Positions 1-64,000 of a stretch of DNA of 64,000 nucleotides are shown piece by piece (positions within the stretch are counted from its first letter, which is position 1; the number at the start of each line of letters is the position of its first letter). This DNA is from an uncultured Candidatus Saccharibacteria bacterium (GTDB lineage Bacteria; Patescibacteriota; Minisyncoccia; Phycocordibacterales; CAYSCM01): NCBI GenBank assembly GCA_964429815.1, contig CAYSCM010000001.1, forward strand, positions 224,001 through 288,000. Direction: 5' to 3'. Both the position numbers and the translations under genes were made by a program. Below the pieces are notes generated by a model, which was not told where the DNA came from, ran no database searches, and saw only the letters and a program-made list of their open reading frames with translations.

Positions 1-197
1 ATGTCCTCGGGCGTGCAACCGCGCCGGGCAAGAGCCACAGGATCTATCTGCTTTGGTTCGTCAGGCTTGGTCTCGTCGACCGTGGTCGCCAGAACGTATT
101 TGAGACGCAACAGGTCCATAGGACCCGGCGACAAGCTCCCGTACAGAACGCCGCAGCAGGCCGCTACGGCGAGGATAGTGAACACCTTTCGCATCAT
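1..197 (-). CDS. hypothetical secreted protein, 5' part only (gene runs off window start)
   Basis: Minus-strand ATG-ATG at 197-192 preceded by GGAGG RBS; 65 codons open to position 1; N-terminus MMRKVFTILAVAACCGVLYGSLSP looks like a signal peptide. Not in the ORF track (no stop inside the window). Confidence 0.4.
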   Translation of the reverse strand, partial: MMRKVFTILAVAACCGVLYGSLSPGPMDLLRLKYVLATTVDETKPDEPKQIDPVALARRGCTPED

Positions 198-301
198 GGG
201 GTTCCTCCCCGTTTCCTTCATATACTGAACCGCCGCGAGCCTTTTTTGTCAAAAGCATTCGGTGCGTTTGCAATCGCCCGACATACCGGTAGCATGTAGC
301 T

Positions 302-1099
302 ATGAAAATTTTTTCCTGGAACGTGAACGGCCTGCGCGCAGTGCATCGAAAAAATCTTTTCATACCGTTCATCGAGAGATACGATCCCGACATTCTCTGT
401 CTCCAAGAGACCAAAGCGCAGCAGCATGAGTCGGTTATCGATTTGCCACAGTACGAAGAGTATTGGAATTCCGCCGAGAAAAAAGGATACAGCGGCACGG
501 CGATTTTCACGAAAGAAAAACCGAAAAAAGTTATGTTAGGGCTGCCGGAAGATTTGGAGAAGAAGTACCGTCTCCACAATGACGGCTACGGAGATCCAAA
601 CAAAGAGGGGCGCATCGTCGTTGCTGAGTACAAAACATTTTTTGTGGTGTCGGTGTACACGCCAAACGCCAAGGATGATCTCTCGCGTCTCTCGCTGCGG
701 CACAAACAGTGGGACCCGGCATTTCTTGCGTACATGAAACGTTTGGAGCGAGAAAAACCTGTCATTTTTTGCGGAGATCTCAACGTCGCTCATACCCCCG
801 ATGACTTGGCGCGTCCAAAAGAAAATGAAGGCAATAAAGGTTTCACGAAAGAAGAGCGCGAAGGGATACAGGCCCTCGTCGACGCGGGCTTCGTCGACAC
901 GTTCCGCCTCTTCACCAAAGGCAACGGGCACTACAGTTGGTGGAGCCACTTCGCGGACGCCCGCGCGCGCAATGTCGGTTGGCGCATCGATTACGTATTC
1001 GTTTCACCGGTGCTAGGCGGAAAGGTGAAGAAAACATATCTTGAGTCGAAGGTCATGGGGTCCGATCACTGCCCTGTCGGGATAGAAATCGCGGTTTAG
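302..1099 (+). CDS. xth: exodeoxyribonuclease III / AP endonuclease (ExoIII family)
   Basis: 265 aa; MKIFSWNVNGLRA...CLQETK...GSDHCPV motifs typical of Xth/EEP-fold nucleases. Confidence 0.9.
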   Translation: MKIFSWNVNGLRAVHRKNLFIPFIERYDPDILCLQETKAQQHESVIDLPQYEEYWNSAEKKGYSGTAIFTKEKPKKVMLGLPEDLEKKYRLHNDGYGDPNKEGRIVVAEYKTFFVVSVYTPNAKDDLSRLSLRHKQWDPAFLAYMKRLEREKPVIFCGDLNVAHTPDDLARPKENEGNKGFTKEEREGIQALVDAGFVDTFRLFTKGNGHYSWWSHFADARARNVGWRIDYVFVSPVLGGKVKKTYLESKVMGSDHCPVGIEIAV

Positions 1100-1444
1100 G
1101 CCTCAATTGCGGCTTATTCTTTCGGACAATCCACACGTTGTCCTTTACGAGTGGTGATGCTTTGCATACAATGGTTAGCGGAGAACATGCGGTGTCATTA
1201 AGTTCTTTCTAGAGTTCTTTAACGTTTTTCCAGTTCTTTCCGTGCGCTCCGAGAGACAGTGCGTGAACGGCACGTTCACTACGATACATATACCTCCAAG
1301 CTTTAACACTTTTGTACTCACAGGTATGATGTACGGGCTCTGACGTCCCGCTCAAACACTCTCTTACGAAGCAACAATAAAAGCCGTTCAGGCGCAAATC
1401 TCCACCCGAAGTCGCCATGGGCGGCTTTTTTCTTTGCCTATTTT

Positions 1445-2977
1445 CTAGGAAACGTGGTAGCGTCCGCGAATTTTTTTTATCTCCTCCCCTTCCGCCTCAG
1501 CCTTTTTCTCTTTACCGCTATCACCTAACTTTTTTAGTTCTGCTTCCGAAAGCTTCACTAATTCTTTCGAACGCGATTCAAGATACTCCGCTGAATTTTT
1601 TTTCGGGTCATCGAGTACTTCTTCCAAAAGTGCGTGCAGAACGAATCCTATTTTTGGCCCGGGCTTTTCATTCGTCACCTCCATTACCTTCACCCCATCG
1701 ATTTTGAGCATGCCCACGGAGATCGGATCGCGCAACGCCTCCTCGACCATCGATTGATATTTACGAAATCGAAAGGGTTGTTCTTTCGGTCGGCCCGTGC
1801 CGATGCGATCACACACGCGCAGATTCATAAGATCCCAAATATTTTCCGGTCCGACATTTCTAATGACGCGACGCACTGCGGAAAGTGTTATTTTTTCTGG
1901 ATCGGAAAAAAACATGTGCCAACGAACAAGCTCCACAACCTTACTGATGGTGTCGCTCGGAAAGCGCAGGTCGGTGAGGATTTTTTTAGTACGCTTCGCG
2001 CCAACTACGTCGTGGCCGTAAAAAGTCCAGTCTTTTTTTTCATCCGACCAGCGTCTCGTCTCCGGTTTAGCTATGTCGTGAAAAAGCCCCGCCAGGCGAA
2101 GATCGAGCGACCACCCTTTATCTGCCGCGTGCTGAAGGGTGCGTAAGTTATGCTCAAAAACGTCGAATTTGTGGGCTTGATTTTGATCTACCCCGATACC
2201 CTGCTCGAGCTCCCCCGCGATGAAGGGCAGGACCTTGAGTTTCTCTGCCAGCCAGAGACCTTGGGCGGGACTATCCGTTTGAAGAATGCGGACAAACTCG
2301 TCTCGAATACGCTCCTTCGATATCTTGGAGAGGCTTCTGGCACTTTGTTCTATGGCTGCCGCCGTCCTCTCTTCTAGAGAGAAGGTAAGGTCGGTCGCTA
2401 TGCGAATAGCGCGAAGCATGCGAAGCGCATCCTCGGCGAAGCGGTCTGCTGGCTCTCCCACTGCACGAACGAGTTTCTTTTTAAGATCCACTTCCCCCTC
2501 AAAATGGTCGACAACCTCTCCGGTATGGGGGTTTAGCGCGAGTGCATTTATGGTGAAATCGCGGCGCTTGAGATCTTCTTCGAGTGTGGCACCAAATTCA
2601 ACCGAATCAGGGCGGCGGGCATCCGAGTACTTCCCCTCCCGTCGGTATGGGGTTACCTCGATAACCTTCAGACGAAGGTCGACGGCCTCCTCGTTCACTA
2701 CCCCCACTGTGCCGAATTCATTGGTGTAGAAGGTATTAGAAAACAACTTCTGTATTTCCTCGGGACGGGCATTCGTCGCCACGTCCCAATCTTTTGGTTC
2801 GCGTCCGAGGAGGAGGTCGCGTACGCAGCCACCGACGATGTAGGCCTCAAAACCGGCCTTTTCTAGGGCTTCAGTGACAGCGAGCACCTCATGTGGGATG
2901 GAAACGTCGTGCGATTTTGGCACCCCTGCATTATACGTGTTTTCCCATAAGCTCACTTTGTCGTAGTATGGCCTCAC
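1445..2977 (-). CDS. cca: CCA-adding tRNA nucleotidyltransferase (PolyA polymerase/HD-domain family) with K/E-rich C-terminal tail
   Basis: 510 aa; head domain GGCVRDLLLG...DWD; HD motif LFHDIAKPETRR; the only in-frame start is GTG at 2977 (alternative GTG at 2956). Confidence 0.85.
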   Translation of the reverse strand: MRPYYDKVSLWENTYNAGVPKSHDVSIPHEVLAVTEALEKAGFEAYIVGGCVRDLLLGREPKDWDVATNARPEEIQKLFSNTFYTNEFGTVGVVNEEAVDLRLKVIEVTPYRREGKYSDARRPDSVEFGATLEEDLKRRDFTINALALNPHTGEVVDHFEGEVDLKKKLVRAVGEPADRFAEDALRMLRAIRIATDLTFSLEERTAAAIEQSARSLSKISKERIRDEFVRILQTDSPAQGLWLAEKLKVLPFIAGELEQGIGVDQNQAHKFDVFEHNLRTLQHAADKGWSLDLRLAGLFHDIAKPETRRWSDEKKDWTFYGHDVVGAKRTKKILTDLRFPSDTISKVVELVRWHMFFSDPEKITLSAVRRVIRNVGPENIWDLMNLRVCDRIGTGRPKEQPFRFRKYQSMVEEALRDPISVGMLKIDGVKVMEVTNEKPGPKIGFVLHALLEEVLDDPKKNSAEYLESRSKELVKLSEAELKKLGDSGKEKKAEAEGEEIKKIRGRYHVS

Positions 2978-2978
2978 T

Positions 2979-3050
2979 GCCCCCGTGGTGAAATGGATAT
3001 CACAACTGGCTTCGGACCAGTTATTGTGGGTTCGAGTCCTGCCGGGGGCG
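2979..3050 (+). tRNA. tRNA-Arg (anticodon TCG)
   Basis: Hand-folded cloverleaf: acceptor GCCCCCG/CGGGGGC, D-stem GTGA/TCAC, anticodon stem ACTGG/CCAGT with loop CTTCGGA, T-arm GTGGG-TTCGAGT-CCTGC, discriminator G; begins 2 nt after the divergent cca start codon. Confidence 0.7.
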
Positions 3051-3205
3051 CAAACGGCACAAAACGCGGTGCATTTTGCGCGTTTGCGCCAGGCGGAGCG
3101 ATGTTTTGCGAGTACACAAAACCGTGAGCCGAGGCCGCGAAAATTCTGAGCGACGACGAAAAACTATTTTTGTGACCGCCTCGGCGTCGGGTGACAGATT
3201 CTAGA

Positions 3206-3233
3206 TTGAGAAAGCACTGACGCGTGCTATAGT
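3206..3233 (+). promoter_or_regulatory. sigma70-like promoter upstream of tRNA-Gly (TTGAGA-16-TATAGT)
   Basis: Sequence match to -35/-10 consensus about 20 nt upstream of tRNA 5' end. Confidence 0.5.
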
Positions 3234-3253
3234 TTCCCCGAAGTATAAAGCAG

Positions 3254-3324
3254 GCGGCCATAGTTTAGTGGTAGGACGGATCCTTGCCAAGGATCAGGTG
3301 GGAGTTCGATTCTCCCTGGCCGCA
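3254..3324 (+). tRNA. tRNA-Gly (anticodon GCC)
   Basis: Acceptor GCGGCCA/TGGCCGC, anticodon stem GATCC/GGATC with loop TTGCCAA, T-arm GGGAG-TTCGATT-CTCCC, discriminator A. Confidence 0.85.
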
Positions 3325-3461
3325 CAAAAGGACACTTCCCTACGGGGTCAGGGAGAATCGAACGGGAAGGGGTCGGGAAACGGCAGTTTCCCGCGGAGGC
3401 GGAGGAAGGCAGGCAAAGCCTCTGGAAAACCTGGGTTTCCAGAGAGTGAGATAGCGGGGCG

Positions 3462-3478
3462 TCTCCCTGGCCGCACAA
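3462..3478 (+). repeat. 17-bp direct repeat of the tRNA-Gly(GCC) 3' end (TCTCCCTGGCCGCACAA); an inverted 15-bp copy of the T-arm (CAGGGAGAATCGAAC) lies at 3340-3354
   Basis: Exact second copy 151 bp downstream of the tRNA 3' end (3311-3327); inverted partial T-arm copy in between. Confidence 0.7.
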
Positions 3479-3633
3479 TACGTAATAAACTTTTCTTACA
3501 TGGCCTGTCTCATAGAAAACTCATAATTTGAGCGTTTCTGTGGATAAATCTGTGAGTATGTGTATTAAGGACAGTCCTATAACCAAAGAATGGCTTTAAA
3601 TCCGTAAAAGTTTCACGTGAAAATTAGTTACAC

Positions 3634-4047
3634 GTGAAAATGTTACATGTGAAATGGCAATCCACAATGAACGAACTGGGAAGACTCGGAGAGGACATTG
3701 TTTGCCGCTATCTTTCTGATAGGGGGTATCGGATTGTTTCAAGGAACTATCGTAAAAAGTGGGGTGAAATTGATGTAATTACGACTAAGGGCGGAATCCT
3801 CCATTTCATTGAAGTTAAAGCTGTTTCGCGTGAAAATCTTGACTCAATTTCACAAGAAACAAATTCCTATCGTCCAGAGGACAATGCTCATCCGGAAAAG
3901 CTCAGACGCCTTGCAAGAACCGTTGAAACATATTTACTGGAAAAAGGTGTAGAAGGTGGGCAGTGGAGATTTGATGTTGCGGCTGTCTATATCGATCAGA
4001 GGAAAAAGAAGGCAAAAGTTTCTCTTCTCGAGAACGTTATTTTATAG
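3634..4047 (+). CDS. yraN: YraN/UPF0102-family endonuclease-like protein (alternative start at 3667)
   Basis: 137 aa; GE(D)IVCRYLSDRGYRIVSRNYR...GEIDVI...FIEVK pattern typical of UPF0102; no clear SD. Confidence 0.65.
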   Translation: MKMLHVKWQSTMNELGRLGEDIVCRYLSDRGYRIVSRNYRKKWGEIDVITTKGGILHFIEVKAVSRENLDSISQETNSYRPEDNAHPEKLRRLARTVETYLLEKGVEGGQWRFDVAAVYIDQRKKKAKVSLLENVIL

Positions 4048-4106
4048 GACATTATTAAGGACATGTCTTTTGGCGCTCAACCGTGCTATGATTTTGCCAA
4101 CCATGG

Positions 4107-4147
4107 GGCGTGGTGTAACGGCTAACATACCCGCGTGGGGAGCGGTT
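4107..4147 (+). pseudogene. partial tandem duplicate of the tRNA-Pro 5' half (acceptor, D-arm and anticodon stem; defective loop GTGGGGA)
   Basis: GGGGCGTGGTGTAACGGCTAACATACCCGC is repeated exactly 60 bp upstream of the intact tRNA-Pro. Confidence 0.55.
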
Positions 4148-4165
4148 TTCCTTCGAGTTCTTCGT

Positions 4166-4238
4166 CGGGGCGTGGTGTAACGGCTAACATACCCGCTTTG
4201 GGAGCGGGCGACTCCCGGTTCGAATCCGGGCGCCCCGA
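4166..4238 (+). tRNA. tRNA-Pro (anticodon TGG)
   Basis: Acceptor CGGGGCG/CGCCCCG, anticodon stem CCCGC/GCGGG with loop TTTGGGA, T-arm CCCGG-TTCGAAT-CCGGG; flanked by a 13-bp complementary extension (CTTCGTCGGGGCG / CGCCCCGACGAAG). Confidence 0.85.
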
Positions 4239-4275
4239 CGAAGCATTTGAATAGACGCGCTTAAGCATGTCTTTT

Positions 4276-5415
4276 CTATTGGGGGAGCTGGTCGGTGAGG
4301 AGCTTGGTAAGAGTCGGCGCTACGGTCGCCTGAAAAGTCGCCGCTTGCACCGCGATATCGGCGGAGAGCATGCCACGAAGAGAGGTGCCGCTTCCCGCGA
4401 TAAGAGAGCGATTTATGTGTGCAAGAGTGATGGCATGGAGGTCGCGAATGTCGGTCGTCGGGCCGTCCGAGCTTGTCGAAACGATACCCACGAGGTCGCC
4501 CTTTGAGGAAAAAACACCACCGCCTGAAGAGCCTTTTTGCGCCACAACAGAGCCGCCGATCGAAATGACATCGATGGTCGAGGTGTCGAAGGTGAACACC
4601 TCTTTGATGGTGGTATAGGCCGAACTTACATACAGGTCTCGCAAGATGGTCTCCGCTCCGAGAAAGCCCGCAGGGTAGGCGGCAACGAGCATCGTGGCAC
4701 CTACCGTGAAGGCGTTTTCCGAGGTATCTAGCGAAGTCGCGGGGAATTGCGCTGGGAGCTGGTCGCTTGGGTTGGTGGGGGCGGTCACATAGAGGAGCGC
4801 AAAGTCATTTTCTCCCGTGCCGACCGGCTCGGTACTCTTTATCTGTGGGGCATTGTCACGCACCCACTGCGGCGAAATGTAGAGGAGACCTAGCTTGTAA
4901 CGCGGATATGCTGGGCTTCCGGTGCGAGCAACGCACTCCACAAAGTTGGGCATCGGGTAGTCTTTGAGGAGAAGGTACTGGCCCACGTGGGCATTGGCAA
5001 GAATAACTCCGCGCGAGTCGATAAAGACGCCGCTGGCGGTTATAGGACTAATGACCCCGCCGTACCTCGTGGTGCAGAGAATATTGACGATAGAGGGACG
5101 AGCTACCGCGTTGACGTCAATGCTTGCGTTTGTTGGCGCGGGTGGGGGTGGTGGCGTGAGAACAGTAACTTTTTGGGTTGGGACAGGAGATGCAGACTGA
5201 GCTTTTTTTGCCTCGGGTTTTTGAGTGAGCGTGGCAGCTTGCGTGGTTGTTGCTTGTGTTTGCGCGGCGGTAGTCGCTATTGCCCGGCCTTTCTCAGGCG
5301 GGGGCGCTAGTCGGGGAGTTCCCGGCAGGAGAGTAGAAAGCAGAGCGAGTGTACCTAGAAAAATGCTGAGGAGTAGCTTTCCCGTTAGTGAGTAGATGGC
5401 GGTAAGAAGCGACAT
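4276..5415 (-). CDS. membrane-anchored trypsin-like (S1 family) serine protease with Pro/Thr-rich linker
   Basis: 379 aa; N-terminal TM helix; PPPPP and T/Q-rich linker; ANAHV (His) and GSSGGGV (Ser) catalytic-type motifs. Confidence 0.75.
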   Translation of the reverse strand: MSLLTAIYSLTGKLLLSIFLGTLALLSTLLPGTPRLAPPPEKGRAIATTAAQTQATTTQAATLTQKPEAKKAQSASPVPTQKVTVLTPPPPPAPTNASIDVNAVARPSIVNILCTTRYGGVISPITASGVFIDSRGVILANAHVGQYLLLKDYPMPNFVECVARTGSPAYPRYKLGLLYISPQWVRDNAPQIKSTEPVGTGENDFALLYVTAPTNPSDQLPAQFPATSLDTSENAFTVGATMLVAAYPAGFLGAETILRDLYVSSAYTTIKEVFTFDTSTIDVISIGGSVVAQKGSSGGGVFSSKGDLVGIVSTSSDGPTTDIRDLHAITLAHINRSLIAGSGTSLRGMLSADIAVQAATFQATVAPTLTKLLTDQLPQ

Positions 5416-5492
5416 GCGCGGTCAGTATACCAAAGAGAGTGAAGTGTTTTTCTTTTACTTTTTGTTTGCTACAGTTGCCTTCGAGACGAAAT

Positions 5493-5563
5493 GCGGGCAT
5501 AGTTTAGTGGCAAAATGGGATCCTTCCAAGATTCGGTCGCCGGTTCGATTCCGGCTGCCCGCA
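5493..5563 (+). tRNA. tRNA-Gly (anticodon TCC)
   Basis: Acceptor GCGGGCA/TGCCCGC, anticodon loop CTTCCAA, T-arm GCCGG-TTCGATT-CCGGC. Confidence 0.85.
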
Positions 5564-5604
5564 CAAAATGAAATAAGCGCCGCACAAAGGCGGCGCAGCA
5601 CAAT

Positions 5605-5928
5605 TCACATGACTTCCTTGAAGTAACCGAGACCTTTCGGGGGTCGGATGGTACCGGATGAGATGATCGACTCGATCACATCGTCGGTGTCGGTCGGATC
5701 GACGACAACGACAACGACGGCGCAATTGAACATGATGCTTTCCGATTCTTCCCGACTGTCGAGATATTTTTGCATCTCGGCATCGCCAGGGAGCGAGTGC
5801 CATTGCGCAGGCGATTCACGATCATATGCGATCGCGAAGAGGCGTCGACGCCCCTTTTGACGAGCTTCGGAAATTTTTTGCACCATCCCATTCCGGTTGA
5901 GATTCCATTTTCTGACCGATCGAGGCAT
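5605..5928 (-). CDS. hypothetical protein (107 aa)
   Basis: Strong RBS AAGGAGG 6 nt upstream of the ATG; basic N-terminus, acidic C-terminus; no recognisable family. Confidence 0.5.
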   Translation of the reverse strand: MPRSVRKWNLNRNGMVQKISEARQKGRRRLFAIAYDRESPAQWHSLPGDAEMQKYLDSREESESIMFNCAVVVVVVDPTDTDDVIESIISSGTIRPPKGLGYFKEVM

Positions 5929-5995
5929 GGCCGCCTCCTTTTTGCTGCTCGCCGCAGCATACTCGACAGACTGGTCGTGTCAACTTGGTCAGAAA

Positions 5996-6024
5996 CATAA
6001 AAACCCCACGCTGTGGGGTTTTTA
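5996..6024 (-). terminator. rho-independent terminator downstream of hup (bidirectional hairpin CCCCACGCTGTGGGG flanked by A/T runs)
   Basis: GC hairpin plus T-run on the minus strand. Confidence 0.6.
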
Positions 6025-6057
6025 TGTGTAGTGGTGAAATTCACCGGCCGGTGAATC

Positions 6058-6330
6058 TTACTTCACGGCGTCTTTGAGGGCCTTGGCGGCGCGGAACTTG
6101 GGTACGCGCATCGCCGGAATCTGGATGGTCGCGCCCGTGCGCGGGTTGCGTCCCGTACGGGAAGGTCTCATTTTGGTCGCGAAGATGCCGAGACCCGCGA
6201 TCGAAACTTCTTTGCCGCCTTTGAGGCCAGCAACGATGCTGTCGATCATGGTGTCGACGGCGCGCTCTGCCTGGGCTTTTGTGCCCCCGAGCACTTCGTG
6301 CACCTTGTCTACAATTTCAGCTTTGTTCAT
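6058..6330 (-). CDS. hup: HU/IHF-family DNA-binding protein
   Basis: 90 aa; MNKAEIVDKV...GLGIF...RPSRTGRNPRTG signature. Confidence 0.9.
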   Translation of the reverse strand: MNKAEIVDKVHEVLGGTKAQAERAVDTMIDSIVAGLKGGKEVSIAGLGIFATKMRPSRTGRNPRTGATIQIPAMRVPKFRAAKALKDAVK

Positions 6331-6561
6331 TCAAGAATATTATGAGCCGATAATGTCGACCTGTGTGAAAAACGTGCGGTGTACGAATTTGAGCCGCGAA
6401 ACGACGGCTTAAAATCGTCAGTGTCTGAAAATAAGTATATAGTGCGCCGTTTTTTGGGCAACAGCTCCTGTGGAGAGAGAAAAATTGACGAAAAGGGCCA
6501 CTATTTCATAATTTCAGCTCCTCCAAACGGAAAAAAACCAAGCAATTCCTTCGTTTTTGCT

Positions 6562-8097
6562 CTATCGGGCGAATTCAATTGCTCGGGACTCCCGAATCAC
6601 GTTTACCTTGATCTCACCGGGGTACTTGAGCTCTTGTTCAATGCGGTTGGCTATTTCACGGGCCAACTTTTTAGCATCGAGGTCGCTCATTTCTTCAGGA
6701 CGAACAAAGACGCGCATCTCGCGGCCAGCTGCGATGGCGTAGCTCTTCTCGATACCGGGGAAGGAGTTGGCGATAGCTTCAAGATCGGTAAGGCGTTTAA
6801 TGTAGTTTTCGACGGAGTCGGAGCGCGCTCCGGGGCGACCGCCAGAAATAGCATCTGCGACCTGTACGATGATCGATTCGAGATTTTCATACGGGTACTC
6901 CTCGTGATGAGCCTGCATGGCCTTGATGATCTCGGGGTCGACGCCGAACTTCTGAAGGATTCGGCGACCGATTTCCACGTGCGTTCCCTGCACTTCATGA
7001 TCGACGGCCTTGCCGAGGTCGTGGAGAAGCGCTCCCGCCTTGGCGACCTGGACGTTGGCCCCCACTTCCTGCGCAATAATGCCCGCAATGTGGGCCATTT
7101 CTACCGAATGCTGCAGGACGTTTTGTCCGTAGCTGGTGCGGAAGTAGAGACGGCCAAGGATCTGAAGAATGCGCGGATCGAGATTGAGAACCCCGCACTC
7201 ATACGCAGCTTGCTCCGCTTTGTCTTTCATTATTTTTCCGATTTCCTCCCGCGCTTTATTGACCATTTCCTCGATCTTCGCGGGCTGAATGCGGCCATCA
7301 ACGATGAGGTTTTCAAGTGCGACACGCGCGATCTGGCGGCGCACGGGGTCGAATGAGGAGAGAGTAATGGTTCCCGGCGTATCGTCGACGATGACATCGA
7401 CGCCGGTTGCTCGCTCGAACGCTTTGATATTGCGACCTTCCTTGCCGATGATCTTCCCCTTCACCTCATCGGAGGGGATAGTGATGGTGGTTGCCATCAT
7501 GTCCGAAGCGACGGAGTTGCCAAAGCGGTGAATGGCGGTCGTAAGGATCTGTTTGGCCTTTTCCTCCAGCTTTTCTTTCCCGCTCATCTCGAGCTTTTGC
7601 ATGCGCACGAGGATGTCGCCCCCGTACTCTTTTTCGACTTCCTTCAGAAGCTCATCTTTTGCGGCATCGCGCGAGAGAGACGCCACGCGTTCGAGTTCGG
7701 CTACCTTGGCTTTCGCCATGTCCTCGACCTTTTCGCGCACCTGTTTCACTTCCGCTATCTTTCCCTTGAGGGCCTCCGCCTCTTTTTCAAGCTCTCCCTG
7801 GCGTTTTTCTATGGTTTCTTCTTTCTTAAAGAGGCGATCTTCGGTCTTTTTGACCTGCTCTTCCTTCTCTTTGACCTCGGCGCGGATCTTCTCGGCTTCT
7901 TCTTCTGCTTTCACCTTTCCCTCGTCGATGACTTTCTTAGCCTGCTCTTTGGCATCGAGCATCATCTTCTTTATCTCGAGCTCCATGGAGCCCTTCCGGC
8001 CGAGCGCGACGAGAAAGCGCAGAAGGTACCCGGCTCCGATGCCAACGAGACCGGCAAGGCCGGCGAGTATGAGTGCTGTGGTTACTGACATATGCAA
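6562..8097 (-). CDS. rny: ribonuclease Y
   Basis: 511 aa; N-terminal TM, coiled-coil, KH domain (IIGKEGRNIK), HD domain (HDLGKA). Confidence 0.9.
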   Translation of the reverse strand: MHMSVTTALILAGLAGLVGIGAGYLLRFLVALGRKGSMELEIKKMMLDAKEQAKKVIDEGKVKAEEEAEKIRAEVKEKEEQVKKTEDRLFKKEETIEKRQGELEKEAEALKGKIAEVKQVREKVEDMAKAKVAELERVASLSRDAAKDELLKEVEKEYGGDILVRMQKLEMSGKEKLEEKAKQILTTAIHRFGNSVASDMMATTITIPSDEVKGKIIGKEGRNIKAFERATGVDVIVDDTPGTITLSSFDPVRRQIARVALENLIVDGRIQPAKIEEMVNKAREEIGKIMKDKAEQAAYECGVLNLDPRILQILGRLYFRTSYGQNVLQHSVEMAHIAGIIAQEVGANVQVAKAGALLHDLGKAVDHEVQGTHVEIGRRILQKFGVDPEIIKAMQAHHEEYPYENLESIIVQVADAISGGRPGARSDSVENYIKRLTDLEAIANSFPGIEKSYAIAAGREMRVFVRPEEMSDLDAKKLAREIANRIEQELKYPGEIKVNVIRESRAIEFAR

Positions 8098-8365
8098 GCA
8101 CGTGGCTTGCAGGGTCGACGTATCCTACGAAAAATTAGAGCGTCGTGCTGACGGTGCGGGAAAGTGTCGTGTGTGCTAGTCGGAGAGACATATCTCTAAC
8201 GGCTCGGGAGATTCGGTACTGCAAGAAACGTGGAATAAAGTTTCGGATAATTTTGATACAAGGTAACGACCTCAAAATACCACTCGCTCGAGGGCCTGTA
8301 AAGCAAACTTGAAATTCTTAAAGATCGTGGTAGGGTTTTGTCGAAACGCACCTTAAGGAGGAGCT

Positions 8366-8815
8366 ATGGACGGGCAGGAGATCATTCGGCGCCTCTCGCC
8401 ACTTTCGTTGCCAGCCGGACAGTATTGCTGTTTCGGCTCGTGCACCCTCGCGCTTCTCGGTATCCGGGAAGCCAAAGACATTGACGTCCTCGCCACGCCG
8501 GAAATTTGCGATGAGCTCCGAGGGCTCGGCTGGAGGGAGGAGCTTGTTCCCGCTGGCAGACCACAGAAGCAAACGCCCGTGTTGCGGCGTTTACAGTACC
8601 CCAACGTCGATATCTTCCGGACCTGGGACTACACAGGCTTTAATCGGACACCGACCGAGATAATCGCCGATGCAGACGAGTCAGACGGTATCTATTTTGC
8701 CAAGCTCGGCGACGTCATCGACTGGAAACACGCCTTTGGGCGTGAAAAGGACAAGGTCGATCTCAAACTGATCGAGCGGCATTTGAAGAACCTTCAGAAG
8801 TTTGTTAACCGATGA
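8366..8815 (+). CDS. nucleotidyltransferase-fold protein (hypothetical)
   Basis: 149 aa; GS-x11-DIDVL motif typical of the minimal NTase fold; RBS AAGGAGG. Confidence 0.5.
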   Translation: MDGQEIIRRLSPLSLPAGQYCCFGSCTLALLGIREAKDIDVLATPEICDELRGLGWREELVPAGRPQKQTPVLRRLQYPNVDIFRTWDYTGFNRTPTEIIADADESDGIYFAKLGDVIDWKHAFGREKDKVDLKLIERHLKNLQKFVNR

Positions 8816-8859
8816 ACGAAACACTCGCGAGCTTCGGCTCGCGGGTGTATTTTTTTCGT

Positions 8860-9462
8860 TTAGCGCGCTTTATACACCTCGTCGATGATGCCGTACTTGC
8901 GTGCCTCGTCTGCAGTCATCCAGTAGTCGCGCTCGGCGTCTTTCTCTACCTGTTCAGGGCTCTTCCCAGTGTTTTTCGCCAAAATCTTGTTGAGATTCTC
9001 CTTGGTGCGCAGAATGTGCTTGGCGGCGATAGCGATGTCGGTCGCCTGACCTTCGACGCCGCCCATCACTTGGTGGATCATGACCTCAGAGTTGGGAAGA
9101 GCGAAACGCTTGCCCTTGCTACCGGCGGAGAGGATGACCGCTGCCGCGGAGGCTGCTATACCGACGCACACAGTCGCGATGTCGGGCTTCACGTGGTTCA
9201 TCGTGTCGAGGATCGCTAGGCCCGCAGAGACTGAGCCGCCCGGAGAGTTTATATAGAAGGAAATGTCTTTCTTTGGGTCTTCGCTCTCTAGGAAAAGAAG
9301 TTGCGCGATGACGAGGTTTGCGGTGTGGTCATCAATAGGGCCGCCAAGGAAAATAATGCGGTCCTTGAGAAGGCGCGAGTATATGTCGAAGGCACGCTCA
9401 CCGAGGGGGGTCTTTTCGACCACCATCGGCACTAGCTGGCTGGAAAAAGAGGAGTTTTTCAT
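8860..9462 (-). CDS. clpP: ATP-dependent Clp protease proteolytic subunit
   Basis: 200 aa; ClpP fold with Ser (GIAASAAA), His (MIHQ), Asp (ERDYWM) triad context. Confidence 0.9.
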
Positions 9463-9557
9463 GGGGAGAGTCTAGCAGATTAAGGCCTATAAACAAGGAC
9501 TATTGGCAAAGCGGTCTCTACTTTTTAAGAGGCCGTTCTTCCTGCTAGACTTAAGGC

Positions 9558-9875
9558 ATGGCAAAGATGGAACAAGGGCCAAACGGAGGCGGGCTTAAGG
9601 GAAGCGAGCTCATGAAAGCTCATCCCGAGGTGTTTAATTATTTAAAAGAGAAAGTAGAACCGCAGCTAGCGGAACTCTTTGGGCCAGAAATAGAGGCCAA
9701 GCGTTACTCAGCTGAGGAGCTTTCCTCGCGCGTCGCCAACTTTATTGCGCTACGTGCTGAACAGCACAAACCGATAAAGACCAGGGAAGATGTCGATGAG
9801 TTAGCAGAGCAAGCATCATTTCAACAAATGCTTATCGATGCCGCCGCACGGCGTGATCAAAGTCTTCGCGAATAG
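9558..9875 (+). CDS. hypothetical protein (105 aa)
   Basis: ORF with codon-like composition; alternative start at 9567. Confidence 0.4.
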   Translation: MAKMEQGPNGGGLKGSELMKAHPEVFNYLKEKVEPQLAELFGPEIEAKRYSAEELSSRVANFIALRAEQHKPIKTREDVDELAEQASFQQMLIDAAARRDQSLRE

Positions 9876-9917
9876 TGTAGAAATGGAAAAGGCCTCGGAC
9901 GAATCCGAGGCCTTTTA

Positions 9918-10121
9918 CTAGTGAATCGATAAGGTTTCTGGCGCGGGCTTCAAAGACCAGCGCTTGATGAACGTGAGCAATTTCACCCGTTCGCACGGGG
10001 AGTAGCCCGCGAAGAAAAGTTGCTGCTCCGGCGTGAGCGGAAAGTCTTCTTGGAGAGCCGCAAACTCCGCCAGACATTTAGTATCGGACTTGCCGAAACC
10101 GCTTCCTTTTTTAAAATCCAT
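9918..10121 (-). CDS. hypothetical small protein (67 aa)
   Basis: Strong RBS GAGGAGG 4 nt from the ATG. Confidence 0.45.
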   Translation of the reverse strand: MDFKKGSGFGKSDTKCLAEFAALQEDFPLTPEQQLFFAGYSPCERVKLLTFIKRWSLKPAPETLSIH

Positions 10122-10285
10122 CTAGTCCTCCTCAGAACCTAAAGGTACTTTGTGCGTTTTCGAAAACCTTACAACGAATATACGGTTTTGCAAGTGCATT
10201 GTGCAAAATGTCCGTTCAACCCTACAATACCTTTATGGAAAAAATGCCTCTCCCGCAGGAAGGATCGAAAAAAGGAGAAGAGAAA

Positions 10286-10483
10286 ATGACCCGCCGTGGA
10301 TTTCTTAGCGGACTTGGAAAGTATGTTGCCGGAGCTGCGGCCATAGCTGGTGCCTCAGCCATTGCAGGGCCTATTTACAAGCCTACACAAGAGAAAAAGC
10401 TCCCGGATTTTGGCAAAGTTGACCTGGATATTAAAGAGAAAAAGCCAACTCCTCCCCAGGCGGAGGTGAAAGAAGAAAAATAG
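10286..10483 (+). CDS. small protein with twin-arginine (Tat-like) signal peptide
   Basis: MTRRGFLSGLGKYVAGAAAIAGASAIAG followed by a K/E-rich tail; RBS AAGGAG 8 nt upstream; the ORF-track start at 10199 is probably too early. Confidence 0.45.
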   Translation: MTRRGFLSGLGKYVAGAAAIAGASAIAGPIYKPTQEKKLPDFGKVDLDIKEKKPTPPQAEVKEEK

Positions 10484-10485
10484 TC

Positions 10486-11238
10486 ATGCTAAAGGAACTC
10501 CAGGACTTTGGACTCTCTGAAAAAGAAGCAAAAGTGTATCTCGCCTCACTTGAGGTTGGACGGGCAACCGCAGATCAGCTCGCGAAGCAAGCTAAAGTGA
10601 ATCGCTCGACCACGTACGTACAAATGGAGTCTCTTATGAAAAAGGGACTCATGAGTACCTACGTAAAGGGCAAGAAAACCTATTTTGCCCCCGAGTCGCC
10701 GGAGTATCTCGAGCAAATTCTTCAACGGAAAAGAAGTAATCTAGAATCAACGGCACTGGAGCTCAAAAAGAAACTCCCTGATCTGGTGCGTCTCTATGAC
10801 AGTGCCGGCGAGAGGCCATTTGTGCGTTTTTTTGACGGGAAAGATGGCATAACCGCCATGCGCGAGGAAACACTCCAGCTTCCGAGGGGAGAAACTTTTT
10901 ATGTAATGTATTCTTACGACGCACTGAGATCCCTTTATTCATCAGAAGAAATTCAGGATTTTTCAGAGCGACGTGAAAAGAAGGGTCTAAAAATTAAACT
11001 TCTTTACACTCGCAAAGATGGAAAATTTGATCCAAAAAACATCGCAGTCGACACGGAAAGACGTTTTTTCTCTCATGAGAAATTGGGACTCGATACCGAT
11101 TTTTTTATTTATGGAGATAAAGTTGCTCTTATGGCTCTAAAAGGGAAGGTGTTTGGTATTGTCATTGAAAGCGCAGTTATTGCGGACAGCTTCCGTACTA
11201 TATTTGAGCGACTCTGGGAAGGAGCTGAGGAAGAATAA
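10486..11238 (+). CDS. TrmB-family transcriptional regulator
   Basis: 250 aa; N-terminal wHTH LSEKEAKVYLASLEVGRATADQLAKQAKVNRSTTY, characteristic of TrmB. Confidence 0.8.
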   Translation: MLKELQDFGLSEKEAKVYLASLEVGRATADQLAKQAKVNRSTTYVQMESLMKKGLMSTYVKGKKTYFAPESPEYLEQILQRKRSNLESTALELKKKLPDLVRLYDSAGERPFVRFFDGKDGITAMREETLQLPRGETFYVMYSYDALRSLYSSEEIQDFSERREKKGLKIKLLYTRKDGKFDPKNIAVDTERRFFSHEKLGLDTDFFIYGDKVALMALKGKVFGIVIESAVIADSFRTIFERLWEGAEEE

Positions 11239-11278
11239 AAAAATAAAAGGCCGTGGAACGCAGAAGCATTCCACGGCC
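11236..11278 (-). terminator. rho-independent terminator oriented for the minus strand (hairpin GGCCGTGGAACGCAGAAGCATTCCACGGCC; T-run on minus strand)
   Basis: 10-bp stem; AAAAATAAAA run on the plus strand gives a T-run for a minus-strand transcript. Confidence 0.5.
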
Positions 11279-11650
11279 GGACGTTGAGCACGAACAGATG
11301 TTGGAGGCGACTAGGCTGCCCCCACAGGTCTACCGCCAGTTTACCAGCCGGACGGATCGCCTGGATCCAGTCTCATTTTGTCTGCCGCCACCTTTGGGCG
11401 GCAAAGAACTTTTTTGCCGCTTTCGCATGGCGGCCCTTCCATCAAACCCGGGTTTGGAACTGGGCTTTCCCGGCAGTACCCAGGTCGGTCAGGCGCACGC
11501 CTTAACCGATCCGCAGAAAGTCTAGCATATCGAACAAAATTTGTAAAGGTTCTGCAAAATAAGGTCAGTTAAAATTGACATTACTATTTTAAAAAATGGC
11601 TTTAAATATAGAGATTTTTATTACTTCATGATATAATTTGTCAAAAGCAC

Positions 11651-11679
11651 TTGACAAAAATATAGGCGGCGCTATAATG
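11651..11679 (+). promoter_or_regulatory. near-consensus sigma70 promoter TTGACA-16-TATAAT, overlapped by a 9-bp inverted repeat ATTTGTCAA-N6-TTGACAAAT
   Basis: Exact hexamers; lies in an AT-rich patch (11560-11680) between GC-rich segments. Confidence 0.6.
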
Positions 11680-11686
11680 CCGTTGT

Positions 11687-12840
11687 CAGTGTGAGCTAAC
11701 AGGTTGGTAACCTGCATAAGCATCTTGTTTGTCCATCCTCTGGACCCCGCAGCCATTCGCTTTGTGCAGCTGTATCGTGGGCCGCTGGACGCGGCTTTTC
11801 TTGATGCTCGGTTTCGACCTTAGCTCACCCTGTTCGTTTCACAATAACCCTGCTCGCTGCTTTCGCAGCCAGCAGTGCCCTCGGAAGAAATTCTGTGTGC
11901 ACTGTTGGCTGTGGAGAGCCAGTAGCCCCGCAAGGGGGTATAGGTGACGAAGGCGTCCTCTTCGTTGCCGGCTACTTTCGTAGCCAAGTCTCCACGTGTA
12001 TGGAAACGGTGCCCTCGGAAGGGGGACTTCACATCGTTCCTACACGGCCGAGCCCTTGCAAGGGGCAGAGTCGTTAGAAATCGATAGCGGCTTGCAACCG
12101 CGATGCGATGGAAAGTCAGGAGGCGAAGTGTACAGATCGCAAGTCTGTGCATGGATCTCCTCACGCCTGGCAAAGGACAGTGGGATCATGAAAAGATCTT
12201 GCTGATGCCAATAGTGAGGGAATCGGATGAGCGTCGGGCCATGCCCCAATCCCTGCGCCGGTGGGACGGCGCAGGTGGAAAAGGGGAGCGGTTACGCACC
12301 GCATGGAGGAAGCCCTGGCCGGGGTGGATTCCAAGAAGCTCATTCGAGGATAAAAGGCACAGCATATGCCTTCGACCCAAGGGGCGACCCAAGGGATATG
12401 CGGTCAGAACCGGCAGCTGTCAGCAACAGCGGTCCATCTGGGCAGTACATGCGCCCAGCGATGTCGGTCGGGAACATTGGCCTTATGTTCCGTCTCCCAC
12501 ATTTTCGCTTGTTCCTTCAGGTTTGTGCCAAGGGTGTCCACGGCAAAGTTGGCGGCTCTCCAGCCGCCAACGTGTCCGGCGGCATCCGGGCAACCCAGTG
12601 CACGGAGGTGCACGAAATGGATTGGTCTCGCTGAGGACCAGTGCACGTACCATCTTTTAGGGTACGGGTGCAGAGGAGTGTTGTCGCGATGCCCGCGGCC
12701 GCGCTCCTCATCAGTTGCTTCGCGAGATGTGTGTCTCGCCTGATGAGCTTGAAAGAGCGAAAAGCACAGTTCTCTATACATGCAAATTGAGTCGTTTGAA
12801 GAGGATGCTGCCGCTTCTTCCTCAAACGACTCAATCGCCA
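11687..12840 (+). ncRNA. candidate large structured noncoding RNA (about 1.15 kb with no credible ORF); RNase P RNA-like motifs GGAAAGUC (~12100), GGUGGAAAAGGGGAGCGGUUACGCACC (~12290) and CAGAACCGGC (~12405) at E. coli-like spacing
   Basis: Only short, Arg/Trp-rich overlapping ORFs in all six frames; starts just downstream of a consensus promoter; motif resemblance was judged by eye, with no covariance search. Confidence 0.3.
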
Positions 12841-12856
12841 CGGAAGGAGGGACCCG

Positions 12857-13060
12857 ATGAGCGACATTTGCGTTGTCTCCGAGAACGGGCACGTTCTCGG
12901 CACCCACTCGTGGGTGGAGGGGTTCAAGCCCCTCAAGGTGTCCAGCCGCACAAGCGAGATAGATGTGCTCGCCCACGCGCTCTATCTGGAGCGCACGGTC
13001 TCTTCGGAGGCTGGCCTCGAGTACATCGAGGTGTGGGAGAAGCGCAAGCTTCTTCGCTAG
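12857..13060 (+). CDS. hypothetical small protein (67 aa)
   Basis: RBS AAGGAGG 7 nt upstream; protein-like composition. Confidence 0.4.
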   Translation: MSDICVVSENGHVLGTHSWVEGFKPLKVSSRTSEIDVLAHALYLERTVSSEAGLEYIEVWEKRKLLR

Positions 13061-13251
13061 CGGTTATGCCGGGAGAGGAGGGGGGATCCTCGCATACCGG
13101 CGGGGGTGAAACTTCACCTTGGCAACAGAAGATTTCTCGGACCACACCCCTACATAGTCAGAGAAATCAAGTTTTGGGCGATGATGAATCGCCCTCTCCA
13201 CTGCGCACATGAATCCTTCGTGTGCGAAGACGAGATCTTTGGGAGGAAACC

Positions 13252-13569
13252 ATGACCGAATCGAGCTCCGTGCAGAGCGCGCCCCGCACGTGCGTCTCCT
13301 GCGGGAGGCCGGGCGCCAAGTGGGATCTCAGTGTTGGCGGGAAACTGCCGGTGCCGGCCCACAAACCCTGCGCGGAGATAATCCGCGCGACCGCGCCGCA
13401 AGGTACGGTCGTGACGGTCAAACCGTCACCCGAACTCCGCGAGGAGTGGGCTCGTGAAAACGCCCGCAAGTTCTGGGAAGGCCAGAACAAACTCGGCGCG
13501 GCCTTACAAGCCGCAGGGGTCACGCTGCCGAAATCCGGAAACGGATCGCTCGGCGGGGGTGGGAGCTAA
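13252..13569 (+). CDS. hypothetical small protein (105 aa) with CxxC-x25-C
   Basis: RBS GGGAGGA; internal start of ORF 13222-13569. Confidence 0.35.
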   Translation: MTESSSVQSAPRTCVSCGRPGAKWDLSVGGKLPVPAHKPCAEIIRATAPQGTVVTVKPSPELREEWARENARKFWEGQNKLGAALQAAGVTLPKSGNGSLGGGGS

Positions 13570-13678
13570 TCCATCCTGGCAACAGAAACAAAAATCCGCG
13601 TGGCGAACGTTCCTCGCCATTTCTTTTGAGTTCGCGAATCCTCGTGGGCTCATCGAAATAGCTCTTTGGGAGATACAG

Positions 13679-13996
13679 ATGCGCTACGTTGCAAATGCTT
13701 TTTCACTCAACATGCTTGCCTCGCTTTCGGCAACAATCAACTCGGTCGCGATCGGCGCGCGTGAGGCCGCCGCGTGGGCCGAGGGTGCTCAGTCGATCGT
13801 GGGTCACCCCGATACGGCCGCAGTGATGAGTGCGACGCTCGGGACCCCCGTTCAGTTCAATCGCGAGAGTGTGCAGCTCAGGCCGGGCGACGAGCTTCTT
13901 GTGGGCCAATACCGTGGCCCTCGGCTCCCGGAAGGGGCAAAAGTCCTTCCGGAAGGCGCTCGCTTCGAGTGGGCGCACGTCAAAATCATCGCGTAA
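13679..13996 (+). CDS. hypothetical small protein (105 aa)
   Basis: Internal start of ORF 13454-13996 with GGGAGA RBS; upstream part is Arg-rich. Confidence 0.3.
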   Translation: MRYVANAFSLNMLASLSATINSVAIGAREAAAWAEGAQSIVGHPDTAAVMSATLGTPVQFNRESVQLRPGDELLVGQYRGPRLPEGAKVLPEGARFEWAHVKIIA

Positions 13997-14450
13997 GCGT
14001 ATTCACAAGGCGAGGTCCCAGAACGTGTCCGACTATATATCTCGGACACTACCTACGCTGTTCGTCTGGTAGCACCAGACGTTAGGGAAAATCCTCTCCC
14101 GTAAAACAATGAGGTCAGGCTGAGGGGGCCTGTGTGTTTGCTCCGCGGACCTCCCGAAAGGAGCGTCGCGTAAAGGAACACAAAACCCCGGGCGAGTGCA
14201 CGTGTTTACTCGCCCCTCTTATCAAATGCATCAATGGTGGTGCATTTGAATGGAGGTCCACACATGGACAAGTTCGTTGCGTTTGTGCTCGCGAGGCTCT
14301 GCGCGCCGCGCAGATCCGCCTCGAAGCGAAGCGCAACGTCGAGCAGCGTTTTGCGGCATAGCGACGCAACAGCTCTTTTAAGAAAGGAGGGTCGCCATGA
14401 ACAGGCGACTAAGTACAAGCTACGCGACCATCACTCACGGGGTGGTCGCT

Positions 14451-15530
14451 TTATTTTTGAGACTCGAGAAATTCGATCGCTTTTTGGTTGGTGAGTGCGT
14501 TCGCGACATAGGCACGAACACGGTTTTCGTCAGCGCCCTTGTGGTGCTCAAGGAGGTGCTTTGCTTCACCGGCGATTTCCTCGGGAGAGGGAAGAAGGTT
14601 CTCGCGTATAGCGATTTCGTGGAGTATGAGCTGGAGCCTAGCTCTCTTTTCAGCGTCGGGGCGCCACTCTTTTCTCAAATCATCCTCGCTCTTTTTTATA
14701 TGCGCAAGATAGTCATCGAACTTTCCGCCGAAGCGCTCAACATCGTCGCGAAACTGCAGGAGGAGCTTTCCGAGCTCGCTTTCAACGAGAAGCTCAGGGG
14801 TATCAAAGGAGCTTCCCGCAACGATGGCTTCCATAATGGCACTTCGACGCGATTCGATGGCCCGGCGGCGTTTGTCTTTCACGAGGTCCTCGCGCAGCAT
14901 CTTCTTGAACTCGTCGACGGAGGCGAAAGGACCGAGGGCTTTTACGAACTCATCGGTTATTTCGGGAAGGATTTCCTTGTCACCCTCCCTAGATGCTGAC
15001 GCATCGGGCGAACCTCCGTCTTCGGCGGAGGTTTTAGCCTTCGTCGCTTTGCTTTTGCGCAACTGCGTGAGGGCGTCGTCGAACTCTTTGTCAGTGACCT
15101 CGAACGTCTCCGGAACTTTTTCCTGTTTCATCGCGAGCTTTTTATAGTCAGGAAGAGCGATGTCCGGCTTAACGGTAACGACGATAGAAAAACCGACTGG
15201 ATTTCCCGGTGCAAGCTTGGTGATTGCGATGCGCGGCTCTCCGAGCGGTATGAGCTTGTGCTCCTCTATGAGTTTTGGATAGAGCTCAGAGAGCGCCTCC
15301 TTAGAGGCTTCTTCGAGGAGCGCCATCTCGTCGACCCGCTGGAGGACCATTTCTTTCGGGGCCCTGCCGGGACGAAAGCCGGGAAGTTTGGCCTCTTTCA
15401 CAAAGTGTTCGAGCGCATGCTCACGCAGCCGCGCTATGGTAGCGGTCGGAATTTCGCCGGTGATGATGACGATCGAGCCCTTTTCCTTCTTTACGGAAAT
15501 GTTTTCGTACATGAAATCCGAGTCTAGCAA
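14451..15530 (-). CDS. tig: trigger factor (ribosome-binding and chaperone domains; PPIase domain apparently absent)
   Basis: 359 aa; GFRPGRAPK ribosome-binding signature near the N-terminus. Confidence 0.85.
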   Translation of the reverse strand: MLDSDFMYENISVKKEKGSIVIITGEIPTATIARLREHALEHFVKEAKLPGFRPGRAPKEMVLQRVDEMALLEEASKEALSELYPKLIEEHKLIPLGEPRIAITKLAPGNPVGFSIVVTVKPDIALPDYKKLAMKQEKVPETFEVTDKEFDDALTQLRKSKATKAKTSAEDGGSPDASASREGDKEILPEITDEFVKALGPFASVDEFKKMLREDLVKDKRRRAIESRRSAIMEAIVAGSSFDTPELLVESELGKLLLQFRDDVERFGGKFDDYLAHIKKSEDDLRKEWRPDAEKRARLQLILHEIAIRENLLPSPEEIAGEAKHLLEHHKGADENRVRAYVANALTNQKAIEFLESQK

Positions 15531-15587
15531 AGGAGGGCGGACAATACAAAATCCGCCCGAGGGCGGATTTTGTGTCAGGGAGCGTCG

Positions 15588-15953
15588 TTAGAGGGAGTTG
15601 ATGGACGTATCCATCGTCGAAGCGCCCGAATCGAGCGTCGCCAGGTCGGTAGCGTTGAGGTCCGCTTCTATCATCGAGAGATTGTCGGAAGAGCTCAGGC
15701 TAAGGAGCGAATCGGTCGCCGTATCGCCGGTACTCTGCGGCTGCGTTTGCTGCTGCGGCTGCGTCTGCCCGCTCTGCTGCGGCTGTGCGCTTTGCTGCTT
15801 GGAGAGCTTCTCTCCCCAGAAGTAGAGGGCACCGACGATAAGAAGGAGCACGATGATGAAGATGCCGAACATGGGCCCCCACCCGCCGCGCCTCTGCGGT
15901 GCGACTGGAGGGAAGGAGTTCATGTTCATGGGATTTGGTGTCTGTGGGGGCAT
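15588..15953 (-). CDS. small membrane protein with Q/P-rich low-complexity tail
   Basis: 121 aa; single TM (FGIFIIVLLLIVGALYFW) then QQSGQTQPQQQ. Confidence 0.5.
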   Translation of the reverse strand: MPPQTPNPMNMNSFPPVAPQRRGGWGPMFGIFIIVLLLIVGALYFWGEKLSKQQSAQPQQSGQTQPQQQTQPQSTGDTATDSLLSLSSSDNLSMIEADLNATDLATLDSGASTMDTSINSL

Positions 15954-15962
15954 GGGATTTAG

Positions 15963-16613
15963 TTAGTCATTTTGTTTGGTCGAACTTGCCGTTGAGGTCG
16001 CGTGGCCGGGGTTATTGCTCGAGCCAGTCGCTGCGCGGGTGGCTTTCAGCGCATCAACGAGCGCTTTGTGCGCCTCACGGATTGCTTTCACGGTCGGGGC
16101 GATGAGGTCGCGCGCCTTTTTCATGTTCTCGCGCGTCGTTGAAGCATTGAAGGCATTCGCAAAGGCATTGTTGAGGTTGTTCCAGGAGTTTTGGGCCGTG
16201 ACAATGGCGTTGGTCGCGATAGTGAGCTTTGCCTCGGCGTTGCTAGTATCAACACCAGTGGCCTTTATCTTTTGGATGCGCGAGGAAATGCGGTCGGCTA
16301 TTTTCGTGAGCCGATTGATAGCGGCCTGAAGACGAGTAACCACCCGACGAGCAACCTCGAGAATGTGCTGAAGGGCCCGAGCGCGGATGTCCGCGCGGAC
16401 CTGCTCGCGTGTTTGCGTCGAGGTCGCGGAGGCGCTATTGCTCGAAGTACCCTGTGCGAGGGCTGGAGTGGACGATGCGAGGAGCGCGGCGGCAAACGCG
16501 GTCGCTGCGGCGATCCTCATGAGCTTGTGCTTTGAAGAGAGTGACATAGACGTGATTAACGATAAGTACCCTCTAGTATACTCCGCTTCTTTTTGCTGCC
16601 AAGATTTTCCCAT
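15963..16613 (-). CDS. secreted coiled-coil protein (hypothetical)
   Basis: 216 aa; signal peptide MRIAAATAFAAALLASSTPALAQG (probable internal start); S/T/N/A-rich. Confidence 0.5.
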   Translation of the reverse strand: MGKSWQQKEAEYTRGYLSLITSMSLSSKHKLMRIAAATAFAAALLASSTPALAQGTSSNSASATSTQTREQVRADIRARALQHILEVARRVVTRLQAAINRLTKIADRISSRIQKIKATGVDTSNAEAKLTIATNAIVTAQNSWNNLNNAFANAFNASTTRENMKKARDLIAPTVKAIREAHKALVDALKATRAATGSSNNPGHATSTASSTKQND

Positions 16614-16623
16614 GGGAAAGGGA

Positions 16624-16656
16624 AACCCCGGCCGCGTCCCGCGCGGCCGGGGTTTC
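16624..16656 (-). terminator. bidirectional terminator hairpin (AAACCCCGGCCGCG...CGCGGCCGGGGTTT) downstream of ppa
   Basis: 13-bp GC stem. Confidence 0.55.
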
Positions 16657-16668
16657 TCAGAGCCTTAT

Positions 16669-17199
16669 CTATTTAGCAAACTTCTCTGTGTACAGTTTCC
16701 TAGCATGAGCGAAGGCCTTGTGTGCTTCCGAAACGCCGTCGAAACTGAGGACTTTTACTTCTACGGGCTTTCCTTTGAGCTGCTTGATGGTTTCAAAGAA
16801 AAGTTTTATCTCGCGGAGGGTGTGGGGGTTGAGATCTCCCACGTCCTTTACATTCTCAAAGCGACGATCTTCAGCTGGCACACCGATAATTTTGTCATCT
16901 GATTCACCCCCGTCGATCATTTTCATTATTCCTACGGGACGAATAGTGACCAAGACCCCTGGATGGAGCGGGAAAGTCGAAAAGAGAAGAACATCTACAG
17001 CATCCCCGTCGTCCCAGAGCGTTTGCGGGACGAAACCATAGTTCACGGGGTAGTGAGTGGGGCCATAGTTTACTCGGTCGAGCTTGATAAGGCCGGTGTC
17101 CTTATCCAGTTCATACTTATTTGAAGACCCTTGTGGGATCTCGACGATAACATTCATCTCCTCCGCACTACCCGCGTCGACATCATGCCAAAGATTCAT
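16669..17199 (-). CDS. ppa: inorganic pyrophosphatase
   Basis: 176 aa; family I PPase motifs (DGDAVDVL, NYGFVPQT). Confidence 0.9.
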   Translation of the reverse strand: MNLWHDVDAGSAEEMNVIVEIPQGSSNKYELDKDTGLIKLDRVNYGPTHYPVNYGFVPQTLWDDGDAVDVLLFSTFPLHPGVLVTIRPVGIMKMIDGGESDDKIIGVPAEDRRFENVKDVGDLNPHTLREIKLFFETIKQLKGKPVEVKVLSFDGVSEAHKAFAHARKLYTEKFAK

Positions 17200-17203
17200 G
17201 GAA

Positions 17204-18433
17204 TTATTCTTTAGTTTCTTTAGTAACTTTCTCGGGAGCGCCCTCTTCTGAGGCTTTTTCTACCCCTGTCGCCACCTCCTTCTCCGGGGCGCCCTCCTCA
17301 TCGAGGGTTTCTCCCTTGAGAGATTGAATATCGATGCGCCAGCCGGTCAATTTCGCGGCAAGGCGCACGTTCTGACCCCCCTTTCCGATCGCAAGGCTCT
17401 GCTGATCATTGGCCACCTCGACGGTTGCTTTGTGCTCGGCCTCGTCGATCGTGACGGAAGCGACTTTCGCGGGGGAGAGAGCGTCCTCGACGAAGGTCTT
17501 CGGGTTTTCGGACCACTCGACGATGTCTATTTTCTCGCCTCCGAGTTCGCTCATGACCGTCGACACGCGCACCCCGCGCTGTCCAACCAGGGAGCCGACC
17601 GGGTCGATGTGCAGATCGGTGCTCGCGACCGCGACCTTGCTCCTTGAGCCTGCCTCGCGCGCGATAGCTTTAATGACCACCGCGCCTGAATTAAGCTCAG
17701 GAGCTTCGAGCATAAAGAGTTTCTCGAGGAATTTTGGGTGCGAGCGACTAAGCCTCAGGTAGGTACCGCGCGGGCTTTCCTCTACCGAGTAGAGGTAGGC
17801 GCGGATGCGCTCGCCCGGGCGGTAGCGCTCGCCCGGGATCTGCTCGTCGTAGGGCAAAATGCCCGTCGCGCGGCCAAGGTCGATGAAAATATTGCCCCGC
17901 TCCATGCGCTGGACGATGCCCGAGACGATTTCTCCCTGGCGTCCGCCAAACTCCTCGAGAATGGAGACTTTTTCTGCCTCGCGAATCTTCTGGATAATGA
18001 CTTGCTTTGCGGTTTGTGCCGCAATGCGGCCGAAATCGCCCTTATCCTCAAGCGGAAAGACCAACTCTTCATCGAGCTGCGCGTCCTTTTTGATGCGGCG
18101 TGCATCTTCTATAAGAATGTGGTGCTCCGGGTTATAGCGGACGCGCTCGTCGGTTGGCTCGCCTTCTTTGGGCTCCGGGAGGGGCTCACCTTCGACGCCT
18201 TCTTCCTCCATCTTGACGCGGCTTTCGTCGACAACAATTTTTACCTGGTAGAAGCTGGTCTTCCCGGTATTGATATCGAAGTCGGCGCGGACGATTTGCC
18301 CGCGCTTTCCGTACTCGCGCTTGTAGGCGGTCGCGAGCGATGCTGCGATTGCCTCGATCATTTTTTCTCGCGGAATGCCGCGCTCCTCCTCGAGCTGATC
18401 TATGACTGAATTGATTACCTTGAGATCGAACAT
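17204..18433 (-). CDS. nusA: transcription termination/antitermination factor NusA
   Basis: 409 aa; N-terminal domain, S1 and KH domains; acidic C-terminal tail. Confidence 0.9.
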   Translation of the reverse strand: MFDLKVINSVIDQLEEERGIPREKMIEAIAASLATAYKREYGKRGQIVRADFDINTGKTSFYQVKIVVDESRVKMEEEGVEGEPLPEPKEGEPTDERVRYNPEHHILIEDARRIKKDAQLDEELVFPLEDKGDFGRIAAQTAKQVIIQKIREAEKVSILEEFGGRQGEIVSGIVQRMERGNIFIDLGRATGILPYDEQIPGERYRPGERIRAYLYSVEESPRGTYLRLSRSHPKFLEKLFMLEAPELNSGAVVIKAIAREAGSRSKVAVASTDLHIDPVGSLVGQRGVRVSTVMSELGGEKIDIVEWSENPKTFVEDALSPAKVASVTIDEAEHKATVEVANDQQSLAIGKGGQNVRLAAKLTGWRIDIQSLKGETLDEEGAPEKEVATGVEKASEEGAPEKVTKETKE

Positions 18434-18539
18434 GTTTTCTGTGTTTGCTGATAAAAGAGAAACCGCCCACTCGGGGCGGTATCAGGTAGGGAGAGTGTAG
18501 CAGCTCTTTGCTGTTTGTCAATACGGCCGCAAGGGTATA

Positions 18540-18568
18540 TTGACAAAATATAAAAAAGTGATATTATT
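18540..18568 (+). promoter_or_regulatory. sigma70 promoter TTGACA-17-TATTAT upstream of ORF 18614; -35 box embedded in an imperfect palindrome TTGTCAATA...TATATTGACAA
   Basis: Consensus hexamers; RBS AAGGAGAGG before the ATG at 18614. Confidence 0.55.
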
Positions 18569-18613
18569 TGCTCATCCTGTTCCTTACTAACCCTAACCAC
18601 AAGGAGAGGCCAC

Positions 18614-18997
18614 ATGGCCTACTTCACCTTATCCTTCCCGTTTACTGGAGTTTGCTTTGGTCGCATGACCGAGGAGGACTACAGTAACGAGCACTTCCTC
18701 GTTGAGGAGCGAAGCTGCGATTTGGAAGATGAGCGCGAGCTCTTCGCCCAGATCGACATTCCCAAGTGGCGTCTGCCGGGGATAGAGCCTCGCATCAAGC
18801 CGTGGAAGTTGCGGGGGTTGAGAGTGGGTCTGCATAGCGGATACGTTCTCCATCCCCGGGATGAAGAGCCCATACTCTACTCAGCGGTCGAACAGCTTCG
18901 TTTGCTGGAGAGCAGGTGCCCCAGCAACCAAGCAGACCTCGAGCAGATTGTAGGTCACCTTAAGCCCGGCCGGCTGGTGATCTTCATCCACTCATAG
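18614..18997 (+). CDS. hypothetical protein (127 aa)
   Basis: Strong promoter and RBS; acidic; followed by terminator at 19082-19113. Confidence 0.5.
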   Translation: MAYFTLSFPFTGVCFGRMTEEDYSNEHFLVEERSCDLEDERELFAQIDIPKWRLPGIEPRIKPWKLRGLRVGLHSGYVLHPRDEEPILYSAVEQLRLLESRCPSNQADLEQIVGHLKPGRLVIFIHS

Positions 18998-19081
18998 GTT
19001 TTGACTCCCGGGCGCGCGCCGCGCGCCCGGAAACGGAGGACGGACAAACGTCGGATTAGGGAAACAGGAACAGAGTATCTT

Positions 19082-19113
19082 AGCCCTCGCGCCAAGCGCG
19101 AGGGCTTTTCTTT
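19082..19113 (+). terminator. rho-independent terminator (AGCCCTCGCGCCAAGCGCGAGGGCT + T-run)
   Basis: 10-bp stem followed by TTTTCTTT. Confidence 0.6.
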
Positions 19114-19147
19114 ATGCATTTCTACTTTTCCTTGGTATTTTTATTTT

Positions 19148-19588
19148 ATGGGTGAAAGACAGTACGCCCACACTCTTTTTGAAACTCCTTTTTGGACAAT
19201 TATATTGAACAAGAATGACCAACGTTATTTAGGTCGATGTATGGTGATTTTGAAACGCCCTTGTGGCGACCTTGCAGATCTTACTGATGAAGAATTTATC
19301 GACTTTAAAAATGTTGTTCAGAGATTAGAGTCGGCTGCGCGGCAAGCATTTACAGCAACCATGTTCAATTGGAGTTGTCTTATGAATCTGGCTTACAGAA
19401 AAAAACCTTCCAACCCTCAAGTTCATTGGCATTTTCGCCCGCGTTACGATCACATCGTGACGGTCGATGGAAAGGAGTTTCAAGATCCAAATTTTGGTTC
19501 CCACTATCTTCAGGATGAAGGTGATGAAATAGCGCCTAGCGAGAAAATACTTCAAGAAATCGCTGTCATACTTAAGCGTTACGTTTAA
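19148..19588 (+). CDS. HIT (histidine triad) family hydrolase
   Basis: 146 aa from MGERQ; HWHFRPR histidine-triad-like motif; the ORF-track N-terminal extension from 19001 is Arg-rich and probably spurious. Confidence 0.65.
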   Translation: MGERQYAHTLFETPFWTIILNKNDQRYLGRCMVILKRPCGDLADLTDEEFIDFKNVVQRLESAARQAFTATMFNWSCLMNLAYRKKPSNPQVHWHFRPRYDHIVTVDGKEFQDPNFGSHYLQDEGDEIAPSEKILQEIAVILKRYV

Positions 19589-19611
19589 AACTGATTTGAG
19601 ATAGCGCCAAA

Positions 19612-20154
19612 CTAAAGATCTACTGTATCCAAATTTCTTATATCGAGGTTCCCCTTATAAAGGATATGAGGGACGAGGTGGAAAAGAAGCGGGCGTTCGC
19701 CGGCATCAAATTTTTCTTTGTAGTACGCGAGAGTCTCAGGAGGAACTTTTCTATATTCCTCCATTCGGCCCGGATCAAATGGCTGAAAGTCTCGCAGTCG
19801 CGGCACAATACCGGCATCGCGTCGGTACAAACAGGTTGTGGTATTTTCAGGTTCGAAAAGTGAAACGGGAATTTGAAACCACGTACGCGAGAGCTCCATC
19901 GTGGAAGTATCAAACCCCGCTCCTTCAAGGTTTTTGGACAACGTTTTCGGGTGCACTGCGGTGAAGTGGAGTACATCGTTCCACAGGCAATGAAGCGGCG
20001 GAATAGGGGATTCTAAAAGTCTTTCGCGGCCAGCGTATTTCTTTACGTGCTCCGCGTACGCATCCGGATAGATTTCTTTGAGGCGATTGAGGGGGTATAG
20101 AGTCGTCCCTCGAAAATCTTTGACGACTCGATGATAGACGAACGGTCCTTCCAT
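19612..20154 (-). CDS. hypothetical protein (~180 aa), translationally coupled to the upstream histidine phosphatase
   Basis: ATG at 20154 overlaps the stop TAG (20156-20158) of the preceding minus-strand gene. Confidence 0.45.
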   Translation of the reverse strand: MEGPFVYHRVVKDFRGTTLYPLNRLKEIYPDAYAEHVKKYAGRERLLESPIPPLHCLWNDVLHFTAVHPKTLSKNLEGAGFDTSTMELSRTWFQIPVSLFEPENTTTCLYRRDAGIVPRLRDFQPFDPGRMEEYRKVPPETLAYYKEKFDAGERPLLFHLVPHILYKGNLDIRNLDTVDL

Positions 20155-20155
20155 A

Positions 20156-20794
20156 CTAGTGCGGCAAGTGAGCAAAATCGTTTAGAGTACGCAGAAGCCA
20201 ACCCTTGTTACTGTTTTCCTCGTCGTATTCGACGTAGGTGATGCCCGTATTTGCTGTTTGAAACCCAAGAATAAAACCTGTCATATCACGGCTTGAAAAA
20301 CCCTCTTTAAAAAGTATGGATCCGGTAATAGCTCGTAAAAAGAAGCCGTGGGTGACCACCAATACATGCGTGTGAGGTAGGTTTTTTAAAAAAGTGAGTG
20401 CCGCTTCCGCTCTTTTCTTCAAATCCTGAAAGTTTTCTTCGTCCGAATAGCGCCAATCGGCTTCATCCCAATGCTGGACTATCTCATCCTCCATGGTGAT
20501 GAAATCTGGGTCACTCTTTTTCATCCTGAAGCTCTGCGAAGGGCGACGACGCTCCACAAAAAGATCAGAAAATTCGATCTCTTTGTTAAGAATTGTAGCG
20601 ATCTCTTCTGCGGTGTGATGAGCTCGCTTCATCGTACTTGAGACGAGGTGATCTATCTCAAGATCAGCAACTCTTTTCGCGATCGCTTTTGCCTGGAGCT
20701 CGCCTTTTTCAGTGAGGGGAGATGAGCCGTCTTGGATTCCTGACCCAATATTTCCTTCGCTCTCACCATGTCGCACAAAATAGAAGCGTCGCAT
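20156..20794 (-). CDS. histidine phosphatase (phosphoglycerate mutase-like) family protein
   Basis: 212 aa; RHGESEGN catalytic motif and downstream H (VTHG). Confidence 0.8.
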   Translation of the reverse strand: MRRFYFVRHGESEGNIGSGIQDGSSPLTEKGELQAKAIAKRVADLEIDHLVSSTMKRAHHTAEEIATILNKEIEFSDLFVERRRPSQSFRMKKSDPDFITMEDEIVQHWDEADWRYSDEENFQDLKKRAEAALTFLKNLPHTHVLVVTHGFFLRAITGSILFKEGFSSRDMTGFILGFQTANTGITYVEYDEENSNKGWLLRTLNDFAHLPH

Positions 20795-20880
20795 CAGGAA
20801 ACACTACCACATCCCCCTCGTACACAGGAAAATGGCGCCGCTAAAGGGCATTTCGCGCTACACTATAGATACGCCGTTCT

Positions 20881-22632
20881 ATGCACGTTGAAGAAAAACA
20901 GCTTAAGGAATTTATCCTTGACTCCGGCCTCGTTTCCCGAAGTGCTGTCGAGAGTGCTGAAAAGGAGGCAAAGGAGCAGCAATCCTCGATAGGTAAGGTT
21001 CTGGTGACCAAGGGATCGCTCTCCGAAGACGATTTGCGCCGGATGCAGGCGTACGTGCTCGGTATTCCCTACGTATCGCTGAAGCGCCAAAAAATCCCCT
21101 TCGAGATACTCTCCCTCATCCCCGAGCCCATCGCACGCAACCACAACATCGTCGCGTTTAACAAGCGCTCCGATAAAGAGCTTGAGGTCGCCATGCTCGA
21201 CACCGATGACCTCGCCGCCATCGAGTTTATCAAGAAAAAGACTGGGCTCAAGATACAGCCGCGCCTCACCGACACGGATTCCATCAAAGAGGTGCTTCTC
21301 CAGTATCAGCGCACGCTCAAGGCCGAGTTCGGCGACATAATTCGCAAAGAAACCGACGCCCTAAAGACGCTCTCAGAGAAGGAGGGTGATCTCTCCGAAG
21401 GGGACCTTAAGAAAATGGCCGAAGACCTCCCCGTCGTGCGTGTCGTCGACGCGCTCCTGCGCCACGCTATCATCCAGGACGCTTCCGACATACACATCGA
21501 GCCGCAGGAGCAGGAGGTTCTCGTCCGCTACCGCCTCGACGGCATTCTCCATGAGGCGATGACACTGCCGCGCTCTGCGGGCGCTTCCATCACGGCCCGC
21601 ATCAAGGTGCTCAGCAATCTCAAGCTCGACGAAAAACGCCTCCCCCAGGACGGCCGTTTCAAAATGGAGCTCAATGGCCAAAAGGTTTCTTTCCGCGTTT
21701 CCATTCTTCCCACCTACTTTGGCGAAAAGACCGTCATGCGTCTTTTGCGTGAGAATCGCTCGGGCTTCACGCTCGAGAGCCTCGGCTTTCACGGCAAAGG
21801 GCTCGACGACATCCACGAGGCCACGAAGCAGACGACCGGTATCATTCTGACCACGGGGCCCACCGGCTCAGGGAAGACGACAACGCTCTACACGGTCCTT
21901 GATATTCTCAACACGCCCGACGTTAATATTTCAACCATCGAAGACCCTATCGAGTACCAGATGCCGCGGGTCAATCAAACGCAGGTAAAACCCGAAATCG
22001 GCTTCACGTTTGCCAATGGATTGCGCAGCCTCCTGCGCCAGGACCCGGACATTCTCATGGTCGGCGAGATACGCGACGCCGAGACCGCGGGACTCGCCAT
22101 CAACGCCGCTCTCACGGGGCACCTCGTCCTCTCGACGCTCCACACTAACTCGGCCGCGGGCTCGATGCCGCGCCTCATCGACATGGGGGTACAGGCGTTT
22201 CTCATGGTCTCGACCATCAAGGTCATCATTGGTCAGCGCCTCGTGCGCAAACTGTGCGCGGACAGGGAAGAACACCAGCTCACCAAAGCGGAAATGGCGC
22301 AGCTCTCTCATGCCGTCGATATGGATAAAGTCCTCGTCGAGCTCAAGGCTGAAAAGATCGTGCCGCAAAACGCGACGTGGAGCACGGTGCCGTTTTACAA
22401 AGCAAAACCTTCGGCGGAGTGCGAAGACGGGTACCGTAGCCGCATCGGTATCCACGAAGTCCTCAAAGTGACACCGACCATCCGCGAACTCATCATCAAA
22501 GGTGCGACGACGGACCAGATCGAAAAGCAGGCACGCGCGGAGGGAATGCTTACCATGCTTGAGGATGGTGTCTTCAAAGCTGCGCAAGGCATTACGACCA
22601 TCGAAGAAGTATTGCGCGTCGTGTACGAATAA
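20881..22632 (+). CDS. pilB: type IV pilus assembly ATPase PilB (GspE family)
   Basis: 583 aa; N-terminal T2SE_N-like domain, Walker A GPTGSGKTTT, Asp/His boxes. Confidence 0.9.
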   Translation: MHVEEKQLKEFILDSGLVSRSAVESAEKEAKEQQSSIGKVLVTKGSLSEDDLRRMQAYVLGIPYVSLKRQKIPFEILSLIPEPIARNHNIVAFNKRSDKELEVAMLDTDDLAAIEFIKKKTGLKIQPRLTDTDSIKEVLLQYQRTLKAEFGDIIRKETDALKTLSEKEGDLSEGDLKKMAEDLPVVRVVDALLRHAIIQDASDIHIEPQEQEVLVRYRLDGILHEAMTLPRSAGASITARIKVLSNLKLDEKRLPQDGRFKMELNGQKVSFRVSILPTYFGEKTVMRLLRENRSGFTLESLGFHGKGLDDIHEATKQTTGIILTTGPTGSGKTTTLYTVLDILNTPDVNISTIEDPIEYQMPRVNQTQVKPEIGFTFANGLRSLLRQDPDILMVGEIRDAETAGLAINAALTGHLVLSTLHTNSAAGSMPRLIDMGVQAFLMVSTIKVIIGQRLVRKLCADREEHQLTKAEMAQLSHAVDMDKVLVELKAEKIVPQNATWSTVPFYKAKPSAECEDGYRSRIGIHEVLKVTPTIRELIIKGATTDQIEKQARAEGMLTMLEDGVFKAAQGITTIEEVLRVVYE

Positions 22633-22638
22633 ACGCCC

Positions 22639-23853
22639 ATGGCCCTCTATACATTTAAAGCGGTGCGGGTAACCGGTGAACCATTCGAAGGGCAGCTTGA
22701 AGCATCGGATCGATTCGCGCTTTACAGGGAAATACGCAAGCAGGGCGGTTCGGTGCTCTCCGTCCATGAAGCGAGGAAAAAGAGAGGCCTCACGTTCGAC
22801 CTCGGTGCACTTTTTGGTTCGGTAAAGACGGCCGAGAAAATCGTGCTTTTACGCAACCTCGCCGCGATGATAGACGCGGGACTCTCACTCGCTCGCGGGC
22901 TCTCGGTTATGGAGCGACAGTCGCGCAACAAAAAGCTCAAGGAAGTGCTTCAGGCGATAGAAGGGGAGATAAACCAGGGAGGAACTCTTCACGATGGCCT
23001 CGCCAAGTTCCCAAAAATTTTCCCGCCTTTTCTCATCGCCATGGTGCGTGCGGGAGAAGAGTCAGGAACGCTCGGGAAAGCTCTGCGCATCGTCGCGCTT
23101 CAAATGGACCGCTCCTACCACCTCACCAAGAAAATCCGTGGCGCCATGATATATCCCGGCATCGTACTCTCCGTCATGGTGCTCGTTGGAGCTATCATGC
23201 TCATTTTCATCGTGCCGACCCTTACCTCGACCTTCAACGACCTCCACGTGACGCTCCCCACCTCGACAAAGATAGTCATCGCAGTCTCAAACTTTCTCGC
23301 GCATAACACGCTCGTGGCGCTTGCGGGGCTTATCTTCCTTGTTGGCGCGTTTATCTACGCCATTCGTACGCCGAAGGGAAGCCGTGCGCTCGACTGGACG
23401 CTGCTGCGGGTCCCCATCATCAACGGGCTCGTAAAACAGACCAATACCGCACGCACCACACGCACGCTCTCTTCGCTCCTCTCCTCCGGCGTTTCCGTGA
23501 CGAATGCCATCACCATCACGCAGGACGTGCTCCAAAGCTCGTACTTTAAAGCGGTCATGAAAGAGGCGCGCGAGCACATCGAAAAAGGCGAACAGATCGC
23601 CGCGACCATCGAAAAGTACCCGAACCTCTATCCGGTCATGGTGGGCGAGATGATCGCCGTCGGTGAAGAAACGGGGAAGCTCTCGGAGCTCCTGCTCCAG
23701 GTCGCGGAATTTTATGAAGACGAGGTCGAACAAAAGACCAAGGATATGTCCACCATCATCGAGCCGTTCCTCATGGTCGTCATCGGCATTACGGTGGGCT
23801 TCTTCGCCTACTCGATGATAACGCCGATTTATTCGATAAGCAGCAGCTTTTGA
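22639..23853 (+). CDS. pilC: type IV pilus platform protein PilC (GspF family)
   Basis: 404 aa; two GspF repeats, three TM segments. Confidence 0.9.
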   Translation: MALYTFKAVRVTGEPFEGQLEASDRFALYREIRKQGGSVLSVHEARKKRGLTFDLGALFGSVKTAEKIVLLRNLAAMIDAGLSLARGLSVMERQSRNKKLKEVLQAIEGEINQGGTLHDGLAKFPKIFPPFLIAMVRAGEESGTLGKALRIVALQMDRSYHLTKKIRGAMIYPGIVLSVMVLVGAIMLIFIVPTLTSTFNDLHVTLPTSTKIVIAVSNFLAHNTLVALAGLIFLVGAFIYAIRTPKGSRALDWTLLRVPIINGLVKQTNTARTTRTLSSLLSSGVSVTNAITITQDVLQSSYFKAVMKEAREHIEKGEQIAATIEKYPNLYPVMVGEMIAVGEETGKLSELLLQVAEFYEDEVEQKTKDMSTIIEPFLMVVIGITVGFFAYSMITPIYSISSSF

Positions 23854-23856
23854 CGT

Positions 23857-24306
23857 ATGAACGCGCGCGGCTTCACATTGGTCGAGATACTCCTGACGAT
23901 CCTCATCATGATCCTGATCGCCGGTGTGCTCTTCTCCGCGTTCCGCTCCTTCACCTCGCGACGCATCCTCGACGGCGCATCGGCGGAGGTCGTCTCGGCG
24001 CTCTCACAAGCGCGACAGGATACCCTCGACTCGCTCGCCGACTCCTCCTATGGCGTACACTTCGGCAGCGGCAGCGTCGTCATTTTCAAAGGGGCTTCGT
24101 ACACGCCGGGGGATTCGAATAATCGGACCATTACGCTCACGTCGCTCGTGACCCTAACTCCCTCCCTCACCGGCGGCGCGATCGACATCACCTTCGCTCG
24201 TCTCACGGGGAAGGCGAGCGTATCGGGCACCGTCGTGGTCTCCCTTAAAGCCGACACGTCGCAAACACGCACGGTAACGGTGACGCTAGGCGGCATAAGC
24301 TCATGA
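23857..24306 (+). CDS. prepilin-type (type IV pilin/pseudopilin) protein
   Basis: N-terminal class III signal G/FTLVEILLT. Confidence 0.75.
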   Translation: MNARGFTLVEILLTILIMILIAGVLFSAFRSFTSRRILDGASAEVVSALSQARQDTLDSLADSSYGVHFGSGSVVIFKGASYTPGDSNNRTITLTSLVTLTPSLTGGAIDITFARLTGKASVSGTVVVSLKADTSQTRTVTVTLGGISS

Positions 24307-24791
24307 AACAAAACCTTCAACGCGGGGTCGGGCTCATCGAGGTGGCGATAGGGATCGGCATCGTCGCCGTTTTTATCGTCGGCGTCATACTCGCCTTTCG
24401 TCAGTACTTGGCGGTGGGGCTCGGGAATACCGCAAAAATCCAGGCCGCCTATTACGCCGAAGAAGGCATAGAAGTAGCGCGCGCGCTGCGGGACTCTAGC
24501 TGGAGCACGTTTGCCGCTCTCTCGACGACAACGACGTATTATCTCGCTCAGGTGAGCGGGGTGTGGGCGACGACAACGACCGCAACGACGACCCTCCCGG
24601 GGTTCACGCGCACTCTGCAGCTTGGGAGCGTCTATCGGGACAATTCGACGAGCAATATCGTAGCGGCCACCTCCTCGAATAAGTATCTCGATCCCGATGC
24701 GCGTCAAGTGACCGTGAGCGTTTCGTGGGTCGGTCCTACGCGCTCCACTATTTCCTATACGCTCACGACCTATCTCACTAAAATTTTCTGA
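24303..24791 (+). CDS. prepilin-type protein
   Basis: GVGLIEVAIGIGIVAV N-terminal methylation-type motif. Confidence 0.7.
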   Translation: MKQNLQRGVGLIEVAIGIGIVAVFIVGVILAFRQYLAVGLGNTAKIQAAYYAEEGIEVARALRDSSWSTFAALSTTTTYYLAQVSGVWATTTTATTTLPGFTRTLQLGSVYRDNSTSNIVAATSSNKYLDPDARQVTVSVSWVGPTRSTISYTLTTYLTKIF

Positions 24792-24793
24792 CC

Positions 24794-25309
24794 ATGAACA
24801 CGCACCGACACGATCGCGGATACTCGCTCGTCGAAATGATCATCTATATCGCCATTCTCGTCCTCGTCGCGGGGCTCGTCATAGAGGGACTCCTGCCGCT
24901 GGCTCGTTCATATCGGCAAGTGGTCCTTGCGCTTGCGATCGACGGCTCGGCGTCCGCAGCGCTCGAGCGGATGGTGCGCGAAATCCGGCAAGCAAGCGCC
25001 GTCTCGGGTTCGAGCGTCCTCAACTCCTCCCCGGGGACGCTCGTTCTCACTTCGACAGATAGTTCCGGAAACGGCACGACCATTACGTTTGATACGAGTG
25101 CGGGCGCCGTGCGCATCCAGGAGGGAGGAGGGGCTCCCTACAATCTCACCGGAGGAGGGGTGAGCGTTTCAAAACTTATATTTTCGACCCAGGCGAACGG
25201 TACAACCTCCGCGCTCGTCGGTATTGACATGGTACTTTCGGCGACGTTCGGTTCGACAACGCGTGCGAGCGAATTTAAAACAAGCGCGACGCTGCGCAAC
25301 AGCTACTAA
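24794..25309 (+). CDS. prepilin-type protein
   Basis: RGYSLVEMIIYIAILVLV N-terminal motif. Confidence 0.7.
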   Translation: MNTHRHDRGYSLVEMIIYIAILVLVAGLVIEGLLPLARSYRQVVLALAIDGSASAALERMVREIRQASAVSGSSVLNSSPGTLVLTSTDSSGNGTTITFDTSAGAVRIQEGGGAPYNLTGGGVSVSKLIFSTQANGTTSALVGIDMVLSATFGSTTRASEFKTSATLRNSY

Positions 25310-25346
25310 TATGCGATACGGCACGAGAGGTCAAGGAGGTCAGGCA

Positions 25347-26600
25347 ATGCTCGGCGGCGTACTCTTTTTTCTCTCCGGAGCACTCCTCGTCATCGGCGCC
25401 ATCGCCTCGCCGGTGCTGCGCGATACCCGTATGGCTCGAAACCTCGCGGTCTCCAAGGTTACGTATGCCGGCGCAGAAGGCGCGCTCGAGGACGCTCTCT
25501 ATCGCTATATCAAAAACAAAACGATCGCGAGCACGTATGCCATGAGCATCGGCAGCTCTTCCCTAACCATATCCGCGCAAGACGTCGTCACCGACAAGGT
25601 GATCACCGCCGTGAGCGCCGATGAGGGGAGGGTTCGCAAGGTCACCGCCACCATCGTTCAGGGCGACGGCGCATCGTTCAATGCGGGGCTTCAGGCGGGA
25701 ACCGGAGGGATTTCGATGACCAATTCGGCGTCGGTGATCGGAAACGTTTTCAGCAACGGCCCCGTGACCGGGTCGAATAGCAATATTATCTACGGCGGCG
25801 TCGTATCGGCCGGACAGGCCGGCATTATTGACGGCGCTCATGCAACCGGTACCGCCTATGCACACACCATTCAAAATGCGGTCATCGACAAAGACGCTTA
25901 TTACCAGGTGATAACGAGCTCGACCGTGGGCGGCACCAATCACCCCAACAGCACCGATGTTTCTACGACGAGCCTACCGATTTCCGATGCCCAGGTAACC
26001 ACATGGGAGAACGACGCGGCCGCCGGCGGCACGATATCCACGTGCCCCTATACCATAAGCGCCAACACGACACTGGGTCCCAAAAAAATTGCCTGCGACC
26101 TCACCCTTAAAAACGCGACCCTCAACCTCACGGGACCGCTTTGGATAACCGGCAACTTTACCGTGGGAAATGGATCGTCTATCACCATCGATCCGTCCGT
26201 CGGCAACAAAAGCGTCGCCATAGTCGTCGACAATCCGAGCGATCGCGCAACCGGCAGCACCGTCACGCTTCAAAACAACATTTCGTTTAGCGGAAACGGC
26301 AACACCGGCTCGTTCGTTCTTCTTCTTTCCCAAAACAACAGTGCGGAAAATGGAGGAAGCACCCTTGCTATCAACCTGGCCAATCAAGCGACGGGAGACC
26401 TCATGCTCTATGCCGGCCACGGCAAAGTAAGTCTTTCGAATAACACCGGCGCCGCAAGCCCAGTGCGCACCGTAACCGCGTATCGCATCGAATTATCGAA
26501 CTCGGCCCAGGTCATTTATAAGATCGGTCTCATAAGCGTCATTTTCACAGAAGGCCCTTCTGCGGGGTATAGCATTTCCAAGTGGCAGGAGACGCAGTAA
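25347..26600 (+). CDS. pilus-associated membrane-anchored protein with predicted parallel beta-helix region (hypothetical)
   Basis: RBS AAGGAGG 7 nt before ATG 25347; N-terminal TM but not a canonical prepilin motif; G/T/N-rich repeats (NATLNLTGPLWITGNFTVGNGSSITIDP). Confidence 0.5.
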   Translation: MLGGVLFFLSGALLVIGAIASPVLRDTRMARNLAVSKVTYAGAEGALEDALYRYIKNKTIASTYAMSIGSSSLTISAQDVVTDKVITAVSADEGRVRKVTATIVQGDGASFNAGLQAGTGGISMTNSASVIGNVFSNGPVTGSNSNIIYGGVVSAGQAGIIDGAHATGTAYAHTIQNAVIDKDAYYQVITSSTVGGTNHPNSTDVSTTSLPISDAQVTTWENDAAAGGTISTCPYTISANTTLGPKKIACDLTLKNATLNLTGPLWITGNFTVGNGSSITIDPSVGNKSVAIVVDNPSDRATGSTVTLQNNISFSGNGNTGSFVLLLSQNNSAENGGSTLAINLANQATGDLMLYAGHGKVSLSNNTGAASPVRTVTAYRIELSNSAQVIYKIGLISVIFTEGPSAGYSISKWQETQ

Positions 26601-26679
26601 AACCCTGGTACCAGGCGAAGAAATATGGTATAACTTCGCGCGGAACTGAACTCACAAGGGCAATCATAAGGGATTACTG

Positions 26680-27891
26680 ATGAGTGAAAATCTGACTGCA
26701 GCAGCGGAAACGCTGCTGAAGCCGCTCGCTCCCGACGGTGCATCCGCCTCGGCCGCGAACGGAACTTCCCTCATAAACGAGCAGAAGGCCTCGATCACCC
26801 GCCCGGAAGAACCTATCGTGCTTCCAGGTGCGGCAGCTGTCCCCTCCGAGACTCCGGTTGCGGCTGATGAAGCGCGACCGGAAGAACTTCGAGCTCCCCA
26901 GTCCGTACGCCCGAACAAATTCCAAGAGCTTCTCGCTCGCTCCATCGAAGCGCGATTACGGCTCCGGTGGGAAGAAGCGGCTGGAGAACTCGCGCTCCTT
27001 GGTATGACGCCGGAAGAGCGCGAGAGCGCCTTCAGGGCGTGGGAAGCTCGACATCGGCCGCTTGTTGATATGAAAGAAGAACGGCGGATGCTTCTGCGCT
27101 TGAAGCGTTCGCGGGTCAAGGAAAAGAAAAAGGAGGGCGACTACTTGCAAATCCTCAAGAGCAAGAACGTCGACCTCACGCCGTTTGAGGACTTTTTCGC
27201 ACATGAGTGTGAAAAAGACCCTCGAGTCCGTTTGCGCAAGGACCTCTGGAACAATTTCCTTCGAGCTAGCGATGTAGGCCGTGGTGCGCTTCTACCGCTC
27301 TCGCAAGCTCTTCGCTTCACGGGCCTAAGCGACAAGATCGCCTCAATATCGCTTGCGGGCGACAAGGGTCGCACAGGCGTGATAACTCTTAGCATCAGCG
27401 GAAGGGTGGTCGTCAGACACGGGACCCCGGGCGTTACGTGGATCGGCGAACACGTGATACCCGTCATCGTGTTTTCCATTCGGACCTGGTTTTCCGGCTG
27501 GCGACGATTCCACTGTCGTCCCAGGACACAGATGTTCACGTACCCCTTGGTCTCGTGGATCAAGCTCACCACGACAGCACAGTTCTGCGATACGGATAAG
27601 GTCGGCAGAGCCGTCGAACCGATGAAACTCGAGCGTGTCATCGAGGCACTCAAGGATCGGGAGTCTGAGGAGCTTTCAACCTCGTTCGAGGTCCGCCGCT
27701 CTGGGACGCACGACCACCTTCGGTTCGTTGTGCGCACCAGCATGCCCTACGTCGGCGTGAAGTACGTCGACGACTGCGACGCGAGTCCTGAGCTGTGGGG
27801 GGTTCTTGGCGAGGACGTGCACAAGCTCTTCCTTCCCTGGATCCCGCATCCCGGCTTCGCGCCGGCTCCCCGAGCGGCATCGTCTTCCTGA
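26680..27891 (+). CDS. hypothetical protein (403 aa)
   Basis: Upstream TGGTATAAC extended -10; no recognisable domain. Confidence 0.4.
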   Translation: MSENLTAAAETLLKPLAPDGASASAANGTSLINEQKASITRPEEPIVLPGAAAVPSETPVAADEARPEELRAPQSVRPNKFQELLARSIEARLRLRWEEAAGELALLGMTPEERESAFRAWEARHRPLVDMKEERRMLLRLKRSRVKEKKKEGDYLQILKSKNVDLTPFEDFFAHECEKDPRVRLRKDLWNNFLRASDVGRGALLPLSQALRFTGLSDKIASISLAGDKGRTGVITLSISGRVVVRHGTPGVTWIGEHVIPVIVFSIRTWFSGWRRFHCRPRTQMFTYPLVSWIKLTTTAQFCDTDKVGRAVEPMKLERVIEALKDRESEELSTSFEVRRSGTHDHLRFVVRTSMPYVGVKYVDDCDASPELWGVLGEDVHKLFLPWIPHPGFAPAPRAASSS

Positions 27892-27988
27892 ATTTTCGCG
27901 CCACGGTACCAGGCGCCCGCAGTGCGGGCGCCTTTTTCTTTTTGTTCTTTTTAGAAATTGCGCGGCGCCGTCATGCTACAATTTCTCC

Positions 27989-28747
27989 ATGAAAAAAGGG
28001 CTCGTCGTCGCCAATTGGAAGATGAACCCGCAGAGTGTCGCGGAGGCCCAGAGGCTCCTGCGCGCGACCAAACTCGTAGCGTCTCGCTCCAAAATTCAGG
28101 TCGTCGTGTGCCCTCCCGCGCCATTCCTCTCGCTTCTTAGCTCCTCGATGCGCTCCGGCAAACTCGCACTTGGCGCGCAAGACCTCTCTGCGCTCGATGG
28201 GGGTTCTCACACCGGGGAAATTTCTGCCGCCATGCTCCGAAGCGTGAAAGTCTCCTATGTCATCGTAGGACACTCGGAACGCCGTGCACTCGGAGAGAAG
28301 AATGACGCGGTCGCGGCGAAACTGCGTCGAGCCCTTTCGGATGATCTTACCCCAATCCTTTGTGTCGGAGAGCATGAACGCGACAAGGAAGGCGAGTATC
28401 TCGAGGAACTACGGACCCAAATAAAAGAGTCACTCAAAGGCATACACCTCACGGACCTCAAATACCTTGCCATTGCCTATGAGCCGGTGTGGGCCATCGG
28501 CCGCACGGCAGCCTTCGCGCTTCCCCCGAACGAGCTCGTTCAGACGACGCTCTTTGTCCGCAAGGTACTTTCAGAACTCTACAATAACGCCACGGCTCTT
28601 TCCGTTCCTATTCTTTATGGTGGTTCCGTCGAGCGGGACAACGCAGCACAGCTCGCGGAAAGTGGCGCCGTCTCCGGCGCGCTCGTCGGGCATGCTTCTC
28701 TGAAACCGGAGGAATTTTCGATTATCGTCAAAGCTTTCGACCACTAG
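27989..28747 (+). CDS. tpiA: triosephosphate isomerase
   Basis: 253 aa; ANWKMN, GHSERR, AYEPVWAIGTG, YGGSV motifs; TGCTACAAT extended -10 ends 6 nt before the ATG (leaderless-like). Confidence 0.9.
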   Translation: MKKGLVVANWKMNPQSVAEAQRLLRATKLVASRSKIQVVVCPPAPFLSLLSSSMRSGKLALGAQDLSALDGGSHTGEISAAMLRSVKVSYVIVGHSERRALGEKNDAVAAKLRRALSDDLTPILCVGEHERDKEGEYLEELRTQIKESLKGIHLTDLKYLAIAYEPVWAIGRTAAFALPPNELVQTTLFVRKVLSELYNNATALSVPILYGGSVERDNAAQLAESGAVSGALVGHASLKPEEFSIIVKAFDH

Positions 28748-28749
28748 CT

Positions 28750-29886
28750 ATGGCCCTCTCCGTCCCCACCATACGAACGCTTGGTAACTTGCGCGGTACG
28801 CGCGTACTTCTGCGCACCGGTTTTAATGTTCCGCTTACTTCGGAAGGGGAGATAGCAGATGACTTCCGCATTCGCCGGGCGCTGCCGACAATAGAGTATC
28901 TGGTCCAGCTTGGGGCCCGCACGACCATCGTGGCGCACCTCGGGGACGGCAATCGCTCACTCTCCGCCATCGCTACCATGCTCGAAAGCCAGCTGCCCCT
29001 CACGTTCGTGCCTGACCTCGTGGGGCGCGAAGCGAAAAAGGCCCGCGAGGCGCTCCAAAACGGGGAGGTACTCCTCCTCGAGAACGTCCGCAGTGACGCG
29101 CGCGAGGTGCAAAATGATGATGCTTTCGCCCGTGAACTTGCCGCAGGGGCCGATATCTATCTCAACGACGCATTCGCCGACTCCCACCGCATGCACGCTT
29201 CGATAGTCGGTATCCCCAAACACCTCCCTGGCGGGGCTGGCTTTCTCATGGAGGAAGAGACGAACAATCTCTCGCGGGCGCTCTCACCGGAACACCCGTC
29301 GCTGTTCATTCTCGGTGGTGCGAAATTCGCGACCAAGGAACCGCTCATCAAAAAGTTTCTCGACATCTATGACCATGTCTTCGTTGGGGGAGCCGTCGCC
29401 AATGATTTTTTCAAGGCGAGAGGCTACGAGGTCGGCCACTCGCTCCTCTCCTCCGGCTGGCTCAAGGCACGCGAGCTCATGAACCACCCCAAAATCCTTC
29501 TTCCCTCCGATGTGACCGTGGCCTCTCTTTCAGGGAAGGAGGCGAAACTTCTTATCGATATCGGAGAGAACGACACCATACACGACATAGGGCCGCGCTC
29601 GCTCCTCGAGCTCTCCGACGCGGTCGCCAACTCGCGCTTCGTGCTCTGGAACGGTCCCTTAGGTAACTACGAAATGGGCTACACGGAGCCCACCGAGGAG
29701 ATCGCGCGCGTCATGAGCTCCTCTTCCGCCTACTCGATTGTCGGCGGCGGTGACACCATCGCCTCCATCGGGCGCCTTAAACTCGAAAAACATTTTTCCT
29801 TTCTCTCGACAGGCGGCGGCGCGATGCTCCAGTTCCTCCAAAGCGGCACACTCCCCGGCATCGACGTACTGCGGCGAAAAACGTAG
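28750..29886 (+). CDS. pgk: phosphoglycerate kinase
   Basis: 378 aa; canonical Pgk N- and C-domain motifs (RTGFNVP, FVLWNGPLG). Confidence 0.9.
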   Translation: MALSVPTIRTLGNLRGTRVLLRTGFNVPLTSEGEIADDFRIRRALPTIEYLVQLGARTTIVAHLGDGNRSLSAIATMLESQLPLTFVPDLVGREAKKAREALQNGEVLLLENVRSDAREVQNDDAFARELAAGADIYLNDAFADSHRMHASIVGIPKHLPGGAGFLMEEETNNLSRALSPEHPSLFILGGAKFATKEPLIKKFLDIYDHVFVGGAVANDFFKARGYEVGHSLLSSGWLKARELMNHPKILLPSDVTVASLSGKEAKLLIDIGENDTIHDIGPRSLLELSDAVANSRFVLWNGPLGNYEMGYTEPTEEIARVMSSSSAYSIVGGGDTIASIGRLKLEKHFSFLSTGGGAMLQFLQSGTLPGIDVLRRKT

Positions 29887-29888
29887 GC

Positions 29889-30302
29889 TCACAGGCTCCG
29901 GCGTATCTTTTCCGCCACCTGCTGCGCCTCTCCCGGCTTATACGCGCGCTTCCCCCAGTGCGTATAACCGTCTTCTCTGAAGCGGGGAATGACGTGGAGG
30001 TGGGCGTGGAAGATGATCTGTCCCGCTACCTCTTCGTTGTTCATGGCGATGTTGATGCCGCCCGCGGCAACCGCCGGTTTTACTGCCTTTGCTATTTTCT
30101 GGACGGTACGCATGAGCGCCGCGAGATGATGGTCGTCTAGTGCGTAAAGGTTTTCAAAATGCTTTTTTGGAACGACGAGCGTGTGACCTGGATTGTTCGG
30201 GTGGATGTCCAAGAACGCGAGCGTATCATCGTCCTCGTATACCTTGTAGGAAGGGATTTCGCCCCGAACTATCTTACAAAAAACGCAGTCGAGAGAATTC
30301 AT
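29889..30302 (-). CDS. HIT family protein (Hint-like)
   Basis: 138 aa from MNSLDCVFCKI; histidine triad HAHLHVIPR; TGGTACAAT -10 element 9 nt upstream of the ATG (leaderless-like); the -10 overlaps the recJ start codon on the other strand. Confidence 0.75.
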   Translation of the reverse strand: MNSLDCVFCKIVRGEIPSYKVYEDDDTLAFLDIHPNNPGHTLVVPKKHFENLYALDDHHLAALMRTVQKIAKAVKPAVAAGGINIAMNNEEVAGQIIFHAHLHVIPRFREDGYTHWGKRAYKPGEAQQVAEKIRRSL

Positions 30303-30319
30303 CGTGCTAGGATTGTACC

Positions 30320-32023
30320 ATGCGCCGTTATGCTCTCCGCGAAGCACCTCATCCGGACACCCTACAAGAACTCTCCACTCTTCCACCGCTACTTTCCGAA
30401 CTCCTCGTCGCGCGTGGCATCACTGAACCGCTCGGGGCTCAGGAATTTCTCAATCCCTCTTACGAGAAACATCTTCACGATCCCTACCTTCTCCCTGATA
30501 TGGAAAAATCAGTGGAGAGGATTCTCTCAGCGATCGCAAAGAGCGAGAAGGTCGTTATTTGGAATGATTATGACTGTGATGGCATCCCCGGCGGAGCGCT
30601 CCTCCACGATTTTTTTAAAAAAATAAACTACGCCAATTTTCGAAACTACATTCCGCACCGTCACAGGGAAGGCTACGGGCTCAATGTGGAGGGAATTGAA
30701 ACGCTCAAGGCAGAAGGAGCCGCTCTCATCATCACTGTTGATTGCGGGATCGTGGATCACGTCCCGATTGAAAAGGCAACTCAGCTGGGAATCGATGTCA
30801 TTGTCACTGACCACCACCTGCCGGGCGAGACTCTACCGCCGGCCTACGCGGTCATAAACGTAAAGCGCAGGGATTCGACCTATCCCTTCGATGGTCTTTC
30901 CGGCGCCGGAACCGCATTTAAGCTCGTTCAAGCTCTTCTTATAAAGAATCGTTTCGGGATTAAAGAGGGATGGGAGAAATGGCTTCTCGATATGGCAGGG
31001 CTTGCGACGATTGCTGACATGATGCCGCTCATAGGCGAAAACCGGGCCCTCGCTCACTATGGCCTTAAGGTACTTCGCAAATCACCGCGGCCAGGACTTA
31101 TGAAACTCTGCCGTCTTATGAAAACTGAACAATCATCCATCACCGAGGATGATGTCGGTTTTATGATCGCACCGCGCGTCAATGCCGCCTCACGCATGGA
31201 CAAACCCGAAGATGCGTTCCATCTTTTGACCACAACGGACGAAGGGCAGGCTGACGAGCTTGCAGCGAAGCTCAACCGCATCAATGACGAACGGAAAGGC
31301 GTGGTAGCCTCGACCGTAAAAGAAATAAAGAAGCGCATCGCATCCTTTACGGAAGTGAAAGAAGTGATCGTCATGGGCAATCCCGCTTGGCGCCCGGGAC
31401 TCCTCGGACTTGCCGCCAATACACTCGTTGAAGAATACAGTCGGCCGGTGTTTTTGTGGGGGCGTGAGGGAGGAGAGATCATCAAGGGCTCGTGTCGCTC
31501 CGATGGATCGGTCAATGTGGTCACTCTTATGGGTGCTGCGAAGCGGGTATTTGATGACTTTGGTGGGCACTCTCTTTCGGGAGGATTCTCAATGTCACAA
31601 GAGAAAGTACACGTGCTCGAGGAGACGCTCATTGCCGCGTATAAAGAGGTAAGACTTGAAGAGGGAATTATTGAAGAGGCAATGATAGATAAAAAACTCT
31701 CGCTTGAGGATGTAACCTTCGATACCTATCGCCTCATCGAAAAGCTCTCGCCGTTTGGGGAGGGGAATCCGAAGCCGCTCTTTATGTTCGAGGACGTCGA
31801 GGTGAAAGAAGTTCGAATGTTCGGCAAGGAGAAACAACACCTCGAGCTCCTATTTGAAAATTTCTCCGGGCGAAAAATATCCGCCATAGCCTTTTTTGCT
31901 AAACCCGAGGATTTTCAGCGTGTTCCCGTAGCTGGAAAGACGATAAATCTCGTCGCTAACATGGAAAAATCCAATTTTCGAAACTATTCCCAGCTGCGCC
32001 TCCGTATCATCGATATCGTTTGA
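30320..32023 (+). CDS. recJ: single-stranded-DNA-specific exonuclease RecJ (DHH/DHHA1)
   Basis: 567 aa; DHH motif ITDHHLP; DHHA1-like C-terminal region. Confidence 0.85.
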   Translation: MRRYALREAPHPDTLQELSTLPPLLSELLVARGITEPLGAQEFLNPSYEKHLHDPYLLPDMEKSVERILSAIAKSEKVVIWNDYDCDGIPGGALLHDFFKKINYANFRNYIPHRHREGYGLNVEGIETLKAEGAALIITVDCGIVDHVPIEKATQLGIDVIVTDHHLPGETLPPAYAVINVKRRDSTYPFDGLSGAGTAFKLVQALLIKNRFGIKEGWEKWLLDMAGLATIADMMPLIGENRALAHYGLKVLRKSPRPGLMKLCRLMKTEQSSITEDDVGFMIAPRVNAASRMDKPEDAFHLLTTTDEGQADELAAKLNRINDERKGVVASTVKEIKKRIASFTEVKEVIVMGNPAWRPGLLGLAANTLVEEYSRPVFLWGREGGEIIKGSCRSDGSVNVVTLMGAAKRVFDDFGGHSLSGGFSMSQEKVHVLEETLIAAYKEVRLEEGIIEEAMIDKKLSLEDVTFDTYRLIEKLSPFGEGNPKPLFMFEDVEVKEVRMFGKEKQHLELLFENFSGRKISAIAFFAKPEDFQRVPVAGKTINLVANMEKSNFRNYSQLRLRIIDIV

Positions 32024-32072
32024 AAAGAAAAGCGCCCGACCAAAGAGTCGGGCGCGAACAACAGAGGATGCA

Positions 32073-32597
32073 CTAGGTTCGAATGGCGCGGACGTTATCT
32101 TTTTTTCTTTGCTCACGCATTGCGCGTTGTATATCGACAGCAATACTCCGGACTTCGTGGGCGGCCGGCACGATGCCGATGATGAGCAGAACAACCAACG
32201 GATCGGCCCAATTCCATGGAACGAAGCCAAACTTAGTTATGGGCCCGGCTAAACAGCCGAATATGTGGGCGGAAAGAATCAGTATGAAAGCGGAGAACCA
32301 CTCGAGGGATTCATCTTCCATCATTTTGTTTATCATCCAGAAGGCATAGAGAATGAGATCGGCAAGGAACAGAAGACCCACCCATATAATGATCAGCCCG
32401 GAGATGCCCCCTCTGTCTTTAGCCCCCCTCGCCGCGTCCTTCACGAAAGCCGTATTCACGGAGTCGCCAAGCCATACGGCAAAGTAGGCTATGACGAGGC
32501 TGAGAGCAATAGTTAGGATTCGGTTGGACATTTTCCTCTCCGCAGTTGGGAATGAACAGCTTCGTAAGTATTTAACAAAGATTTTTGTTTCTGTCAA
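32073..32597 (-). CDS. hypothetical membrane protein (about 4 TM)
   Basis: Hydrophobic helices; probable start at MSNRILT (32530). Confidence 0.45.
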   Translation of the reverse strand: MTETKIFVKYLRSCSFPTAERKMSNRILTIALSLVIAYFAVWLGDSVNTAFVKDAARGAKDRGGISGLIIIWVGLLFLADLILYAFWMINKMMEDESLEWFSAFILILSAHIFGCLAGPITKFGFVPWNWADPLVVLLIIGIVPAAHEVRSIAVDIQRAMREQRKKDNVRAIRT

Positions 32598-32627
32598 GTT
32601 TCAATACTTGCTGATATACTTTTTTGA

Positions 32628-33050
32628 ATGAAATTCACCATCTATACCGACGGGGGAGCGAGGGGAAATCCCGGACCTGCGGGACTCGGTGCGGTCATTG
32701 TCGACGAGAAGGGGAAGGTTTTGAAAGAAATTTCTAAATTTCTCGGCCATCAGACGAATAATTTTGCCGAATACGAGGCGATTATTGCGGCGCTCACCGA
32801 ACTTAAAAAAATTGTTCCCGAAGGAAAGCGAAAAGATACGCAGGTTGAGATGAAAATGGACAGCGAACTTGCTGTGCGGCAGCTCTCGGGGAAATACCAA
32901 ATTAAAACAGAGAGTCTGTTTCCAAAATTTATAGCCATTCACAATATGCGGGTGAAAGATTTCCCGAATATCACCTTCACCCATGTGCGCCGAGAGCAAA
33001 ATAAGGAAGCGGACAGACTTGCGAACGAAGCGATGGACCGTGGTGCGTAA
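32628..33050 (+). CDS. rnhA: ribonuclease HI
   Basis: 140 aa; TDGGARGNPGPAG...NNFAEYEA...EADRLAN. Confidence 0.9.
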   Translation: MKFTIYTDGGARGNPGPAGLGAVIVDEKGKVLKEISKFLGHQTNNFAEYEAIIAALTELKKIVPEGKRKDTQVEMKMDSELAVRQLSGKYQIKTESLFPKFIAIHNMRVKDFPNITFTHVRREQNKEADRLANEAMDRGA

Positions 33051-33052
33051 GT

Positions 33053-34558
33053 ATGCGAGACAAAATTTTTCTCTGGCTCATTCTCGGGTTTGCGGGCGGG
33101 ATCCTGCTTCGTTCGTTTTTTGATTTCGGACTTTTTCTTCCGATCATTTTTTCGGTCGTCGCTTTTTCCGTCATTCTCTCCCGTGCGTTTTGGGATACAT
33201 CCACCGCCGCGGCACTCCTCGTCGCGGCGGCTCTCTTCGGCTGCTCCCTGGGCATGCTCCGCTATGAAAAAGCGGATCTTCCCAAAAATCCCCTCATTGA
33301 GTCGTTTCAGGAAAAAAATGTGGCAGCAGAGGGTGTAGTGGTAGGCGAGCCAGATGAGCGAGAAAACTCAACATTGCTCTACGTCCGGCTCGACAAGATC
33401 GAAGACCAAAGCGTCAACGAAAAAATTCTTGCGGTTGTGGAGCTGTATCCAAAAATATCCTACGGTGATGAAATTACGTTGTCTGGAAAGATTCAATACC
33501 CACAGAACTTTGAAACTGACACGGGAAGAGTATTCGATTACCGCGCATATCTTGCGAAAGAGGGAATTACGTACGAAATGACATTCCCGAAACTTTCAAT
33601 AGAAGGGCACGAGAAAGGAAATCCCGTTCTCGAAGCTCTATTTACACTTAAAGAAAAATTTTTACACAATGTCGAGCAGGTTATACCGGAGCCAGATGCA
33701 TCACTGCTCGGGGGTCTCGTCGTCGGCGCAAAACACTCGCTCGGAAAAGAGCTCCTCGATGATTTTCGCACCGTCGGCGTCGTGCATATCGTTGTGCTTT
33801 CCGGCTACAACGTCACCATTGTTGCTGACTTCATTCAAAAAGTATTCTCCTTTTTGCCCCGCTATGTCGGCATCGGGCTCGGCTCGCTTTCCATCGTCTT
33901 TTTCGCGCTCATGACCGGGGCGACCGCGACGACCGTGCGTGCGAGCATCATGGCACTCCTGGCGATTGTCGCCCGCGCGACAGGGCGCACCTACGTCATC
34001 ACCCGAGCTCTCGTGTTGGCGGGTTTTTTCATGCTTCTCCAAAATCCCCACATCCTCGTCTTCGATACCTCGTTTCAACTCTCGTTCCTCTCAACCCTTG
34101 CGCTCATCTATGTCTCCCCGCTCGTTGAGGCAAGACTTCTTTGGATTCCGGAGAAGTTTGGACTGCGCGAGATTGTGACCGCAACCATTTCGACACAAAT
34201 TTTCGTGTTACCGTTTCTCCTCTATACCACCGGCATCTTCTCTGTCGTTTCATTACCCGCCAACCTCCTCATTTTGCCTTTGGTGCCGGTGACCATGCTC
34301 TTCGGATTTCTCGCGGGTACCCTCGGTTTCGTGAATCTCATCGTGGCGGCACCGTTTTCTTGGGCCGCCACCGCGCTCCTCTCGTTCATGCTCTTTGTCG
34401 TCAAAGAATTAGCGTCGGCACCGTTTGCCGCTGTCGTACTGCCAGCGTTTCCGTTTCTCCTCGTCATGTTCTGGTACGGTCTATATGCGTATGGGTATGT
34501 AAAAATGAGAAAGCCCGCCGCAGCGGAAGCTGCGGCGGGCGCTGCTGCAAGAAGTTAA
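33053..34558 (+). CDS. comEC: ComEC/Rec2-family competence membrane protein (DUF4131 + competence domain; no fused MBL domain)
   Basis: 501 aa; polytopic; the metallo-beta-lactamase domain is absent from this ORF. Confidence 0.75.
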   Translation: MRDKIFLWLILGFAGGILLRSFFDFGLFLPIIFSVVAFSVILSRAFWDTSTAAALLVAAALFGCSLGMLRYEKADLPKNPLIESFQEKNVAAEGVVVGEPDERENSTLLYVRLDKIEDQSVNEKILAVVELYPKISYGDEITLSGKIQYPQNFETDTGRVFDYRAYLAKEGITYEMTFPKLSIEGHEKGNPVLEALFTLKEKFLHNVEQVIPEPDASLLGGLVVGAKHSLGKELLDDFRTVGVVHIVVLSGYNVTIVADFIQKVFSFLPRYVGIGLGSLSIVFFALMTGATATTVRASIMALLAIVARATGRTYVITRALVLAGFFMLLQNPHILVFDTSFQLSFLSTLALIYVSPLVEARLLWIPEKFGLREIVTATISTQIFVLPFLLYTTGIFSVVSLPANLLILPLVPVTMLFGFLAGTLGFVNLIVAAPFSWAATALLSFMLFVVKELASAPFAAVVLPAFPFLLVMFWYGLYAYGYVKMRKPAAAEAAAGAAARS

Positions 34559-35145
34559 GACGCCGCGGAGAAGCGTTTCTCCGCGACACTCCAGTTGAGG
34601 TTGCTCCAGAATGCGTCGATGTAGTTTTTCTTTTCCGCCGGCGCGTAGTCGACCATAAAGGCGTGTTCCCACATATCGAGCGCGAGAATGATCGGAAGCC
34701 CGGCAAGCTGTCCGAGCTCATGATCACCTACCCAATAGATATGGGGTGTTTTTCCTTTACCATCCCACGCAAGCACGGTCCAGCCGATGCCGCGCATGAG
34801 CCCGATATTTTTGAAGTGCGATTCAAACTCGGCGAGGGAGCCGTATTTCTCGACAAGAACCTCACCGAGCGCTCCAGATTCCAAAAGGCCAGCGGGGCCA
34901 CTCTCCCACTGCTCGAAGTAGTACTCGTGCATGCGCATGCCGTTGAACTCGAAACCAAAGCGGCGCATCACCTCGCCGAGGGCGTACGCGTTCTTTTCGC
35001 TGTCGCTTCGAAGATCAGCAAGGACCTCCCGCAGATGGTTGGTGAATTTCACATAGCCAGCGTAGAGCTTGAGGTGCACGTCGAGCTGCTTCTGCGATAT
35101 TCCTCTGAGCTCGGGCAAGGAGAATTTCTGCTCTGCGTAGATCAT
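34555..35145 (-). CDS. sodA: Fe/Mn superoxide dismutase
   Basis: 196 aa; DMWEHAF motif, conserved metal-binding His/Asp context. Confidence 0.9.
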   Translation of the reverse strand: MIYAEQKFSLPELRGISQKQLDVHLKLYAGYVKFTNHLREVLADLRSDSEKNAYALGEVMRRFGFEFNGMRMHEYYFEQWESGPAGLLESGALGEVLVEKYGSLAEFESHFKNIGLMRGIGWTVLAWDGKGKTPHIYWVGDHELGQLAGLPIILALDMWEHAFMVDYAPAEKKNYIDAFWSNLNWSVAEKRFSAAS

Positions 35146-35261
35146 GGTGCCGCTTAGTATAGCATCGGCACAATGATTTTCCGGTGTGTCTACCTTGTGG
35201 CCATGTATCGGCGTGGTTCAATACAGGGAGCACCTCAGTTCTCTACAGAAAGGGCAAGAGC

Positions 35262-36209
35262 ATGAAACGACTCTTCCTCATCGTATTATTCTGCGTTTTC
35301 TCGGTGCCGACGTACGGCCAAGTGCAGCTCCTTCGTTCTGACCCTCATAAAGCGGTATGGGCCACATACGCCTACATTCTTCAGAACTCCCTGCGTCGTA
35401 TCGATGTAGCGACCTGTGGGGAGCCCATCCGACGCGCCATCGGAAAAGTTCTCGCGTCCAAAGATGACCCCTTCACCCTCGTCGAGCAGAACTTTATTTT
35501 GCAGACTCGCGGATGCTTTGATCATTACTCGCAGTTCGTCCTGTTCCGAAGGACTCCCAATCCGCCCCAAGAAAATACCTCCGGAGGAACAACGAAGCTC
35601 GCGTACCGGACGGTCATCGGTGCTCCGCTGACCGAGACGACGCAGTACGTACTTATCGAGCGTTTTGGCTCCATGACAGCGCGCGACTTTGCTCGGGAGC
35701 TGTCTTCCACCAGGGGAATGCGCAACCTCGTCCTTGACCTTCGGGACAATCCGGGCGGAAGCCTCGATGGCGCGCTTAGCATCGCGCACCTCTTTGCGCG
35801 CTCCGAGAAGCTTGTCCTCGCGGAGTACGTATTCAAGAACGGGGACGTCAAGACGCTCGTGACGACCTCCGCGGGAATATTCCGTCACGTTCGCATCATC
35901 ATGCTGGTCAACCGCAATACGGCCTCCGCGGGGGAGGCTCTTGCAGGGGCGATCCGGTGCAGCGCCGGGGATGCCCGCATTCTCGGGGAGAGGACGTACG
36001 GCAAGGGCGTGTTCCAAAACGCCCTCGTTCTCGATGAGGGCATTGGCCTCTATCTCACGGCCGGAGAGTACTTCGTCGCCGGGGACCGTGTTCGCGGCAA
36101 GATCCAGGGCATCGGGCTCCTGCCGGATGTACTTCTCCCGAATACGCGACCGACGGAGGTCGACCGCGATGTCGCTGTGAAAATGGCGCTTACGCTCCTC
36201 GAAAAGTAG
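35262..36209 (+). CDS. S41-family carboxy-terminal processing peptidase (secreted)
   Basis: Signal peptide MKRLFLIVLFCVFSVPTYG; LVLDLRDNPGGSLDGALSIAHLF S41 active-site region. Confidence 0.8.
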   Translation: MKRLFLIVLFCVFSVPTYGQVQLLRSDPHKAVWATYAYILQNSLRRIDVATCGEPIRRAIGKVLASKDDPFTLVEQNFILQTRGCFDHYSQFVLFRRTPNPPQENTSGGTTKLAYRTVIGAPLTETTQYVLIERFGSMTARDFARELSSTRGMRNLVLDLRDNPGGSLDGALSIAHLFARSEKLVLAEYVFKNGDVKTLVTTSAGIFRHVRIIMLVNRNTASAGEALAGAIRCSAGDARILGERTYGKGVFQNALVLDEGIGLYLTAGEYFVAGDRVRGKIQGIGLLPDVLLPNTRPTEVDRDVAVKMALTLLEK

Positions 36210-36267
36210 CGGACGGGCGCGACCCTTGGTCGCGCCCTCTTTCTTTTTTATATATAGTAGTGCCGCT

Positions 36268-37125
36268 ATGCAGAGACTCCGTCAGCGCGTCCTACTCTCC
36301 ATCGTTCTCGTGCTCGCCGCCGCCGCAGCGCTTTCGCTCTATGCGCTCGTGCGCGAGAGCGCACATCTCCTCACCGTGGCCTTCCTCGATGTCGGACAGG
36401 GCGATGCCATCTATATAGAATCGCCAACAGGCACTCAAATCGTCGTCGATGGCGGCCCAAACAGCGCGCTCCTGCGTGAGCTTGGCAGAGTTATGCCGCT
36501 CTACGACCGCTCCCTCGACGCAATCGTGGTGACGAATCCCGATGCGGATCACTTCTCCGGTTTTATTGACCTGTTATCCCGTTACAAGGTTGGCATCGAG
36601 CTCGAGCCGGGAACGGAAAAACACACGGTAACCTATCAGACGCTCGAGAATACGCTTAGAGAAAAAGGCGTGAAGCAGATCATTGCGCGACGGGGGATGG
36701 TCTTTAATCTCGGCGGCGGTGCACACCTGGATGTTCTCTACCCCGACAAAGATGTCTCGACGTACACACCAAACGATGGCTCCATTGTCATGCGCCTTGT
36801 CTATGGAAGCACAAATATCCTCCTCATGGGCGACGCGACGGCAAAAGTGGAGAGTCGTCTCCTCGCCATCGCCTCATCGACCTCATACAAGACCGATATT
36901 TTAAAACTCGGCCACCACGGTTCCAAGACGAGCTCCTCGCAGGCATGGCTCGCAGCAGCCTCTCCCGCCTACGCTATAATCTCCGCCGGGCTCAAGAATC
37001 GCTATGGGCTACCGAGCCCGGTCGTCACAGAGCGCCTCGCGAGCGACAGCATCCCGACGCTTGAGACGTTTCGCGATGGCACCCTTATTTTTGAGTCAGA
37101 CGGGAAAAACTTTGTACGAAAGTAA
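36268..37125 (+). CDS. metallo-beta-lactamase-fold protein resembling the ComEC C-terminal domain, encoded separately
   Basis: N-terminal TM; VAFLDVGQGDAIYI...LKLGHHGSKTSS motifs of the ComEC-type MBL domain. Confidence 0.7.
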   Translation: MQRLRQRVLLSIVLVLAAAAALSLYALVRESAHLLTVAFLDVGQGDAIYIESPTGTQIVVDGGPNSALLRELGRVMPLYDRSLDAIVVTNPDADHFSGFIDLLSRYKVGIELEPGTEKHTVTYQTLENTLREKGVKQIIARRGMVFNLGGGAHLDVLYPDKDVSTYTPNDGSIVMRLVYGSTNILLMGDATAKVESRLLAIASSTSYKTDILKLGHHGSKTSSSQAWLAAASPAYAIISAGLKNRYGLPSPVVTERLASDSIPTLETFRDGTLIFESDGKNFVRK

Positions 37126-37147
37126 AACCGCCCTGCAGGGCGGTTTT
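37124..37147. terminator. bidirectional terminator hairpin AAAACCGCCCTGCAGGGCGGTTTT between convergent genes
   Basis: Perfect 10-bp palindrome flanked by A and T runs. Confidence 0.65.
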
Positions 37148-37149
37148 AC

Positions 37150-37392
37150 TTAGATAATCCCGGCGTCTTTGAGAGCCCTGAACGCGCCTTTCTTGTTGAT
37201 GGTTTTGATGCCGGCGGTTGAGACGTTGAGCACAAAGGTTTTCTGTAGCTCGGGAACAAAGATGCGGCGGCGCTGGATGTTGGGCTGGCGGCGAACTTTG
37301 CCGGACGGGTTAAACTGCGTCGCGCGGACGCGATTGCTGTAGCGGCCCCCGACCAGCGAGCCCTTTCCGGTTATGGCGCAAACTTTAGCCAT
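37150..37392 (-). CDS. rpmB: 50S ribosomal protein L28
   Basis: 80 aa; MAKVCAITGKG...GRYSNRVRATQ L28 signature. Confidence 0.85.
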   Translation of the reverse strand: MAKVCAITGKGSLVGGRYSNRVRATQFNPSGKVRRQPNIQRRRIFVPELQKTFVLNVSTAGIKTINKKGAFRALKDAGII

Positions 37393-37448
37393 GATTTCGA
37401 GACCTTATCACAACTGCTGGATCTACGCAAAATCGGCTCTGTGCTAGG

Positions 37449-38090
37449 ATGGTCTTCACGATGGACACTCTCTTTCAGATCATCGTCCTCATTTTTTCCG
37501 TCATTCTCCACGAGGTCTCTCACGGCTATGTCGCGGAGCTCTACGGCGACCCGACCGCGCGGCTCCAGGGGCGCCTTACGCTAAATCCTCTGCGGCACAT
37601 CGACCCATTCGGCTCCGTCATACTTCCCGCACTCCTCGTGCTCTCCGGCTCGCGCGTCCTCATCGGCTGGGCCAAGCCAGTGCCCTACAACCCATACAAC
37701 CTCAAAGGCCGCTTCGCCGAGACCATGGTCGCGCTCGCCGGAGTATTCACAAACCTACTCATTGCCGTCCTTTTCGGCCTCCTCATCCGCTTTGCGGGAG
37801 CGATGATGTCGCCGGCATTTCTCTCGCTCATCAGCACCGTCGTTTACATAAATCTCGTGCTCGCTCTCTTCAATCTCGTGCCTATTCCGCCGCTCGATGG
37901 CTCGCGCGCACTCATTTCTCTCCTGCCGTACCGCCTTCTCGAAACATATCGCCGCTTCGAGGGCGCCATCGCGAGTTTCGGCCTTATCGCCTCGTTTCTT
38001 TTTCTCTTTCTCGTCATTCAGCTTATCTGGCCATTTTTCTCAACGCTCATCCAGTACCTCTTCGTGCTCATTACGGGTGTTTCGCTTTGA
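37449..38090 (+). CDS. M50/site-2-protease-like zinc metalloprotease (membrane)
   Basis: HEVSHG (HExxH) in TM1 and NLVPIPPLDGS motif. Confidence 0.65.
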   Translation: MVFTMDTLFQIIVLIFSVILHEVSHGYVAELYGDPTARLQGRLTLNPLRHIDPFGSVILPALLVLSGSRVLIGWAKPVPYNPYNLKGRFAETMVALAGVFTNLLIAVLFGLLIRFAGAMMSPAFLSLISTVVYINLVLALFNLVPIPPLDGSRALISLLPYRLLETYRRFEGAIASFGLIASFLFLFLVIQLIWPFFSTLIQYLFVLITGVSL

Positions 38091-38170
38091 AATGAAGGCG
38101 CGATTTGCGCCCCGGAGCTCTCTATAGTAGAGTGGCCATGCGCAAAAGGCGCGTTTTTGTTTTAGAAAAA

Positions 38171-38581
38171 ATGTCCACAATAAACCAGCTCGTGAAGCGA
38201 AAGCGCAAGGACGCGAAGCGCAAAACCAAGACGCTCGCTCTTACCTATGGCTTCAACACGCTTGAGAACCGCCCGAGCAATTTTAAGTCGCCCTTCAAGC
38301 GCGGTGTGTGCACGAAAGTCACCACCAAGACCCCTCGCAAGCCTAACTCTGCTATTCGCAAGATCGCCCGCGTTCGCCTCACCAACGGCACCGAAATCAC
38401 CGCCTACATTCCCGGTATGGGGCACACCCTCCAAGAGCATTCGGTAGTGCTTGTGCGTGGAGGTCGCGTAAAGGACGTTGGTCTTCGCTACCAGATTGTG
38501 CGTGGTAAGTACGATGCTACGGGTGTCGATACGCGCCGCCAGGGCCGCTCTCGCTACGGTAACAAGCGACCTAAGGGTTAA
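38171..38581 (+). CDS. rpsL: 30S ribosomal protein S12
   Basis: [13 protein letters not shown]...PKKPNSA(I)RK...GGRVKDLPGVRY pattern. Confidence 0.9.
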
Positions 38582-38647
38582 AAATCAGGATATGAATAAT
38601 CTAGCTATAGCAAAGTTATTCATACGCCAACATCGACAAAGATAATC

Positions 38648-39112
38648 ATGAGAAGGAAAGTTAAGAAGCGAAATATTCCCGGACCGGATCTTGTCTATCA
38701 AAATCCGAAGGTTCACAAGCTCATCAACTACGTGATGAAGGAGGGGAAGAAGAACGCTGCACGCAAAATCGTGTACGGCGCGTTCGATATCATCAAAAAA
38801 GATCATGGCGATCCGGTCGAAGTCCTTGAGCTCGCGCTCAAAAACGTCGGCCCGACTATGGAGGTTCGCTCTCGCCGCGTCGGCGGTGCCAACTACCAGG
38901 TGCCGCGCGAAGTGCGCCCGGAGCGCCGACTCGCTCTCTCCTACCGCTGGCTCCTCGACGCTGCAAATGGCAAGAAGGGAAAGCCTATGGCCGTAAAACT
39001 TGCTGACGAAATTCTCTCTGCTTCGAAAAACGAGGGTTCAGCCGTGAAAAAGCGCGAAGATACGCACAAGATGGCGGAATCTAACCGCGCCTTTGCTCAC
39101 TTTGCGTGGTGA
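38648..39112 (+). CDS. rpsG: 30S ribosomal protein S7
   Basis: 154 aa; RRVGGANYQVPREVRPERR...AVKKREDTHKMAESNRAFAHF. Confidence 0.9.
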   Translation: MRRKVKKRNIPGPDLVYQNPKVHKLINYVMKEGKKNAARKIVYGAFDIIKKDHGDPVEVLELALKNVGPTMEVRSRRVGGANYQVPREVRPERRLALSYRWLLDAANGKKGKPMAVKLADEILSASKNEGSAVKKREDTHKMAESNRAFAHFAW

Positions 39113-39149
39113 TTTTCGAGTAAAGCGAAGAAAATTCTAGTTGCAAATT

Positions 39150-39176
39150 GGAGCATCCCGCTCCAATTTTGTTTTT
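39150..39176 (+). terminator. terminator after rpsG (GGAGCATCCCGCTCC + T-run)
   Basis: Hairpin plus TTTTGTTTTT. Confidence 0.5.
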
Positions 39177-39366
39177 CTGTAGAAGCCAAGGGACACAGTA
39201 CTACGATAGTATCGCAGTATCTCGCAAGGCGCGTGCGCAGGTAGCGTTTATCTCCTGGGCGAAGCGCCTTGCGTCTAAATAACCTCGCAAAATTGGGGTC
39301 GAGGCGCCCACTTCGCCTAGTAAAAATCGCTCAGAAACGAGCAGTTTTTACTTGAAGGCGAAAATA

Positions 39367-39395
39367 TTGACAATTATAAAACTCCAATTTATAAT
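39367..39395 (+). promoter_or_regulatory. consensus sigma70 promoter TTGACA-17-TATAAT driving the inserted membrane ORF
   Basis: Exact hexamers. Confidence 0.6.
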
Positions 39396-39432
39396 GATCC
39401 TAGTGGAATGAGTTCCAACTTTGGAGGAGAAT

Positions 39433-39873
39433 ATGTCCGAGATCTCGCTGATCTGGGTGCTCAGGCTCATCGGTCTCACCACCCTTCTGGGGCTCATTGC
39501 CTTACCGACGGGGATCCATTTTGTTAGACTTTTTATTTACCGACTCGAAAAGAGATGCAGCGTGCGGTTGGAAGCGGCCTCGGCATCACTCTATTTACTT
39601 AGAGAAAGTTTTCGACCCCTGCTCTATATCCCAACTGCGCTAGGGTATCTGCTGTGGATCGCATCGTTTCTTTCGGTGGTTGGGACGACGCCTCTCTTCG
39701 TTCTTTATCTTTTTAAGTCAGACTACCCAATCGCTAGCGCCATCGAGGCCGCTGCCGTATTGGCTGCCTACATAATCGGCTGGCGACTTGGGTCAAGCCT
39801 TCATTTTCTCCAGCTAAAAAAGCTGAATGACGAAGCGCTCCTCGACCTGTATCCCCCGAGTTATGATTATTAG
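39433..39873 (+). CDS. hypothetical polytopic membrane protein inserted between rpsG and fusA
   Basis: RBS GGAGGAG 3 nt before the ATG; 4 predicted TM helices; followed by terminator 39886-39913. Confidence 0.5.
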   Translation: MSEISLIWVLRLIGLTTLLGLIALPTGIHFVRLFIYRLEKRCSVRLEAASASLYLLRESFRPLLYIPTALGYLLWIASFLSVVGTTPLFVLYLFKSDYPIASAIEAAAVLAAYIIGWRLGSSLHFLQLKKLNDEALLDLYPPSYDY

Positions 39874-39885
39874 TACTTTGACGTA

Positions 39886-39913
39886 GAGGACCCGCAACGC
39901 GGGTCCTCTTTTT
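39886..39913 (+). terminator. rho-independent terminator (GAGGACCCGCAACGCGGGTCCTC + TTTTT)
   Basis: 9-bp GC stem plus T-run. Confidence 0.65.
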
Positions 39914-39970
39914 GCAAATTTTCCGCTTTGGAGTATTCTACACATCACGCCACTGGCGCTTATTTTATTT

Positions 39971-42118
39971 ATGAACCGGGACTATCCACTGGAGCGAGTA
40001 CGAAACTTCGGCATCATCGCGCACATCGATGCGGGGAAGACCACCACGTCCGAGCGCGTCCTTTTTTATACCGGCTCCCAGCACAAAATCGGGGAGGTGC
40101 ACGAAGGTGAGACCACGACCGACTGGATGGAGCAGGAGCGCGAGCGCGGCATTACCATTACCGCGGCCGCCATCACTTGCTTCTGGAGCAGGACTGATGA
40201 GGTGGACAAGAATAACAAAGAAAAGAAAACGCGCTTCAACATCATCGACACCCCGGGACACATCGACTTCACCGTCGAAGTGAAGCGCTCGCTTCGCGTG
40301 CTCGACGGGGCCGTCGTCGTTTTCGACGGTGTTGCAGGGGTCGAGCCACAATCCGAAACTAACTGGCGCTACGCGGATGAGGCTTCGGTGCCGCGCATCT
40401 GTTTCATCAACAAACTCGATCGCATGGGCGCCTCCTTTGAGCGCTCCTATCAGTCAATTCTCGACCGCCTCAACAAGAGGGCGGTACGCATGCAGCTCCC
40501 GATCGGGGCAGAGGAAAACTTCTCGGGTGTTGTCGATCTTCTCAAGATGAAAGCGTATCGCTTCGAAGGAAAAATGGGTGAGACCGTCATCGAGATGGAG
40601 ATCCCGGCAGAGCTGATGGATGAGGTTAAGAAGTATCGCGCCGAGCTCATCGAGCGCATCGTTGAAAACGACGATGATGCCATGAATGCCTACCTCGAGG
40701 GCACGGAGCCGTCGATCGATGAGCTCAAGAAAATCCTCCGTAAAGCCGTCATCGCCAATAACATTTTCCCCGTCTACACCGGAAGCGCGCTCAAGAACAA
40801 AGGCGTACAGCTCGTTCTCGACGCCGTCGTCGACTACCTTCCGTCCCCTATCGACCTCCCGCCGGTTAGGGGTACTGACCCAAAGACGGGCGAGGCCATC
40901 GAGCGCAAGCCCTCCGATGCGGATCCGTTCTGTGCGCTCGCCTTTAAGCTCCAGACTGACCCCTTCGTCGGAGCGCTCACGTTCTTCCGCGTCTACTCAG
41001 GCACGGTGGAGGCGGGCTCCTATATCTACAACTCCACGACCAGTACCAAGGAGCGCCTTGGCCGCATCGTGCGCCTTCAAGCGGACAAGCGCGAAGAGGT
41101 GAAGAAGGTGTTTGCCGGTGAAATTGCCGCCGCGGTCGGCCTTAAGGACACAAAGACCTCCCACACGCTATGCGACGAGAGTAAGCCCATCGTGCTCGAG
41201 CAGATCAAATTCCCCGAGCCGGTCATTTCGATGCGCATCGAGCCGAAGACCAAGCAGGACCAGGAAAAAATGGGCATGGCGCTCAAGAAGCTCTCCGATG
41301 AAGATCCGACGTTTAAGGTCTCCGCTGATTCCGAAACTATGGAAACGCTCATCTCGGGCATGGGTGAGCTTCACCTTGAAATTATCGTCGACCGCATGAA
41401 GCGTGAGTTTGGTGTCGAGGCAAACGTCGGCAAACCGCAAGTCGCGTATCGCGAAACTATCCAGAAAGAGGCGGATGCGGAAGGCAAGTACATCAAGCAA
41501 ACCGGCGGTCGCGGCCAGTACGGACACGTACGTATTAAGATCCAACCGCTCCAGCCGATCGATCCAGAGGCGAAGGTCAAGAAAAATGTTTCGCGCGAAG
41601 ATCACTTCGAATTCGTCAACAACATCAAGGGCGGTGTCATTCCGCAGGAGTACATCCCCGCGGTCGAGAAGGGTATCAAGGAAGCGATGGAGCGCGGCAT
41701 CGTCGCGGGCTTCCGCATGGTGGATATTTCTGTCGAGCTCTATGACGGCTCCTATCACGATGTCGACTCCTCGGAAATCGCCTTTAAGATCGCTGGTTCC
41801 ATGGCATTCCAGGATGCCGCCAAGAACGCTCACCCTGTCCTTCTCGAGCCGATTATGAAAGTGGAAGTTGTCGTTCCGGAGAAATTCGTCGGCGACATCA
41901 CCGGCTCTATCAACGGCAAGCGCGGGCAGATCGAGGGTATGGAAGAGCGAGGTATGGCTCGCGCCGTGCGCGCCAAGGTGCCGCTCTCTGAAATGTTCGG
42001 CTATACGACCGCACTCCGCTCCATGACGGAAGGACGCGCTTCCTTCACCATGGAATTTGATCACTACGAAGTGGTACCGCCAAACGTCGCAAAAGAAATT
42101 ACTGAATCTCGCAAGTAG
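39971..42118 (+). CDS. fusA: elongation factor G
   Basis: 715 aa; G-domain [21 protein letters not shown]; domains II-V. Confidence 0.9.
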
Positions 42119-42120
42119 CA

Positions 42121-42150
42121 AAACCCGCTCTCTGGCGGGTTTTGCGCTAG
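42121..42150 (+). terminator. terminator after fusA (AAACCCGCTCTCTGGCGGGTTT)
   Basis: Hairpin plus TTTG. Confidence 0.6.
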
Positions 42151-42176
42151 TTTGTAAGAAGCACAGAGGAGTACCT

Positions 42177-42353
42177 CATGAGTACGCAAAAAGCTAACCC
42201 CGATCCGTTCATCGAGGGCCATCTCCGTGATCGCTACGAGCGCGGCGAGCGGCCGGACTTTCGCGAGCCGCGAAATCCTCTGCCAAAGGTGCGTCCCGGT
42301 GCCTCGATGGAGGTCGTGCCGAGCTTTATCGCCGGACGTAAAAAGAAGTAGCG
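42177..42353 (+). CDS. possible small protein (58 aa), below the ORF-track cutoff
   Basis: AGGAG RBS 6 nt upstream; followed by hairpin GCGGGCCGCCCCTAGGCGGCCCGC; composition plausible but unverified. Confidence 0.3.
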
Positions 42354-42434
42354 TGCGGGCCGCCCCTAGGCGGCCCGCGATTTATTTGCAATACTGCGGT
42401 TAACAACGTTCTTTCATAAACAGAGGAGAGAGTC

Positions 42435-42953
42435 ATGCTGGACACGTTCGGCCGCTCGATCATGGCCCTTTCGAACTCGTCCTCCAGTGGTTACTGGGCC
42501 AGCTGTCGCAGGTGGGAAGGCGTCATTGCCTTCCTCGTCATCATCGATGAAGAAAAGAAAAAGACGGCGGACGTACTGCTCCATCCGCACGACATCGAGC
42601 CTGTGCTCTATTTCTCTCTTACGGTCCCGGGCGTTCGTATCACGGAAAAGAACCGCGAGTCCGTAGGGAAGCTCGCTAGGATGGTCAACGCGCGCTTGCC
42701 GTACATCTCGATAAGCCCGGAGACGGGCGATGGCACGCTCTTCTGCTATTACGTATGGCGCTACCCCCGCATCATCGACGCCAAAGAATTCCGCGATAAC
42801 GTCGAGGAAATCACCGAAGATTTCGGTGAGGTCATGCGAACATTCCACCGCTATTTCCTCTGGCTCGTGCGCGGGAAAATAAGCCTCGAGGATCTGGAGA
42901 AGCTTCTCACTGAGCGCTTCCCCCTTGAGGGAGGCCCCCCGAGGCTCTCCTGA
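42435..42953 (+). CDS. hypothetical protein, YbjN-like (putative sensory-transduction/chaperone-like fold)
   Basis: GGAGAG RBS; preferred over the Arg-rich antisense ORF 42414-43007; followed by palindromic terminator 42969-43004. Confidence 0.45.
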   Translation: MLDTFGRSIMALSNSSSSGYWASCRRWEGVIAFLVIIDEEKKKTADVLLHPHDIEPVLYFSLTVPGVRITEKNRESVGKLARMVNARLPYISISPETGDGTLFCYYVWRYPRIIDAKEFRDNVEEITEDFGEVMRTFHRYFLWLVRGKISLEDLEKLLTERFPLEGGPPRLS

Positions 42954-43012
42954 AATCAAGACGCTCCCCGCGCGGCCCCTTGCGGCCGCGCGGTTTCTCT
43001 TTTTCATTCAGT

Positions 43013-43041
43013 TGACTATTTTTAGAAGCCCCTCTACAATT
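43013..43041 (+). promoter_or_regulatory. promoter TTGACT-17-TACAAT upstream of tuf
   Basis: Good hexamer match. Confidence 0.5.
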
Positions 43042-43201
43042 CCCCCTACGCAAGAGTGCGTTCTTTTTGTTTACCCCGGTGCACGGCCGAGGGTCACAGA
43101 GAGGCGCGCCAGGCAGATTAATAGAAGCCAAGTCTTCTTGGGTCAGGCGTCTCTCGCGCACTTACTCAAGACAGGGTTGGAAAAATTATAAACACATACA
43201 A

Positions 43202-44398
43202 ATGGCAACATTTGACCGTTCGAAGCCGCACGTCAACGTGGGCACCATCGGCCACGTCGACCACGGCAAAACGACGCTCACCGCCGGCATCCTCCATGTT
43301 CTCAACATGGCAGGAGGTGGCTACGGTGCACGCGCCGAAGCTGTCGATCAGATCGACAACGCTCCGGAAGAGAAGGCTCGTGGTATCACCATCGCCCTTC
43401 ATCACTCCGAGTACTGGACGCCTGCGCGCCACTATGCGCACATCGACGCTCCGGGCCACGCTGACTACATCAAAAACATGATCACGGGTGCCGCCCAGAT
43501 GGACGGCGCAGTGCTCGTCGTTGCAGCGACCGACGGTGTCATGCCGCAGACGCGCGAACACATCCTTCTCGCTCGCCAAGTCGGCGTGCCGAAGATCGTC
43601 GTCTTCCTCAACAAGGTAGACATGGTTCCGGATAAAGACCTCATCGACCTCGTCGAAGAGGAAGTCCGCGAGCTCCTTACCAAGAACAACTTCGATGGAG
43701 CTAATGCTCCGGTCATCCGCGGCTCGGGCCTCAAGGCGCTCGAATCGAAGGATATGAACGACGAGTACGCACAGAAGGTGCTCGAACTCGCCAAGGCACT
43801 GGATGAATACATCCCGACACCGGTTCGCGAGACGGACAAGCCGTTCCTCATGCCGATCGAAGACATCTTCTCGATCGAAGGGCGCGGTACTGTCGTCACG
43901 GGCCGCATCGAGCGCGGCAAGGTGAAAGTTGGCGAAGACGTCGAAATCGTCGGTATCAAGCCGACGGCCAAGACGACCGTGACCGGCATCGAAATGTTCA
44001 ACAAGCAGCTCGATGAGGGTCTCGCCGGCGACAACGCAGGCATCCTCCTTCGCGGCACGAAGAAAGAAGATGTACACCGCGGCCAGGTCATTTGTAAGCC
44101 AGGCTCGGTCACTCCTCACACGGAGTTTGAGTCAGAGGTCTACATCCTCAACAAGGATGAGGGCGGTCGCCACACGCCGTTCTTCACCGGCTACAAGCCG
44201 CAATTCTACGTCCGCACGACCGACGTCACCGGCGAGGTCACCCTCGCACAGGGCGTTGAAATGGTCATGCCGGGCGATACCGTTACCTTCAAAGTGAAAC
44301 TCACCGCTCCGGTAGCGCTTGAGGAAAAGCAGCGCTTCGCTATCCGCGAAGGCGGCAAGACCGTCGGCGCCGGCGTCGTCACCAAGATCGTCGCCTAA
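43202..44398 (+). CDS. tuf: elongation factor Tu
   Basis: 399 aa from [28 protein letters not shown]; the ORF-track 5' extension is not coding. Confidence 0.95.
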
Positions 44399-44427
44399 CC
44401 GCCTCTTACCTCTTCTGATTTCCGACC

Positions 44428-44805
44428 ATGGCAAGCGAAACCACCAAAAAACCCCGCGCACCTCGCACCAAAAAGGCCACTAAGGCCCCCGAGGCGCCGA
44501 TTCAGAAGCTTCGCATACGGGTGCGCGCCTACGAACACAAGCTTCTCGACGCGTCCGTAAAGCAGATCATCGACACGGCAATACGCTTCGACGCGACGGT
44601 CGTGGGGCCGGTTCCGCTTCCTACGGAAATTAAAAAATATACCGTCAATCGCTCGACCTTCGTCCACAAGAATGCGCGAGAGCAGTTCGAGATGCGGGTC
44701 CACAAACGAATGATGGATATCATGAATCCCAATCCGAAGGTGATCGAGGCACTCACGAACCTCAATCTTCCCTCCGGCGTCAACATCGACGTAAAGATGG
44801 TCTAA
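44428..44805 (+). CDS. rpsJ: 30S ribosomal protein S10 with ~25-aa basic N-terminal extension
   Basis: QKLRIRVRAYEHKLLD...GPVPLPT core. Confidence 0.9.
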   Translation: MASETTKKPRAPRTKKATKAPEAPIQKLRIRVRAYEHKLLDASVKQIIDTAIRFDATVVGPVPLPTEIKKYTVNRSTFVHKNAREQFEMRVHKRMMDIMNPNPKVIEALTNLNLPSGVNIDVKMV

Positions 44806-44825
44806 CAAAAATGCGACCACCCAAA

Positions 44826-44850
44826 AACGCTCCCAATCAGGGCGTTTTTT
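44826..44850 (+). terminator. terminator after rpsJ
   Basis: ACGCTCCCAATCAGGGCGT hairpin followed by TTTTTT. Confidence 0.5.
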
Positions 44851-44865
44851 GGTGTTACCGGCACA

Positions 44866-44895
44866 TTGACAAAATGGCCTAATTCGTGCTATAAT
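44866..44895 (+). promoter_or_regulatory. promoter TTGACA-18-TATAAT
   Basis: Exact hexamers; downstream leader contains GTGCAG/CTGCAC inverted repeats. Confidence 0.55.
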
Positions 44896-44962
44896 GTGTG
44901 CAGTATTGAACATCCTGCACTGCAGGCCTGCACCTCAAGGTTTAGGGGTAGGAGTAACTCCG

Positions 44963-45352
44963 ATGACGACCGCCGAAATCAGGATCAGTGGCAAGCGCCC
45001 CCCGAACACTCATGGCATCATGCACCTCTATATTGAGGGACAGGCCAAGCCCATCTACATCTGGACGCCTGAGGAGATCGACTGGCTCTGCGGCCATGCC
45101 GTTCACCGGCTAGACCACGCGTATGACGCTTATCTAAGGGATCTGTCCTGTCCGGAATCGATCGAGAATCCCGAGCTTCGCGAAGCAGTCCGTGTCTGCC
45201 AGAAAGAGCGAGCGGAGAAGGTGCCCCACGAAAAACGCACCTGGCTCCTTCTCTCGCCGAGAAAGATTCGCTATTCGGCGTGGGCGGGGACGCTCGTCCT
45301 TGTCTCGAACCGTGCCCGCATCGAGGAGCTCCTCCAGCTCGCGGCGGCCTAA
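44963..45352 (+). CDS. hypothetical protein (129 aa) inserted between rpsJ and rplC
   Basis: AGGAG RBS 7 nt before ATG 44963; the longer ORF-track version is probably 5'-extended. Confidence 0.45.
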   Translation: MTTAEIRISGKRPPNTHGIMHLYIEGQAKPIYIWTPEEIDWLCGHAVHRLDHAYDAYLRDLSCPESIENPELREAVRVCQKERAEKVPHEKRTWLLLSPRKIRYSAWAGTLVLVSNRARIEELLQLAAA

Positions 45353-45373
45353 GCCCACACGCGCGAACCTATT

Positions 45374-45410
45374 CCGCCCGGAAGTCTCGAACCTCCGGGC
45401 GGTTTTCTTT
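45374..45410 (+). terminator. terminator CCGCCCGGAAGTCTCGAACCTCCGGGCGG + TTTTCTTTT (member of a repeated hairpin family)
   Basis: 9-bp stem; near-identical architecture to 45944-45982. Confidence 0.6.
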
Positions 45411-45438
45411 TGACTTTTTATTTTTTTGTGATATTATT
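45410..45438 (+). promoter_or_regulatory. promoter TTGACT-17-TATTAT
   Basis: Hexamer match; AT-rich spacer. Confidence 0.5.
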
Positions 45439-45482
45439 TTGGAGGCGTCTAGAACCCCCTCAGCACAACTAGGAGTAAGAAT

Positions 45483-45926
45483 ATGAGAAACTCGACCTTC
45501 GGGAAACTCCGCCTCCTGCCTTGGGAGACACGATACACGCCGTTCTCATACTTCATCCGAAATGAAAGAAAAAAGAGAAACGTGTCGCTCAGGGCCTTCT
45601 ATAAATTTCTTGTTGACAGGCACGGAGGACCAATTGTCGGGGTCGATAATTCTCTAATCAGCAGATGGGAAACAGCAAATGCGGAACCGTCCGCTGATGC
45701 AGTGCAAGTTCTTGCAATTATTCTCGAAGTTCCACTGCAGGCGCTAGCATCTCTCATTCCGAGCGCGTGGTCGTTACTACTAATCGAGGTAGCGGATATC
45801 GTGCACATCCTCGCGGAAAGAAAATCCCAGGAGAACATGACGATTGGAGAGATGGTCCGTATGTTGCAGGACCATATTCGCCACAAATACTGGGATGAAA
45901 GCAACGATAGGATTTCACTCAAGTAA
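45483..45926 (+). CDS. XRE/Cro-C1-type helix-turn-helix transcriptional regulator (putative)
   Basis: RBS AGGAGTAAG; segment NVSLRAFYKFLVDRHGG...SLISRWETANAEPSADAVQVLAIILEVPL resembles HTH_XRE; inserted in the S10 operon. Confidence 0.5.
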   Translation: MRNSTFGKLRLLPWETRYTPFSYFIRNERKKRNVSLRAFYKFLVDRHGGPIVGVDNSLISRWETANAEPSADAVQVLAIILEVPLQALASLIPSAWSLLLIEVADIVHILAERKSQENMTIGEMVRMLQDHIRHKYWDESNDRISLK

Positions 45927-45943
45927 CAGATTTTCACCCTTCC

Positions 45944-45982
45944 GCCCGGCAGTCTCGCGACTGCCGGGCGTTTTCTTTTTTA
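45944..45982 (+). terminator. terminator CGCCCGGCAGTCTCGCGACTGCCGGGCG + TTTTCTTTTTT
   Basis: 12-bp stem plus T-run. Confidence 0.65.
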
Positions 45983-46112
45983 TTTGCATATTTTTAGAGG
46001 TTCCTGTAGTGTGTCCCCATTCGCTACGTTCTCTAGGGAATACCCGGTGGGAACCAATGGCAAGAAGGCTCTAAGAGCCCGGCGCCATTGTTGGCGTTTT
46101 TTTGTTTCAACC

Positions 46113-46748
46113 ATGAAATTCATCGTCGGATTCAAACAGCATATGACGCAGATCTTCGACGAAGCTGGCACGGTGCAGCCGGTTACCGTGCTTTCCGCTA
46201 CTCCTAACGTCGTGACTGCCATCAAGAGCAAAGAAAAGGATGGCTATATTGCGGTGCAGGTGGGTGCGGGGGAGCGCAAGGAAAAAAATATTTCAAAAGC
46301 CGTTAAGGGGCACGTGAAAGGCCACGGCAATTTTTCGGTACTTAAAGAGTTCCGCCCCGAAAATGTCGGCGACGAAGGTGAAGTCTCCAAAATGACACCA
46401 GGCACCGCGCTTGCGGTTGATGTGTTCGCTCCGGGCGACAAGGTGGTCGTCTCGGCAATTTCAAAAGGCAAAGGGTTCCAGGGTGTTGTGAAGCGCCACG
46501 GTTTCAAGGGAGATTCTCGCACGCACGGCCGCAAGCACTCCGAGCGCGCACCAGGTTCCATCGGCGGCGGAGGCCGCGCAGGAGGCCGTGTGGTGAAAGG
46601 TATGCGCATGGCAGGCCGCATGGGGTCTGATCGCATTACGGTAAAAAACCTCAAGGTGGTTGCTATCAATAAAGAAGCTGGAGAAATTCTTATTTCGGGA
46701 GCCGTTCCGGGTCGTCGGGGAACGGTCGTTGAAGTGCGCGGCATGTAA
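46113..46748 (+). CDS. rplC: 50S ribosomal protein L3
   Basis: 211 aa from MKFIVGFKQHMTQIFDE; a small hairpin plus T7 run lies 10 nt upstream of the ATG. Confidence 0.9.
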   Translation: MKFIVGFKQHMTQIFDEAGTVQPVTVLSATPNVVTAIKSKEKDGYIAVQVGAGERKEKNISKAVKGHVKGHGNFSVLKEFRPENVGDEGEVSKMTPGTALAVDVFAPGDKVVVSAISKGKGFQGVVKRHGFKGDSRTHGRKHSERAPGSIGGGGRAGGRVVKGMRMAGRMGSDRITVKNLKVVAINKEAGEILISGAVPGRRGTVVEVRGM

Positions 46749-46753
46749 ACACT

Positions 46754-47416
46754 ATGGCTGAAGTAACTATCTACAATCAGAAGGGTGAATCGGCGGGGAA
46801 GGTAAAACTTCCGGGCTTCTTCGAGACGAAGTGGAAGGCGGATGTCGTCCACCAGGTGGTCGTCGCGGAAGCGGCAAACGCTCGTGTGTCTATCGCCAAC
46901 ACCAAGGATAGAAGCGATGTGCGCGGTGGCGGCCGCAAGCCGTGGCAGCAGAAGGGTACCGGCCGAGCTCGTCACGGATCTTCTCGCTCGCCGATCTGGC
47001 GCGGAGGCGGTTCCACCTTTGGTCCGCAGAAAGAAAAGGACTACTCGCAAAAAATCAATAAGTCGATGCGCCGCAGGGCTCTCGCTATGGCACTCTCCCG
47101 CAAGGCCGCCGATGGGGAAGTGATCTTTGTCGATAAGCTCGTCTTTGCAAAGCCTTCAGCTAAAGAGGCTAAGGCAACACTCCTCGCGCTCGGCAAAAAC
47201 AAGGACTTCTCCTCGCTCAAGGATCGCCGCAACAACGCCGCTCTCATCGCGCTTTCCGAAAATGATAAAGAAGCTAAGAAGAGTTTCCGCAATTTCGGCA
47301 ATGTACTGATCGAGGAGGCACGCAACATCACCGCATCCGAGATCCTCGGCAAGAAGTACCTCATCATCGAAAATCCAACCGCGACCCTTCCGCGCTGGGA
47401 AAAAATTCTTAACTAA
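46754..47416 (+). CDS. rplD: 50S ribosomal protein L4
   Basis: 220 aa; RGGGRKPWQQKGTGRARHGS signature. Confidence 0.9.
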   Translation: MAEVTIYNQKGESAGKVKLPGFFETKWKADVVHQVVVAEAANARVSIANTKDRSDVRGGGRKPWQQKGTGRARHGSSRSPIWRGGGSTFGPQKEKDYSQKINKSMRRRALAMALSRKAADGEVIFVDKLVFAKPSAKEAKATLLALGKNKDFSSLKDRRNNAALIALSENDKEAKKSFRNFGNVLIEEARNITASEILGKKYLIIENPTATLPRWEKILN

Positions 47417-47421
47417 CCACC

Positions 47422-47838
47422 ATGGCTCTCTTCAATTTTGGAAAAAAGAAAAAGGACGCTCCGAATCTTCCTAAGAAGGCGACCCAGGCCGTGGCCGCAC
47501 CGGCGAAAGACGTAAAGATTCCGAAGGCAGCAAAAGTCTCGGGGGAGGGAGCGGGACGCTACGCGCACGTGCTTCTTCGCCCGCGCATCACGGAAAAAGC
47601 GACCGATGTCACCTCAAATAGCGTCTACGTTTTTGAAATCGATCCGCGAAGCGACAAGCGTGCCGTGCGTGAGGCGGTCAAAACCCAGTACAAGGTAAAT
47701 CCGGTGAAGATTAACATCGTGAAGCTTCCCGCTAAGCGTGTCGAGTCAAAACTTCGCGGCGGATTTCCGGGCGCGACTGCCGCGACGAAGAAGGCCTACG
47801 TCTACCTTCCTAAAGGAACCACTATTGAACTTGCATAA
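47422..47838 (+). CDS. rplW: 50S ribosomal protein L23 with ~45-aa K/A-rich N-terminal extension
   Basis: Core VLLRPRITEKAT...YVFEIDPRS...VNIV. Confidence 0.85.
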   Translation: MALFNFGKKKKDAPNLPKKATQAVAAPAKDVKIPKAAKVSGEGAGRYAHVLLRPRITEKATDVTSNSVYVFEIDPRSDKRAVREAVKTQYKVNPVKINIVKLPAKRVESKLRGGFPGATAATKKAYVYLPKGTTIELA

Positions 47839-47843
47839 CTATC

Positions 47844-48686
47844 ATGAAAAGCCATAACCCCACTTCAAAAGGCCGCCGTCAGCTTGTCTCGATCGAGTAC
47901 GGCAAATACCTCACCGCAAACGAGCCGTGGAAAGGACTCGTCTCGGGCGGCAAGCGCCGCGTCGGGCGCAACGCGTTCGGCCGTATCACGACTCGCCACA
48001 AGGGCGGCGGCCACAAGCGCCTCTTCCGCGATGTCGACTTCATGCTCACCAAGTTCGATATCCCGGCGCGCGTCGAGACTATTGAATACGACCCGAACCG
48101 CACGGCCTTTATCGCCCGCATCGTCTATCGCGATGGCGAGCGCCGCTACGTGCTCGCGAGCAAATCCATGCGTGTGGGCAATGAACTCCTCATTTCGGAG
48201 AAAGCCCCGGTGAAGCTTGGCAACCGCATGCCGCTTCGCAACATGCCGGTCGGCACTTTTGTCTACAATGTCGAGATTCAGCCGAAGGGGGGCGCCAAAC
48301 TCATCCGCTCGGCAGGGAACACTGCGGAAATCGTCGCGCAAGATGGTGACTACACAAACCTCAAGATGCCTAGTACCGAAGTGCGTCGCGTGCTCTCGGG
48401 GGCGTGGGCGACGATCGGTGAAGTATCCAACGATGAGAACAAGCTCCGCTCACTCGGAAAGGCCGGACGCTCCCGCTGGCTCGGCATTCGCCCGACCGTG
48501 CGCGGCTCCGTCATGAACCCGGTTGATCACCCACACGGCGGCGGCGAGGGTCGCCAGGGACGTGGTCGCCGACGCGCCATCTCCATCTACGGCAAACCGA
48601 CCGGCAAGGGCCAGAAGAGCCGCCGACCGAAGAAGTACAGCAACGGCATGATTCTCTCCCGACGTCGTGTCGGAAAAAACCGCTAA
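47844..48686 (+). CDS. rplB: 50S ribosomal protein L2
   Basis: 280 aa; GRNAFGRITTRHKGGGHKR, VMNPVDHPHGGGEG motifs. Confidence 0.95.
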   Translation: MKSHNPTSKGRRQLVSIEYGKYLTANEPWKGLVSGGKRRVGRNAFGRITTRHKGGGHKRLFRDVDFMLTKFDIPARVETIEYDPNRTAFIARIVYRDGERRYVLASKSMRVGNELLISEKAPVKLGNRMPLRNMPVGTFVYNVEIQPKGGAKLIRSAGNTAEIVAQDGDYTNLKMPSTEVRRVLSGAWATIGEVSNDENKLRSLGKAGRSRWLGIRPTVRGSVMNPVDHPHGGGEGRQGRGRRRAISIYGKPTGKGQKSRRPKKYSNGMILSRRRVGKNR

Positions 48687-48697
48687 AACTGATGAAA

Positions 48698-48723
48698 AAC
48701 GCCGCGACTTCCGTCGCGGCGTT
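48698..48723. terminator. bidirectional terminator hairpin AACGCCGCGACTTCCGTCGCGGCGTT between rplB and a convergent minus-strand gene
   Basis: 10-bp GC stem. Confidence 0.55.
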
Positions 48724-48728
48724 CGTGT

Positions 48729-49391
48729 TCACCAGTACGCAAAGGGATCGCGCCAGTCTGGGTAGTTATCATGGAGCCATCGGTATATTGGAGGATGCAG
48801 TTGCGGAAGTCTAGCTGCACGGCGTTTACTGTCTCTCGCCGCGTCTTCCTCAAGAAGGCGTGTATCTTCATCGGTTATTCCGTCGAACTTTCTTTCCTTC
48901 CGTTTTTCGACGTGCACAATGCCAATAAACTCGGCTGGTTTCTCTGGCTCAACAAAGGTACGGTCGATTACCACGTCGATGATATAGCCTCTTGGCCGTT
49001 CGATGGGAGCGGTGTGAATGTTGGGCGGATTCAAAGCGTAGCGACAATAGACTTGAGCGCTCTCTAAACCAAGTCGATCGTCGCTGAATTCCCGGTGTAT
49101 ATGTACCCGGAGATTCCCTTTCCTATCGAGAACATGAAGAATTCCAGAATCAGGCCTTCCGTAGGCATCGTATCCTTCGACCGCTCTCCAACCGGATGGG
49201 AGCACTACATCGAATCTCACATAATTTGGTGGCGGATTAGCCAACTCGTTAAAGAGTTGTCCATTGAGATCAAATGCTCTCAGCACCTGGAAACCTCCTC
49301 GTTGGAGCGTTTCGCGCATTCCCTTCAGTCCCTGCCAAGGGAATTCTGCATTTTCAAGAGTAAACCAGGGGAGTACTACGGTACCAGACAT
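48729..49391 (-). CDS. hypothetical protein (220 aa) inserted between rplB and rpsS
   Basis: Minus-strand AAGGAG RBS; no recognisable family. Confidence 0.5.
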   Translation of the reverse strand: MSGTVVLPWFTLENAEFPWQGLKGMRETLQRGGFQVLRAFDLNGQLFNELANPPPNYVRFDVVLPSGWRAVEGYDAYGRPDSGILHVLDRKGNLRVHIHREFSDDRLGLESAQVYCRYALNPPNIHTAPIERPRGYIIDVVIDRTFVEPEKPAEFIGIVHVEKRKERKFDGITDEDTRLLEEDAARDSKRRAARLPQLHPPIYRWLHDNYPDWRDPFAYW

Positions 49392-49467
49392 GTAATCTCC
49401 TTTTGTTTGTGGATCAGTCCTGAGGTGACATTAAATTTAAACAGCGCTTTTTGCAATAAAAGAAATT

Positions 49468-49493
49468 CACCCCGCACTTCTTTGTGCGGGGTG
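49468..49493 (-). terminator. minus-strand terminator hairpin CACCCCGCACTTCTTTGTGCGGGGTG
   Basis: 10-bp stem; T-rich on minus strand. Confidence 0.55.
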
Positions 49494-49499
49494 AGTTCG

Positions 49500-49913
49500 T
49501 CATCCGGTCTCGGACGGCACGCTGTTTTCGAGCTGTGAGCCGACCAGAACGAACGAATTAACGAAGATGATGAGAATACCCGCGAGAATGCTAAGAAACC
49601 ACAGCGGGCTCGAGAGGAGTATAATGAAGAGCGTGTAGAGTAGGGTCGCCGTGACGGAAAGCGATGAAAGCCAGGCACTTTCCTCGTCCCAATCCCACTC
49701 CCACTTCACGAAGCTTTCAGCGACCAGATACAGGACGAGGGCCGGCCCGCCAAAGAAAAAGAGGAAAAATCTCGCCCCATCGATCGCCTGAGTCATCATG
49801 GCGTCGAGGGTCATCAGCACGTGCGCCATCGTCCACGGTTTCGTCATAGGTTCTCCCTTCACGGTCTCTTGCGGAACTGTAGATCTTCTTGGGATTTTTG
49901 CAAGAATTTGCAA
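49500..49913 (-). CDS. hypothetical membrane protein (about 3 TM; possible start at 49847)
   Basis: Hydrophobic segments FFLFFFGGPALVLYLV, LLYTLFIILLSSPLWFLSILAGILIIFV. Confidence 0.45.
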   Translation of the reverse strand: MQILAKIPRRSTVPQETVKGEPMTKPWTMAHVLMTLDAMMTQAIDGARFFLFFFGGPALVLYLVAESFVKWEWDWDEESAWLSSLSVTATLLYTLFIILLSSPLWFLSILAGILIIFVNSFVLVGSQLENSVPSETG

Positions 49914-49975
49914 GAATATGAGGGATCCGAAAGAAAAACGCCGCGATCTGATGCATCGCGGCGGGGACCAAAAAT

Positions 49976-50226
49976 TCAGGCAGCGTCCTTTTCGCCGGGG
50001 AATAGAGGGTCGCTAAGCCTGTACTTAGTGATTCCGTCGCGGCGGTAGAGCGTGCCGGGTGCGTAGCCATGGCCTCGCTTCAGGCAGTAGGCCGCGACGT
50101 AGGCCCTCGCTTCCCCTTCGCTCTCGGCCGAAAAGTACTCGAGTTTTTTCTCTGCACTTCGAGCTCCCGAGACGGGATTTCGGAAAAATTTTACGTAGTT
50201 GAACTCGAACTCCTGTCGGGGCATGG
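49976..50226 (-). CDS. hypothetical small protein (83 aa from MPRQEFEF)
   Basis: AAGGAG RBS 6 nt before ATG 50226; the longer ORF-track version is Arg/Gly-rich upstream. Confidence 0.4.
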
Positions 50227-50289
50227 AAGGCTCCTTCAGTTGCGCTCCGGCCACTCTAGACCCGTTCTGTCTCCCTCGCAAGCCTCCGT

Positions 50290-50318
50290 TTGACAGTGCG
50301 GGCTCGCGCGAGTAGTAT
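50290..50318 (+). promoter_or_regulatory. promoter TTGACA-17-TAGTAT restarting transcription at rpsS
   Basis: Hexamer match 40 nt upstream of the rpsS ATG. Confidence 0.5.
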
Positions 50319-50358
50319 GTTGCCACAAGCTCTTCAGCGAGCTTTTTTGATTGAAATT

Positions 50359-50706
50359 ATGAGCCGATCGCTCAAAAAGGGACCCTACGTCGACGAGAAA
50401 CTCCTCAAGAAAATCGAGGGGAAGAAGCCCCAGTCAACCGGGGTTATTAAAACGTGGGCTCGCCGCTCCGTCATCGCTCCTACCATGGTCGGCTTCATCT
50501 TTGGCGTCTACAACGGCAAGCAGCACATCGACGTGCTGGTGACCGAGGAAATGGTAGGGCATCGCCTGGGGGAGTTCTCGCCGACCAAGAAGTTCACCCG
50601 CCATGGCGGCAAGATGCAGAAGGAGCTTGAAATTAAGAAGAAGGAGGCTGAAATTGCCGCCGCGCAGGCCGCAAAGACCGCTGCCGCGGATGCTGGCAAG
50701 AAATAA
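50359..50706 (+). CDS. rpsS: 30S ribosomal protein S19 with A/K-rich C-terminal extension
   Basis: [18 protein letters not shown]...TWARRSVI core; tail [23 protein letters not shown]. Confidence 0.9.
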
Positions 50707-50707
50707 T

Positions 50708-51076
50708 ATGAAAGCCTCTCTCAAAAACTATCGACAGGCTCCGCGAAAGGTGCGCCTCGTGACCGACATGGTGAAAGGGAAGAAAGTTCCTGAAGCTCTC
50801 GTTGCGCTCACCCATCTCCCCAAGCGTGCCGCGCTTCCCATGAAAAAACTCATCGAGTCGGCAAGCAGGAATGCCGAGAATCTCGGCATGAAGCGCGAAA
50901 ATCTTTTCATCAAAGATATTCGAGTCGACAAAGGGATCGTCTTCAAGCGCATCATGCCGCGCGCGCGTGGCCGCGGAGCCCTCATCCGTCGTGAGTCGAG
51001 CCACATTTCTCTTTCTCTTGCTGAAGGTAACCCGCCGAAGAAGGGTCGCAACGCCCCTAAAGCGGTCGCCGCATAA
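50708..51076 (+). CDS. rplV: 50S ribosomal protein L22
   Basis: 122 aa; RQAPRKVRLVTDMVKGK...ARGRGALIRRESSHISL. Confidence 0.9.
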   Translation: MKASLKNYRQAPRKVRLVTDMVKGKKVPEALVALTHLPKRAALPMKKLIESASRNAENLGMKRENLFIKDIRVDKGIVFKRIMPRARGRGALIRRESSHISLSLAEGNPPKKGRNAPKAVAA

Positions 51077-51081
51077 ACACC

Positions 51082-51771
51082 ATGACGCACACCGTACATC
51101 CCTACGCACACCGACTTGGAATACTGCGCGACTGGAAAAGCCGTTGGATAACTTCTGATCCCAAGCGCTTCCGGGAATTTGTGAAATGTGATACGACTAT
51201 TCGCGAGTTCCTCACCAAGCGCTTGCGCGGCCTCTATGTCGCCGGCGTCGACATTGAGCGCAACAATAAAGTGCTTCGCGTCATCATAAAGACTTCCCGC
51301 CCCGGCATGCTCATTGGTCGCTCCGGAGAGGGGGCTGTTAAGCTCAAGGCCGAACTGGAAAAGCTCATCGCCAAGCTCGGGCTCTCCGATCCGGTGCAGC
51401 TCAAGCTCGATATCGAAGAGGTTCGCAATCCGGAAGGCAACGCCGCCATCGTAGCCTACATGGTCGCCGAGGGTCTCGAGAAACGCCTCACGTTCCGGCG
51501 CGTTCTTAAGATGACGGTCGAAAAGGTGATGGCAAACCGCGATGTCATCGGGGTGCGCATCGCCATCGCGGGGCGACTCGGCGGGGCCGACATGAGCCGT
51601 GCGGAGGAGATCAAGCGTGGTCGCATTCCGCTCCAGACACTGCGTGCCGACATTGATTTTGCCCGTGAGAAGGCGTACCTTCCCTACGGCGTTATAGGCG
51701 TCAAAGTCTGGATCTATAAGGGCGAAGTATTCGCCGACCGCAAGGGTAGTGCGCCGAAAACCGCTAAATAA
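51082..51771 (+). CDS. rpsC: 30S ribosomal protein S3
   Basis: 229 aa; KH domain and S3-C domain motifs (GIDIERNNKVLRVII, GRLGGADMSRAEE). Confidence 0.9.
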   Translation: MTHTVHPYAHRLGILRDWKSRWITSDPKRFREFVKCDTTIREFLTKRLRGLYVAGVDIERNNKVLRVIIKTSRPGMLIGRSGEGAVKLKAELEKLIAKLGLSDPVQLKLDIEEVRNPEGNAAIVAYMVAEGLEKRLTFRRVLKMTVEKVMANRDVIGVRIAIAGRLGGADMSRAEEIKRGRIPLQTLRADIDFAREKAYLPYGVIGVKVWIYKGEVFADRKGSAPKTAK

Positions 51772-51776
51772 TCACC

Positions 51777-52196
51777 ATGCTCTTTCCGAAAAAAGTAAAG
51801 CATCGCAAGTGGCAGACCGGACGCTGGAACCCCAAGCGCCTTACCCCCGACACGCGCGGCATTACCGTGGCGTTCGGTTCTTTTGGCCTTCGCGCGATGA
51901 CGCATGCTCGTGTCACGAGCAACCAGATCGAGGCCGGTCGCAAAGCGATATCGCGCCAACTGGGGAAGACCGGCAAGAGCTGGATACGAATTTTCCCCGA
52001 TCGACCGTTTACCAAGAAGCCGCCGGAAGTGAAGCTCGGGAAGGGAAAGGGCGACCCGCAGGGGTACGTCTTTGAGGTGCTCCCCGGGCGCATTCTCTTT
52101 GAGATAGACGGTGTTCCCGAGAGCGTGGCTCACGTAGCCCTGCGCAAGGCAGGCGCCAAACTTCCGGTGCGCACGAAGGTCGTTGCCCGAACATAA
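51777..52196 (+). CDS. rplP: 50S ribosomal protein L16
   Basis: 139 aa; MLFPKKVKHRKWQTGR signature. Confidence 0.9.
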   Translation: MLFPKKVKHRKWQTGRWNPKRLTPDTRGITVAFGSFGLRAMTHARVTSNQIEAGRKAISRQLGKTGKSWIRIFPDRPFTKKPPEVKLGKGKGDPQGYVFEVLPGRILFEIDGVPESVAHVALRKAGAKLPVRTKVVART

Positions 52197-52198
52197 TC

Positions 52199-52387
52199 AT
52201 GGCTACAAACGATTTCAAACATACACCAGAGACGGAACTTCGGAATCTCGCCAACGACAAGCGGGAAGCTCTTCGCGCGTTCCGCTTCGGGGTTGCCGGC
52301 AGCAAGACCCGCAACATCCGCGAGGGGCGCAACCTCAAGCGCGACATTGCCCGCATCGAAACCGAGCTTAACGCTCGAAAGAAATAA
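52199..52387 (+). CDS. rpmC: 50S ribosomal protein L29
   Basis: 62 aa; ELRNLANDKREALRAFRF. Confidence 0.85.
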   Translation: MATNDFKHTPETELRNLANDKREALRAFRFGVAGSKTRNIREGRNLKRDIARIETELNARKK

Positions 52388-52388
52388 T

Positions 52389-52667
52389 ATGATTGCGAAA
52401 ACCACCACAGCATTCAAACGGAAGTTCCAGGGCGTCGTCGTCTCGGACAAAATGCAGCAGACCGCGGTCGTACTCGTCTCGCGCTACGTGAAGCATCCGA
52501 AATACAAGAAGTATCAGCGCCTCACGAAGCGCTACAAGGCGCACAACCCGGAGAACAAGGCAAAGACCGGCGACTCCGTCGTTATTGAGGAGTGCCGTCC
52601 AATAAGCAAGGATAAGCACTTTCAGATATTGTCCATAACGCCCGCCAATTCCGGGGCAGAAGCCTAA
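52389..52667 (+). CDS. rpsQ: 30S ribosomal protein S17
   Basis: 92 aa; FQGVVVSDKMQQTAVVLVSRYVKHPKYKKY. Confidence 0.9.
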   Translation: MIAKTTTAFKRKFQGVVVSDKMQQTAVVLVSRYVKHPKYKKYQRLTKRYKAHNPENKAKTGDSVVIEECRPISKDKHFQILSITPANSGAEA

Positions 52668-52671
52668 TATC

Positions 52672-53043
52672 ATGATCCAGCCCCAGACACTCGTCACCGT
52701 TGCAGACAATTCCGGCGCCAAAATTGCCCGTGTGTTCAAGATTCTTGGAAGCTCCAAGAAGCGCTACGCCGAAATAGGAGACCTCGTTGTCCTCTCGGTC
52801 CAGGTCGCCGAGCCGCGCAAGATGATGAAGAAAAAGGAGGTCGCGACCGCCGTCATCGTGCGCCAGAGGAAGCCTTTTAGGCGCAAGGACGGTTCCTACG
52901 TGCGCTTCGATGAGAACGCGGTCGTCATCATCGATAAAGCAAAAATGGAGCCGAAGGCCGGGCGCGTGTTCGGCCCTATTCCGCGCGAGCTAGGGGAGCG
53001 CGGTTTCCAGAAAATCGTCTCGCTTGCCCCCGAGGTCGTGTAA
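52672..53043 (+). CDS. rplN: 50S ribosomal protein L14
   Basis: 123 aa; MIQPQTLVTVADNSGAK signature. Confidence 0.95.
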   Translation: MIQPQTLVTVADNSGAKIARVFKILGSSKKRYAEIGDLVVLSVQVAEPRKMMKKKEVATAVIVRQRKPFRRKDGSYVRFDENAVVIIDKAKMEPKAGRVFGPIPRELGERGFQKIVSLAPEVV

Positions 53044-53049
53044 TTCATC

Positions 53050-53352
53050 ATGAAAATCCACAAAGGCGATAGCGTCATAGTGATTTCCGGCAAGGACCGC
53101 GGCAAAACGGGCAAAGTTCTCCGCGCACTCCCATCCGAACACAAGGTCGTGGTCGAAGGCGTTAACTTGCTCAAGAAGCACCAGCGCCCCACGCAAAACA
53201 ACCAGAAGGGCCAAATCGTCGAGAAAACGATGCCCATCCATGTAAGTAACGTGATGCTCGTCGATGGGAAGGGTAAGCGCACGCGCGCCAGCTTCCGTCA
53301 CGTGGGAGAAAAGAAGCAGCGCTTTGCCAAAACGACGGGAAGTGAAATCTAA
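53050..53352 (+). CDS. rplX: 50S ribosomal protein L24
   Basis: 100 aa; KOW motif KIHKGDSVIVISGKDRGKTGKV. Confidence 0.9.
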   Translation: MKIHKGDSVIVISGKDRGKTGKVLRALPSEHKVVVEGVNLLKKHQRPTQNNQKGQIVEKTMPIHVSNVMLVDGKGKRTRASFRHVGEKKQRFAKTTGSEI

Positions 53353-53356
53353 TACC

Positions 53357-53878
53357 ATGCTCGAACTCATCAAAAAACAAAACGATGCGCACAAGGCGCT
53401 CTCCTACAAAAACGTAATGCAGACACCAAAGATCGAGAAGGTCATCGTCTCGATCGGCGTTGGCTCTGTGAAGGACAAGAAAAAATTTGACGTCATAACA
53501 GACCGCCTCGCGAAGATCACGGGCCAAAAGGCCGCTCCGCGCGCCGCCAAGAAATCGATTGCAACCTTTAAGCTGCGCCAGGGGGACGTCGTCGGGTTCC
53601 AAATCACGCTCCGAGGCTCGCGCATGAAGAATTTTCTCGAACGCCTTCTCGCGGTGGCGCTTCCACGTACCCGCGACTTCCGTGGGCTTGATCCTAAGGC
53701 TATCGACGAGATGGGTAACCTCACCATCGGCATTAAGGAGCACACTATTTTCCCTGAAACCTCTGACGAGGATCTCAAGGACGTCTTTGGATTTGCCGTG
53801 ACGGTGGTTACTACCGCCAAAAGTCGCGACGAGGCACTGAAGTATCTCACCTACCTCGGATTTCCTTTCAAGAAATAA
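53357..53878 (+). CDS. rplE: 50S ribosomal protein L5
   Basis: 173 aa from MLELIKKQNDAH; FDGRGNLTIGIKE-like L5 core. Confidence 0.9.
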   Translation: MLELIKKQNDAHKALSYKNVMQTPKIEKVIVSIGVGSVKDKKKFDVITDRLAKITGQKAAPRAAKKSIATFKLRQGDVVGFQITLRGSRMKNFLERLLAVALPRTRDFRGLDPKAIDEMGNLTIGIKEHTIFPETSDEDLKDVFGFAVTVVTTAKSRDEALKYLTYLGFPFKK

Positions 53879-53949
53879 AAAGCCCTAGCTTTCAGAGCAA
53901 TTTGTATTTTTTGGGCTTCAGCTTAGGTCGAGCTTTCGGACCGGAGCAG

Positions 53950-53979
53950 TTGACAATCTCCACTATTATATAGTATAAT
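53950..53979 (+). promoter_or_regulatory. promoter TTGACA-18-TATAAT driving the DGR target gene
   Basis: Exact hexamers; followed by RBS AAGGAGG 6 nt before ATG 54118. Confidence 0.6.
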
Positions 53980-54117
53980 TCTTTCCATAACACTAGTTCC
54001 TTGATTTGGTTTTGCCCTGGCAGGAAGAGCTTTCGTTGAGAGAATTTCCTGCTGTGGCAAAGCCCGTTCGGGCCGAGTCTGAACAGCACTGTAAAAACGC
54101 TCAAAGGAGGTAATCTC

Positions 54118-54759
54118 ATGAGCGAACAACAGATCGCCAAGCTCGCCGGCGCATTGGTGGAGCACCAACGGCATTTCGGTGCCATGCCAACCGAGGATCG
54201 CCAGTGGGCGATCCAGAATACTGAAGCGGCCATCGGTCTATTCGCCGTTGCAGTGAAGAACCGCGACAACGGCCAGACACAGAAACCAAGGACGCTCTTG
54301 AAGTTCGTGGCGAGCGTAAGCATCGCCGCGATCGAAGGCTTCAAAGTCTCCGAGAACTTCGAGGAGGGGAAGTTGGGCCCGGTCAGAATCTATTGGCTCG
54401 GCGACGACTTCAAGAAGCACTTCGGCCGCAAGACCGAGAGCGCTTTGGAAGCAGTCGAGCTGAAGGTTCACACTCTGACCAAGGCTTCGCTCGATGCCCC
54501 GATCATCGCGGAACTCGCGGGCAATGCGGAGATCACGATGGGCCAGTTCTTCGCTCTGCTATCGAAGCAGGGCAAGGGCGAGAGCGGGCCGCTCCTTACG
54601 AACGGCTACGCCAACATCGCCTACATCCGCGACGACGAGGGCGTCCTATGGGCGGTGGACGCCCACTGGCACGCCGGCCGCGGGGGCTGGGACGTCTACG
54701 CCGACTCAGTCGCCTACCCGGGCGAGTGGGACCGGGGTCGCCAGGTTCTTTCCCGCTGA
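54118..54759 (+). CDS. DGR target (variable) protein, 213 aa, C-terminal variable region; no signal peptide detected
   Basis: The last ~33 codons (VR 54658-54756) are the adenine-mutagenised copy of TR; TR N codons (AAC) correspond to D/H/H/G/R/D/Y/D/A/Y/G/D/R in VR. Confidence 0.8.
   Translation: MSEQQIAKLAGALVEHQRHFGAMPTEDRQWAIQNTEAAIGLFAVAVKNRDNGQTQKPRTLLKFVASVSIAAIEGFKVSENFEEGKLGPVRIYWLGDDFKKHFGRKTESALEAVELKVHTLTKASLDAPIIAELAGNAEITMGQFFALLSKQGKGESGPLLTNGYANIAYIRDDEGVLWAVDAHWHAGRGGWDVYADSVAYPGEWDRGRQVLSR
54658..54756 (+). repeat. DGR variable region (VR)
   Basis: ~100-bp alignment to TR with 16 mismatches, every one an A in TR (A->G/C/T in VR), and no non-A differences; homology ends just after the stop codon. 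Confidence 0.85.
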
Positions 54760-55096
54760 TTCTCGAACCCTTAAGCCCTCGGCCTGAGATCCTTTGACCC
54801 TCTGAAACTTTGCGAAGCAATTTGCGAAGGAGTAGGAGGGTCTTCTATTTTTTATTTTGATATAGTAAGACGTGAGGAGTGCTACTGATGCGGCGGCTAC
54901 GGCTTCCGCACAGCGCCTCGAGTATCTGTATCGCCAGAATCACGTCGGCTAAGGCTTGCGCGAGAGCGCGTGCAGGTACTCTTAAAAAAGATAAAGAATC
55001 GGTGCCTCATGCTGGCGGACTTCAAGGTCCCACATACGATACAGCTCGGAGAGTATTCGATGGGTGGTGTTATTGATGGCTTAAGGCACACAACGG

Positions 55097-55206
55097 ATGG
55101 GCGGTGAACGCCAACTGGAACGCCGACAACGGGGGCTGGAACGTCAACGCCAACTCAGTCGACAACCCGAACGAGTGGAACCGGGGTAACCAGGTTCTTT
55201 CCCGCT
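55097..55206 (+). repeat. DGR template repeat (TR); AAC-rich (11 AAC codons in VR frame); followed by hairpin CCCCGCCCTTCGGCGGGG + TTTT
   Basis: See VR; ORF-track entry 55104-55391 is the TR read in the VR frame, not a gene. Confidence 0.85.
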
Positions 55207-55570
55207 ATTCTTTTCTTCCCCCGCCCTTCGGCGGGGTTTTGCTTTCGAGGCCCCTCTTCCATCCCCCAACCATCCGACCCAGTTCGTGCACTTTTTCCGA
55301 GAGAGCAGCATACCTCTTTGTGTCAAGCGCGCGCAGCTCCCATGCGACTCGTAAAAGGAATTTCGCGGTGTCTATTTTTTTGAGTGTGTGAAAAAGTGTC
55401 GGCACTTTTTCACCCGAGCCCTGATAACTTGCGGTGAAGAGAAGTTCCAGCGTGTCTATGAGCGAAAAGTCGATGCGCTCACCGAGTGTATACCGGGCGT
55501 TTTTTGGAAAGTTGTTCCTGCACTCATGCCAGATTTTATATACTGCAACAGCATGTTCAATAACCGGCAA
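55205..55570 (-). CDS. avd: Avd-like accessory protein (four-helix-bundle / 23S rRNA-IVS protein family)
   Basis: 121 aa; HAVAVYKIWHECRNNFPKNARYTLGERIDFSLIDTLELLFTASY resembles IVS/Avd four-helix-bundle proteins; on the strand opposite TR and RT; stop codon abuts the TR 3' end. Confidence 0.65.
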   Translation of the reverse strand: MPVIEHAVAVYKIWHECRNNFPKNARYTLGERIDFSLIDTLELLFTASYQGSGEKVPTLFHTLKKIDTAKFLLRVAWELRALDTKRYAALSEKVHELGRMVGGWKRGLESKTPPKGGGRKE

Positions 55571-55590
55571 AAGTCGTTGGGGGGGTCGCT

Positions 55591-56592
55591 TTGAGGTCGC
55601 AACTCGCTCATACGTATGACGATATCATCTCGCTAGAAAATCTCCTTGCCGCATGGCAGGAATTCGTGCGCGGGAAGCGCAAAAAATGCGACGTGCAAGA
55701 GTTTCAGTTTCGGCTCGTGGACAATATTCTTGAGCTCTACCGTGACTTGAAAGAGAAAACATACACGCATGGGCCGTACCACCCTTTTAAAATAAGCGAC
55801 CCTAAACCCCGCGACATCCACAAGGCGAGCGTACGCGACCGGCTCCTCCACCACGCAATATATCGGAAACTCTATCCATTCTTCGACAAAATTTTCATTG
55901 CCGATTCGTACTCATGCAGGAAAGGCAAAGGAACACACAAGGCGATGAACCGTTTTCGTTCCTTTGCATACAAGGCGAGCTTAAATCACACAAAAACGCT
56001 TTGGGTGCTCAAGTGCGACATCAAAAAGTTCTTTGCATCAGTCGATCAGCATGTTCTCCTGGAGATTATTAGGCGCTGCATTTCTGACACCGACATCCTC
56101 TGGCTCATCGAGCGAGTCGTGCAGAGTTTCAATCCCAGCAGGGAGGGCACGGGTCTCCCGCTCGGCAATCTCACCTCGCAGCTTTTAGTGAATGTGTATA
56201 TGAACGAGTTTGACCAGTTTGTGAAGCGCACCCTCAAAGCGAAATACTACATCCGTTACGCCGATGATTTTGTGATTTTCTCGCAAGATGCGAAATGGCT
56301 CCAACAAATATGCAAATATATCAGCATATTCTTACGTGAACGGCTGAAACTCGAATTGCACCCTAATAAAGTATCGATCACAACGCTCGCATCCGGTATC
56401 GATTTTCTCGGCTGGGTGAATTTTCCTGATCATCGCGTGCTACGCACCTCGACAAAGCGGCGGATGTTGAAGCGAATGACTGGTGAGCAATCTAAAGAGA
56501 TCATCAAACCGTATTTAGGGCTTCTTCAACATGGGAACAGCAAAAAGCTGCAATTGAAAATCTTGTTTGACACAGCAGAGGCAATCAAGTAA
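55591..56592 (+). CDS. DGR-type reverse transcriptase (TTG start)
   Basis: 333 aa; motifs [45 protein letters not shown] (SQ in place of group-II QG), RYADDFVIF; no maturase/X domain; G-rich RBS. Confidence 0.85.
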
Positions 56593-56734
56593 GCTCATCC
56601 CACAAAGCCGAGTAGGGCTTTTCTTTTGGCAAGTGCTAAACCGTCTACGCGGTCGCATACTCCCAGAAGAAAGGGAAGAATACTTCTCTTTTTTCACTCC
56701 ACACGTGGGGGATTGCCAGAAGTTCGTATACCAC

Positions 56735-56920
56735 ATGGCAAAAACCTCAGTCATCGTTCGAAGCAAACGAAAGCCCAAGTTTAAGTCTCGGGTTGTTCGT
56801 CGCTGTTTCAAGTGCGGACGCAAGCGCAGCTACATGCGCGACTTTGACCTGTGCCGCATCTGCTTCCGCGAACTCGCGAACGAAGGCATGATCCCGGGCA
56901 TTAAGAAAAGCTCCTGGTAA
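56735..56920 (+). CDS. rpsN: 30S ribosomal protein S14, zinc-binding type Z
   Basis: 61 aa; [25 protein letters not shown] (C4 zinc ribbon). Confidence 0.85.
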
Positions 56921-56925
56921 TTTCC

Positions 56926-57309
56926 ATGTTGATCACTGACCCAGTCGGAGATTTCATAGTGCGCCTCAAGAACGCGACCGACGCGGGACGCTCGTCGACG
57001 ACGGCGCCCTACAGCAAGCTGAGAGCCGCTATCGCGGAGAGTCTCAAGGGCCGCGGCTTCATCAAGAGCTACGACAAACGCGGCAAGAAGGCGAAAAAGG
57101 TCATCGAAATCGAACTCATCCCTGAGAAGATCCAAGGCGTCGCGCGCGTCAGCAAGCCGGGCCGCCGCCTCTACATTCGCGTCAACGAGATCAAGGCCGT
57201 CCGTTCCGGACAAGGAGCACTCGTGCTTTCGACCCCGAAGGGAATTCTCACCGATCGCGAAGCCCGCAAAGAAAACGTCGGCGGCGAAGCGCTCTTCAAA
57301 ATCTGGTAA
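56926..57309 (+). CDS. rpsH: 30S ribosomal protein S8
   Basis: 127 aa; DPVGDFIVRLKNA signature. Confidence 0.9.
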   Translation: MLITDPVGDFIVRLKNATDAGRSSTTAPYSKLRAAIAESLKGRGFIKSYDKRGKKAKKVIEIELIPEKIQGVARVSKPGRRLYIRVNEIKAVRSGQGALVLSTPKGILTDREARKENVGGEALFKIW

Positions 57310-57313
57310 TTCT

Positions 57314-57850
57314 ATGAGCCGCGTCGGAAAACAAATCATCATGGTCCCCGAAAAAACCGAGCTCACCCTCACGGGAGACCTTGTGTCTGTGAAGGGGCCG
57401 CTTGGAGAGCTCTCCCGGGCACTCGATAGCCGCATCAAGGTGGAAGTAAACGGCAACGAAGTAAAAGTTCTTCCCGCAGTCGCCGGTAAAGAGGGAGACG
57501 TCCTCTCGGGAACCTACGTCGCTCATATCAAGAATATGGTCGAGGGCGTCAACAAGCCCTTTGTTAAAAAACTCATCATCGAGGGTATCGGCTACAAGGC
57601 CGACGCGCAGGGCGATACCATCACTTTCGGCCTCGGTTTCTCGCACCCGATCAAGGTGAAGATTCCGACGGGTCTCAAGGTTACGACCGAAAAAGGTGTC
57701 ATCACGATTTCGGGAAGCAACGTCGAGCAGGTCGGGCAGTTCGCCGCGGACCTGCGGGATCTTAAGCGCCCAGAGCCGTACAAGGGGAAGGGTATCCGCT
57801 ACGAGGGCGAGGTCATTCACCGCAAGGAAGGTAAGAAGAACGTCGCATAA
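57314..57850 (+). CDS. rplF: 50S ribosomal protein L6
   Basis: 178 aa; MSRVGKQII...KPEPYKGKGIRYEGE. Confidence 0.9.
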   Translation: MSRVGKQIIMVPEKTELTLTGDLVSVKGPLGELSRALDSRIKVEVNGNEVKVLPAVAGKEGDVLSGTYVAHIKNMVEGVNKPFVKKLIIEGIGYKADAQGDTITFGLGFSHPIKVKIPTGLKVTTEKGVITISGSNVEQVGQFAADLRDLKRPEPYKGKGIRYEGEVIHRKEGKKNVA

Positions 57851-57855
57851 CCGCT

Positions 57856-58197
57856 ATGGCTTCCCTCAAAGAACAAAAACGAGAACGCCGCCACAAAAAG
57901 ATCCGCACGCGTGTCGCGGGTACCGAGTCGCGCCCACGCCTAGCTGTCTTCCGCTCCAATAAGTTCCTCTACGCGCAGCTCATTGACGATGAGAAGGGCG
58001 TTACCATAGCAGCCGCAAAAACCTCTGAGGCAAACAAGCCGATGCACGAACGAGCCGCTGCTGCGGGGGAGGAAATCGCCAAGAAGGCCCTGGCAAAAAA
58101 AATCGAGAAGGTAGTGTTCGATCGGGGCGGTTTCAAGTATGCTGGCGCGATCAAGGCATTCGCGGACGCGGCAAGGAAGGGAGGGCTTCATTTTTAG
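57856..58197 (+). CDS. rplR: 50S ribosomal protein L18
   Basis: 113 aa; RPRLAVFRSNKFLYAQLIDD...FDRGGFKY. Confidence 0.9.
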   Translation: MASLKEQKRERRHKKIRTRVAGTESRPRLAVFRSNKFLYAQLIDDEKGVTIAAAKTSEANKPMHERAAAAGEEIAKKALAKKIEKVVFDRGGFKYAGAIKAFADAARKGGLHF

Positions 58198-58203
58198 ACG
58201 ACC

Positions 58204-58803
58204 ATGACTGAGGAAACAAAAACAACGGGAGAAAATGTCGCAGTCGTGCAGGCGGCGGCTCCGGCTTCTGTTCCAGGAGGACCGCAGCGCCCCGACATGC
58301 GCGAACGACGCGCCCCACGCGGACGCGGACGCGGTGAAGGCCGCCGCGGGCAGCGCCCGGAGCGTGCTCGAAGCGAATTCGACCAGAAGATAGTCACCAT
58401 TCGGCGCGTGACTCGCGTTATGGCAGGAGGGCGCCGTTTCAATTTCTCCGTCGCGCTCGTCGCGGGGGACCGCAAAGGGCGCGTGGGTGTGGGGCTGGGT
58501 AAAGGTGCCGATACGTCGCTTGCGATCGATAAGGCACTTCGCGCGGCGAAGAAACACATGATACGCGTGCCGCTCACTCCGGAAGGACGCATTCCACATG
58601 AGGTCTCCGCAAAATTTGCAGCGTCCCGCATCATCATGAAGCCAGCTCCGGGGAAGGGCTTGGTCGCAGGAAGCTCCGCTCGCACTGTGCTTGAGCTTGC
58701 TGGTGTCAAAGATATTTCCGCCAAGCTCCTCTCAGGAAGCAAAAATCGCATCAACAACGCCCAGGTTGCGCTTGAGGCGCTTAAAACGCTCAAAGCCCGC
58801 TAA
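58204..58803 (+). CDS. rpsE: 30S ribosomal protein S5 with ~50-aa Arg/Gly-rich N-terminal extension
   Basis: Core KIVTIRRVTRVMAGGRRFNFSVALVAGD...GVKDISAKLLSGSKN. Confidence 0.9.
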   Translation: MTEETKTTGENVAVVQAAAPASVPGGPQRPDMRERRAPRGRGRGEGRRGQRPERARSEFDQKIVTIRRVTRVMAGGRRFNFSVALVAGDRKGRVGVGLGKGADTSLAIDKALRAAKKHMIRVPLTPEGRIPHEVSAKFAASRIIMKPAPGKGLVAGSSARTVLELAGVKDISAKLLSGSKNRINNAQVALEALKTLKAR

Positions 58804-58807
58804 TACC

Positions 58808-59254
58808 ATGAATCTCACCACCCTTAAACCAGCGCATCCTCGGCATAAAACGCCTCGCGTCGGCCGCGGCGGCAAACGCGGCAAGACCTCGGGCCGCGGC
58901 GGCAAGGGGCAGACCGCGCGCGCTGGCGCAAAAATACGTCCGGAATTCCGGGACATTATCAAAAAACTTCCGAAGCGTCGCGGCTACGGCCGCAACCGCT
59001 CACGCACTGTCTACACGATGCGTCCGCGGCCTATACCCATCTCGTTCGCCGACGTACTTAACGCTTTCGATGTCGGTGCAGAGGTGAACCGCAAGGCCCT
59101 CCTTGAGAAAGGGCTCATCGAGCGTCGCGGCGGCAAGCTTCCGCAGGTAAAAATCATCGGCACGGGCGAAGGCAAGAAGCTTTCCCTTGTTGGGATCGAG
59201 GTTTCAATGTCAGCACGCGCGGCCATCGAGAAAGCAGGTGGCTCCATCGCCTAG
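58808..59254 (+). CDS. rplO: 50S ribosomal protein L15
   Basis: 148 aa; LKPAHPRHKTPRVGRGGKRGKTSGRGGKGQ; directly follows rpsE with no rpmD (L30) gene between. Confidence 0.9.
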   Translation: MNLTTLKPAHPRHKTPRVGRGGKRGKTSGRGGKGQTARAGAKIRPEFRDIIKKLPKRRGYGRNRSRTVYTMRPRPIPISFADVLNAFDVGAEVNRKALLEKGLIERRGGKLPQVKIIGTGEGKKLSLVGIEVSMSARAAIEKAGGSIA

Positions 59255-59257
59255 GCC

Positions 59258-60529
59258 ATGCAATCTTTTTTCGAAAAAATCCGAGTCATCATTACCGACG
59301 CAGCGCTCCGTAATCGCATCATCTTCGTGCTCGGCGCGCTCGTCGTCTTTCGGCTTCTCGCCATAATTCCGATCCCGGGCGTCAACACAACGGCCCTCAA
59401 CCAGCTCTTCTCCAACAACCAGCTCCTGGGACTCTTCAACACTTTCTCCGGCGGGGGCCTCAGCAACCTTTCGATCGTACTCCTTGGTGTCGGTCCCTAC
59501 ATCACCGCCTCGATCATCATGCAGCTTCTCACCATTATGTCGCCGCGCCTTAAGGCGCTCTATACCGAAGAGGGGGAGGCGGGTCGGGAGAGGTTTTCCC
59601 AATACAGCCGCCTCCTCACGCTCCCCTTGGCGCTCATCCAGTCCTTCGGTTTCCTCGTTCTCCTCGAACGACAAGGCGTCGTCTCGTCGCTCTCCAATTT
59701 CAACTTTGCGGTAAACGTTCTCGTGGTCGCGGCCGGCTCGATTCTTCTCATGTGGATCGGCGAGCTCATTACGGAGTACGGCATCGGCAACGGCGTCTCG
59801 CTTATCATCTTTGCCGGCATCGTCTCGCGCCTTCCCGCAACCATCTCCCAACTCGCCTTCACCTTCACTGCCTCCCAGATCCCGCTCTATCTCACGTTCG
59901 TGATCGCGGCGGTCGCCATCGTCGCAGCGGTCGTCATCCTCACGGAAGCCGAACGACCCATTCCCATAACCTACGCCAAGCGCGTACGTGGTATGAAGGT
60001 CTACGGCGGCACTTCTACCTACCTTCCGCTTCGGCTCAACCAGGCCGGAGTTATTCCCATCATCTTCGCGCTCTCGATACTGCTCTTCCCGCAGCTCATT
60101 TTCAATTTCCTCTCGCACGCGCACAGCGATGTGATCGTCGGTATCAGCAATGTGATACTACGCTTCCTCAACAATCCGTTCGCCTACGCTGCCATCTACT
60201 TCGTTCTCGTGTTCGCCTTCACGTACTTCTATACCGCGGTCACCTTCGATCCGGATTCCATCTCGCAAAACCTTCAAAGAAACGGCGCCTTCATTCCCGG
60301 CGTGCGTCCGGGCGAGACGACGTCGCGCTACCTCGCAAAGATTCTTACCCGCCTTACGCTCGTCGGCGCAATTTTCCTCGGCATCATCGCGGTATTGCCG
60401 CTTGCAGTGCGGGCGATCACTGGCATCCAGGCGCTCGCGATAGGCGGCACCGCGCTTCTCATCGTCGTGCAAGTGGTCATCGATTTCATCCGCCGCGTCG
60501 ATGCGCAGCTCTCCATCCGGGAATATTAA
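59258..60529 (+). CDS. secY: preprotein translocase subunit SecY
   Basis: 423 aa; 10 TM; SecY signatures. Confidence 0.9.
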   Translation: MQSFFEKIRVIITDAALRNRIIFVLGALVVFRLLAIIPIPGVNTTALNQLFSNNQLLGLFNTFSGGGLSNLSIVLLGVGPYITASIIMQLLTIMSPRLKALYTEEGEAGRERFSQYSRLLTLPLALIQSFGFLVLLERQGVVSSLSNFNFAVNVLVVAAGSILLMWIGELITEYGIGNGVSLIIFAGIVSRLPATISQLAFTFTASQIPLYLTFVIAAVAIVAAVVILTEAERPIPITYAKRVRGMKVYGGTSTYLPLRLNQAGVIPIIFALSILLFPQLIFNFLSHAHSDVIVGISNVILRFLNNPFAYAAIYFVLVFAFTYFYTAVTFDPDSISQNLQRNGAFIPGVRPGETTSRYLAKILTRLTLVGAIFLGIIAVLPLAVRAITGIQALAIGGTALLIVVQVVIDFIRRVDAQLSIREY

Positions 60530-60567
60530 ACTGCAAGGAGCGCAGTGTTGGTGATAAGCTACTCTCC

Positions 60568-61167
60568 ATGGGGCCGAAAACGTTCATTTTCACGGGCCGC
60601 TCCGGCTGCGGCAAGGGGACTCAAGCATCGCTTCTTATTGATGATTATGCCCACGAAGGCCAGCCAAGCTACCGCATCGAATCAGGGGCGATGTTCCGCT
60701 CGTTTATAAGCGAGCATGGCTATACGAATGCCCTTGCCGCCGATATCCTCAATTCCGGCAAGCTTCAACCCGAGTTTCTTTCTATCTGGGTGTGGAGCAA
60801 CCTCCTTATACGTGACTTCCAAGACCCCTCCCCGCATCTCGTGCTCGACGGTATGCCGCGACGGATTCACGAAGCGCCGGTACTTGATGGGGCCCTCGAT
60901 TTCTACGATCGGGCAGAACGATTCGTGATCTATCTCAATGTGTCGAGGAAGTGGTCCGAAGACCGACTCCGCGCTAGGAAGAGGGATGACGATGTGGAGC
61001 AGTACATACAGAATCGCCTTGATTGGTTTGAAAGCGAGGTGATGAAGGTAATCGAGTTTTTCAAGAAGAATACGAAGTACACGTTTCTTGATATCAATGG
61101 CGAGCAGCCCATTGAGAAGGTTCGGGTTGATATCGCCGCTGCCATCAATGCACATTCGAAACACTAA
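60568..61167 (+). CDS. adk: adenylate kinase (divergent, short)
   Basis: 199 aa from MGPKTFIFTGRSGCGKGTQ (P-loop GxxGxGKGTQ); the long ORF-track frame 59752-61167 upstream of this Met overlaps secY and is not coding. Confidence 0.75.
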   Translation: MGPKTFIFTGRSGCGKGTQASLLIDDYAHEGQPSYRIESGAMFRSFISEHGYTNALAADILNSGKLQPEFLSIWVWSNLLIRDFQDPSPHLVLDGMPRRIHEAPVLDGALDFYDRAERFVIYLNVSRKWSEDRLRARKRDDDVEQYIQNRLDWFESEVMKVIEFFKKNTKYTFLDINGEQPIEKVRVDIAAAINAHSKH

Positions 61168-61918
61168 CGATATAGAAATTCTTCGCGAGGGAGGTCGCCG
61201 TTTGGCGGTGGTTTTGCGCCAGGTCGCTGCGGCCGTGAGGCCGGGAGTTTCCTCCGACGAGCTCAACAAGCTGGCGCAGAAACTCATCGAGGAGGGTGGC
61301 GACAGGCCGGCGTTTCTCGGCTACACGCCGGAAGGTGCTCCGCGCCCTTACCCCGCGGCGCTCTGCGTTTCCATCAACGACGAAGTCGTGCACGGTATTC
61401 CCAATGAGATACCGACCGTTCTGCGGGAGGGCGACATCGTCGCCCTCGACCTCGGGCTCATCCATAAAGGGCTCATTGTCGACGCGGCGGTTTCAGTTCC
61501 TGTCGGAAAGGTAGACGCAGAAGCACAAAGACTCATCACCACAACTAAAAAGGCTCTCGAGAAAGGCATCGCCGCTGCCCGTGGAGAGGCGAAGGTGGGC
61601 GACATCGGCGCGGCGATCCAGGCATTCGTCAAGCCGCACGGCTACGGCATCCCCCTTGAGCTCGGAGGCCACGGCGTTGGGATCAAGGTCCACGAGAAGC
61701 CCTACATTCCGAACGTTGGAAGGAAGGGGACGGGAGAGAGACTTACTGTCGGCATGGTCATTGCCATCGAACCCATGCTGAACGAAGGAAGGGCGGATGT
61801 GCGTATGGACAGCGATGATTACACCATACGGACCGCCGACGGCTCACGAAGCGCCCACTTCGAGCACACGATCTTGATAACTGAAGGCGCACCGGAAATT
61901 TTGACGAAAGAAAACTAA
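61148..61918 (+). CDS. map: methionine aminopeptidase type I
   Basis: 256 aa from MHIRNTNDIEILRE; overlaps the adk end by 20 nt; metal-binding D/D/H/E/E context. Confidence 0.9.
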   Translation: MHIRNTNDIEILREGGRRLAVVLRQVAAAVRPGVSSDELNKLAQKLIEEGGDRPAFLGYTPEGAPRPYPAALCVSINDEVVHGIPNEIPTVLREGDIVALDLGLIHKGLIVDAAVSVPVGKVDAEAQRLITTTKKALEKGIAAARGEAKVGDIGAAIQAFVKPHGYGIPLELGGHGVGIKVHEKPYIPNVGRKGTGERLTVGMVIAIEPMLNEGRADVRMDSDDYTIRTADGSRSAHFEHTILITEGAPEILTKEN

Positions 61919-61936
61919 ACAAGAGAGAATTAAAAA

Positions 61937-61967
61937 CGCGGGACCCTAAGGGTCCCGCGCCGGTTTT
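61937..61967 (+). terminator. rho-independent terminator after map (CGCGGGACCCTAAGGGTCCCGCG + TTTTT)
   Basis: 10-bp stem plus T-run; the spc/alpha-operon continuation (infA, rpmJ, rpsM, rpsK, rpsD, rpoA, rplQ) is absent downstream. Confidence 0.65.
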
Positions 61968-62225
61968 TCCGGAAGCATACCGAGAAAGTCGCTGGCGAGA
62001 CGGGACGCTCTACCTCGTCGCTGCGGCGCCTTGGCGCGCGCTCGCTCGATTTCCTGCTCGAGCGCGCGCTGCCCTTCGAGCTTTTTCCGCCTTCTTTCTT
62101 TTCGTCGCTCCCACAGCGAGTGGATAGTGGTGCGCATGAAACCCTCCAAAAAACGTTTCAGCGACTATACCGCAGGTGTGCATCTGTGCAAAGTCGCCGA
62201 TACGAGCGGGGTATACTAAGGTGCA

Positions 62226-64000
62226 TGGAAAAGATGGCTGCTGTCGAGGGAGTATTTCAAACCCCCGAGGAAGAAATAGCGCATTTACGTGAGCAGCTCA
62301 CACGGCACGAGATAGCCGCGATCGTCGGAACCTCCGGGCCGCCCGAGCCGCTCCAGCAGGTAATTCGCGCCTACGCGCAAAAGCCTCCTCACGAGGTCAT
62401 ACCCGGCCCCTCCATGCTTCCCGAAGGGCGTGCAGGCGAGATCGCCCTCGAGCTAAAACCCGAGTCGCATGACGAGAAGATGGCGGAGCTTCTTGGTATT
62501 CTCCAGGAACACGGAATAAAAAACGCTCTCACGGTCGCGGAGAAACTCGGTCCCCACGTTGAAGACGATTTCCACCGTTTTTTGGTCGAGTATCTACGCG
62601 AGGGGTTTTCCGTAAAAGGGTTCCACGAAGGAGGGGCGCTCTGGCGGCCGCTCCATATGAGGCTCTATGAGGTGCGCATATCACAGAAAGAAGAGGAGGC
62701 CGGCAAGGACCTCAAGAAAGCCCTCTCAGGAATGGAACAGCTCTACGCCGCACTCCTCGCCTCCTCCGGCAAGCGTGAGTTTCGCAAAGATTTCTTTACG
62801 CTCGAGATCGCGGTCGGAAATTCCTCGGAGGATATCGTCTTCTATGTTTCCGTGCTCGAGAGCAAAGCCGACCTCCTTCAAAAGCAGACACTCGCGCTCT
62901 TTCCGGGCGCGCGGATCGAGCTCCTGCGCGATGATTATAATATTTTTAACGAAAAAGGCGCCTCACTTGCTTCCTATGGCTCTCTTGCCCGGTCGCCGGT
63001 CTATCCGCTTCGGACCTATGATGAGTTCGACCACGATCCGCTAAGTGGCATCATTGCGGCGTTCTCCCGGATGCGCAAGGAGGGCGAGGGGGCCGCGTTC
63101 CAGCTCTCCGTCTCGCCCGTCGGAGACGAGTTCAATGCACGGTTTAAAAAGGCGGCAGTAGACCTCGAGAAGGGAGTCCCCGCGCCGAAGGCGACCAGGG
63201 TCGCCCTCTCCACGGGAGAGAAAATTGTCTCCGGCATCAGCAAACTCATCGGGGGAGAGGGCAAAAAGAGCGATACCCAGAAGCCGGTCGACTCCGTTGC
63301 GCTCGAGGAGGTAAAGAAAAAAATAGGCAGCCCCATAGTTCTCGCCGGCATTCGTCTCGTCGTTTCGGCCGAAAACGAAATGCGCGCGAGCGCCATCCTC
63401 TCCGACCTTGAAGCATCGTTTGGTCAATTCAGTGCGGCCCAGGGCAACGCGCTTTCGTTCAAACGGGTCCCTCGGAAAGCCCTCACGGCATTTCTTTCCG
63501 ACTTCTCCTTTCGCTCATTCGATGAGGGGAAGGGCATGCCCCTTAGCCTGCGTGAACTCACCAGCCTCTACCACCTCTCCGGTGCAGCGCTTGTCCCCAG
63601 CCGCGAGGTGAAGCAGACGCGCTTCAAAACGGCTCCGGCGCCGCTTGAGCTTGTCGAGGAAGGGATACGCCTCGGCAGCAACCGTCATGGAGGCGAGGAG
63701 CGTCCCGTGCGGTTTGCCGATACCGATCGACTCCGCCACCTCTACGTCATAGGGCAAACGGGCACCGGCAAGTCTGTGTTCCTCAAGAACATGGTCATCC
63801 AAGATATCGCACGAGGGGCCGGGGTGTGCTACATCGATCCGCATGGCTCGGATATCGAGGAAGTGCTCGGCGCGGTGCCGCCGGAGCGCGAGGGAGACGT
63901 CATCTACTTCAATCCGGCCGATCCTGAGCGCCCCTTGGGCCTCAATATGCTCGAGTACGATGCGCGCTTCCCCGAGCAGAAAACGTTCGTAGTCAACGAG
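62226..64000 (+). CDS. P-loop NTPase, HerA/VirB4/TraG-like (DUF87-type), 5' portion only (runs off window end)
   Basis: Continuous frame of >590 codons from ATG 62226 to position 64000, not in the ORF track (no stop inside window); Walker A HLYVIGQTGTGKSVFL followed by IDPHGS, typical of HerA/VirB4-type ATPases. Confidence 0.55.

Follow-up and report, generated by a model that had tools for sequence, protein, structure and literature searches.

The tRNA-Gly(GCC) gene of the window, the 64-kb stretch of DNA analysed here, is followed by a second copy of its own 3' end and by an inverted copy of its T-arm. This raises the question whether the region behind the gene is a scar of integrase-mediated insertion, a structure that serves the tRNA itself, or an element in its own right. 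A preliminary description of the locus had favoured a scar and regarded the ~135 bp between the direct repeats as a remnant after excision or deletion. The distance is correct (134 nt), but the interpretation as a remnant is not upheld: judging from its sequence, the stretch between the repeats is a full copy of a conserved module, which recurs with comparable size in hundreds of loci. We put the probability at roughly 0.6 that positions 3328-3478 represent one integrated copy of a small element, which recombined within the end of the gene and supplied it with a replacement end.

The tRNA-Gly(GCC) gene recognised in the preliminary description is intact (ARAGORN; Rfam tRNA match of 67.9 bits), with the discriminator A at 3324 and without an encoded CCA. 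The 17-mer TCTCCCTGGCCGCACAA occurs exactly twice in the 64 kb, as an exact repeat of the tRNA 3' end, while the number of matches expected by chance is 0.16 even with three mismatches allowed. The left copy begins at the last base of the T loop and ends with three trailer bases (CAA). The inverted copy of the T-arm exists as well, but it had been placed about 9 nt too far upstream, at 3340-3354; CAGGGAGAATCGAAC is located at 3349-3363. It belongs to an 18-nt match with one mismatch (3346-3363 versus tRNA 3304-3321), for which again 0.16 occurrences are expected by chance. By eye, the complementarity reaches back to 3344 with one mismatch and one G.T, such that GGGGTCA (3344-3350) lies opposite the acceptor 3' strand TGGCCGC, GGGAG (3351-3355) lies opposite the T-stem 3' strand CTCCC, and AATCGAAC (3356-3363) complements the T loop.

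Together with the right repeat the unit comprises 151 nt, and the 134 nt between the repeats (3328-3461) contain no credible ORF. A core of ~100 nt with two hairpins, H1 and H2, is enclosed by a 5' and a 3' arm (Table 1); the second hairpin corresponds to the pair CTCTGGAAA/TTTCCAGAG of the preliminary description, with arms at 3420-3431 and 3433-3444. The position of the short spacer is occupied by a terminator-like hairpin in most family members. The heptamer GTGAGAT, which recurs in copies at many different tRNAs, is an element-specific counterpart of the T loop and could pair with ATCGAAC via tandem G.A. The arms of the window copy form a 12-bp helix of acceptor and T-stem type with one mismatch and one G.U (by eye). 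Segment 3326-3490 folds at z = -1.9, and the full transcript 3254-3490 at z = -3.9 with the T-arm paired with its inverted copy, a pairing in the precursor that had been suggested before.

Table 1. Positions of the features discussed in the text (window coordinates, except for L321 and L330).
Feature	Position	Strand	Remark
Promoter-like site TTGAGA, 16 nt, TG-TATAGT	3206-3233	+	upstream of tRNA-Gly(GCC)
tRNA-Gly(GCC)	3254-3325	+	
Left direct repeat: T60, T-stem 3' strand, acceptor 3' strand, A73, CAA	3311-3327	+	
Short spacer, tRNA end to 5' arm	3328-3343	+	
5' arm, inverted copy of tRNA positions 53-72	3344-3363	+	
Conserved core, 5' part: GGGAAGGGGTCGGGAAAC-GGCA-GTTTCCCGCGGAGG	3364-3399	+	motif matches; alignment and fold
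Hairpin H1	3374-3381 paired with 3386-3393	+	
Hairpin H2: CTCTGGAAAACC / GGGTTTCCAGAG	3420-3444	+	conserved AAACC..GGTTT hairpin of the family
GTGAGAT, then AGCGGGGCG	3446-3461	+	family consensus of the latter AGCGAAGCG, bulged mini-hairpin
Right direct repeat (3' arm)	3462-3478	+	pairs with 3344-3356 and closes the module
Module in L321 and L330	~6480-6610		
Recombinase in L321 and L330	6579-8210	-	gene end within ~75 nt of tRNA-Ser-type right repeat
Variable repeat	54648-54757		at 3' end of ORF 54118-54759
Template repeat	55097-55206		85% identical to variable repeat
bAvd	55205-55570	-	
Reverse transcriptase of the diversity-generating retroelement	55591-56592	+	

The tRNA gene and the region between the repeats are probably co-transcribed, as suggested by the promoter-like site upstream of the gene and by the lack, on this strand, of a terminator-like site after the tRNA or after the module up to yraN. 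The locus belongs to a cluster whose order (CCA enzyme, tRNA-Arg(TCG), tRNA-Gly(GCC), yraN, tRNA-Pro(TGG), tRNA-Gly(UCC)) is kept in 80 related loci, and its CCA-adding enzyme is 71% identical to that of the best species representative. The window itself belongs to a member of the Patescibacteria within Paceibacteria, close to Adlerbacteria and Kaiserbacteria. Upstream of the CCA-enzyme gene in these loci (L001-L080) the order Arg-Gly-Pro-Gly is constant, and single tRNA genes flip their orientation between relatives. A partial copy of tRNA-Pro (approximately 4105-4146, about tRNA positions 2-43, anticodon GGG) lies upstream of the full tRNA-Pro(TGG) at 4166-4239, the flanks of which (CTTCGT / ACGAAG) lengthen its acceptor stem. 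Copies of the 5' half are likewise found upstream of tRNAs in the related loci L010, L037, L045 and L070, and L010, L037 and L070 additionally possess a downstream copy of the 3' half. Just upstream of yraN, an AT-rich region at 3604-3662 contains three tandem repeats of 16-17 nt with a CACGTG palindrome (AGTTTCACGTGAAAAT and variants), which may be an operator or promoter element.

Comparison with related genomes provides insight into the origin of the additional sequence. The gap between tRNA-Gly(GCC) and yraN is 341 nt long in the window and 133-221 nt long in 13 relatives that lack the repeat. Subtracting the 151-nt unit leaves 190 nt, inside the range of these relatives, so that the inferred size of the empty site fits an insertion. 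In this respect the earlier interpretation of the direct repeat, a gene-restoring insertion into the tRNA 3' end following att-site logic, is supported. No empty-site allele of the window locus was found among contigs with the same YraN protein, because the only other public contig retrieved by an exact-protein look-up (L345) is 100% identical to the window. A free or circular form of the element was likewise not found.

The arrangement is not confined to this gene. In the 80 related Paceibacteria loci, the 3' end (last 14 nt with at most two mismatches) is found again within 320 nt downstream of the gene for 37 of 254 tRNAs, compared to an estimated chance total of ~0.25. Most of these copies lie between +110 and +210, and the T-arm of the gene often occurs in inverted orientation between +25 and +55. 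Each of the four tRNAs of the cluster possesses such a copy in at least one genome, and a copy always corresponds to the tRNA that it follows. The sequence that separates tRNA and repeat is homologous between different tRNAs and between genomes, and at least four classes that share one layout can be distinguished. The window copy belongs to class B, characterised by GGGAAGGGGTCGGGAAAC..GTTTCCCGYGG, the AAACC..GGTTT hairpin and GTGAGAT with or without AGCGAAGCG; the core motifs also pick up tandem copies and copies with a decayed repeat.

A scan of metagenomes for the class B core (AAGGGGTCGGGAAA-N(4-20)-TTTCCCG) revealed at least 124 modules in at least 120 loci. Among the matches listed, 76 modules lie at most 136 nt after a tRNA gene on the same strand, and these tRNAs represent 38 anticodons; the tRNA 3' end (last 12 nt, at most two mismatches) recurs right after the core in 60 of the 76. 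The usual order is tRNA, terminator-like hairpin, 5' arm, core and 3' arm. The arm matches the functional tRNA including the T loop, and the right-hand copy usually has GTGAGAT in place of GTTCGAAT. At orthologous tRNAs the occurrence is patchy, and most orthologous tRNA-Gly(GCC) loci lack the module. Overall, dozens of tRNAs and, in addition, protein genes are associated with this compact unit of 110-200 nt, and tandem arrays of units are present. To judge by these sequence matches, the family is abundant in Patescibacteria and non-coding, with a class B size of ~150-250 bp. Contig L240 possesses modules at different tRNAs with the same core variant, which points to a recent spread in which the arms would have been rewritten.

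Modules of different classes are also nested or arranged in tandem behind one and the same tRNA (tRNA-Gly(GCC) in L079, tRNA-Met in L282, tRNA-Asp in L240). A class-B-like core without a tRNA nearby lies between the exonuclease III and CCA-enzyme genes of L020 (2540-2680, minus strand), where a 680-nt GC-rich spacer may hold further elements.

Class B cores also occur at protein genes. We observed them at the 5' end of rplK (L297, where the repeat of ~65 nt ends at the start codon), in the N-terminal G1 motif of fusA (L293), at the stop codon of rplL (L259 and L290, with a 24-nt inverted copy directly after the gene end), at the 3' end of a further gene (L310) and at other sites. Where the arrangement is clearest, the first 9-24 nt of the repeat reappear in the arm as their reverse complement. 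Among the matches listed, about 20 of the 37 non-tRNA copies with enough flank display a repeat of 11-53 nt in this placement (exact-match scan), and in several non-tRNA copies the repeat is present and the arm absent. The intact gene is always located 5' of the module, and the repeat always extends to the gene end. The sequence of the arms is arbitrary at these sites, being that of the gene, and some modules are oriented antisense to it.

The two copies flanking a module are not always duplicates. In the fusA case the two copies are identical over 24 nt, beyond which both still resemble coding N-termini but have diverged from each other; behind tRNA-Glu in L281 the terminator after the tRNA differs from that after the right repeat, and the changes keep the hairpin paired. 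Such divergence is expected if the left end arrived with the element, and agrees with recombination inside a conserved stretch by an element that carries a gene end of its own. In L288 and L271 the identity of the right flank runs 51 nt past the tRNA end. The variable length of the repeat, this extended identity of the right flank and the copies without arms do not fit a single fixed cutting geometry.

The module is a conserved structured nucleic acid whose helices are kept by compensatory changes. The class A fold is a three-way junction in which 14 of 23 pairs are changed on both sides, and a G.U in its helix P3 is invariant. For the outer H2 stem of class B, anchored counts give 80% Watson-Crick pairs versus 36% in a partner-shuffled control, with 42 distinct stem sequences. 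The consensus obtained for class B with MAFFT and RNAalifold recovers H1 only, because the arms and the optional hairpins misalign.

The substitution pattern leaves room for both RNA and DNA as the folded molecule. Mismatches in the arm helix P1 were at first sight suggestive of G.U wobble and thereby of RNA, a signal that is gone under symmetric scoring: P1 contains 12 mismatches of G.U type and 9 of A.C type, and the internal hairpins contain 22 and 20, respectively, among ~2190 pairs. Stems that are almost purely Watson-Crick and lack an excess of G.U are unusual for a conserved RNA family. Such stems are consistent with a hairpin of DNA, and so is the recurrence of the heptamer GCGAAGC, an exceptionally stable DNA mini-hairpin. 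Conversely, on the tRNA-sense strand 64 of 123 copies have an H1 loop of GNRA type and none has one of the complementary type, and these loops, like the invariant G.U in P3 of class A, point as much to RNA as to DNA. Loops and junctions are also purine-rich on the tRNA-sense strand. We conclude that the strand that folds is the tRNA-sense strand, either as RNA or as single-stranded DNA.

Integration of a small element can be reconciled with this anatomy as follows. The unit would consist of a replacement gene end, a spacer that often holds a terminator-like hairpin, a reverse-complement 5' arm, a core with multiple hairpins and a 3' arm, and would insert in the manner of Campbell integration, by recombination within a short sequence that it has in common with the target gene. 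To the left, the intact gene would then carry the end supplied by the element, and the original end, in the window the right repeat, would be displaced to the right of the core. In a free circle the core would be followed by repeat r, the spacer and the reverse complement of r, which would adjoin the core again; with the core between them, the two arms would pair, and the resulting stem would match the target duplex in sequence. Attachment sites that function as folded single strands are known from the attP of the CTX phage and the attC of integrons, and by analogy the folded stem may act as the attachment structure of a single-stranded intermediate. One strand exchange between stem and target, followed by replication, would yield L-r-spacer-rc(r)-core-r-R, the order observed. 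Strand exchange of this kind would regenerate the target, which would explain the tandem arrays, and would likewise account for an element-supplied end on the left and a native end on the right. The enzyme would have to act in trans, as none is encoded in the unit.

The parallels to the CTX attP(+) of the XerCD/dif system and to attC extend to several details: one end of the insert holds two inverted target-like copies at a distance of ~90-130 nt, next to which the target is repeated directly, the stem rebuilds a target-like duplex, the target is regenerated such that tandem arrays can accumulate, and the product predicted for a single strand exchange has the layout found here. By contrast, the present element targets the ends of tRNA and protein genes and not dif or attI, and the sequence of its stem changes with each target while that of its core is conserved. 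The T-loop part of the element bears only a loose resemblance to the R''/R' consensus of attC: ATCGAAC and GTTCGAT fit the boxes RYYYAAC / GTTRRRY at six of seven positions by eye, and copies outside tRNAs lack such boxes. The inverted arms flank a centre of variable length. No association with an integron integrase, attI or cassette ORFs was found; the neighbours are housekeeping genes without a recurrent recombinase.

It is also conceivable, but at this stage speculative and rather improbable, that the module is a self-contained, nucleic-acid-guided integration device, in which the arms read both strands of the target and the core recruits a host enzyme or one provided in trans. In some respects the module resembles the bridge (seek) RNAs of IS110/IS1111 elements, which share a constant non-coding scaffold, segments matching both target strands and a changeable specificity. 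Their guides, however, are located in internal loops and address adjacent half-sites, and they are accompanied by a neighbouring DEDD recombinase gene and a 2-nt duplication, all of which are absent here. An IS110-type bridge RNA was rejected as an identification, given that no ORF adjoins the module and that the arms are terminal and paired with each other.

Alternatively, the module might be the gene of a structured non-coding RNA that is co-transcribed with the tRNA and functions at the RNA level, which would not preclude mobility. At tRNA sites, the stem that closes the module corresponds to the "top half" of acceptor and T-stem, with the discriminator protruding as a 3' tail, so that maturation by RNase P, RNase Z or the CCA-adding enzyme could be envisaged, or arms that pair like guides with both target strands. 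The promoter-like site in front of the tRNA and the missing terminators are in line with such a gene, as are the strand bias of the GNRA loops and of the purine-rich loops and junctions, the invariant G.U of class A, the 12-bp helix of the window arms and the fold of segment 3326-3490. Against this stand the absence of a G.U excess over A.C in P1 and in the internal hairpins, the patchy occurrence at orthologous tRNAs, and the protein-gene sites with their arbitrary arms and antisense modules. Because of these arbitrary arms, tRNA mimicry cannot be the general function, and a role as a "tRNA top-half mimic" was discarded. Rfam 15, searched with E-value cut-offs of 1 to 10 for the window, five class A/B loci and L020, returned only tRNAs and no match to the module. 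We regard an RNA gene as distinctly less likely than an integrated element.

A classical att scar, in which a phage or island with a tyrosine integrase entered the 3' end of tRNA-Gly and was later deleted except for ~135 bp, appears quite improbable. The locus does bear the hallmark of tRNA att sites, a direct repeat of the tRNA 3' end flanking an insert behind an intact gene; repeats that, like this one, start in the T loop are reportedly typical of tRNA-targeting integrases in the Williams 2002 classification. Rare copies also possess cargo between tRNA and module, namely 2.4 kb with an RHH gene in L041 and more than 6 kb of restriction-modification genes in L330. However, the same compact unit is found at dozens of tRNAs and at protein genes, and independent deletions would not all have stopped at the same recurring boundaries. 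Almost all copies are without cargo, and a search for further cargo-bearing copies found none. Pfam and PHROGs identify only the RHH protein in the L041 cargo, without any match to an integrase; neither within the 134-nt insert nor beside family members was an integrase found, and the search for an integrative element with a matching attP, which the preliminary description had suggested, yielded none. Moreover, lambda-type attP arms are not known to include the target in inverted form at ~100 nt from the crossover.

Integrated small elements of the kind proposed here do share with tRNA-targeting integrative elements, including cis-mobilisable derivatives of CIME type, which lack an integrase and are flanked by att sites, the direct repeat of the tRNA 3' end, the restored gene and the lack of a recombinase in the unit. 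Like CIME-type elements they reside in hot spots that are common to other mobile DNA, as a serine recombinase adjoins the repeat in L321 and L330. They differ in their size of only ~150 bp, in the conserved structured core, in the inverted copy of the target within the unit, and in that one core occurs at at least 38 tRNA types and at protein genes. The large serine recombinase was found in two to three loci, convergent to the repeat in L321 and L330 and inside restriction-modification islands; we judged it to belong to a separate element that uses the same tRNA-Ser hot spot. The island of L330 contains type I and EcoRI-like restriction-modification genes, and no tRNA lies within 6.5 kb. Beside the modules no recurrent recombinase, reverse transcriptase or nuclease was found, and clustering of the neighbouring proteins gave housekeeping families only.

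Comparably improbable is the spread of a SINE-like retroposon, the transcript of which would be copied into nicked targets by a reverse transcriptase acting in trans and would generate target-site duplications that vary in length; in genomes as tiny as these, survival would be limited to insertions in which the duplication extends across the end of the gene. This would be in agreement with a repeat that varies in length and always reaches the gene end, and with the probable transcription of the module together with the tRNA. The window also encodes a reverse transcriptase with bAvd, as part of a diversity-generating retroelement at 54118-56592. Reverse transcriptases of diversity-generating retroelements, however, are, as far as known, specific for their own template RNA, and no reverse transcriptase of any kind recurs near the modules. 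The left and right copies can be diverged homologues (L293, L281) and not duplicates, and target-primed copying alone does not create an inverted arm fitted to every new target. A chance resemblance of the repeats or a structure for pre-tRNA processing specific to this locus, favoured by the fold of 3254-3490, is of negligible probability given the expectation of 0.16 for either repeat and the absence of the module from most orthologous tRNA-Gly(GCC) loci; its patchiness there and its presence at other tRNAs and unrelated protein genes likewise speak against a tRNA-processing structure conserved in relatives, which the preliminary description had named as the finding that would overturn an insertion.

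Other small mobile sequences offer partial parallels to an integrated element. PATEs (derived from IS200/IS605), Rickettsia palindromic elements and MITEs are likewise ~100-200 bp long, non-coding, rich in hairpins, dispersed in small genomes and tolerated in or next to genes. By contrast, the present element has neither fixed terminal inverted repeats nor a target duplication of fixed length; its ends are derived from the target, and its insertion duplicates a gene end. A MITE was rejected because the arms differ with each target, because the repeat spans 11-53 nt in the exact-match scan, and because identity of the right flank can extend up to 51 nt beyond the tRNA.

As far as we could find in Rfam 15, cultured phages, plasmids and the literature searched, the family is apparently uncatalogued and undescribed. 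BLAST against cultured phages and plasmids produced no match to the element. Viral contigs contained one real array of copies, of class A (L083), the other 15-mer matches being mostly due to chance, and a longer class A pattern had no match in them. The array (IMG/VR contig 3300033463_005745, positions 2880-3319) consists of tandem class A modules and fragments at the contig edge; the contig is labelled viral, yet its neighbouring genes look cellular (SGNH hydrolase, cytidine deaminase, GalE). Literature searches, which included the core sequence, returned no description of the element, and none was found in the 224-motif paper. [quoted passage not shown]

What looked like a routine att scar is thus one copy of an abundant family of elements. 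By duplicating gene ends, importing foreign ones and building tandem arrays, these elements both change the genomes of Patescibacteria and give rise to annotation artefacts, such as pseudo tRNA fragments and displaced N- or C-terminal fragments. A near-constant core combined with arms that match tRNAs of 38 anticodons and essential protein genes makes target recognition by base pairing a testable idea. If the module does work as a guided device, changed arms would retarget insertion to any conserved gene end, and the smallest bacterial genomes would harbour a programmable integrative element free of protein genes; arms that direct integration would be of interest for programmable DNA insertion.

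Follow-up and report, generated by a model that had tools for sequence, protein, structure and literature searches.

Why should a tRNA-Pro gene be preceded by a nearly perfect copy of its own 5' half and be enclosed by a long stem between its leader and its trailer? Both features occur at one locus of the window, by which we mean the whole 64,000-nt stretch of DNA that was analyzed and whose positions are used throughout. The reading that we favor, at a probability of roughly 0.65, is that this locus is a partly decayed member of a family of nested tRNA-Pro genes of Parcubacteria.

ARAGORN called four tRNA genes in the window, one of them a tRNA-Pro(UGG) at 4166–4238, and this segment belongs to the tRNA family by its match to Rfam RF00005 (62 bits, E = 2.3e-12, threshold 29). 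A repeat scan detected a direct repeat of 41 nt, in which 4105–4145 and 4167–4207 are identical at 39 of 41 positions (95%) at a spacing of 62 nt, with no differences over the initial 30 nt. This 30-mer occurred exactly twice in the 64 kb, compared to 0 occurrences expected from 100 shuffles, and the two differences between the copies fall at tRNA positions 32 and 34, where TTTGGGA becomes GTGGGGA. The preliminary description of this DNA had reported the duplicated 5' half, which is real, but had placed it at 4107–4147, a shift of 2 nt. The tRNA is also bracketed by a perfect 13-bp stem, CTTCGTCGGGGCG / CGCCCCGACGAAG, at 4160–4172 / 4231–4243, which an inverted-repeat scan extended to 21-nt arms at 4152–4172 / 4231–4251 containing 18 Watson-Crick pairs, 2 G-U pairs, and 1 mismatch. 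RNAfold predicted a cloverleaf atop this stem, together with ~9 further pairs between 4141–4149 and 4254–4262, at an energy of −77.6 kcal/mol for the region (z = −4.2). The other three tRNAs of the window have no leader/trailer stem of this kind, which bears out the initial impression of an unusually long precursor stem.

The tRNA-Pro region is base-for-base the same in two further assemblies of the organism (SRR12313482 and SRR12313479), and the identity of three independent assemblies indicates that the duplication, including the upstream copy, is not an assembly artifact. A single intron-containing tRNA spanning both copies was also rejected. With introns of 0–3000 nt allowed, ARAGORN called the inner gene at 4166–4238 alone and included the upstream copy in no call; Rfam likewise recognized only the inner gene, and cmscan (E ≤ 10) found no match for the upstream copy at 4104–4145. 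The earlier view of the upstream copy as a defective half-tRNA agrees with these calls. We divided the locus into the following parts.

4084–4092, plus strand: likely extended −10 promoter, TGcTATGAT, for relic and tRNA, as read from the sequence.
4104–4140, plus strand: 5' relic, a copy of tRNA-Pro positions 1–37 seen in the direct repeat; the likeness runs to 4145.
4141–4165, plus strand: linker X, the 5' strand of the stalk, which pairs with 4238–4262 in the minimum-free-energy fold.
4166–4238, plus strand: functional tRNA-Pro(UGG) with CCA not encoded, called by ARAGORN and Rfam RF00005.
4238–4262, plus strand: discriminator and trailer Y1, the 3' strand of the stalk, from the inverted repeat, the fold, and columns 89–104 of alignment A5 (below).
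4260–4283, plus strand: possible degenerate remnant of the family hairpin hp1, tentatively placed by a weak MAFFT alignment.

The window −10 element resembles the −10 region of the tRNA-Gly promoter at 3206–3233, which a promoter scan flagged; the same scan made no call at 4084–4092 because there is no −35 match. Relatives carry TGnTAnAnT at the same place, either before the outer half or before an uninterrupted tRNA-Pro. A terminator or attenuator formed by the half-tRNA, for which we expected a GC-rich hairpin of at least 5 bp with a T run behind it and conservation in relatives, was discarded as a candidate, as the scan made no call at 4130–4151 and the GCGG-TTTT arrangement is absent from relatives.

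The genes neighboring the window tRNA-Pro encode a CCA-adding enzyme, a UPF0102 protein, a trypsin-like protease, HU, and RNase Y. We assign the genome to the Parcubacteria (CPR). Homologs of the window protease come from Parcubacteria or Paceibacteria-type candidate-phyla bacteria, and through these homologs we gathered 80 related loci (designated by L and a number), in most of which ARAGORN placed a tRNA-Pro beside the same protease. Among these loci, which were chosen by synteny only, a 5' half copy lay 45–70 nt upstream in 11 of 62 tRNA-Pro genes, and the nested layout described below was present at about one-sixth of the related tRNA-Pro loci. We added 11 metagenome loci through a DNA pattern, a selection for the duplication itself; in the resulting set of 68 non-redundant tRNA-Pro genes, which includes these selected loci, 18 had the 5' copy, 24 had a 3' copy, and 15 had both, whereas the reciprocal controls (a 5' half downstream or a 3' half upstream) were found at 0 of 68. 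Comparison with relatives, as the preliminary description had proposed, thus revealed half copies and stems at many related tRNA-Pro loci.

In the complete form of this family, the order of parts is promoter, copy of positions 1–37, G and X, complete tRNA-Pro, Y1, hairpins, and copy of positions 41–73. The 5' copy ends in TTTGGG at G37 and is followed by G and the linker X of 13–34 nt, making TGGGG the family-wide junction motif; L055, L085, L086, and L087 read UGG and then G at this place. The 3' copy begins at position 41 and reaches the 3' end, and nucleotides 38–40 are absent. Positions 41–43 of the 3' copy track those of its own lineage (AGA in L092, GAG in L032), indicating that the copy is tRNA-derived. 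Between Y1 and the 3' copy are a hairpin, CCAGAnnnnn...nnnnnTCTGYGG, whose upper stem varies by compensatory substitutions and whose motif accompanied 15 of 69 tRNA-Pro genes compared to 0 of 165 other tRNAs, and a short second hairpin (CCC-GAA-GGG, CGC-GAA-GCG, TCC-GCA-GGA, or AT-rich). The full-form insert is ~150 nt long, with a non-tRNA part of ~75 nt, and no Rfam family matched it in the window (E ≤ 10) or in seven nested loci (E ≤ 1). At L058 (3000–3230, minus strand), a tRNA-Gly(UCC) is nested in the same way, between a 5' copy and a 3' copy and together with a hairpin and a leader/trailer helix of 13 bp, which shows that the layout extends beyond tRNA-Pro.

X and Y1 pair with each other and prolong the acceptor stem of the inner tRNA by 14–16 bp or more. 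We examined this stalk in an alignment, A5, of 19 sequences including the window, which consists of the last 16 leader bases (columns 1–16, in the window the last 16 nt of X), the tRNA, and the first 16 trailer bases. Across the 16 stalk pairs, 88.5% of cells were paired, a value inflated by the choice of members that have a relic or a stem, and 14 of the 16 pairs showed changes on both sides, a measure that this choice does not inflate. Controls in which the partner strand was slid by 1–3 columns were 40–48% paired. When stalk and cloverleaf were tested together, 0 of 500 shuffles attained the observed percentage of pairing or the observed covariation score. Beyond A5, leader/trailer duplexes of −15 kcal/mol or lower were predicted for 20 of 69 tRNA-Pro genes compared to 4 of 165 other tRNAs, and the stalk is kept in L013, L053, and L062, though the relics at these loci are almost unrecognizable. 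Sequence comparison establishes that the layout is homologous and has fixed boundaries, that the stalk covaries, and that the outer halves have decayed. Judged by the alignment, the stem of the window is the conserved, covarying stalk of the nested tRNA-Pro family, and its putative role is that of a processing or folding clamp.

The window locus has a copy of positions 1–37 that ends in TGGG, is followed by GAGCGG.. (G and linker), and is the homolog of the outer 5' halves found in relatives, which likewise end at G37 and continue with G. Its stalk comprises 14 pairs, compared to the minimum of 14 bp by which we defined family members, and starts GT-tRNA-AC. In A5, positions −9 and −11 of the window row are G-U pairs and −7/79 is its one mismatch; the G-U at −11 coincides with the non-Watson-Crick hotspot of the family at −11/83, a pair that is mostly G-U or unpaired in family members. 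The stalk start ..TTCGT-tRNA-ACGAAG.. and the TGGGG junction are common to the window, L055, and L075. One feature differs from the family: the likeness of the window relic to the inner gene continues to position 42, beyond the family boundary at 37, which leaves a small residual chance that the window duplication arose independently.

The window lacks the hairpin CCAGA...TCTGYGG and the 3' copy from position 41, and no second tRNA-Pro 3' half was found anywhere in the 64 kb. MAFFT aligned window cttaagcatgtcttttctattgggg with the family sequence ccagaaRcat...atgYttctgtgg, although the capacity to form a hairpin is gone. The stop codon of the protease gene (4276–4278, minus strand) overlaps this putative hp1 remnant and lies 37 nt past the tRNA-Pro. 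From these comparisons, we read the hairpin and 3' relic of the window as lost secondarily, as in L086, which independently of the window also has a 5' relic and stalk and no 3' relic. A deletion beside the protease gene would explain the lost 3' part of the window locus. At L083, a methyltransferase gene, missing from the window, lies between the protease gene and the tRNA-Pro.

How did a complete tRNA come to lie within the halves of another? Filled and empty sites both exist among relatives: the promoter and leader found before the outer half in L014, L020, L030, and L044 are followed in L052 directly by an uninterrupted tRNA-Pro, and L052 could represent the original gene before insertion or the product of a precise deletion between direct repeats. 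At L016 (7900–8130), where several partial 5' copies also lie upstream, the acceptor strands of the outer halves match each other (CGGGGCG/CGCCCCG) and differ in type from those of the inner tRNA (CGGAGTG/CACTCCG). L064 (5200–5620, minus strand) has three layers, in which an outer pair of relics surrounds a stalked tRNA-Pro, and this tRNA-Pro is in turn interrupted at 35/36 by a third, intact tRNA-Pro with different flanks. Removing the inner insert in silico at 35/36 restored a perfect tRNA-Pro(UGG) in the middle layer, and these layers indicate that insertion of a tRNA into a tRNA occurred more than once.

These observations could be taken to mean that the unit is a mobile 'compensated' insertion cassette, or the descendant of one, that enters the anticodon loop of tRNA-Pro genes with a tRNA-Pro of its own and thereby spares the host, an explanation that we regard as possible but unlikely. 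The relics would then be the invaded gene, and stalk and hairpin would serve propagation or expression of the cassette. In addition to the second insertion at a different loop position in L064, the differing acceptor stems of L016, and the coexistence of filled and empty sites among close relatives, this explanation would account for one outlier pair, L055 and L075, in which X and Y are 91% and 84% identical, respectively, whereas the tRNAs are 80% and the proteases 56% identical. These genomes, moreover, contain a second family of small elements, whose members likewise duplicate the 3' end that they displace from the target. Against mobility, however, the insert has no coding capacity, no integrase or transposase gene lies beside the loci examined, and inner tRNAs resemble their own relics rather than one another across lineages. 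X/Y identity also declines with protease identity overall, as expected for an old, mainly vertically inherited unit.

Could the outer halves instead be a functional tRNA from which a large intervening sequence, inner tRNA included, is spliced out? In the window, the upstream half, with anticodon GGG if in register, would have to share the only 3' half with the inner gene. The L014 group offers the best case for splicing, because both outer halves are intact and strongly conserved there and their anticodon-stem strands, CCTTT and GAAGG, are able to pair. Relics, X, and Y are 91–100% conserved in this group compared to 64–73% identity of the protease, which exceeds the expectation for a neutral relic and suggests that the outer halves of the L014 group may have some function. 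Outer acceptor strands match each other in L064 as in L016, and a helix comparable to the long X/Y helix joins the halves of archaeal split tRNAs. In most lineages, however, there is no source for positions 38–40 and nothing able to pair with the 5' strand of the outer anticodon stem, so that joining the two relics fails to yield a tRNA. Outer T arms and D loops are defective in many cases: the T loop or the acceptor/3' end is broken in L055, L085, L092, and L095, and the D loop is degenerate in L033 and L013. A conserved GGG anticodon in the upstream copy was also rejected, as GGGG in the window corresponds to the family junction TGGGG, where relatives have UGG and then G, and no tRNA-Pro(GGG) was called at any locus. 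Junctions of L014, L087, and L064, read by eye, contain no convincing bulge-helix-bulge motif, in which a 4-bp helix separates two 3-nt bulges, and ARAGORN with introns allowed made no call of the kind that splicing would require.

Group I introns occur in tRNA genes of Patescibacteria, at reported lengths of 184–894 nt (Nakagawa et al., 2026; PMC13011429), but the inserts fall below this range, only 62 nt separate the window copies compared to the required ~184 nt or more, and no match to RF00028 was found in the window (E ≤ 10) or in seven nested loci (E ≤ 1). We therefore consider a spliced outer tRNA very unlikely. With positions 38–40 missing and decay widespread, we read the outer halves, from their sequences, as relics of a disrupted tRNA-Pro gene. 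The involvement of recombination at the tRNA gene, one of the origins suggested at the outset, is accepted in this sense, with the half copy of the window being the relic of a split tRNA-Pro.

Replication slippage, another origin initially proposed, would make the window duplication a recent, genome-specific tandem event and the stem a product of chance or of recent evolution. Two copies that are 62 nt apart and 95% identical would be consistent with slippage, as would the plain, unduplicated tRNA-Pro of L083, the closest available relative (protease 63% identical), although this last comparison is uninformative about the direction of change. The repeat, however, covers only 41 of the 62 nt, and the same layout and boundaries, usually with a 3' half copy downstream, recur in distant Parcubacteria, as do the junction motif and the covarying stalk at loci whose proteases are 40–50% identical to that of the window. 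Local slippage is thus highly improbable and was set aside. Least probable of all is a scar left by the integration at tRNA-Pro, and subsequent deletion, of an integrase-mobilized phage or island, because, although partial tRNA copies around inserted DNA are a classic sign of integration at tRNA genes, and anticodon-loop and T-loop crossover sites are known classes for such integration, it normally duplicates the 3' part only and places no complete tRNA inside another, the neighbors include no tyrosine or serine integrase gene, and the insert is ~150 nt of conserved, covarying, RNA-type structure.

Under the favored reading of a decayed nested tRNA-Pro, an older tRNA-Pro gene would have been broken in its anticodon loop, between positions 37 and 41, by an insert of G and X, a complete tRNA-Pro, Y1, the conserved hairpin, and the short second hairpin. 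The interrupted gene would persist as a promoter-bearing 5' relic and a 3' relic, and the inner gene would be the working tRNA, transcribed through the 5' relic. The window would keep the 5' relic, X, tRNA, and Y1, after a deletion that removed the hairpin and 3' relic and left 37 nt between the protease gene and the tRNA-Pro. No promoter for the inner tRNA was found within the ~25-nt X, and the promoter motif sits upstream of the relic. The precursor would begin just ahead of the relic, giving the inner tRNA a leader of 60 nt or more that contains sequence able to mispair with the 3' half of this same tRNA. The stalk would keep the authentic 5' and 3' termini of the inner pre-tRNA clamped in register and would offer a helix of ~21 bp (26 bp with the T arm) to a double-strand-specific cut of the RNase III type, after which RNase P and either RNase Z or 3' trimming would complete the tRNA ends and the neighboring CCA enzyme would add CCA. 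With X and Y shuffled in silico, the inner acceptor stem had a predicted probability of 0.46, down from 0.99, and shuffling X, Y, and the relic together gave 0.43. Because the drop was similar when the relic was also shuffled, this modeling only weakly suggests that the stalk insulates the inner tRNA specifically against the relic.

Relic and inner gene are nearly identical within a lineage and diverge by 20–35% between lineages. Gene conversion between the close direct repeats, spaced by 62 nt, would best account for this combination, by maintaining the identity of relic and inner gene.

Several known systems share features with the nested tRNA-Pro genes. Disrupted tRNAs of archaea (intron-containing, split, or permuted) are also broken at or near the anticodon loop, have complementary flanks that form a long helix, and can carry multiple or nested interruptions. 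They are processed at bulge-helix-bulge motifs, whereas none was recognized by eye in the present loci, which are bacterial, have outer halves that lack 38–40 and are often decayed, and contain within the intervening sequence a complete working tRNA of the same identity. Integrase attL/attR fragments are similar in that partial tRNA copies flank inserted DNA that restores a working tRNA, but here 5' and 3' fragments surround ~150 nt with a whole tRNA, RNA-like structure, and no integrase. As in the processing stems of rRNA operons, which are RNase III substrates, leader pairs with trailer over about two helical turns and prolongs a terminal helix; the stem here, by contrast, encloses a single tRNA. 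The group I introns of Patescibacteria (PMC13011429) share the phylum and insertion in the anticodon loop, but in the nested loci there is no group I match, the non-tRNA part measures only ~75 nt, and the interrupted gene stays disrupted. A literature search for nested, disrupted, or split tRNAs in Patescibacteria/CPR returned only the work on group I introns, and the nested tRNA-Pro layout is apparently previously undescribed.

A working tRNA inside the halves of another, on a covarying stalk of ~16 bp, would be a new organization of tRNA genes. To our knowledge, work on disrupted tRNA genes has until now concerned archaea and eukaryotes, with only self-splicing introns described in bacteria. 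The layout poses the question of how organisms whose RNA-processing machinery is minimal convert such precursors to mature tRNAs, and relics of this kind can mislead tRNA counts and estimates of genome completeness for candidate-phyla genomes. If the cassette were in fact mobile, it would represent a new insertion mechanism that hits essential genes without killing the host.

The window also contains elements of a different type. After tRNA-Gly(GCC) (3254–3324) is a GC-rich structured element of ~150 nt (3325–3478), without a match in Rfam, in which an 18-nt segment (3346–3363) is complementary at 17 of 18 positions to the T arm and acceptor 3' strand of the tRNA (3304–3321) and which ends in a direct copy of the tRNA 3' end, TCTCCCTGGCCGCACAA, at 3462–3478. 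Elements of a similar type lie after the tRNA-Gly genes of L052 and L083 and after the tRNA-Pro of L041. A copy of a related element family follows tRNA-Arg (2979–3050) at 3076–3184, so that, taking the tRNA-Pro, tRNA-Gly, and tRNA-Arg loci together, three of the four tRNA genes in the window bear some insertion-type element. A covariance model built from 11 copies of this related family, including the one in the window, had 42 matches in 705 kb of Parcubacteria loci, 35 of which followed a tRNA (Gly, Pro, or Arg) on the same strand at a distance of no more than 120 nt. The antisense segment at the 5' end of the element pairs with the second copy of the tRNA 3' end, located after the element, and several internal helices covary. 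At L071 (290–412), the same family occurs at the 3' end of a protein-coding gene (...VIDEVLK*), where the antisense segment matches the end of the gene rather than a T arm, and a second copy of the final ~22 nt of this gene comes after the element, indicating that both the antisense 'guide' and the duplicated end are target-specific. As judged from these sequences, a classical integrase or transposon would not explain such target specificity, and the antisense segment of this second family hints at an RNA-guided or template-copying mechanism of insertion. A speculative extension, to which we give low odds, is that Parcubacteria harbor a new class of small non-coding 'compensated' insertions into essential genes, each of which supplies a substitute for what it disrupts, and that the half-tRNA and stalk of the window are one decayed product of this class. 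The replacement may be a whole tRNA, placed in the anticodon loop, or the last 17–28 nt of a tRNA or protein gene, and repeated invasion may create tRNA-within-tRNA-within-tRNA loci.

The UPF0102 gene (3634–4047), which encodes a YraN-type protein with a PD-(D/E)XK nuclease fold, lies between tRNA-Gly and tRNA-Pro, and its position inside the tRNA cluster is syntenic across these Parcubacteria; we found no evidence for a link between this gene and the tRNA elements. Between the UPF0102 gene and the tRNA-Pro promoter, at 4043–4072, is a repeated motif, AGGACAT / GACATGTC (TATAGGACATTATTAAGGACATGTCTTTT), and the 10-mer CATGTCTTTT reappears just past the tRNA-Pro unit, at 4264–4275. Versions of the palindrome, ggacat...atgtcc, precede tRNA-Pro in L083 and many other loci and may, from their sequence, constitute an operator or terminator.

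Follow-up and report, generated by a model that had tools for sequence, protein, structure and literature searches.

To what does a coding-sparse stretch of about 3 kb, lying between a TrmB-like regulator gene and tig, owe its place in the chromosome of a CPR bacterium? Much of bacterial diversity falls within the candidate phyla radiation (CPR), whose accessory genome and non-coding RNAs are almost uncharted. In the window (the whole 64-kb stretch of DNA analysed here, to which all unqualified coordinates refer), a sequence-only reading had set off positions 11290-14400 as an island, possibly a decayed mobile element, prophage remnant or other horizontally acquired segment. On sequence comparison, the island is instead one instance of a variable array, made up of small genes and structured RNAs and situated behind a conserved promoter beside the TrmB-like regulator in many Paceibacteria genomes. 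With a probability of roughly 0.7, we read the region as the variable part of a conserved Paceibacteria (Patescibacteria/CPR) locus, in which a platform promoter is followed by interchangeable cassettes split by junction elements. A literature search found no description of the locus or of its RNAs. The features are listed below.

11249-11278, minus strand: intrinsic terminator, 13-bp stem then TTTTATTTTT
11330-11428, minus strand: convergent micro-ORF, 32 aa in the window, identified by translation
11520-11650, no strand assigned: AT-rich control region in which TGTCAA/TTGACA boxes recur, plus a palindrome (in relatives ATGGCT..AGCCAT)
11651-11678, plus strand: sigma-70 promoter TTGACA-16-TATAAT, 12/12 consensus matches
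11683-11865, plus strand: leader, beginning with a conserved TTGTCAG-N6-CTRAC hairpin and continuing as a lineage-specific structured stretch
11866-12510, plus strand: structured RNA cassette of ~645 nt, with homologues, covariation and a folding z-score of -6.7
12520-12712, plus strand: hairpin-rich spacer (z-score -5.7), with a very stable hairpin (12673-12709) just 5' of the hammerhead
12714-12768, plus strand: predicted type III hammerhead ribozyme with complete core (Rfam Hammerhead_3, RF00008, 31.5 bits, E 5.7e-4)
12786-12835, plus strand: 23-bp hairpin between the hammerhead and the ORF1 RBS (z-score -7.6)
12857-13060, plus strand: ORF1 cassette, 67 aa, motif GHVLGTHSWVEGFKP, with array homologues in L006, L015, L022, L027, L030 and L031
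13099-13246, plus strand: junction before ORF2, a hairpin and UGGCAACAGAA (13099-13130) followed by a junction element in degenerate form (13165-13246)
13252-13569, plus strand: ORF2 cassette, 105 aa, CxxC...HKPC motif, with homologues in L006-group loci and L035
13556-13669, plus strand: junction before ORF3, a hairpin and UGGCAACAGAA, a terminator-like hairpin and U tract, a 15-bp hairpin, AUCGAA and the RBS
13679-13996, plus strand: ORF3 cassette, 105 aa, STIV_B116-like/DUF1874 (AcrIII-1/Crn2 ring-nuclease family; PF08960, phrog_5063)
14027-14051, plus strand: hairpin GTGTCCGA..TCGGACAC, 3' of the ORF3 stop codon
14047-14186, plus strand: structured RNA motif of ~140 nt, four hairpins, with invariant GCUGUUC, CUGCUCC and GUAAAGG
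14186-14262, plus strand: degenerate junction element (model R1)
14264-14494, plus strand: possible remnant ORF, 76 aa, after the degenerate junction, no family
14424-14449, plus strand: intrinsic terminator at the array end, 9-bp stem then TTTATTTTTG, abutting the convergent tig 3' end

The landmarks named from the sequence alone were all recovered: the minus-strand terminator at the left edge (11278-11249), the three RBS-preceded small ORFs, the palindromic hairpin 3' of ORF3, and a repeated motif, TGGCAACAGAA, which occurs exactly twice in the window (13120-13130 and 13577-13587, each on the plus strand). The description of the island as coding-sparse also holds, with no credible ORF at 11680-12856. 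A raised GC content was claimed as well, and GC is indeed 0.569 across 11290-14400 versus 0.546 for the window, but the excess is small and composition is near uniform. The GC-rich part (11750-14250, GC 0.585) exceeds the mean for 2.5-kb windows by ~1.4 sd, and 3% of such windows have GC as high. The real outlier is the left flank (9463-11750, GC 0.468, with the TrmB-like gene at 0.440), and the contrast is visible because this flank is unusually low in GC. Nor is there a distinct k-mer profile, the tetranucleotide distance of the island to the window being ordinary (20 of 122 windows lie at the same or a greater distance).

The conserved platform

The order of TrmB-like gene, control region, sigma-70 promoter and leader is shared by at least 18 Paceibacteria lineages, and 14 lineages continue beyond the leader with small cassettes arrayed on one strand, each with a junction element in front of it. 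The TrmB-like gene itself occurs in 26 GTDB species at 49-59% identity, and the terminator at 11249-11278 closes a small convergent unit downstream of it. The convergent micro-ORF is present in 18 of 28 lineages; in relatives it is preceded by an RBS, is mostly 9-16 aa long and ends in G-D/G-G-x-stop, and its signature (GCCGYCGCC...CAT...CCTCC) is conserved in an alignment of 18 lineages. The control region shows conserved alignment columns, returned nhmmer matches in ~25 loci and is presumably the operator for the TrmB-like regulator. The TTGAC of the promoter is invariant across all 18 aligned lineages, and a regular expression for the promoter-plus-leader pattern matched 11 loci.

This conservation weighs against the view that the island is the decayed remnant of a prophage or integrative element inserted between clpP/TrmB and tig, a view that gains some support from the slightly raised GC, from the ORF3 family having first been found in archaeal viruses, and from PHROG families being matched by 4 of 33 cassette proteins. 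Support also comes from the ~10-kb array of the L006 group, which is enclosed by ~80-bp inverted repeats, has a tRNA gene and a large serine recombinase as neighbours, and was found in both orientations. However, many genera share the promoter, leader, control region and junction at a common site, and the window locus has none of the expected trappings: Pfam annotations of the called genes include no recombinase within 10 kb, no direct or inverted repeats were found flanking the island, and genes for phage structure or replication are absent. Searches of INPHARED phages with the large RNA, ORF1 and ORF2 gave no match, pattern scans of IMG/VR returned no match for these three or for the junction, viral contigs carry no ORF1 relative, and the k-mers are ordinary. 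The finding of the same platform across relatives refutes the remnant reading, which we consider improbable.

Comparison with relatives thus told largely against the sequence-only reading, since the locus is present in them with homologous parts: homologues of ORF1-3, the junction element, the large RNA, the ~140-nt RNA and the hammerhead were all found in other lineages. (Exact-protein look-ups matched only contigs 100% identical to the window and hence yielded no variation.) The gist of that reading survives, in that the content is accessory and modular. Cassette sets and their order vary between lineages, one cassette comes from a family first known from viruses (DUF1874), and in one relative the array adjoins a large serine recombinase and occurs in both orientations.

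Cassettes and junction elements

Cassette order (ORF1-3 and RNA cassettes) differs among the window, L006, L015, L019, L022, L030, L031 and L035, and arrays running from the TrmB-like gene to tig range from 2.0 to 4.6 kb. ORF1 has 50 cluster representatives among 1.84 billion proteins and no match in Pfam or PHROG; Pfam was also uninformative for multi-domain proteins with ORF1-like repeats, and the AlphaFold model of ORF1 reached a pLDDT of only 65. ORF2 had no above-threshold Pfam match, a word-indexed protein search returned the query alone, and its homologues in the L006-group and L035 occupy a different place in the array. ORF3 matched PF08960 at 33.7 bits (gathering cut-off 26) and, in the PDB, 2j6b, 2x4i, 2j85 and 6scf. 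Its His43 aligns with His47 of 2x4i, and His47 of SIRV1 gp29 is the absolutely conserved catalytic histidine of the family (10.1101/778746). ORF3 shares the GH (catalytic His47), NR and RLPEG motifs with the AcrIII-1/Crn2 cyclic tetra-adenylate (cA4) ring nucleases, but differs from them in its setting, an array on a bacterial chromosome where CRISPR-Cas genes are absent within 10 kb (precomputed Pfam annotations contain no cas genes in that interval around the window locus). In one relative, the array carries a stand-alone RNA polymerase alpha-CTD.

The three best junction matches of the 64-kb window all fall inside the island. The element before ORF3 scored 49 bits against model R1 (E 1.6e-12) and includes a terminator-like site at 13600-13620, while the other two are degenerate: that before ORF2 ranked second (14.7 bits, E 0.02) and that at 14186-14262 third (11.1 bits, E 0.23). 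The loci of relatives contain 55 matches across 14 lineages, 54 of them on the plus strand; with a single exception, these lie downstream of the TrmB-like gene. A start codon usually lies 3-12 nt beyond the element. The consensus, CUUUAUUCAGCYCGCGAAU..UCGUGRGCUGAUUGAG, describes a hairpin for which 89% of cells are paired across 39 aligned instances, versus 34-50% with partners slid. Both sides have changed in 10 of 15 pairs, and the observed values were reached in 0 of 500 shuffles. G.U cells far outnumber A.C cells (140 vs 27), which shows that the hairpin forms on the plus strand only; recognition of a strand-specific hairpin as single-stranded DNA would also fit. No sigma-70-like promoter was seen in the junctions. 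Two other identities were rejected, TGGCAACAGAA as a sigma-54 element (the GC element is absent at the right spacing) and the junction as a REP/BIME (the element is confined to the array).

The array resembles sedentary chromosomal integrons in having one strong promoter, small, one-directional and mostly unannotatable cassettes, and variable content. It differs in that IntI integrase, attI and the attC core are absent, the platform gene is a TrmB-like regulator, and some cassettes are structured RNAs. An integron-like reading, which we judge unlikely, would take the junction hairpins as attC-like sites in folded plus-strand single-stranded DNA, at which an enzyme encoded elsewhere (of tyrosine, serine or HUH type) moves the cassettes. 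It would account for the orientation of small, mostly promoter-less ORFs behind a single platform promoter, the imperfect palindrome at each boundary and the shuffled cassette order between lineages; folded single-stranded DNA tolerates G.T pairs, and the L006-group array has its neighbouring serine recombinase. However, neither an IntI-type nor any other recombinase is encoded within 10 kb of the window locus, or at most loci of the relatives. In integrons, attC cores (RYYYAAC ... GTTRRRY) stand at the cassette 3' end, whereas the junction consensus lacks this core and the junction stands 5' of each ORF, fused to the RBS, with pairing specific to the transcribed strand. The position directly before the RBS, together with the terminator-like hairpin and U tract, suits a role as RNA.

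Two phage systems offer further parallels. The PeSL 'mobile regulatory cassettes' of T4-type phage hyperplastic regions, said to have been described by Arbiol and colleagues in 2010, are reportedly stem-loop modules that flank small novel ORFs. These repeats may mediate modular shuffling by recombining with one another, and reportedly carry an early promoter. The junctions are likewise repeated intergenic stem-loop modules beside small ORFs, but the arrays are chromosomal in CPR bacteria and were not found on viral contigs, and the junctions lack a sigma-70-like promoter. In phage T7, RNase III processing hairpins lie between the early genes. By analogy, the junction may correspond to these, being an imperfect hairpin of ~15-20 bp that recurs between genes of what would be one polycistronic transcript, but it differs in also having a terminator-like hairpin and the conserved single-stranded UGGCAACAGAA.

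Structured RNAs and the predicted hammerhead

The largest cassette, the ~645-nt RNA, has homologues in two other lineages (L015, 2066-2745; L019, 7985-8660). For a structure predicted from the same three-lineage sequences that were used to score covariation, 90.2% of cells are paired across 175 pairs versus 41-45% with partners slid, 65 pairs have changed on both sides versus 10-15 with partners slid, and G.U cells outnumber A.C cells by 75 to 10. That the 1.2-kb ORF-free stretch is a pseudogenised coding region, and its RNA structures by-products of GC-rich sequence, is a very remote prospect and largely refuted: spurious long ORFs of 185 aa and 190 aa do overlap it and are annotated by gene callers, but the conserved part has at least three stops per frame in each of the three homologues, no 3-base periodicity is seen in the substitutions, gap lengths are a multiple of 3 in only 2 of 28 cases, the 185-aa ORF (12103-12660) has no homologue among 5.8 billion proteins (a word-indexed search returned the query alone), and the compensatory pairs and G.U excess also tell against it.

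In a search of 10800-14900 against Rfam 15 at E<=10 the hammerhead was the sole match, and the large RNA matched no family, ROOL, GOLLD, OLE, HEARO, raiA, RNase P, group I/II introns and rRNA included. The L015 locus returned nothing at E<=1, and in gathering mode the whole 64-kb window yielded four tRNAs only. Seven metagenome loci from a pattern scan were rejected as chance, since none matches the RNA profile (nhmmer, E<=10). In its architecture the large RNA resembles ROOL, GOLLD, OLE, raiA and HEARO, in that it extends over several hundred nt and combines numerous helices with GNRA-capped hairpins and long-range closing helices, and it is similarly accessory, with variable genomic contexts. 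It differs from them in being confined so far to three Paceibacteria lineages and in behaving as a cassette flanked by junction elements.

The predicted hammerhead has CUGAUGA at 12740, GAAA and the cleavage triplet UUC, placing the predicted cleavage site between C12721 and G12722, and scores under the Rfam gathering threshold (31.5 vs 48.5 bits). A descriptor scan of 373 kb found only the window copy and two homologues (L028 and L041), neither of which Rfam reported at E<=0.1, and gave no hit in 30 shuffles. Minimum-energy folds contain stems I, II and III in all three copies, with stem III open, and the stems covary between the copies. Hammerheads are known from operons of bacteria and phages, and a ribozyme and a hairpin placed before an RBS make up the synthetic RiboJ insulator. 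Similarly, a strong hairpin stands between the window hammerhead and the ORF1 RBS, and cleavage would detach the downstream mRNA from the RNA that precedes it. In contrast to RiboJ and operon hammerheads, it has a sub-threshold Rfam score and a 4-nt loop closing stem I, with no loop-loop contact evident. In two relatives the hammerhead lies directly 3' of a hairpin and past the last junction-linked cassette, suggesting that 3'-end formation may be its main role.

The second structured RNA, of ~140 nt, has homologues in L006, L015, L025 and L033. Across its 33 pairs, 94.5% of cells are paired versus 32-49% with partners slid, and 23 pairs have changed on both sides; neither the window region nor the L015 copy matched Rfam. 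The possible remnant ORF that follows the last junction element had no Pfam match.

A model of expression and its implications

Plus-strand terminators are present in the window array. In the model proposed here, one plus-strand transcript would run from ~11686 to 14449 and carry the large RNA, ORF1-3 and the ~140-nt RNA. The hammerhead would cut this transcript, giving the large RNA a defined 3' end and leaving an ORF1-3 mRNA that begins with a 5'-OH and is structured at its 5' end, an arrangement that would resemble a ribozyme-plus-hairpin insulator. The junction elements may act as RNA, either through partial termination or as processing or stabilising hairpins, which would make each cassette its own expression unit, and their likeness to one another could provide recombination points for cassette shuffling.

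A bolder interpretation, which we offer tentatively and hold to be possible but doubtful, is that the TrmB-linked array represents a hitherto undescribed, integrase-free CPR cassette system with protein and RNA plug-in units delimited by a junction that works as RNA, in which the ~645-nt RNA would be a large functional RNA of a new class, with a catalytic role or one as anti-defence decoy or scaffold, matured by a dedicated hammerhead. The locus yields three new conserved RNA elements supported by covariation (the 645-nt RNA, the 140-nt RNA and the junction hairpin), none of which is in Rfam, together with a conserved hammerhead whose position suggests a role in defining RNA ends and a cassette architecture that combines an integron-like layout with an absence of integron recombination machinery. 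If our inferences hold, they provide a testable model of the way in which symbionts with tiny genomes maintain a fast-changing pool of small proteins, including one of a ring-nuclease family and, in one relative, the alpha-CTD, on one regulated promoter. The array promoter would, on the same proviso, also drive the type IV pilus ATPase gene in some lineages: in L031 the array is placed between the promoter and this gene, and in L021, L026 and L043 the gene directly follows the promoter.

A modular array beside the TrmB-like regulator gene

The island at 11290-14400, between the TrmB-like regulator gene and tig, is the window copy of a conserved modular array with one promoter. The individual features proposed from the sequence alone were all recovered, including a coding-sparse stretch (11680-12856 holds no credible ORF), three small RBS-preceded ORFs, a left-edge terminator, a palindromic hairpin and a repeated motif, TGGCAACAGAA, present on the + strand at 13120 and 13577 and in exactly two copies in the 64-kb window.

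Features of the window array
11278-11249, -, terminator belonging to the micro-ORF
11330-11428, -, micro-ORF, RBS-preceded, convergent with the TrmB-like gene
11651-11678, promoter, matching the consensus at 12/12 positions
11866-12510, large structured RNA
12714-12768, +, type III hammerhead
12857-13060, +, ORF1, 67 aa, RBS-preceded
13165-13246, junction, second R1 match, 14.7 bits
13252-13569, +, ORF2, 105 aa, RBS-preceded
13590-13669, junction, best R1 match, 49 bits
13679-13996, +, ORF3, 105 aa, RBS-preceded
14027-14051, palindromic hairpin, GTGTCCGA..TCGGACAC
14047-14186, ~140-nt RNA motif
14186-14262, junction, third R1 match, 11.1 bits
14424-14449, +, terminator closing the array

The sequence-only reading had also taken the island to be compositionally distinct, and possibly a decayed mobile element, prophage remnant or other acquired island. 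Distinctness proved weak: GC is slightly raised (0.569 in 11290-14400 vs 0.546 in the window; 0.585 in the GC-rich part, 11750-14250, ~1.4 standard deviations over the mean of 2.5-kb windows), but its tetranucleotide profile does not stand out: 20 of 122 windows equal or exceed the island's distance. The true composition outlier is the left flank (9463-11750), with a low GC of 0.468. This block, running from clpP to the array promoter, has the lowest GC in its part of the window, tops the tetranucleotide deviation ranking and contains the TrmB-like gene together with two short + strand ORFs that lack annotation (9558-9875 and 10199-10483). The prophage reading is not supported: the island has no recombinase within 10 kb, no flanking repeats and no match in viral collections. 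The array has an integron-like layout but lacks what defines an integron: neither IntI (within 10 kb) nor an attC core (in the junction consensus) was found.

Contigs with identical proteins were 100% identical to the window and offered no variation to compare. ORF1 homologues pointed to two metagenomic lineages, the L006 and L014/L015 groups (L-numbers denote relatives' loci), where a non-coding gap lies between the TrmB-like gene and the ORF1 homologue, and small + strand ORFs follow in series. Among GTDB species genomes, the TrmB-like protein was matched in 26 species at 49-59% identity, all of them Patescibacteria and mostly with Paceibacteria-type labels (Kaiser-, Adler-, Nomura- and Niyogibacteria). 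The usual layout is ClpP (-), TrmB (+), a variable 2.0-4.6 kb and Tig (-), as in the window, L015, L022, L025, L027, L030 and L041, while in L021 and L026 ClpP adjoins Tig and the TrmB-like gene lies beyond NusA. A gene for a type IV pilus ATPase (MshEN + T2SSE) lies directly 3' of the TrmB-linked promoter region in L021 (7592-9034), L026 (7560-9047) and L043 (~1620-3161), and behind three cassettes in L031 (5968-6942), whereas in the window (20881-22632) the pilus genes sit past the Tig-NusA block, so this block and the TrmB-plus-array module have traded places between lineages.

In the L006 group, an array of ~10 kb is flanked by ~80-bp inverted repeats (L006 1-86 and ~10248-10333) and occurs in assemblies in either orientation with respect to a flank that carries a tRNA gene and an ORF of 333 aa besides a large serine recombinase (L007 10104-13011; L010 150-3057). 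A third left flank, with PrsW, HSP20 and DUF2914, occurs in L008.

Conserved platform and junction element

The 400-500 nt 3' of the TrmB-like gene are alignable in 18 lineages and matched in ~25 loci, and comprise four elements: the micro-ORF, an AT-rich segment containing a palindrome and TGTCAA/TTGACA boxes, a promoter of the pattern CTTGACAAA-N17-TATAMT, and a leader hairpin, TTGTCAG-N6-CTGAC. The micro-ORF, present in 18 of 28 lineages (for example, L019 ~6900-6935 and L022 ~6875-6909), mostly encodes 9-16 aa with a C-terminal G-D/G-G-x-stop; the window copy has lost its stop codon and reads through to 32 aa.

Most cassettes are preceded by a conserved junction consisting, in order, of often UGGCAACAGAA, a short GC-rich hairpin, CUUUAUUCAG, a hairpin with loop CGCGAAU, CUGAUUGAG, and an RBS with start codon. 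Across 39 instances, 89% of cells pair, versus 34-50% when partners are slid, both sides change in 10 of 15 pairs, and the observed values were reached by 0 of 500 shuffles. Pairing is strand-specific, with G.U cells outnumbering A.C cells (140 vs 27) and pairing falling from 89% to 70% on the opposite strand. The covariance model of the junction, R1, gave 55 matches, spread over 14 lineages, of which a single one is on the - strand. Of the + strand matches, all except one lie downstream of the TrmB-like gene; the three best in the window all lie within the island. In addition, GGCAACAGAA also occurs in the arrays of L015, L022, L030, L031, L035 and L039. The strand-specific hairpin, terminator-like first hairpin and fusion to an RBS favour a role at the RNA level, which may be partial termination, processing or stabilisation; recognition of the junction as single-stranded DNA is a possible alternative.

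Some relatives' junctions have no ORF of at least 25 aa behind them (L006 3219-3619, L015 3332-3413, L030 8054-8133 and L022 8481-8561), and further non-coding cassettes may therefore exist beyond the two RNAs described here.

Structured RNAs and the hammerhead ribozyme

The large RNA has homologues at L015 2066-2745 and L019 7985-8660 and is non-coding: every homologue has at least three stops per frame, substitutions in their alignment show no 3-base periodicity, only 2 of 28 gaps have a length that is a multiple of 3, and an overlapping 185-aa ORF has no homologue among 5.8 billion proteins. RNAalifold predicted 29 helices and 175 pairs, a structure derived from the three known sequences themselves; in these same three, 90.2% of cells pair (41-45% slid) and both sides change in 65 pairs (10-15 slid, 27.9 +/- 3.9 shuffled). 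G.U and A.C cells number 75 vs 10, and the folding z-score is -6.7. No Rfam family matched at E<=10, nor did phage or viral collections. Flanking by two junctions in L019 indicates that the large RNA acts as a cassette. The ~140-nt motif also occurs in L006, L015, L025 and L033; its 33 pairs hold in 94.5% of cells (32-49% slid), with both sides changing in 23.

Rfam Hammerhead_3 matched the window at 31.5 bits (E 5.7e-4), under the gathering threshold (48.5). When both strands of 373 kb were scanned with a descriptor, exactly three type III hammerheads emerged (window, L028 and L041), and none in 30 shuffles. All three are on the + strand within TrmB-linked arrays, each directly 3' of a GC-rich hairpin; stems I, II and III covary, and minimum free energy folds form the hammerhead junction in 3/3 copies. 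The ribozyme lies 3' of the last junction-linked cassette in L028 and L041, and in the window stands between the RNA and mRNA portions, followed by a 23-bp hairpin and the ORF1 RBS. Cleavage is predicted between C12721 and G12722. The only Rfam gathering-level matches across the 64-kb window are four tRNA genes (2979-3050, 3254-3324, 4166-4238 and 5493-5563).

Cassette proteins

Of the 33 proteins behind junctions, all small, hardly any could be annotated: DUF1874 (twice) was the only Pfam family, and four proteins matched PHROG families of unknown function. ORF3 exceeds the Pfam threshold for STIV_B116-like/DUF1874 and matches four solved members of the family, its His43 lining up with the catalytic His47 of AcrIII-1. 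ORF2 carries a CxxC...HKPC motif and has homologues at a different array position in L006 and L035. ORF1 belongs to a small family (~50 cluster representatives), and its predicted structure was too uncertain for use. The ORF1 domain also occurs in 3-8 tandem copies within large metagenome proteins (P0024, 1820 aa; P0038, 807 aa; P0047, 911 aa), for which Pfam gave no informative annotation. One cassette, L028 8195-8413, is a stand-alone RNA polymerase alpha-CTD of 73 aa (PF03118, 55.7 bits).

Follow-up and report, generated by a model that had tools for sequence, protein, structure and literature searches.

Large, intricately folded bacterial RNAs without an assigned function are few (OLE, GOLLD, ROOL, raiA and HEARO), and each has been informative; HEARO is the guide RNA of IscB. 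Smaller functional RNAs are processed from the early-operon leaders of mobile elements: the CI immunity RNA of satellite phage P4 and the C4 immunity RNA of phages P1 and P7 are ~80 nt long, are cut out by host RNases and act by antisense pairing. ROOL and GOLLD are large "ornate" orphan RNAs of phages and prophages that constitute Rfam families (PMC5737381, PMC12286853), and GOLLD, ROOL and OLE form homo-oligomers when viewed by cryo-electron microscopy (PMC12286853). Hammerhead ribozymes that cut the polycistronic RNAs of prophages have also been documented (Perreault et al. 2011, PMC3088659).

The locus that we describe lies in a 64,000-nt stretch of DNA from an uncultured Candidatus Saccharibacteria bacterium (the window). 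Like ROOL and GOLLD, its RNA falls in the ~600- to 800-nt size class, has no assigned function, contains many covarying helices, GNRA-capped hairpins and conserved junction strands, and lies in DNA that is accessory or virus-like and not beside a fixed protein partner. It differs from them in lacking a sequence or structure match to either at E ≤ 10, in its occurrence in Patescibacteria rather than in Bacillota or lake phages, in always standing behind a TrmB-linked promoter/operator cassette, and in carrying a terminal hammerhead in two of the four versions for which the contig includes the 3' end. Multimers are the defining structural result for ROOL and GOLLD. In our literature searches we found no RNA like that of the window described, and we are highly confident that it is genuine, conserved, structured and non-coding and belongs to no described family. 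With a length of >500 nt, no coding signal, many covarying helices and conserved unpaired blocks, it belongs among the "ornate" bacterial RNAs, a descriptive grouping that does not imply homology.

A sequence-only reading of the window had singled out positions 11651 to 12850 as a GC-rich, ORF-free, transcript-like region downstream of a perfect sigma-70 promoter, and had proposed a large structured non-coding RNA, possibly RNase P RNA. The central proposal held, since the region has homologues with many compensatory pair changes and no coding signal. The span itself (11651-12850) matches the description, and 11685 to 12856 is non-coding; G+C is 58.0% over 11685 to 12721, compared with a window-wide 54.6% and with 47.1% in the upstream spacer. 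The large RNA proper does not fill the whole span, however: the last ~140 nt of the span are taken up by a hammerhead (12714-12768), then a 23-bp hairpin (12786-12835) and finally the ribosome-binding site for the 67-aa gene that starts at 12857. Three elements precede the RNA:

Positions 10486 to 11238, + strand: TrmB-like winged-helix regulator of 250 aa (Pfam PF01978, E = 3.4e-14).
Positions 11556 to 11688, + strand: conserved, AT-rich control region of ~130 nt (blastn matches in ~30 loci).
Positions 11651 to 11678, + strand: sigma-70-type promoter, TTGACA-16-TATAAT (12 of 12 consensus positions).

The promoter lies at the 5' edge of the region, as had been read. In a promoter scan its 12/12 match was unique within 10000 to 14500, and by our own arithmetic ~0.02 such matches with a 16- to 18-nt spacer are expected by chance per 64 kb. 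Promoter spacing predicts a transcription start near G11685. A TGTCAA-N6-TTGACA palindrome (11639-11656) overlaps the -35 hexamer and a second element, TGTCA-N8-TAACA (11684-11701), falls at the predicted start site; both are putative operators. By blastn, the control region is 63 to 80% identical in ~30 loci fetched through the TrmB-like gene (~25 once near-identical copies are collapsed), and the promoter is kept in L006, L014/L015, L118, L126 and others. Expressed as TTGAC-N16-19-TANANT-N4-8-TGTCA, the cassette matches 3' of TrmB-like genes in ~20 loci, and the promoter with its flanking operator-like palindromes recurs beside such genes in ~20 or more other loci. This conserved promoter/operator cassette precedes the RNA in all five copies. 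The TrmB-like gene is likewise the sole protein gene that adjoins the RNA in all five versions, with homologues of 33 to 63% identity flanking each copy, and its product presumably represses the RNA promoter. The protein has 489 relatives at E ≤ 1e-30; among the 120 listed, every organism name given by the source is from Patescibacteria. Elsewhere, TrmB-linked promoters have long conserved leaders of different types behind them. An element of the L006 type was considered as a further copy and rejected: it shares the promoter and carries a 67-aa gene homologue, but has an unrelated leader of ~545 nt.

Four further versions of the RNA were found on Patescibacteria metagenome contigs (L015, L126, L118 and L121, the last cut short), and homologous RNA is present in L015 to L018. 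Sampling anchored on the TrmB-like gene (80 JGI loci and eight look-ups in a large collection) yielded L118, L126 and L121, while the remaining loci were negative with nhmmer and with two covariance models, R1 (built on the central domain) and R2. Across 95 other loci fetched by several routes, R2 found the RNA in four and not in 91. Three Logan runs returned identical copies without variation, and BLAST found no DNA homologues in phage and plasmid collections. Five exact-pattern scans of IMG/VR added no version: three had no matches, one returned unrelated phage promoters only, and one gave eight chance matches that R2 rejected. One pattern scan of GTDB species genomes, a set of representatives in which the window's own genome is either absent or without a match to the pattern collection, gave 12 chance matches that were rejected by nhmmer. 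The parts of the RNA, as delimited by comparison of these versions, are as follows:

Positions 11685 to 11867, + strand: 5' leader domain (~66% identical to L121 5224-5416).
Positions 11868 to 12575, + strand: conserved core with 26 helices (blastn, nhmmer and consensus-fold pairs).
Positions 11870 to 11914, + strand: long hairpin P1, helix 1 of the core alignment (A9).
Positions 12218 to 12352, + strand: central five-way-junction domain, the most conserved part (model R1 and alignment A7).
Positions 12576 to 12713, + strand: structured, lineage-specific 3' extension between the core and the ribozyme.
Positions 12714 to 12768, + strand: type III hammerhead ribozyme (Rfam RF00008, core bases and stems).

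L015, L126 and L118 share the ~650-nt core (window 11868-12575) at 47 to 73% identity. The core matches L015 by blastn with 63% identity over 635 nt (E = 3e-42), and L126 and L118 by nhmmer with E values of 3e-84 and 1e-12. The sequence-only reading had proposed comparing the region with related loci for covariation, and in the core consensus (A9) both sides have changed in 64 of 144 predicted pairs; 89.6% are paired, compared with 38 to 46% when the pairs are slid by 1 to 3 columns, and 0 of 500 shuffles were as good. For the central domain (A7), 89.8% of 34 pairs are paired and 17 have changes on both sides, again with 0 of 500 shuffles as good and with slid pairs at 37 to 48%. These counts lean toward structure, because the A9 pairs were counted on the very alignment that yielded the consensus, and A7 comes from a fit to the model; they come from four full sequences, of which L015 and L126 are 73% identical to each other. 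R1 scored the window at 158 bits, L015 at 153, L126 at 92 and L118 at 41 (E = 2e-8). Folding is far stronger than for shuffled sequence: 11685 to 12680 folds at -452.8 kcal/mol (z = -6.3) on the + strand and -398 kcal/mol (z = -5.4) on the - strand, and L118 folds with z = -9.6 and -3.9 on the two strands, respectively.

The predicted primary product is ~1,040 nt long (11685-12721) around the ~650-nt core. The leader resembles that of L121, which stands in the same clpP-TrmB context, and a two-sequence consensus fold of the two has 48 pairs, seven of them changed on both sides; the leader showed no conservation in L015, L126 or L118. Within it, ~95 to 120 nt into the transcript (11779-11805), lies a terminator-like hairpin with a U tract behind it, and L121 retains the U tract. 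Several core hairpins are GNRA-capped (GCAA, GGAA and an invariant CGCAAG). P1 has 17 pairs, eight changed on both sides, and is 91.9% paired in A9; its 3' strand runs into an invariant GCUGUGGAGAG, which can instead pair with the downstream UCUCCAC (11989-11995), as it does in the two-sequence fold. Covariation cannot choose between these partners because both are conserved. The five-way-junction domain carries the conserved blocks ATGAGCGTCGGGC, AAAAGGGGAGCG and TCCAAGAAGCTCATTC, and among the long-range helices ATGAGCGTC/GAAGCTCAT competes with GTCGGGCC/GGTCCRKC. The 3' extension, with which we include a hairpin at 12532 to 12587 (inverted repeat I4), had no blastn match in any fetched locus.

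With Rfam models at gathering score, the whole window contained only four tRNAs. At E ≤ 10, applied to 11300 to 13100 and to the core alone (11880-12580), the hammerhead was the sole credible match in the region. GOLLD, ROOL and OLE, which the sequence-only reading had offered as alternatives, had no match at this threshold, nor did RNaseP_bact_a, RNaseP_bact_b or RNaseP_arch, and the group I and group II intron models gave none in either the region or the core. Matches to eukaryotic miRNA, snoRNA, lncRNA and twister-P3 models in the region (E = 0.02 to 5.1) were far below gathering scores and were dismissed as chance.

The RNase P suggestion had been built on three motifs, which we located at 12110-12120, 12274-12303 and 12403-12419. 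All three overlap blocks in which the window and L015 are identical (GGAAAGT, AAAAGGGGAGCG and GGTCA, the last next to 12402). Large size and GNRA loops are shared with bacterial RNase P RNA, and GGAAAGU, GGUGGAAAAGGGGAGCGG and GGUCAGAAC resemble its CR-I, CR-II/III and CR-V at a spacing similar to that of M1 RNA. The RNA nevertheless has a different helix topology, and no RNase P model matched even when the 700-nt core was supplied alone. A long-range P4 helix between the GGAAAGUCC and ACAGAACCCGGC strands is missing: on inspection GGAAAGUY and GGUCARAG are non-complementary in all four aligned sequences, in line with the remark of the sequence-only reading that the P4 pairing was not obviously conserved, and in the consensus fold the GGAAAGU and GGUCARA motifs form single-stranded junction segments next to helices 7, 10, 24 and 25. 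The remaining motif (12274-12303) lies, partly paired, in the five-way junction. The gene is also not kept as a universal gene would be, since it is missing from the tig-clpP site of the closest syntenic relative, which does not fit a housekeeping RNA, as well as from the 91 loci negative with R2; where the RNA does occur, its position relative to neighboring genes changes between loci. A highly divergent or mobile-element-borne RNase P RNA is accordingly extremely improbable. We also judge it very improbable that the region is the remnant of one or more decayed protein genes, a degenerate intron, or another known ribozyme missed by the Rfam models. The region had been described as holding only short, overlapping Arg/Trp-rich frames; the overlap, the composition and the lack of coding signal stood, but the frames are not all short, the longest reaching 185 aa (12103-12660, + strand) and 190 aa (12404-12976, - strand), and gene callers have annotated one of the two in public contigs. 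Neither had a match in Pfam or PHROG searches, and the 185-aa ORF had no relative but itself among 1.84 billion representative proteins. In the homologues, stops break every frame (3 to 12 each), between six of six and seven of 12 indels are not multiples of three, mismatches are flat across codon phases with no 3-nt periodicity, and it is the RNA helices that compensatory changes have preserved. Patescibacteria are reported to be rich in group I introns (PMC13011429), but besides the lack of intron model matches, no host gene is interrupted here, and what flanks the RNA is a promoter and intact ORFs of small size.

The 3' end of the RNA carries a feature that the sequence-only reading did not mention. 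At 12714 to 12768, RF00008 scores 31.5 bits, short of its gathering score (48.5), with E values of 2.5e-4 for the region and 0.0089 for the whole window; related hammerheads score 24 to 43 bits. The catalytic core is complete, with CUGAUGA at 12740-12746, GAAA at 12759-12762, C17 at C12721 and U16.1 paired with A15.1, and the three stems, open at stem III, are kept by covariation. A script gave stem lengths of 8, 4 and 5 bp; drawn by hand, stem I may instead have ~6 bp with a UGUGU loop. L118 has a hammerhead of the same layout and position (2789-2839) with compensatory changes in all three stems, and in six related hammerheads from five loci all three stems differ with pairing kept. Hammerheads also lie between small genes in L094, L101 and L106, with pairs flanking single small genes in L101 and L106. 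A pattern search of ~0.7 Mb found hammerheads on the + (coding-direction) strand only and none on the - strand. L015 and L126 are without a hammerhead, and in L015 the core is bracketed by terminators and the RNA ends in an intrinsic terminator. The predicted cut, between C12721 and G12722, would end the large RNA. Immediately upstream, CUCAUCAG (12706-12713) pairs alternatively with the hammerhead core, and the resulting hairpin, which would sequester that core, is more stable (-25.5 versus -15.7 kcal/mol).

As in the prophage hammerheads, a canonical core here stands between parts of a transcription unit in virus-like DNA; here, however, the upstream product would be a large conserved non-coding RNA rather than an mRNA, the match in the window is below the Rfam gathering score, and the alternative fold could mask the core. 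We found no hammerhead cut with such an upstream product described in the literature. An Obelisk- or viroid-like nature, suggested by a ~1-kb RNA with a type III hammerhead, was rejected, as the 185-aa ORF is unconserved, there is no minus-strand hammerhead and the DNA is chromosomal. A search of the 5' end for the second ribozyme or tRNA-like element that circularization would need found none.

Between clpP and tig, the RNA locus forms an insertion of ~5 kb. In the closest syntenic relative, these genes are separated by ~400 bp and the island is absent; the locus is thus an accessory island. Downstream of the hammerhead, the island contains the following:

Positions 12786 to 12835, + strand: 23-bp hairpin without a U tract (inverted repeat I3; -29 kcal/mol, z = -7.1).
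Positions 12857 to 13060, + strand: 67-aa gene, the first after the ribozyme, with a GGAGG ribosome-binding site (12844-12850).
Positions 13679 to 13996, + strand: DUF1874/STIV B116-like protein (Pfam PF08960; PADLOC Csx16, E = 4.6e-10).

The 67-aa protein belongs to a sparse family (three protein clusters in 5.8 billion sequences, at 52 to 59% identity), and its homologue in L015 is upstream of the RNA instead. The DUF1874 protein matches PDB entries 2j6b, 2x4i, 2j85 and 6scf, and we take it to be of the AcrIII-1/Crn2 ring-nuclease family. Searches of the island genes with Pfam, PADLOC and NCBIfam gave only the TrmB-type and DUF1874/Csx16-type matches of note and identified no gene resembling those of OapA and OapB, the protein partners of OLE. 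Large serine recombinases adjoin related cassettes elsewhere; in the window's island itself there is neither a recombinase nor an att repeat, and its borders show no convincing direct repeats, so the term "mobile" rests on comparison only. The island, in a Patescibacteria genome of the Parcubacteria group, probably derives from a mobile element.

The arrangement of the RNA between promoter and first gene in the window, L121 and L118 raises another reading, in which it serves as a long leader that acts in cis, whether as attenuator, riboswitch or processive-antitermination RNA, and controls read-through from the TrmB-linked promoter into the island genes. The terminator-like site with its retained U tract would suit regulation in cis by the leader part at least, the two mutually exclusive conserved partners of GCUGUGGAGAG are switch-like, and other TrmB-linked promoters also have long leaders, of other types, behind them. 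Yet a ~650-nt core of 26 helices far exceeds known cis-regulators, the core lies 3' of a first small gene in L015 and L126 with terminators on both sides in L015, the predicted self-cleaving ribozyme would part the RNA from the mRNA in the window and L118, and the attenuator-like leader is not conserved together with the core in L015, L126 and L118. We therefore judge a cis-acting leader unlikely, and lean modestly toward a free-standing large RNA of an accessory or mobile island that is released by a hammerhead and acts in trans. Under this preferred reading, transcription would begin at the sigma-70-type promoter within the operator-like cassette, presumably under repression by the TrmB-like regulator. 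The transcript would fold into the long hairpin P1, the GNRA-capped hairpins and a five-way junction with invariant purine-rich junction strands, and the type III hammerhead would sever it from the downstream mRNA after C12721. A 2',3'-cyclic phosphate would then terminate the large RNA, while the message of the 67-aa and later genes would begin with a 5'-OH followed by the 23-bp hairpin, which may stabilize it. The freed RNA could then act in trans as a scaffold, a multimeric assembly or a ribozyme, like the orphan ornate RNAs GOLLD and ROOL. As in P4 CI and C4, a functional RNA would be excised from the 5' portion of an early transcript that a mobile element makes under repressor control; it differs from these in being ~10 times larger and in its predicted cutting by its own ribozyme. 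On reading the sequence we noticed no matching target repeats, and a repeat scan of 9300 to 14700 gave only short, imperfect inverted matches between the RNA region and other parts of the island (14 to 30 nt, 70 to 93% complementary).

A plausible-looking match to RNase P motifs proved misleading at this locus. For Patescibacteria, which are ultra-small and mostly uncultured, our literature searches found no large RNA of such a kind. This one sits in a recognizable regulatory cassette, and a predicted self-cleaving ribozyme would define its 3' end in two lineages, yielding a well-delimited product open to testing. Experiments could begin at once from the alignment, the covariance model and the five loci. 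A bolder reading, possible though doubtful, is that it represents a new class of large functional RNA, a ribozyme or self-assembling machine, of Patescibacteria mobile or viral elements, which would be expressed from the repressor-controlled early promoter of the element together with anti-defense genes, such as that for the AcrIII-1-type ring nuclease of this island, and released by its own hammerhead. The RNA would then serve the element in conflict with, or takeover of, a minimal-genome host.

The sequence-only reading had described positions 11651 to 12850 as a GC-rich stretch of short ORFs behind a perfect promoter, and this description was borne out when the sequence was reread. The promoter (TTGACA-16-TATAAT, 11651-11678) is the sole 12/12 match within the surrounding 4.5 kb, the three motifs quoted as RNase P-like lie where they had been placed, and the overlapping Arg/Trp-rich ORFs are present, with lengths of up to 185-190 aa. 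These ORFs had no match in Pfam or PHROG, and the longest had no relative except itself among 1.84 billion representative proteins. A protein-coding reading was rejected by comparison with homologues: in the closest homologue pair, 6/6 indels are not multiples of three, homologue mismatches are even over the three codon phases, and each homologue carries 3 to 12 stops in every frame. The G+C content is 58% in the transcript versus 47% in the upstream spacer, and the fold of 11685-12680 reaches -452.8 kcal/mol (z = -6.3) on the + strand and -398 kcal/mol (z = -5.4) on the - strand.

At gathering score, Rfam 15 reported only four tRNAs in the whole window. The same early reading had suggested RNase P RNA or a GOLLD-, ROOL-, or OLE-like RNA. 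With the threshold relaxed to E <= 10, no model for RNase P, GOLLD, ROOL, OLE, tmRNA, 6S RNA, or group I or II introns matched the region, and none matched the 700-nt core when it was searched by itself; membership in the RNase P, GOLLD, ROOL, OLE, and intron families was rejected on the absence of the defining model matches. The sole meaningful match was Hammerhead_3 at 12714-12768, whose 31.5 bits fall short of the gathering score, 48.5; its E-value was 2.5e-4 when the region was searched and 0.0089 when all 4,227 families were run on the full window.

The window is bacterial chromosome, with genes for RNase Y, ClpP, trigger factor, NusA, pyrophosphatase, PilB/PilC, PGK, RecJ, ComEC, EF-G, and EF-Tu and four tRNAs; for its trigger factor and for its TrmB-like protein, the names attached to close homologues are all from Patescibacteria or the Parcubacteria group. 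The tRNAs (Arg-TCG, Gly-GCC, Pro-TGG, and Gly-TCC, 2979-5564) are mixed with a trypsin-like protease gene upstream of RNase Y and ClpP. Between clpP and tig lie ~5 kb of + strand genes, arranged as follows.

Features of the clpP-tig interval
8860-9462, - strand: clpP, island border gene
First listed in the interval, + strand: 105-aa ORF
Second listed in the interval, + strand: 94-aa ORF
10486-11238, + strand: TrmB-like regulator
Between the TrmB-like gene and the 67-aa gene: ORF-free region
Starting at 12857, + strand: 67-aa gene
Between the 67-aa gene and the DUF1874 gene, + strand: zinc-ribbon-like ORF, 105 aa
13679-13996, + strand: DUF1874/STIV B116-like protein, 105 aa (Pfam PF08960; PADLOC Csx16, E = 4.6e-10)
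14451-15530, - strand: tig, island border gene

In the closest syntenic relative (L134; tig protein 74% identical, clpP DNA 80%), the genes between pilC and RNase Y come in the same order, and the whole island (window 9500-14400) is missing. Because its tig-clpP gap (11050-11455) spans only ~400 bp, with a single unrelated 67-aa ORF, we regard the RNA-bearing segment as an accessory insertion, and the large RNA probably belongs to a virus- or element-derived island. Neither a recombinase nor flanking or att repeats were found at the window's island; large serine recombinases adjoin related TrmB-promoter cassettes elsewhere. The DUF1874/STIV B116-like protein matches PDB entries 2j6b, 2x4i, 2j85, and 6scf, and belongs to the AcrIII-1/Crn2 family of cyclic-oligoadenylate ring nucleases, so that 13679-13996 looks like an anti-type-III-CRISPR gene.

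Homologues of the RNA were found through its neighbors. A set of 5.8 billion proteins contained just two further clusters of the 67-aa protein, and on their contigs the TrmB-like gene, promoter, and small gene recur as a module. On one such contig, L015 (also L016-L018), 620 nt lying 3' of the small gene match window 11908-12519 at 63% identity (E = 3e-42), contain no ORFs, and end in an intrinsic terminator. With the TrmB-like protein as anchor, one JGI metagenome scan returned 80 loci, among which one, L118, held a further copy (nhmmer E = 1e-12; 41 bits and E = 2e-8 with a covariance model of the central domain). Eight further look-ups, aimed at the closest TrmB-like proteins, added L126 (nhmmer E = 3e-84; central-domain model, 92 bits) and L121, which has the clpP-TrmB context, the 5' leader, and the first hairpin in common with the window before its contig ends. 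No further copies were found by a four-sequence covariance model in 0.78 Mb of related loci, and none in IMG/VR, phage, or plasmid collections or, by one pattern scan, in GTDB representatives. The family is genuine yet rare among the collections searched.

To the four cores (the window at 11868-12575, L015, L126, and L118), aligned with plain MAFFT, RNAalifold gave a predicted consensus fold of 144 pairs in 26 helices. Standard pairs fill 89.6% of its cells, compared with 38-46% when partners were slid by 1-3 columns, and 64 pairs changed on both sides, compared with 8-22 in the slid controls, in a fold derived from the same sequences used to test its pairs, two of the four being 73% identical. 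None of 500 column shuffles equaled any of these measures. The central five-way-junction domain (12218-12352), in an alignment made to, and hence fitted to, its covariance model, has 34 pairs, 89.8% paired, with 17 double changes. Independent support comes from L118, the most divergent member, whose single-sequence fold has z = -9.6 on the + strand and -3.9 on the - strand. Several hairpins in the core are capped by GNRA loops (GCAA or GUAA; GGAA, GAGA, or GAAA; an invariant CGCAAG), and the longest invariant blocks are mainly junction strands or strands of one conserved helix. Two of the three supposed RNase P motifs, GGAAAGU and GGUCARA, are unpaired junction strands in this predicted fold, and the third, AAAAGGGGAGCG, lies within the five-way junction, partly paired. 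Some pairings compete: ATGAGCGTC/GAAGCTCAT and GTCGGGCC/GGTCCRKC are rivals for the same nucleotides, and invariant GCUGUGGAGAG could pair with upstream CUUUCCACAGC (hairpin P1) or downstream UCUCCAC. We are highly confident that this is a genuine conserved structured RNA.

At the 5' end, a ~130-nt AT-rich promoter cassette (11556-11688, with motifs reaching 11701) is conserved beside TrmB-like genes in ~25 loci across Patescibacteria, including L006, L014, L041-L052, L118, and L122-L131. One of its palindromes, TGTCAA-N6-TTGACA, covers the -35 hexamer and another, TGTCA-N8-TGACA, lies at the start site; we infer that both are operators, with the adjacent TrmB-like protein as their simplest candidate regulator. 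The first ~180 nt of the window transcript (11685-11867) are common to L121 only. Within this leader, ~95-120 nt into the transcript, a terminator-like hairpin (11779-11805; 7 bp, 5 of them G-C) with a U tract, UUUUCUUGAU, kept in L121, may be an attenuator. The same promoter type heads other long conserved leaders lacking a called gene, among them a ~1-kb "type B" family in L047, L052, L122, and L127, which runs ~0.9-1 kb after the promoter and starts AUCAAGUUUGACAC, and a ~190-nt "type A" leader common to L006 (3993-4180) and L126 (6218-6405). Both may be further RNA elements. In L122-L125 the cassette occurs twice, in opposite orientations, flanking the TrmB gene. Just upstream of that gene lie those for a 526-aa Ro60/TROVE-vWA protein and for a large serine recombinase (e.g., L122 1335-4373); these loci may represent a mobile element with an Rsr-like RNA-binding protein. 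Large IMG/VR phage contigs (L019-L028, e.g., UViG_3300028797_000168 and 3300021256_000331) contain a promoter-like repeat, TTGACAAA-N-TATAAT-N-TGTCAGGAGGG, in many copies, and partly conserved sequence follows each one; these repeats and what follows them are unrelated to the large RNA.

At the 3' end, no core nucleotide is missing from the window hammerhead; GAAA caps its stem II, its stem III has 5 bp, and C17 falls at 12721. The L118 hammerhead, at the equivalent place directly 5' of the next gene's ribosome-binding site, differs by compensatory changes in all three stems. Hammerheads of the same type III lie between small genes in L106 (9004-9072 and 9611-9665), L101 (4374-4424 and 4845-4893), and L094 (7759-7811), 3' of TrmB-like genes and around single small ORFs (137 aa, 61 aa); they score 24-43 bits, below the Rfam gathering score, with intact cores and covarying stems. 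A pattern search matched hammerheads on the coding-direction strand only. L094 also has an AdoCbl riboswitch match on the - strand (4289-4442; E = 1.8e-5) that, with 45.7 bits, narrowly misses the gathering score of 50. Directly 5' of the window ribozyme, CUCAUCAG (12706-12713) is fully complementary to the core of the ribozyme, CUGAUGAG (site 12706-12747), and the alternative hairpin predicted from this pairing exceeds the active fold in stability by 10 kcal/mol. L118 lacks such core-masking pairing, so the pairing may be incidental or may serve as a local control. The ribozyme is followed by a 23-bp hairpin (12786-12835; z = -7.1), then by a GGAGG site and the 67-aa gene.

Two readings of the RNA were weighed, a cis-acting leader of the genes downstream and a free-standing product. 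Its sole constant neighbor is the TrmB-linked promoter cassette. In the window, L121, and L118 it follows the promoter directly; in L015 and L126 a first small gene comes in between. Its end is marked by a ribozyme in two lineages and by a terminator in L015, and L126 showed no clear 3'-end signal, with no hammerhead and only a weak terminator-like hairpin. This shifting position, these varied ends, and a core so large and complex fit a free-standing RNA better than a cis-acting leader; the window's own 5' leader could nonetheless be regulatory. For the free-standing product, transcription would begin at the strong, repressor-controlled promoter, the hammerhead would free the large RNA from the transcript, and the freed RNA would act in trans. 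A trans-acting product released by the hammerhead has, in our estimate, slightly better than an even chance of being correct. From the AcrIII-1-family neighbor and the early-operon-like layout, we speculate that the RNA has a role in element-host conflict.

The closest known RNAs are ROOL and GOLLD, orphan "ornate" RNAs of phages and prophages, which are alike in kind although homology is not detectable. Prophage polycistronic RNAs diced by hammerheads are documented (PMC3088659) and have in common with the large RNA the mechanism proposed for its 3' end. The literature searched contained no description of this RNA, nor of any RNA of this sort from its host phylum; we class it as a family of large structured RNA not described so far, linked with a ribozyme and a recognizable regulatory cassette.
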